Origin: Oligoflexales bacterium
GTDB lineage: Bacteria > Bdellovibrionota_B > Oligoflexia > Oligoflexales > Bog-1112
Assembly: GCA_045105515.1 (NCBI GenBank)
Contig: JBGCDR010000112.1
Coordinates: 1 to 14,424, forward strand
Direction: 5' to 3'
Length of the DNA: 14,424 nt
Shown here: positions 1-14,424 of the stretch, in pieces
Layout: every line of letters begins with the position of its first letter
Numbering within the stretch: the first letter of the stretch is position 1
Made by a program: the position numbers and the translations under genes
The notes under the pieces: model-generated
Told to the model about the DNA's origin: nothing
Seen by the model: the letters and a program-made list of their open reading frames with translations, nothing else
The model's database searches: none

Positions 1-412
1 ATTGTTAGATTATGCTTGAATAGTCAAAAAAATACATCTCAAATATTTTTGACAACAAAAATTTTGTTAAAAAAATATGCTGAACCCATTTTAACGTACT
101 TCAAAATTTGGTTAAAAGCTTACTTGAATCAACCCTGGCCAGATATCACTAGACTTTGAACGGAATCATTAACGTTTATAGGCAATGCTCAGCTTGGAGC
201 TGGGAGAGTCTAAAAGATTGATTGTTTCAATTTTGGTAAGTTATTTCATATACAGCTGCGATGAATTAAATGCCTGATATTATGGAGTAATATCTCCTTT
301 CTATGTGCTTGGATGTAAAAGTTTTTAAGTATTTTGAGTATAAGATCTTTATTTAAGATGTGCTTGTCCGATCAATAGTAGGGCTAGTTTTATCTTACAA
401 CTTCGAGTATCG

Positions 413-2680
413 GTGAGTCTTATGGTGGAAAGATACAAAAATTTTTTCGATAAATCATTGGAGATGCTTTGCATCGCTGACAAAGAGGGAAAGTTTGTAG
501 AACTAAATCCCAGGTGGAGCGAGGTTCTTGGTTATTCAGCTGATGAGTTACTGTCGCAACCTTATATAAATTTTGTTCATCCTGATGATCAAGAACGTAC
601 TATCACGCAAGCGAAAAAAATCTTACAGGAAAATAAACGAATTATTAGCTTTGAAAACAGGTATAGAAAAAAGGATGGGAGTTATATATGGCTTAGCTGG
701 AATTCTACCCTTTCTTCGGATGGTTATCTTTATGCAGTGGCAAGAGAAATAACTTCAGACAAAGACATGAGAATGATACTTGAAAAACTCCAAGAAGCTG
801 GAAAAATTGGTTTTTGGTCTTTTGCAGAGGGCGATACTTCTCCTACGTGGAGTTCGGGGACTTACAAAATCCATGGTGTTTCCTTGGAAGATCAAGTTCA
901 ATTAAGTGAAGCTATAGATTTTTATGTGGGAGAGTCCCGTGAGCGAATTACTCAGGATTTTGGAGCTTCTCTTGAAGAGGGGAGTAATTTTGACGGAGTC
1001 TATCGATTTAAATCAAAGGACGGAGTGCTAAAATGGGTTCGTAGTATTGGTATTCCCAAATTGGATTCAGCAGGAAAAGTTAAGGAAGTCCAGGGAATAT
1101 TCCAAGATGTCACAAAAGAAAAGCAGTTTGAAGAGAAAATAGAAGCTTATGGAAAAAGACTTGAGTTAGCGCTTGCTACTTCAGAAATCGGTGTTTGGGA
1201 ATACAACATCAGTGATAGTAGTTTAGCCTGGGATGAGCGGATGTTCTCTATCTATGGCACAAAACCAGAAAATTTTAGTGGCACTGTAGAGTCTTGGAAT
1301 CAAAGTTTGCACCCAGATGATTTGGAAAAAGCTCAGCAGGATTTACAGTCAGCTCCTTCGAATAATGGAATATTTAACAGTGAATTTAGGATCTTATTTC
1401 CTAATGGAGAAGTGAGGTTTATCAAGGCCAAAGCCCAGACTTTATATGATAGTAAGGGAGCTCCTAGCAAGATGATTGGGGTGAATTGGGATATAACGGA
1501 CTCAAAAATGAATGCCGAGTTGCTTAGAACCGAAAAAGAAAAAGCTGTTCAAGCTAGTAAAGCAAAATCAGATTTTTTATCACATATGAGTCATGAAATT
1601 AGGACTCCTATGAATGGAATGTTAGGATATTTATCACTGTTATCTGAATCTCAACTTGATCAGGAGCAGGAAGGATTTGTAAAAACTATTTTAGAAAGTG
1701 CATCTTCTTTGCATTCACTGATAAATGATATTCTTGATTATTCTAAAATCGAAGCTGGTAAGATGACCTTGTCGGTTTCACTTGTGGAAATTGGAAGCCT
1801 TATAGAAAAGGTCTGTAGCCTTTTTCGTGCATCAATAGCGGCAAAAGGAGTTGTATTAAAAAGCGAAATTAAAATAATGGAATCAGGTGCTGCACTAATT
1901 GATGAAGTACGGGTCAAGCAAATACTTAGTAATATCCTGGGTAATGCAGCCAAGTTTACCCACAAAGGGGAGATTGTTGTTTCTGCAAGTTATGATCAAA
2001 TTAACAAATCTATGATTTTTAAAGTTCGCGATACAGGCATCGGAATCGATACAAATCAAATCAAAAAAATATTTGATCCATTCCAACAATCTGAGGATTC
2101 AGTGCTGAATACCCTACAAGGAACTGGTCTTGGTTTAGCAATAGTGAACCAACTAATCCAACTAATGGCGGGTAAGATTACATGCGAAAGTATTCCTGGT
2201 CAAGGCTCCGAGTTCACGGTGAGTATTCCGGCGGAATTGTCTTCGTCGAATAGTGAAAGAAGCACTACACAAGCGAAAAAATCGATGGACTTTAGGGCCA
2301 AAGAGAATAAATTGGTCTTAGTTGTTGATGATAATCCTACTAATCGAACTTTAATTAAGCTTAGATTGGAGAAAATGGGTGTTGAAAGTGATTTAGTTGA
2401 GTCAGGTGAAGAAGCAATAGAAAAAGTTAAAAAAGTGAAGTACGATTTAATATTCATGGATATTAATATGCCGGGGATGGATGGCTATACAGCTGCCAAA
2501 GAAATTTATGCACTCTTAAAGGTAGATAGTCCTCCAATATACGCTCTTACAGCAAATGCCTTTGAAGATGATATTAAGAAGACAATGAAAAATGGTTTGG
2601 CGGGTCATTTAAGCAAGCCCATAAGTAAAGATGATTTATATAAAATATTGGAACAAGCCAATATCGGTAAAGCTAGCTGA
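413..2680 (+). CDS. PAS/PAC-domain hybrid sensor histidine kinase / response regulator (cytoplasmic)
   Basis: 755-aa ORF with three PAS/PAC-like repeats (FVHPDD...FENRYRKKDGSYIWL; SKDGVLKWVRSIG...GIFQDVT; LHPDD...PNGEVRFI...GVNWDIT). Kinase motifs: H-box FLSHMSHEIRTPMNG, N-box QILSNILGNAAKFT, G1 DTGIGI, F-box IFDPFQQ, G2 GTGLGL. C-terminal receiver: VVDDN, IFMDINMPGMDG, ALTA, KP. No transmembrane stretch. Start is GTG 413 or ATG 422. Confidence 0.96.
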   Translation: MSLMVERYKNFFDKSLEMLCIADKEGKFVELNPRWSEVLGYSADELLSQPYINFVHPDDQERTITQAKKILQENKRIISFENRYRKKDGSYIWLSWNSTLSSDGYLYAVAREITSDKDMRMILEKLQEAGKIGFWSFAEGDTSPTWSSGTYKIHGVSLEDQVQLSEAIDFYVGESRERITQDFGASLEEGSNFDGVYRFKSKDGVLKWVRSIGIPKLDSAGKVKEVQGIFQDVTKEKQFEEKIEAYGKRLELALATSEIGVWEYNISDSSLAWDERMFSIYGTKPENFSGTVESWNQSLHPDDLEKAQQDLQSAPSNNGIFNSEFRILFPNGEVRFIKAKAQTLYDSKGAPSKMIGVNWDITDSKMNAELLRTEKEKAVQASKAKSDFLSHMSHEIRTPMNGMLGYLSLLSESQLDQEQEGFVKTILESASSLHSLINDILDYSKIEAGKMTLSVSLVEIGSLIEKVCSLFRASIAAKGVVLKSEIKIMESGAALIDEVRVKQILSNILGNAAKFTHKGEIVVSASYDQINKSMIFKVRDTGIGIDTNQIKKIFDPFQQSEDSVLNTLQGTGLGLAIVNQLIQLMAGKITCESIPGQGSEFTVSIPAELSSSNSERSTTQAKKSMDFRAKENKLVLVVDDNPTNRTLIKLRLEKMGVESDLVESGEEAIEKVKKVKYDLIFMDINMPGMDGYTAAKEIYALLKVDSPPIYALTANAFEDDIKKTMKNGLAGHLSKPISKDDLYKILEQANIGKAS

Positions 2681-2864
2681 AAATCTATGAGAACTCTTGA
2701 TGCCCAAAGTTTTGATCTAGAAATATAGAGCAATTATGATCACTGGTCATAAAACGCTTTTTTGCAAGAGACCTTGAAAAAATATAAATAAAAATGTACT
2801 TATATCCCCGACGTGCTATTCAGAAGCATTGAAGATATTTTAAATTTATTCAATAGGCGATTCT

Positions 2865-4241
2865 ATGATTCCTCGGAAATGTTATTTTACTGCTTTTGCT
2901 TATCTCCAATCCTACGCTCTTTTGACTTATTCAGGTGGAAGCCTTGCTGAAAAAAATAGAAGAAATTTTGAAATTCCTCTAGCGATTGAGGCTACGGCTT
3001 CAGCAACTCTTGAAGCAAATAAAATACGCAATGAAAGACTCGAGCAAAATAAGGTGGTTTATGATTGGGGATTAGGAGCTAACCCTATGCCAGTTCCTGA
3101 AAAGATAAAGAAAGCTGTGGCTGACAATTGTTGGGAAAAATCCTATGGATCTCCTCGTGGTATTTCTGAGTTAGGTGAGATCATAGCAAGCAGGTATAGT
3201 CTTCCGAACTACAGATTAGCGAAAGAAAATGTGATAGTTGCTCCGGGATTAAAACAGCTTCTAAACGATGTTCAATTGGCTTTCGCTGGTCCTATAGTTC
3301 ATATTACACCTCATTGGGTATCCTATGATGAACAGGTGAAGATACATCATAAGCAATCTTATAAGATTGAAACATCAGATGATACTGCTTACATGTTGAC
3401 TCCTATTCATATCGAAAAATTTATTTCCAACAATCCTTCTATAGCACAGCAAACAAAGTTGGTGATTTTCAATCATCCAACAAACCCTACCGGTGTGGCT
3501 TATTCTAAGGAAGAAATTATTAGTTTAGCTAGAGCTTTTACTGAGCATAATTTTATCGTATTTGCTGACGAAGTCTATCTGGGTAATACATATGATGGGG
3601 AAACAATAAGTATAGCTGAATGGATGCCGGAGCGAACAATCAGAGCAAGTAGTCTTTCTAAGGAGTATGGTCTTGGAGGTTATAGACTTGGCTGGGCTAC
3701 TTTCCCTAATAGTTTGAAACCTCTTAATGATCTTATGTTTGCAATTGGAACAAGTTCGTATTCTTGCGCTTCAAAACCAGCCCAATATGCAGCTATAGCG
3801 GCGCTTTCGGGTGGAGAGGAAATTGATTCTTTTATTCAGAAAGGAAGGTCAATTTTCGAAGCTGCTGCAGCAGTGCTTGCTGCTCGATTCAGAGAATTAG
3901 ATCTATTAACTGTTGCGCCAAATGCTGCCTGGTATTTTCTCTTGGACTTTTCTAAATATCAAAATCAACTAAAAAGAAATGGCATCAACGATTCCATAGA
4001 GCTGTGTGCACGCTTGGCAAAAGAACTGGGGATTATTTTTGTTCCAGGCGAAGCTTTTGGTCTTAAGTCACCTAGCTTTAAAGTGAGGGCCAGTTTTGTA
4101 GACTTTAAACCAGTTGAAGCCCTGGCGTGGTTAAAGAATCGGAATACTACTTCAGACCATAGAGAAGGAAGGGCCCCACCTTGGATGAATAAAATGCTAG
4201 AAAGTACTAAAGAACTCGAACAATGGTTAAACAAGATGTAG
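2865..4241 (+). CDS. PLP-dependent aminotransferase class I/II (aspartate aminotransferase-like)
   Basis: Motifs GLGANPMPVP, NHPTNPTG, FADEVY, SLSKEYGLGGYRLG (PLP lysine) and VPGEAFG...VRASF. About 30 extra N-terminal residues precede the typical SATL motif region. Confidence 0.92.
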   Translation: MIPRKCYFTAFAYLQSYALLTYSGGSLAEKNRRNFEIPLAIEATASATLEANKIRNERLEQNKVVYDWGLGANPMPVPEKIKKAVADNCWEKSYGSPRGISELGEIIASRYSLPNYRLAKENVIVAPGLKQLLNDVQLAFAGPIVHITPHWVSYDEQVKIHHKQSYKIETSDDTAYMLTPIHIEKFISNNPSIAQQTKLVIFNHPTNPTGVAYSKEEIISLARAFTEHNFIVFADEVYLGNTYDGETISIAEWMPERTIRASSLSKEYGLGGYRLGWATFPNSLKPLNDLMFAIGTSSYSCASKPAQYAAIAALSGGEEIDSFIQKGRSIFEAAAAVLAARFRELDLLTVAPNAAWYFLLDFSKYQNQLKRNGINDSIELCARLAKELGIIFVPGEAFGLKSPSFKVRASFVDFKPVEALAWLKNRNTTSDHREGRAPPWMNKMLESTKELEQWLNKM

Positions 4242-5051
4242 CTATCCTTGTTTTTCCTTTAACACTAATGGGCAGTCACTAGGGTCATCACCAAAGCACT
4301 GAAGAAGACTTCCGCTTGATTTTTTAAAATCATCAATATTGTATGGTTTGTATCGAAAATTAGGATAAGATCCAGATTGAGGTTTCAAGTATGAAAGAAG
4401 AACCAATGATTGATCGTATTTAATTGAGAAATAGAGACATCCTAAAGCATTTTTACCATCTTTACTGACATCTACTCCCATAAATTGTAAACTGTCCAAA
4501 GCATCAGGATCCATAATTCCACTTTTCCCACTCCAGTTACCGATGCCATATTTATCCCAGCTACAGCTAGGCTTATCACATTGGTATTGGCGTTCTACAT
4601 CTCGAGCTTGTGGGCAATAAGCTACTTGAGAGGGATTCGACTCACTTTTCTCCAATGCCGAAAATAAGCCTGATTGGAATTGCGGAATATTTAATTCAGA
4701 ATCTGGACATCCTTGAAAGTTAAATCCAATAGAATTTTCATGCATAAGAGGGTGTGCTTGTTTACTAACAGCACAGCTCCAATTACGGTGAATCATTCCT
4801 AGGCCATCATTATGATCTGCGAATGAATAAGTTTCTTTAGCATTTGCTTTTAATTTAAGCCTTACCTCTCGCACTTGTTGGTAACTCCAGCCTCCATGAT
4901 ACACTCTACAAGCTAAGTTAATTTCTGAGGAGGAAGGGTTAACAATGGACCATGTGGTGGGGTAATCGAAGCCACAAGATTGGGCATAGGATGTTATAGA
5001 TGAAAAGAAGCTTGCCTTTCCCAGTAGTGCAATCATTAATAATCGCTTCAT
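4242..5051 (-). CDS. Cys-rich secreted hypothetical protein
   Basis: Long ORF. GGAG RBS (5057-5060, minus strand) sits 5 nt before ATG 5051, favouring this start over GTG 5057. N-terminus MKRLLMIALLGKASFFSSITSYA looks like a Sec signal peptide; the mature part has 10 Cys. Confidence 0.8.
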   Translation of the reverse strand: MKRLLMIALLGKASFFSSITSYAQSCGFDYPTTWSIVNPSSSEINLACRVYHGGWSYQQVREVRLKLKANAKETYSFADHNDGLGMIHRNWSCAVSKQAHPLMHENSIGFNFQGCPDSELNIPQFQSGLFSALEKSESNPSQVAYCPQARDVERQYQCDKPSCSWDKYGIGNWSGKSGIMDPDALDSLQFMGVDVSKDGKNALGCLYFSIKYDQSLVLLSYLKPQSGSYPNFRYKPYNIDDFKKSSGSLLQCFGDDPSDCPLVLKEKQG

Positions 5052-5108
5052 AGTCACTCCAATAATATAAAGTTGTACAATTCTATTTGCTTATAGATTT
5101 ATCGGAGT

Positions 5109-5130
5109 AAAGTCTTGTTGACAAGACTTT
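5109..5130. promoter_or_regulatory. Perfect 10-bp inverted repeat, putative operator
   Basis: AAAGTCTTGT-TG-ACAAGACTTT lies about 58 nt upstream of the minus-strand start at 5051. The 2-nt spacer is too short for a good RNA hairpin loop, so a protein-binding site is more likely than a terminator. Confidence 0.45.
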
Positions 5131-5261
5131 TTGCAGGTGTGAAACTTTGAATATTCCAGATGATTAAAATGATCTTTGAGATATGCTTCCAAAGTAAAAT
5201 GAAGCTTGAAATCTAGGGCTAGTTAGCACTTTTCAAAATAGAGCATGATTTTTACCAAATA

Positions 5262-6266
5262 TCACTCGATAATATAGTTTAAAAAACCTTTTGAGTGAAT
5301 AAGCTTCAGAAGCTCAGAGGCGCGAGCTATAACCAATTTGGATTTTTGCTGAAAGCCTGAAACTTCATAGCCATGCAAGCCAATTTCCGAAGCAAAATCA
5401 TCTAAGTCATCACAGAACTCTTGGATTGCTGTTCTTAAATATTCTGGTAAAAAATAATTGTAGTTTTCTCTATGTTTCTTGAGGAGAAATCTAAAAATTT
5501 TGTAGTCAATATAGTGAAGCCTTGTGTCTAGCTTGAGGCGCTTCAACTCTTTGATAATTCGTATATCAGAAACAGGGACCTGTGTAAGATCGATCAATTG
5601 ATCAAATGCTATAGTTCCTAATTGAATTTCGCAAGTGATGGGCGAATTAGGGTATTTTAGATGCAAATGAATTCGTGGATATCCAAATTTCATCGGCTCT
5701 AGTGGTCTTTTTGGTTGCTGCATTTTGATGATCTGAAATCCATGCTTTATGGCAACTTGACTAGCTACATGAGCAGCATTACTAACTTCCTGAAAATTTG
5801 TTAAATTAATTCGAGCGCGTACAATATCCGACAGCTGACTTGGCGAAAAGAAATTACGCTGATCAATTTTGCGTACTATTTTTTTGTGGAGTTCATCATA
5901 GTCTATTCCCTTTGTATTTACCTTGAAAGAGTATTCTTCAAGTCTATTATCCAGAGCTAGCTTATCTAGAGTTTCTTCACATATTACAGAGAGCTTGCCT
6001 TTCAACTCACTTGCGGCTTCGAATAACAATTCTTTATGTATTATAGGTATGTTAGAAAGATTTTCACGGTCTGTGTTTAAGATTTGATTGACCAGCTCAT
6101 TTTTTAAAACTGGTGCCAACCAGGGTATAAAAGTTGGTTCAAGAACCGCTGGATCCCGAGCATAATCGAGTTTTTTTAGTTTAGGGCTTGGAATGGTAGG
6201 AGAAAAAGACCCGGATTGGTGTACAAGTCCAAGTGCTAGTAGTACTTTAAATGGCAAAGAAATCAA
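5262..6266 (-). CDS. RelA/SpoT synthetase-domain protein (small alarmone synthetase-like nucleotidyltransferase), possible signal peptide
   Basis: The four SYNTH motifs appear in the right order and with plausible spacing: TK...KKIVRK (cf. RxKxxxSxxxK), LSDIVRARI (cf. DxxxxR), GYPRIH (cf. GYxSxH) and CEIQLGT (cf. EIQIRT). No HD hydrolase, TGS or ACT domain is evident. TTG start with AAGGGGA RBS (6274-6280) 7 nt upstream. Confidence 0.75.
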   Translation of the reverse strand: MISLPFKVLLALGLVHQSGSFSPTIPSPKLKKLDYARDPAVLEPTFIPWLAPVLKNELVNQILNTDRENLSNIPIIHKELLFEAASELKGKLSVICEETLDKLALDNRLEEYSFKVNTKGIDYDELHKKIVRKIDQRNFFSPSQLSDIVRARINLTNFQEVSNAAHVASQVAIKHGFQIIKMQQPKRPLEPMKFGYPRIHLHLKYPNSPITCEIQLGTIAFDQLIDLTQVPVSDIRIIKELKRLKLDTRLHYIDYKIFRFLLKKHRENYNYFLPEYLRTAIQEFCDDLDDFASEIGLHGYEVSGFQQKSKLVIARASELLKLIHSKGFLNYIIE

Positions 6267-6496
6267 TTCATTATCCCCTTGAAAAAGCGCCAGACATACC
6301 CTTATAAACCATAATATTGATTTTTGGTCAAATTTATATTCGCCGCGCTAAGCAGATTTAAAAACTGGGATTCTTAAGTAAATATTAATTTGGGCAAAGC
6401 ATTCTCGATATTGGAACAGTAACTTAGGTTGTTATTAACCATTGAACTGTAGTCTATTGATGGTAAGCTTAATTTAGTTTAATAAAGCCTGTCAAA

Positions 6497-6952
6497 ATGA
6501 CATTGTGGTTTATTATGAGCCTTATGCAAAAAAAATGTAAAGATAATAGCTTCCAGAAACATTTGGTGCTCTTTTTGGTTTCCTTGATGTTGATAAAGAG
6601 CTTCGCAAGTATCTTGCTTGTCCATCATGAGCATGATTTAGGTGAACCGCACAATAAAGAGGAGCATGCTCACATTATTTTTTCAGGATTCTCATTTTAT
6701 AAAAAATTGATTAATTTGAATTCTATTACCGAAGAATCACATGAACAAAAAAGCAATGGGGAGGATGCTAAAGATCACCAGCACCCTTTTCTCAATTTTA
6801 TATGTCCGCATTGTGCAATCAATATAAGATTAGGCAATGAACTTCCCATTTTAAGTCAATGGGAACAAGATGAACTTATCCATGAATCCCGCATTTCTGA
6901 AGGATTTACTTCCTCTATCCTTAAGCCTCCCATCTATAGGTCCTTTGTTTAA
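6497..6952 (+). CDS. His-rich, CxxC- and C-terminal PP-containing leader protein (DUF2946/CutF/CruR-like architecture)
   Basis: Hydrophobic segment HLVLFLVSLMLIKSFASILLV, His clusters (HHEHD, EEHAH, DHQH), CPHC at 6803-6814, and KPP at 6923-6931, seven residues before the stop. True start may be ATG 6515 or 6524. Confidence 0.65.
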   Translation: MTLWFIMSLMQKKCKDNSFQKHLVLFLVSLMLIKSFASILLVHHEHDLGEPHNKEEHAHIIFSGFSFYKKLINLNSITEESHEQKSNGEDAKDHQHPFLNFICPHCAINIRLGNELPILSQWEQDELIHESRISEGFTSSILKPPIYRSFV

Positions 6953-7118
6953 ACTTAGCAAATCTGTTTCAAAAATTTATTAGCTAAGCAGCAAGTGATT
7001 ACTTTTCATAATGTGTTGCTTTGCTAATTCAAAAAATCTGATCTCTTGTTTTGGACAATAGTCATTTGGGCTTTAAATGCCAAGCACTGTCTGAATTTAG
7101 ATTAAAGGAGCATATACT

Positions 7119-8246
7119 ATGGTTGCACATATTAACTATCAGCAGGTTAAATCCGCTGAAGATTATTCAAAGGCCCTTAAAAATGATGATTCGGCTCCCC
7201 AAGGTAGCCGAATTTCCAATAATTTAGGAGAAGCTCTAGGTCAAGTTCCGATTCTAAAGCTAGGAAGGGTTCACGAACTTTGTCAGCAGCATGATTTATA
7301 CTTTAAATTGGAATCCTGTAATCCTGGTGGAAGCATCAAGGAAAAGAATGCATCTTACCTTGTGGAACAAGCTGAAAAAATGGGTTTGCTTAAAAAAGGC
7401 GGTACTATTATTGAATCAAGCTCTGGAAATTTCGGAATTGGACTTGCGATGGTTGGGGCTGCTAAAGATTATCGTGTGAAGATTGTTGTGGATGAAAAAA
7501 CTTCTCCGACGATGCGCAAAATTCTTTTAGCACTAGGTGCTGAGCTTGTTGATGTTCCTCTTAGTCAAGCCGACGAAAATGGTTCTATGCAAATTGCTCG
7601 AATGAAAGTTGCTGCTTCCCTGACAGAAAGAATTCCCGGAGCATGGTATCCTTGCCAACATAAAAATCCAATGAATCCAGTGGCTCATACACTCTATACA
7701 GCTAGGGAAATTATTGCATCTTTTGGCCGTTGTCCAGATGCTATTGTCATTGGCATTAGTACAGCTGGGCAATTGTCAGGAATCAGTTCGTATTTCAAAA
7801 CCCACTATCCCACTGTAAAGATCATCGTGGTAGATGTGGCAGGCTCATGCATTCTAGGAACGCCTAGGCACGCTTACAAGATGACAGGGCTTGGTCTTTC
7901 TTTTATTCCACCCAACTTTCGCGAAGACTTTTGTGATGTTGGATACTCCGTAGAGGATGACTTAGCATTTTCTCTTTGTCGGCAAATTGCAAAAAAAGAG
8001 GGCCTTTTACTAGGAGGATCTACAGGTGCTATTCTCGCAGGTGGCCTAGCTTATGCGCAGGAGCAAACCAAAAAGAAAACAATTCTAATGATTAATCCAG
8101 ATCGTGGAGATCGATATTTAGAAACTGTTTATGATGACAACTGGATTTCAAATCAGGGTATAAATCTTTTGGAAGGCGAACATTTAAATGCGCGCATAGA
8201 CGATTTGGAGCCAGTTTTATTATTCAAACAAGGAACGAAATCATGA
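7119..8246 (+). CDS. Cysteine-synthase-family PLP enzyme, SbnA-like beta-replacement synthase
   Basis: KLESCNPGGSIKEK (PLP lysine), IIESSSGNFG, GISTAGQ, EGLLLGGSTG and PDRGDRYL. The ESxSGN, xSTxG and DRGDRYL variants resemble SbnA rather than CysK (EPTSGNTG, GVGTGGT). AAGGAG RBS at 7105-7110. Confidence 0.88.
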   Translation: MVAHINYQQVKSAEDYSKALKNDDSAPQGSRISNNLGEALGQVPILKLGRVHELCQQHDLYFKLESCNPGGSIKEKNASYLVEQAEKMGLLKKGGTIIESSSGNFGIGLAMVGAAKDYRVKIVVDEKTSPTMRKILLALGAELVDVPLSQADENGSMQIARMKVAASLTERIPGAWYPCQHKNPMNPVAHTLYTAREIIASFGRCPDAIVIGISTAGQLSGISSYFKTHYPTVKIIVVDVAGSCILGTPRHAYKMTGLGLSFIPPNFREDFCDVGYSVEDDLAFSLCRQIAKKEGLLLGGSTGAILAGGLAYAQEQTKKKTILMINPDRGDRYLETVYDDNWISNQGINLLEGEHLNARIDDLEPVLLFKQGTKS

Positions 8247-9604
8247 GGTTTTCTGTCCAACAGGCCAAGTCCTTGAAAGAACTATGGCGAGAATTTATTC
8301 CTCTTTCATTAAGCGACATAATGATGGCTTTTAGCGACCCTTTGATGACGGCAACTTTGGCGCATTTACCAGGTGCCAGAGCCAATATAGCAAGTCTTGG
8401 TATTGTGAAGTCACTGATTGTATTTTTTGAAAGTCCGATCATTATGATTCTGCATGCCTCAACCGCTCTTTCAGGGCATCGGCAATCTCGCAAGTATTTA
8501 GGGATGTTTACTTTTCTAGCCTGTTTGCTGCTTTCTGGTTTGCTATTAGTTTTAGGTATTCCTTTGGTGTTTAATTGGTTTGGAACCCATTTCCTTGGTA
8601 TCGATGAGCAAATGCTCCAAAGAACAGGAAGCATGCTTGTTGTTATGTTTCTCTGGCCTGCAGTTATTGGTTGGAGGCGTTTTTTTCAAGGGATTTTGAT
8701 TCAAGCTGGCCAAAGTAGAGCTTTGGCAAAAGCAAGCATGATGAGAATAAGTTATGTGGTCCTATCTTTAGCATTAGGATTTACGATGAGTTGGCAGGGG
8801 ACTACGATCATTGGAGTAAGTCTACTGGGTTCAATTTTTGTTGAAGCCTTGGTAGTTACTTTTGCCGCCTATGTAAGCAGAGCGATTGAGACCTATGAAA
8901 TGCCGAAGGAAAAGCAAAAGGTAGCCCCCAAATCTTTTACACAAGTATTAAAGTATTATCTTCCTCTCGCCAACTCCATGCTTGTGGTCTGGGGGGGGCG
9001 CTTTCTCCTAGTTGCTGTTATAGCAAGGTCAATTGACGGCAGTCTGTCTCTAGCAGTATGGCCTGCTAGCTGGGGTGTGGTTTTATTAATAGCTAATGCC
9101 ACTCGGATGGTACAGCAGGTAATCATTAAAAACCGCAGTACTGTTGCAGATGGAATCTTGGCGGGTTTTTCAATCAGTGTAGGAGCCTTGTTTTCCATTG
9201 TTCTATTGCTTATTCCAATAACATCTTTGGGACATAAGGTTTTAGAAGGATTCTTAGGCAATGATAAAGCAATGGTTGCCGGAGTTTCTCCGGTTATCCT
9301 GATCTGCACGATCGTCCCATTTTTAGTAGCAGTTCAAAATGCCCTTCAAGGTTTTCTAATGTCGGAAGGAAAAACCAAATGGATTAATACTTCTACGTGG
9401 CTTGGTACTGGGGTTTTACTTTTTGCAGCAGGTCTGGGTGTTAGTCAAAATTTCAGCGGATCAATAGTTGCTGCATTTGCCATGGTCTTGGCGCTCATAA
9501 CAGAAATAAGTATGCTTTCATATCTATTACTTAGCAAAAATATGCTTATATTTAATGAAATCTTGGTATCTACAAACAAACACCAAATTGCAGAGGGGAA
9601 TTAA
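8243..9604 (+). CDS. MATE/MOP-superfamily multi-pass membrane transporter (putative exporter)
   Basis: 453 aa with roughly 12 hydrophobic segments. It has two internally similar halves (WREFIPLSLS... / LKYYLPLANS...; RRFFQGILIQAGQSR / QNALQGFLMSEGKTK). ATGA overlap with the upstream stop implies translational coupling. Confidence 0.8.
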   Translation: MRFSVQQAKSLKELWREFIPLSLSDIMMAFSDPLMTATLAHLPGARANIASLGIVKSLIVFFESPIIMILHASTALSGHRQSRKYLGMFTFLACLLLSGLLLVLGIPLVFNWFGTHFLGIDEQMLQRTGSMLVVMFLWPAVIGWRRFFQGILIQAGQSRALAKASMMRISYVVLSLALGFTMSWQGTTIIGVSLLGSIFVEALVVTFAAYVSRAIETYEMPKEKQKVAPKSFTQVLKYYLPLANSMLVVWGGRFLLVAVIARSIDGSLSLAVWPASWGVVLLIANATRMVQQVIIKNRSTVADGILAGFSISVGALFSIVLLLIPITSLGHKVLEGFLGNDKAMVAGVSPVILICTIVPFLVAVQNALQGFLMSEGKTKWINTSTWLGTGVLLFAAGLGVSQNFSGSIVAAFAMVLALITEISMLSYLLLSKNMLIFNEILVSTNKHQIAEGN

Positions 9605-9605
9605 T

Positions 9606-10537
9606 ATGAATTTGTCTATTCCTCAATCAGAAATTAATATCTTTAAAAATCACAGATCATCTTATGAATCATCAACGGTAAGAGTACCAGCAACCTGTGG
9701 TGAATTAATGCAGGGGTATTTGGATGGACAAGATTTTTTGATCAATAGTCCCATTTCAAGGTTTGCTCGCTTTAAGGTAGATGTGCTCTCTAGCTCCAAG
9801 GTTGCAGTTAAGGGTAAAGGAAATTTTGGTAAAGTTAACAGGGCTGTAACTAAAACTTTATCTCTTTTGGGTAAGTCTGAAAAAGGGGCAAGTATCGAGG
9901 TCTTGGAATCAATCCCAAGGGGAAAAGGTTTAGCTTCAAGCACAGCAGAAATGACAGCTGCGATCTCAGCAACTTCTTTTGTGGTTTCCGGCACATACTG
10001 GGATGAAGAACGGTTTCCCCGTACTCTCTTGGAGATAGATCACTCAACCGATGCTGTGTACTGCCATGGCATCACAATGTGCGACTACCTTTCAGGAAAA
10101 GTTATTAAACATTTTTCTAAAATACCTTCCCTTGAATTTATCGTTGTGGATGCGGGATGCCAAGTGGAAACAGCAGATTTTGATCGCGAAAAAGCTAAAG
10201 CAAATGCTATAGAGCATCGAGAACGCTTGCAATCAGCGTTAGCTCTAATGATTTATGGATTGGAGCAACAGATTCCAACGCTTATTGCAAAAGCTGCAAC
10301 AGAAAGCGCTCTGTCAATCAAAGTATCCTTGGAAAACAAGGTTTGCAAGAGTTGCTCGAAGGAACACGTGCATGGGGTTCCCTTGGGGTTAACTGTGCTC
10401 ATACTGGTAGCGTTTTAGGTGTATTGTTTGACCCACTAAGCTGTGAAGGTGAAAAGCTCTATGAGCGGGTTCAGAGCCTTGTAGGCAAGGATAAGGTGAT
10501 AGGCAGGTATGAGCTTATCTCGGGTGGAATTTATTAA
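9606..10537 (+). pseudogene. PduX-like GHMP kinase (L-threonine/serine kinase-like), frameshifted at about 10312 (true lesion or sequencing error)
   Basis: The first frame carries PATCGELMQG and IPRGKGLASSTAE (GHMP ATP loop). The adjacent frame continues VNQSILGKQGLQELL...GVNCAHTGSVLGVLF...GGIY to TAA 10537. Adding one base near 10312 joins them into 310 aa. ATG 9606 has a GAGGGG RBS (9593-9598) and lies 1 nt after the transporter stop. Confidence 0.85.
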
Positions 10538-11043
10538 AGCTCTTCACCTTCATAATAATCTACGCTTTCTTGATCTTTGATAATTTTCATAAGCCAAGAA
10601 GAAGTAAAAAATCCTTTTCCAGCGTCTGAACTGCCAAAAATGCCAATTTTTTTGGAATCAGGGTAGCCTACCACATCAGTTGGCAGCATGGACGAAAGGC
10701 AAAGGTAGGTCAGGGAATTTTTTCCTGTATTTTTTAATGAATGGCTATTTTCTGGTCCCGGGGGAAATGAAGCAAAGTCATTTTGTTTGATTGGATACCA
10801 GGTATCATTGATTCTAACTTCGCCTTCTCCACTTAATATAAAAATGGATTCTTCGTTAGCACAATGAAAGTGATGAGGAAAAGATTCTTTTTCTGGCGGT
10901 AGCTCATACCAGGTGCAACCCACTATTTTATTGCCAGCTTCTACACCTATACGTTTGCTGCTAAATGCAAATCGATCTCCCTTTTCTCGTTTATTTTCAG
11001 GAATCTGCTCGAGGTTTCTAATTTGCTTATGTCGTTCGGCCAT
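10534..11043 (-). CDS. Cupin-domain protein
   Basis: Cupin motif 1 ELPPEKESFPHHFHCANEESIFILSGEG, motif 2 FPPGPENSHSLKN, and a DVVGYPDSKK tail. AGGAG RBS upstream of the ATG. Confidence 0.9.
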   Translation of the reverse strand: MAERHKQIRNLEQIPENKREKGDRFAFSSKRIGVEAGNKIVGCTWYELPPEKESFPHHFHCANEESIFILSGEGEVRINDTWYPIKQNDFASFPPGPENSHSLKNTGKNSLTYLCLSSMLPTDVVGYPDSKKIGIFGSSDAGKGFFTSSWLMKIIKDQESVDYYEGEEL

Positions 11044-11197
11044 TATGAACTCCTAAGGATTTTTATGAACTTTTAAAACATTGTATTTTTCTTGTGAAGA
11101 TGTGGAAAGGGGGCGCAAGTTCATCAATTAAACTTGAGCTTGAAAACTATACATGTGTTTGTTTTGATGTCGAAAAATAAATATTGCTTAGGAGCAA

Positions 11198-11791
11198 ATG
11201 ATGCCGTTTTCAATTATGTATCCATTAATTCCAGTATTAGCAGTTCTAATGTTTCCAGCTGGAGAATTCCCAGAAACCGGGCTACCTACTATAGACCGAA
11301 ATATTAACAATATTATTGAATATTATAGTGATGAGACAAATTTTGTTGATAAATTTGATAATATTGTAACGGAAGAATTTCTTATTGCCGATCTGTGTGA
11401 TGACCCCCACTATGATGAACCCGAAGTAAGCTTTGATGTTTCTGGCTATGTTTTCCATCAAGAAAATATAAGATTCGAGCAACGGCTCAACCACGCTTCT
11501 TATCGCTTGGCTGGTCGGGCTGGAAGCGTTCTAAGCAACCTTCAACTTGATCCTGAAAAGAAGGAAATTTACATGGATGTGCAAAATCATATCAGCGACC
11601 CTGTAAGAAGGCGAGTTCTTGGCAGTTATAATGAAAAAAATTTGGTTACCTGGCATGAGCAATACCAGCCTCAGTGCACTTACACACGTTTTAAATACAA
11701 GGTCGATCGCATAGTTCATCAGGTTTTGTCGAGAAAGTTTTCAAGCTACTCGAACTTTTGGGAATTTACCTGCGAATTTTTTATGGAGTAG
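11198..11791 (+). CDS. Hypothetical protein, hydrophobic N-terminus (possibly exported)
   Basis: 197-aa ORF with an AGGAG RBS before ATGATG (start 11198 or 11201) and N-terminal PLIPVLAVLMFPA. No family recognised. Confidence 0.65.
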   Translation: MMPFSIMYPLIPVLAVLMFPAGEFPETGLPTIDRNINNIIEYYSDETNFVDKFDNIVTEEFLIADLCDDPHYDEPEVSFDVSGYVFHQENIRFEQRLNHASYRLAGRAGSVLSNLQLDPEKKEIYMDVQNHISDPVRRRVLGSYNEKNLVTWHEQYQPQCTYTRFKYKVDRIVHQVLSRKFSSYSNFWEFTCEFFME

Positions 11792-11794
11792 TTC

Positions 11795-12022
11795 TTAACC
11801 TAAGATAGATGTTGATGGAGATCGTAGTTTGGTAAAATCGCTTTTGACATCACTAATATGCCAACCTGCATCTGCAATTCTAAAGCTAAGTTTGCTTTCT
11901 ATTTGAATCAGAACCTTATCTTTGTTGCAGTGTAAGCATTTTTGTGGTTTTGGGTCAGATTGTTTTAAGTAGTAACCTCTAATATAGTTACAGCTTGAAC
12001 ATTTGAACTCAGCAATCGGCAT
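11795..12022 (-). CDS. FmdB-family zinc-ribbon protein (divergent)
   Basis: MPIAEFKCSSC...CLHC...SFRIADAGWHISD parallels the family pattern MPIYEYxCxxC...CPxC...FxLKGSGWYxTD. Start moved to ATG 12022 (MPI), with AGGA upstream. Confidence 0.78.
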   Translation of the reverse strand: MPIAEFKCSSCNYIRGYYLKQSDPKPQKCLHCNKDKVLIQIESKLSFRIADAGWHISDVKSDFTKLRSPSTSILG

Positions 12023-12171
12023 AATCATCATCCTGAACAAGTGTAGATTAATTTAATTGGTATATAACAAGCTATCGGTCTTTGGGTCTACTCAGATTAA
12101 TTTACTGGTTACCCAAATGTACACCTTGAAACGTAATGCTGTCAAAAGGGCTGTCAAGGGTATTAAGCAAA

Positions 12172-13284
12172 TTACTTGTTAATCTTTTGAAAAAGAAAGA
12201 CTTTTCCTCGTAGAGGAATTCTATTTTCCGAACGGATGGGAGCTTCTTGCTGAGCCTTTATTTCAAATTTGTATTGCTTTGCTAATTCTTTGATGTATTT
12301 GTCTGAATGGCTAAATCTCGCCGTTTTTTGTAGTGAATAGTTGCCATTAGCCTGTGATTCAATAGAGAATAGAAATTTTCCAGAATCTACCAATACTTCA
12401 CTGACCAATGAGATGACCTTACTTAGGTCACCAAAATATATGAGCACATCAGCACCTACAACTAAGTCATATGATTGATTGCATTGAAGTAAGTAGTCAA
12501 TGAGATCAGATTTATGAAGCTTGCGGTATATTTTTTTTTGCTGAGCCTGCATAAGCATTTTTCCAGAAAGATCGACTCCATCCATGTACTTACAAATATT
12601 TTCTAGCTTAAGTCCACATAATCCTGTGCCACAACCAATATCTAAGCATCTAAGATACGTTTTTTTTGAGTAATGTATTTTTAGAATTTCAAAAAATAGT
12701 TGAGGAATTTTATAGGCTAAGTCTTCGAGCAGATTCGTTTCGAAAGTTTCGGCGTAGCCATCATAGAGTTTTTCTATGTATCTTTCCGGTGCCTTTTCAA
12801 TCGACTGATTAGCTTCGAATGCTGCAAGCATATAATGAGCATCAAACTTGTATTGAGAATTCATATTACTAACTACTCGATACCACTTCATGGCATCATT
12901 TATTTCTGATCTCACTCGGTAAATTTCAGCTAAGTGATAAGCTGATAGGTCTAAATCTGGGTTTATTTGGAATGCAGATTTTAGATGGAAGATAGCTTTA
13001 TCAAAATCTTGAAGATCTTTATAGACTAAGCCCAGGTAGTGGTGTGAAATGGAGCTATTTTTGTCGATTTTTAGCCCATGTTGAAGTTTAGTAACAGCCT
13101 TACTGTGATCTTCTAATAAGAAGTAAAGGTACCCAAGTTTATTGAGGACGAAGAGATTATTATTATCTAACGATAAACATGCTTCATAATTTTCAATAGC
13201 CTTATTGACAAGTTTATGTTTGCTAAACGTCTTAGCAAGAAACAGATATGAGGCGATTTTATGTTCTTTCAATTCCATTTTCAA
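12172..13284 (-). CDS. TPR-repeat protein with C-terminal class I SAM-dependent methyltransferase
   Basis: N-terminal TPR-like repeats (NKLGYLY...A, HYLGLVY...FDKAI...A...P). C-terminal motifs LYDGYAETFE...L.Y..P, LDIGCGTGLCG, GVDLSGKML, ADVLIYFGDL and RFSHS. Confidence 0.92.
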   Translation of the reverse strand: MKMELKEHKIASYLFLAKTFSKHKLVNKAIENYEACLSLDNNNLFVLNKLGYLYFLLEDHSKAVTKLQHGLKIDKNSSISHHYLGLVYKDLQDFDKAIFHLKSAFQINPDLDLSAYHLAEIYRVRSEINDAMKWYRVVSNMNSQYKFDAHYMLAAFEANQSIEKAPERYIEKLYDGYAETFETNLLEDLAYKIPQLFFEILKIHYSKKTYLRCLDIGCGTGLCGLKLENICKYMDGVDLSGKMLMQAQQKKIYRKLHKSDLIDYLLQCNQSYDLVVGADVLIYFGDLSKVISLVSEVLVDSGKFLFSIESQANGNYSLQKTARFSHSDKYIKELAKQYKFEIKAQQEAPIRSENRIPLRGKVFLFQKINK

Positions 13285-13297
13285 ACAGAGATCGTCC

Positions 13298-13696
13298 TTA
13301 AGAATCTTCAGCAGCAGCTTCGTATGTGATGATATTTTCTGGGAGCTTCTCCCATTTTGCTTTTGAACCGATGAAAATATGATGTTCTATTTCTATACTG
13401 GGATTACCATCAAGACAGCCGAGTGTGACACCATGTACTTTGTTGTTGTGGATTCCGCAAAGTGTGGAACCACATCGGCTACAAAACTGCAGTCCAAAAC
13501 CCTGATTATTTGTATATGAAGTAAGAAGATCTTGACCGCAAGTCCATTTAAAATGATTTGAATCAACTTGTGCATATGCAGAAGCTTGTGCACTAAATGC
13601 TTTTCGGCAGCGAGAACAGTGACAGGATCGACCCTTGAATAACTTTCCACTGATAGAATATTTTATTTTACCGCAAAAACAGCTACCTTTAACCAC
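13298..13696 (-). CDS. GFA (glutathione-dependent formaldehyde-activating / CENP-V) family protein
   Basis: GSCFCG, CHCSRCRK, FCSRCGS and HIFIGSKAKW motifs. GTG start with a GAGG RBS. Ends 13 nt before the TPR-methyltransferase start, so probably co-transcribed. Confidence 0.93.
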   Translation of the reverse strand: MVKGSCFCGKIKYSISGKLFKGRSCHCSRCRKAFSAQASAYAQVDSNHFKWTCGQDLLTSYTNNQGFGLQFCSRCGSTLCGIHNNKVHGVTLGCLDGNPSIEIEHHIFIGSKAKWEKLPENIITYEAAAEDS

Positions 13697-14063
13697 CAGC
13701 TTTTTTCCTCTTTAAAATCAGATTTACTCTGATAATTCTAATCCATGTTGTTGCTTTAGACTAGTAATCTATTTTTAATGTGATTTCTATCAACATCAAA
13801 AGGTTCGATTAATGAAAGCTTCCTATTACTCTTGGATTTCGGTAGATTTCTACCAAAAAAAAACATATTTCCTGTATAAGAATTTGCAAGATTAAACCCT
13901 CATTGATCATAATCAGATTGTTTTAAATATATTTTTATTCGAATTATGCATGAAAGTAAATCCACAATTTTTATCTTCAATAAATGACACAATACTAGTA
14001 CATCATTTAGGCATTAAAATCAATTTTAATGTATAATGATGACAGTAATAAATCATAGAATGT

Positions 14064-14300
14064 ATGGAAATTAAGATGAAAAAAACGAGTGTTTTTCAGT
14101 CGTTAAAACTTAAGCTTACTACCCTTGTTTGCTTACTAATTTTCACGACCATTACAGGTGTATCGTTTGCTGTCTATTTCACGACTATAGATCGCATTGA
14201 ATCAGATTTGGGGAAAATGGCACGTTCAATAGCACGTACTGCTGCAGTTCAAGTAGACGGAGATATGCATGAGGAGCTTGCTCGCAATAGAGTTGTCTAA
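14064..14300 (+). pseudogene. N-terminal fragment of a membrane-anchored sensor protein (histidine kinase / chemoreceptor / cyclase type), truncated
   Basis: SLKLKL, then a transmembrane helix (TTLVCLLIFTTITGVSFAVYF), then the start of an extracytoplasmic sensor domain (LGKMARSIARTAAVQVDGDMHEEL), followed by an abrupt stop. No convincing continuation on the + strand. Confidence 0.6.
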
Positions 14301-14424
14301 CAATTGATAAAACCCTTTGGTAGCTTAATTTATGTTATTTTATAGTTCCAAAGACCTGCTGCTGCGTAACCTATTTCATCACGAAGCTTATCAATTCTGA
14401 CTCTTAACTTTGAAGAAGCTGCGT
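14288..14424 (-). mobile_element. Probable right end of an IS5-family-like (ISL2/DDE_Tnp_4-type) insertion sequence; partial
   Basis: A minus-strand frame open from the window edge to TAA at 14330 encodes AASSKLRVRIDKLRDEIGYAAAGLWNYKIT, resembling the R...D...AGLWN C-terminus I recall for these transposases. About 40 nt beyond the stop, TA-GAGTTGTCTAACAATT coincides with the point where the sensor ORF breaks. Only 30 codons are visible. Confidence 0.5.

Follow-up and report, generated by a model that had tools for sequence, protein, structure and literature searches.

A synthase and transporter gene pair forms the core of an Oligoflexales locus and may supply a metal ligand

At the core of a four-gene locus in an Oligoflexales bacterium is a two-gene module, a PLP-dependent synthase followed by a membrane transporter. 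The locus lies in a 14,424-nucleotide stretch of DNA (contig JBGCDR010000112.1), hereafter the window, and a first-pass annotation had read it as a three-gene unit that included a kinase. The pair is smaller and far more widely distributed than this three-gene set, and the kinase is missing in most carriers; both the kinase and a small upstream open reading frame (ORF) are lineage-specific add-ons. The best explanation of the module as a whole, which we advance tentatively, is that it joins a phosphoserine-based amino acid synthase to an exporter, with a product that would act as a metal ligand. A literature search found no publications on this synthase-transporter family.

All four genes are on the forward strand. 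The small upstream ORF (positions 6497..6952, 151 aa) is followed by the synthase (7119..8246, 375 aa), a β-replacement enzyme of the CysK/SbnA/CBS fold that represents a distinct subfamily, by the transporter (8243..9604, 453 aa), a polytopic ANKH-like protein (12 TM segments) of the MOP (MATE/MurJ/Wzx) fold superfamily, and by a frameshifted gene for a PduX/DabA-type GHMP kinase (9606..10537). The synthase stop and transporter start overlap as ATGA at 8243-8246, and a single T (9605) separates the transporter TAA (9602-9604) from the kinase ATG (9606). A convergent cupin gene on the reverse strand (10534-11043) has a 4-nt overlap with the kinase stop (10535-10537). The overlap, the gap, the closing gene and all coordinates given in the first-pass annotation were correct. 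The arrangement exceeds chance, with an identical order in nine genomes of four genera. Pfam and NCBIfam profiles detected no recognisable metal gene within the window.

The four-gene set is present in 9 of the 131 genomes of the class, and the kinase lies directly 3' of the transporter in nine of the ten class genomes with a transporter orthologue. Synteny of the three genes thus holds in other genomes too, the point that a gene-neighborhood search had been proposed to settle. The transporter, in turn, is directly 3' of the synthase in all 20 genome loci and in 40 of the 42 metagenome loci whose downstream DNA spans 1.4 kb or more. This pair occurs in cyanobacteria, Oligoflexia, Vibrio and others, mostly without the kinase. 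Thirteen plasmid records have a synthase match at 56–62% identity, including those of Nostoc PCC 7120 and Vibrio europaeus, the two inspected, and both of these carry the pair.

The synthase matches Pfam PALP (E 6.7e-62). Its best NCBIfam match is the SbnA family at 282 bits, below the cut-off of 349.95, and the scores for CBS (247.7), cysK (227.6) and cysM (166.3) are also under their curated cut-offs; the earlier label 'SbnA-like' thus stands for resemblance, not for membership in the SbnA family. Our tree places the synthase in a clade of its own (100/100 support), apart from the grouping of CysK/CysM with the CBS-like paralogues (98/94); as the first-pass annotation had supposed, it is not an ordinary CysK or CysM. 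The key residues are Lys74, E99-SSSGN-F105, Arg161 and Cys179-Gln180-His181; none of these motifs, Arg161 and His181 included, varies in any of 120 homologues. Common to the synthase and the SbnA/DabB-like references are the SSSGN substrate loop, an Arg-bearing loop and a C-terminal (D/E/N)W extension; in the alignment, CysK/CysM/CBS lack the Arg-bearing loop and have TSGNT in place of SSSGN. Where the SbnA/DabB-like references have Tyr, the synthase has the invariant His, so its nucleophile cannot be inferred from them.

The synthase probably makes an unusual amino acid from phosphoserine. Its substrate would be an O-phosphorylated amino acid, with O-phospho-L-serine the likeliest; from this it would form an aminoacrylate intermediate and add an amine nucleophile other than the L-glutamate of SbnA, yielding an N-(2-amino-2-carboxyethyl)-type diamino or polycarboxylate amino acid. 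We consider it unlikely that the enzyme is an O-phosphoserine or O-acetylserine sulfhydrylase, making cysteine, S-sulfocysteine or another thiol for export as a buffer of periplasmic thiophilic metals or oxidants. By sequence, its closest matches among solved structures are cysteine synthases (E 7.6e-57), the public annotation is 'cysteine synthase family protein', and the copper or nickel context described below is compatible with thiol export. However, separate CysK/CBS-type paralogues, which fall in a different clade, are present in all genomes examined, the SSSGN and Arg-bearing loops are of the SbnA/DabB type, and the cysK and cysM scores are far under the cut-offs.

SbnA and SbnB belong to staphyloferrin B biosynthesis (NCBIfam TIGR03945/TIGR03944). 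The synthase is closest to SbnA among curated families and shares its SSSGN loop, aligned Arg and C-terminal extension, but it differs in its sub-threshold score, its His for Tyr, its separate clade and the lack of an SbnB partner. Fungal aspergillomarasmine A synthase and the Amycolatopsis AesA-D enzymes for [S,S]-EDDS are cysteine-synthase-fold enzymes making exported aminopolycarboxylate metal chelators, and on that description they are chelator-building precedents for the present synthase. The EDDS route differs in needing SbnB- and decarboxylase-like partners, which are absent here.

The first-pass annotation found that its three-gene logic matched no nameable pathway. Its pairing of a kinase with an SbnA-like enzyme is, however, already known: DabA and DabB were reported, on experimental evidence, to be such a pair, using O-phospho-Thr or O-phospho-Ser with L-Asp, and with DabC they make up the (2S,3R)-diaminobutyrate pathway of monobactam clusters (PMC10906522). 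The window resembles that system in having a PduX-like GHMP kinase with family motifs and an SbnA-like PLP enzyme, the architecture also of a DabABC-like trio on an S. meliloti plasmid. It differs in lacking the argininosuccinate-lyase-like DabC and an NRPS, with a dedicated putative exporter instead. In addition, the kinase-linked reference synthases sit in another clade of the tree than the window-type synthase, most carriers of which are kinase-less, and no alignment column splits kinase-linked from kinase-less synthases.

These comparisons bear on whether the locus is one piece of an already known 2,3-diaminopropionate or 2,3-diaminobutyrate pathway (SbnA/SbnB or DabABC), its lyase or dehydrogenase encoded elsewhere and the diamino acid feeding an NRPS or siderophore, which we regard as very unlikely. 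The kinase-synthase pairing and the S. meliloti trio would fit such a fragment, as would Fluviispira, the one carrier genome of five with SbnB-family (on another contig) and IucA/IucC genes above cut-off, both elsewhere in the genome. Against it, the ~100 loci examined have no gene for SbnB, a lyase, NIS or NRPS beside the pair, and no SbnB family member scores above cut-off in G000, G007, G009 or Sphaerospermopsis. The absence of these genes that had been remarked on for the operon extends to all homologous loci examined, and four of the five genomes searched have no SbnB-family gene above cut-off. A dedicated putative exporter, overlapped start to stop with the synthase, also speaks for export of the synthase product itself.

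The transporter had been called a MATE-type exporter, which is apt solely at the level of fold and superfamily: the fold is MOP-type (TM-score 0.63–0.91), but the window protein has no Pfam MatE match, and among nine homologues one does (E 0.011). The sole Pfam family with significant matches is ANKH (PF07260), in three of the nine homologues (best E 1.1e-9), with the window transporter itself below significance. To our knowledge, the members of the MOP superfamily characterised to date are exporters or flippases. Human ANKH is reported to export citrate and ATP (PMC7371198), both small polyanions; we found no bacterial ANKH-like protein of known substrate. The transporter probably pumps out the synthase product, which would leave the cell uncleaved, and its gene would be translationally coupled to that of the synthase.

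The opposite direction, import of serine, threonine or a phospho-amino acid in a cassette for amino acid salvage under reduced biosynthesis, seems to us most improbable. It would suit the small genomes in Oligoflexia and the finding that SerC was not detected in G007 (94% complete) or G009 (92% complete). SerC is present, however, in G000, Fluviispira and Silvanigrella, so the kinase is unnecessary merely for obtaining phosphoserine. Free-living cyanobacteria with full biosynthesis have the pair without the kinase, and the characterised MOP proteins and ANKH likewise argue against import.

The kinase is 27–30% identical to annotated PduX/L-threonine kinases and has PduX motifs in common with them, which justifies 'PduX-like' as a description, though not placement in the PduX family; its relatives adjoin CobD, or CysK-like enzymes with or without a lyase. 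In the window, its frame is broken. The N-terminal part, with PATCGELMQG and the motif PRGKGLASSTAE, is homologous in frame 0 (9606..10311, forward strand), and homology resumes in the -1 frame at ~10313 and runs to 10537, with conservation still good in this C-terminal part (GVNCAHTGSVLG ... ELISGGIY). The break fits loss of one base near 10308..10315, where the window has one base fewer than the intact G007 orthologue and reads ATESA/VNQ across the junction vs. ATESARINQ. Contigs from three separate run assemblies are identical over 9500-10600 (word depth 11–37) and have the same frameshift, so the kinase is probably inactive in this genome, and the broken kinase implied by the first-pass annotation ('repaired kinase') comes down to one reproducible frameshift. 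With the kinase broken, the three-gene logic would be inoperative here. Where intact, a PduX/DabA-type kinase would convert a free amino acid to a phospho-amino acid, as a dispensable accessory gained in the Oligoflexia/Silvanigrella lineages.

The second accessory gained in these lineages would be the small ORF, a putative exported His/Cys-rich protein. Described earlier as a His/CxxC-rich ORF ahead of the other genes, it indeed has 12 His and 3 Cys with one CxxC (CPHC at residue 103), as well as a basic N-terminus, a hydrophobic segment at residues 24–42 and the C-terminal motif ILKPPIYRSFV. It has no Pfam, NCBIfam or PADLOC match. Counterparts of 130–156 aa occupy the position ahead of the synthase in G007, G009, Fluviispira, Silvanigrella and additional Silvanigrella genomes, and all end in [LF]x[RKD]PP plus 1–6 residues; two Silvanigrella-type copies differ by 15 synonymous-only codon differences and 18 residue changes, with no indel. 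On the forward strand (6926..6955), the Pro-Pro codons (6926-6931) are followed by a U/C-rich segment (~6941-6955) that covers the final codons of the ORF together with its stop. For this segment, a helix is predicted with the ribosome-binding site of the synthase (RBS; 7097..7121), the 3' partner, which holds the Shine-Dalgarno sequence AAAGGAG (7105-7111) and the ATG (7119). The expected number of pairs is 13.3 vs. 4.2 ± 3.7 in shuffled segments, and 2 of 200 shuffles reach 13.3. Such pairing by the 3' end of the small ORF, where the conserved xPP motif lies, is predicted in four of five loci and not in G007 (0.6 expected pairs vs. 4.1 in shuffles), and covariation in the helix is weak, with a double change in 1 of 11 pairs.

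Leader ORFs are known to act by ribosome occupancy, as in SecM-SecA, MifM-YidC2 and RAPP-type arrest peptides. The small ORF resembles these in its N-terminal export or anchor segment, variable body and conserved Pro-containing motif near the stop, and in the predicted sequestration of the downstream RBS by its 3' end. It differs in that [RKD]PP is no described arrest motif and the downstream genes are not secretion factors. Ribosomes at the 3' end of the small ORF, past the Pro-Pro motif, may unmask the synthase RBS; plain translational coupling explains the RNA pairing equally well.

The metal link proposed from the window has independent support from other phyla. Two-component metal-sensing genes of the RppA/RppB (NrsRS/CopRS-like) type, an NCBIfam name that presumably corresponds to the Ni sensor NrsRS, adjoin the pair in 16 of 17 cyanobacterial loci; the hosts include Pseudanabaena and Scytonematopsis besides Nostocales, and in the two loci tested the genes score above NCBIfam cut-offs. 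This adjacency may come in part from shared Nostocales descent (many loci are 80–90% alike) or from clustering on plasmid islands. Of the metagenome loci, 39 have flanks of 4 kb or more; among these, an RppA/RppB-type system occurs in 19, a CopM-like gene in eight and a P-type ATPase in five. Loci L028/L106 and L056 have multicopper oxidases near the pair, and L078 has a DUF326 gene. The Nostoc PCC 7120 pair is flanked on one side by rppBA (all7583/84) and on the other by an island that carries heavy-metal P-type ATPase, YHS and DUF305 genes, and all7594 (DUF305/CopM-like) is reported to be induced by copper (PMC4335983). An Anabaena paper calls the same RppA/RppB-type genes CopRS homologues and reports that FurA and FurB bind the all7584 promoter region (PMC12282138); by the sequence printed there, the bound region is the intergenic stretch common to all7584 and the synthase gene. 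The cyanobacterial loci are in this respect like NrsRS/CopRS systems (PMC4284471, PMC12282138), but neither the window nor any other Oligoflexia locus has such sensor genes; the upstream position is taken there by the small His/Cys-rich ORF.

The neighborhoods can also be taken to mean that an exported non-proteinogenic amino acid has a non-metal role, as antimetabolite, allelochemical, signal or compatible solute, and that the two-component system is merely its regulator or a chance island neighbor. Metal-free contexts are common: 18 of the 39 long-flank metagenome loci have none of the metal markers searched, as is the case for the Vibrio plasmid and the window itself, and a Pfam scan of 13 loci lacking a two-component system showed mostly unrelated neighbors (restriction systems, chaperones, tRNA synthetase). 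SbnA/DabB-type products are described as antibiotic building blocks (PMC10906522), and the hosts, by name, are Oligoflexia of predatory or host-associated type and cyanobacteria that form blooms. We nonetheless hold a non-metal role to be doubtful, given the RppA/RppB adjacency in nearly all cyanobacterial loci, beyond Nostocales too, the recurrence of copper-type neighbors in unrelated lineages and the His/Cys-rich ORF in the Oligoflexia version.

Reading the product as a putative metal chelator is plausible. Because the same pair stands beside metal sensors in other bacteria, the product may be a simple metal-binding compound, and the context in other phyla suggests that it would serve as a small extracellular or periplasmic ligand in metal stress or homeostasis.

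The cassette consists of four forward-strand genes: a small ORF of 151 aa (6497-6952) that contains 12 His residues and a CPHC motif and is hydrophobic over residues 24-42; the gene for a PLP enzyme of 375 aa, hereafter the synthase (7119-8246); the gene for a membrane protein of 453 aa, the transporter (8243-9604); and a GHMP-kinase gene that starts at 9606 and, after a frame break, reaches its stop at 10537. The tight coupling described in the first-pass annotation, an ATGA overlap at 8243-8246 and a one-base gap at 9605, was seen as described. Downstream lie a convergent reverse-strand cupin-domain gene (10534-11043), whose stop overlaps that of the kinase by 4 nt, a forward 197-aa ORF without family (11198-11791) and a reverse-strand gene for an FmdB-type zinc-ribbon protein (11795-12040). 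Neither these three genes nor the window's aminotransferase gene are kept beside the cassette in other genomes, and endonuclease III, RqcH-like, class-V aminotransferase and ICMT-like methyltransferase genes were rejected as cassette parts because they are not conserved between Oligoflexia genomes. On the other side, 3.8 kb upstream of the cassette, a forward gene (413-2680) encodes a hybrid sensor histidine kinase in which three PAS domains are combined with HisKA, HATPase and receiver domains; its synteny with the cassette is absent in other genomes. Two reverse-strand ORFs of 334 aa (5262-6266) and 271 aa (4242-5057) give weak matches only, to a RelA/SpoT-like nucleotidyltransferase region (E 4.7e-5, below the cut-off) and a T4SS-associated EirA-like protein (E 0.004). 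Neither has a relative in the homologous loci, and both could encode effector-like proteins of a host-associated bacterium. PADLOC gave no match for the small ORF or the neighbours without assignment, and no Rfam family matched any part of the sequence at E up to 1, so the window holds no known riboswitch or leader.

Which of these genes form the conserved unit can be read from their distribution. Among 41 related genomes, a synthase of 67-68% identity occurs only in two genomes of the same family but other genera (G007 and G009), both with the window's order of small ORF, synthase, transporter and kinase; all other matches are paralogues at 24-39%. A survey of 131 genomes of the class found a transporter orthologue (E at most 1e-100) in 10. 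The kinase lies directly downstream in nine of these, which cover four genera and two families, and is missing in the tenth (G109), so the three genes proposed to form an operon are indeed syntenic elsewhere; the window's own congener (G001) has no cassette. Outside the class, the transporter follows the synthase at all 20 loci from named genomes, with the kinase present only in Fluviispira and Silvanigrella, and no kinase homologue was found at E up to 0.001 anywhere in three cyanobacterial genomes and a Bdellovibrionales MAG. We also collected 60 synthase-family loci from metagenomes (49 clusters at 97% nucleotide identity): the transporter is directly downstream in 40 of the 42 with at least 1.4 kb of downstream sequence, and the kinase is present in 2 of the 39 with long flanks. 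Given this near-constant pairing and the few carriers with a kinase, the conserved unit is the synthase plus the transporter. The three-gene unit of the first-pass annotation thus shrinks to a two-gene core, the kinase being rare outside Oligoflexia and Silvanigrella-type loci; kinase and small ORF belong, as accessories, to a single set of lineages. Two metagenomic synthases (L094 and L097; 56% and 49% identical) are exceptions to the pairing, with no transporter within 4-9 kb downstream, and the former has a Sel1-repeat protein upstream.

The synthase has a PALP fold (E 6.7e-62). Its best-scoring family is SbnA (equivalog model TIGR03945), at 282.0 bits against a cut-off of 349.95; a Sphaerospermopsis orthologue reaches 293.7 against the same value. 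Scores for CysK (TIGR01139, 227.6 bits, cut-off 350.95), CysM (TIGR01138, 166.3 bits, cut-off 394.2) and the NCBIfam CBS model (247.7 bits) are lower, and every curated NCBIfam model falls below its own cut-off. We built a maximum-likelihood tree of 27 proteins. With 12 window-type synthases it included CysK and CysM of E. coli, 8 CBS-like paralogues taken from related genomes, two annotated SbnA proteins, of which one is encoded beside sbnB, and three further CysK-like proteins from plasmids of Bacillus and Sinorhizobium, of which two are kinase-linked. The window-type synthases form their own clade (100/100 support), left out of a clade that unites E. coli CysK and CysM with the CBS-like paralogues (98/94), and the kinase-linked DabB-like pair falls apart from them. 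The tree was midpoint-rooted and does not settle the deeper branching order; it does answer the question raised earlier of whether this is an ordinary CysK or CysM, with which the synthase does not group.

The alignment agrees with this placement. The synthase family shares with SbnA and the DabB-like references an SSSGN substrate loop, where CysK, CysM and CBS have TSGNT, as well as an inserted Arg-bearing loop and a C-terminal extension that CysK, CysM and CBS do not have. The PLP lysine Lys74, the S100-S-S-G-N104 loop and Arg161 have their counterparts in both annotated SbnA references. Across 120 homologues, these residues and the triad Cys179-Gln180-His181 show little or no change, with Arg161 found in all 120. 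Arg161 corresponds in position to the phosphate-binding arginine of S. aureus SbnA, R132. His181 is present in 120 of 120, whereas the SbnA and DabB-like references carry Tyr at this position, which we take to be that of Y152, the tyrosine shaping the nucleophile (L-Glu) site of S. aureus SbnA. The earlier label "SbnA-like" accordingly holds for the catalytic signature of PLP lysine, SSSGN loop and Arg161, but the protein scores below the TIGR03945 cut-off, has His for Tyr and comes without an SbnB partner. From these residues we read the synthase as probably using an O-phospho amino acid together with a nucleophile different from the glutamate of SbnA. No alignment column separates kinase-linked from kinase-less synthases, which argues that all share one substrate, drawn from ordinary metabolism in hosts without the kinase; O-phosphoserine would be the obvious candidate. 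The window synthase thus represents a well-delimited, widespread and uncharacterised cysteine-synthase-fold subfamily with a fixed transporter partner.

The partner itself was harder to place. The window transporter has no Pfam match, with none to MatE (PF01554) at E up to 10, and a profile of nine transporter homologues, run against the sequences of the whole PDB with the same E limit, found no match. Searched individually, three of the nine homologues match ANKH (PF07260; best E 1.1e-9) and one matches MatE (E 0.011). In the ESM Atlas the transporter adjoins ANKH-annotated clusters; the nearest clusters, at a structural TM-score of 0.89-0.91, carry ANKH in 27-35% of their members, and structural neighbours overall are of the MOP type (MATE, MurJ and polysaccharide flippases; TM-score 0.63-0.91). 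Taken together, these matches and neighbours make the earlier description as a MATE-type exporter true only at the level of superfamily and fold, with no significant MatE domain in the window protein. A distant paralogue (about 25% identity, E 1e-24 to 1e-27) occurs in a kinase-bearing genome (G000:C3:38326-39558), in G001, G002, G026 and in others; as many class genomes have it without the cassette, ANKH-like MOP transporters are more widespread in the group.

The kinase matches Pfam GHMP_kinases_N and, by tblastn, Salmonella PduX (27% identity over 91% of the query, E 1e-12) and an annotated Klebsiella L-threonine kinase (30% identity). With the PduX/DabA-family motifs CGELxQG at the N-terminus and AH(S/T)G, of the (V/I)AHSG type, at the C-terminus, its assignment as PduX-like stands. 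The window copy is frameshifted: frame 0 matches the intact 306-aa orthologue of G007 as far as ...ATESA, the frame breaks near 10308-10315, and the -1 frame continues from VNQ... to the stop at 10537. A search of sequencing runs for this stretch returned no RNA run and three DNA runs, all from one study that is possibly the MAG's own source, and so these do not speak to independent populations. Contigs from the three separately assembled runs agree with the window at every base of 9500-10600, free of substitutions and indels (word depth 11-37), so a one-off assembly error does not account for the frameshift, and to judge from the broken frame the kinase is probably dead here. A role for the kinase as a substitute for a lost phosphoserine pathway is argued against by SerC-like genes in three of five kinase-bearing genomes (G000 with two copies, Fluviispira and Silvanigrella); none was found in the other two, G007 and G009. 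Fluviispira has a second, more distant kinase homologue (G044:C23:162418-163157, 27-30% identity, split into two open frames) about 7 kb from its SerC-like gene (G044:C23:154434-155510).

Relatives of the kinase on plasmids occur in three contexts: beside CobD; with a CysK-like enzyme and a lyase, a DabABC-like trio; and with a CysK-like enzyme, an aminotransferase and a DMT transporter. An uncharacterised cassette of the same logic lies on a Bacillus tropicus plasmid (CP041074.1, 146390-151771), with genes for a PduX-like kinase, an alanyl-tRNA-editing-domain protein, a CysK-like enzyme, a PLP aminotransferase and a DMT transporter. Cysteine-synthase-fold enzymes that build chelators include aspergillomarasmine A (AMA) synthase and those of the EDDS pathway; along with SbnA, these show that the fold can build chelators. 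Compared with the SbnA/SbnB system, the synthase has the SbnA-type loop and arginine, but the SbnB partner gene is absent from all cassette loci. The first-pass annotation noted that the window's operon has no SbnB, lyase, NRPS or NIS synthetase gene; likewise, no such gene adjoins the pair in the loci examined, and none of the nine kinase-bearing loci has a lyase gene; among five carrier genomes, SbnB (TIGR03944) and IucA/IucC genes score above cut-off only in Fluviispira, the former on another contig. The DabABC pathway likewise joins a kinase to an SbnA-like enzyme, but its argininosuccinate-lyase-like DabC is absent from the cassette. The earlier view that the cassette's logic matches no pathway that could be named must therefore be narrowed, since the kinase plus SbnA-like chemistry is known from DabA/DabB (PMC10906522). 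In literature covering few subscription journals, with supplements searched in part, we found no description of a stand-alone synthase and ANKH-like exporter pair, of its wide distribution, of its metal-sensor linkage or of the leader ORF, and no occurrence of the locus tags alr758x/alr759x.

What surrounds the pair in other bacteria points towards metals. An RppA/RppB-like two-component system lies beside it in 16 of 17 cyanobacterial loci, the exception being a 1.9-kb contig. At the two loci that were scanned, RppA and RppB each score above their NCBIfam equivalog cut-off. RppA and NrsR are presumably one gene. Synechocystis senses nickel through NrsR/NrsS (sll0797/8; PMC4284471). On plasmid beta of Nostoc PCC 7120, rppB and rppA precede the divergent synthase and transporter genes, followed by genes for a universal stress protein, TVP38, an ICMT-like protein, DUF2933, a heavy-metal P-type ATPase, YHS and DUF305. 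The rppBA genes (all7583/all7584) are reported to encode CopS/CopR homologues and to be direct targets of FurA and FurB (PMC12282138), and all7594, the gene for DUF305, is CopM-like and induced by copper (PMC4335983). By its sequence, the all7584 promoter fragment printed in the supplement to PMC12282138 appears to match the intergenic stretch between all7584 and the synthase gene; alr7585-7587 and all7588 have no occurrence in that supplement.

Of the 39 metagenome loci flanked by at least 4 kb, 19 carry a two-component system of this kind; a CopM-like gene occurs in 8 and a P-type ATPase in 5, and 18 show none of the searched markers. Elsewhere, a multicopper oxidase and an ECF sigma factor lie near the pair at L028 and L106, a multicopper oxidase and an RND pump at L056 and a DUF326 protein at L078; the remaining neighbourhoods hold unrelated genes. 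The association with metal genes thus recurs across lineages and is not universal, and part of it is shared descent within the Nostocales. An isoprenylcysteine-carboxyl-methyltransferase (ICMT)-family gene is found near the pair in two unrelated hosts, G009 (L012, 3556-4008) and Nostoc PCC 7120 (L037, 11679-12332), and in 2 of the 39 long-flank metagenome loci. ICMT-family genes are common in heavy-metal islands.

In Oligoflexia, the place that the two-component system holds upstream in some cyanobacterial loci (Nostoc PCC 7120, Pseudanabaena) is taken by the small ORF. All nine kinase-bearing genomes have an ORF of 115-156 aa at this position (that of G131 was read only at its 3' end, from the RNA segment). 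Conservation is weak (21-25% identity), with a basic N-terminus, a hydrophobic segment and a Cys-containing motif in common and a C-terminus of the form [LF]x[RKD]PP plus 1-6 residues, such as ILKPPIYRSFV, KLDPPRHA, FRPPCA, ILRPPIL, LLRPPIA, IFRPPIS and FLRPPITT. The three ORFs from the window's family have 12-15 His each, the counted Fluviispira and Silvanigrella copies 3 each, and the G134 copy contains an HHHFHF run. Two Silvanigrella-type ORFs differ in 15 codons by synonymous changes only and in 18 by non-synonymous ones, with no indel between them, and the reading frame is therefore maintained.

By RNA folding, the final codons of the small ORF, together with its stop, are predicted to pair with the Shine-Dalgarno and start region of the synthase gene. 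Expected pairs number 13.3 in the window, 11.6 in G009, 12.3 in Fluviispira and 14.6 in Silvanigrella, values reached by 2, 6, 6 and 1, respectively, of 200 shuffles of the ORF 3' segment. Pairing exceeds the shuffles in four of five loci; the fifth, G007, has 0.6 expected pairs, and four GCAUGC-type segments there offer a different, alternative-pairing scheme. RNAalifold recovered the helix from seven sequences of the Silvanigrella-Fluviispira genus group, with a double change in 1 of 11 pairs and the two most divergent rows poorly aligned. In our reading, to which we give clearly less than even odds, ribosomes that reach the end of the small ORF, and may pause there at the Pro-Pro motif, would unmask the synthase ribosome-binding site. 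That the exported His/Cys-rich part of the ORF senses metal is our speculation.

The metallophore hypothesis of the first-pass annotation survives with independent contextual support and in changed form, since the core has two genes, the kinase is optional and, as far as its frame indicates, it is dead in this organism. We tentatively suggest, while considering it rather unlikely to be right in full, that the pair is a two-gene, single-enzyme metallophore route with an ANKH-type exporter under metal-sensor or leader control, widespread in bacteria, with carriers among cyanobacteria (including Nostoc PCC 7120), Oligoflexia, Vibrio and myxobacteria. In one step, the SbnA-like enzyme would join O-phosphoserine and an amine into a small diamino or polycarboxylate metal ligand, which the ANKH-type transporter would export. 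The ligand could be an aminopolycarboxylate like aspergillomarasmine or EDDS or, if the amine is very small, a 2,3-diaminopropionate or BMAA-type amino acid. The latter type binds Zn, Cu and Ni, and its cyanobacterial origin is described as unsolved (PMC9414260). Expression in cyanobacteria would be under the Ni/Cu-sensing two-component system; in Oligoflexia, the secreted His/Cys-rich leader ORF would gate synthase translation through ribosome pausing at the Pro-Pro motif.

Even if the metallophore reading is wrong, a delimited and widely distributed cysteine-synthase-fold subfamily with a fixed transporter partner remains. The pair is present in a genetically tractable model cyanobacterium, beside a metal-responsive regulator that has already been studied, which makes the hypothesis directly testable. 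The synthases are also a candidate enzyme family for the unsolved origin of small diamino acids in cyanobacteria, and the Oligoflexia version may hold a new leader-ORF control element. If the hypothesis is true, one SbnA-like enzyme and one exporter would suffice for the simplest bacterial metallophore route known, and bacterial proteins related to ANKH, the human citrate/ATP exporter, would gain a function.
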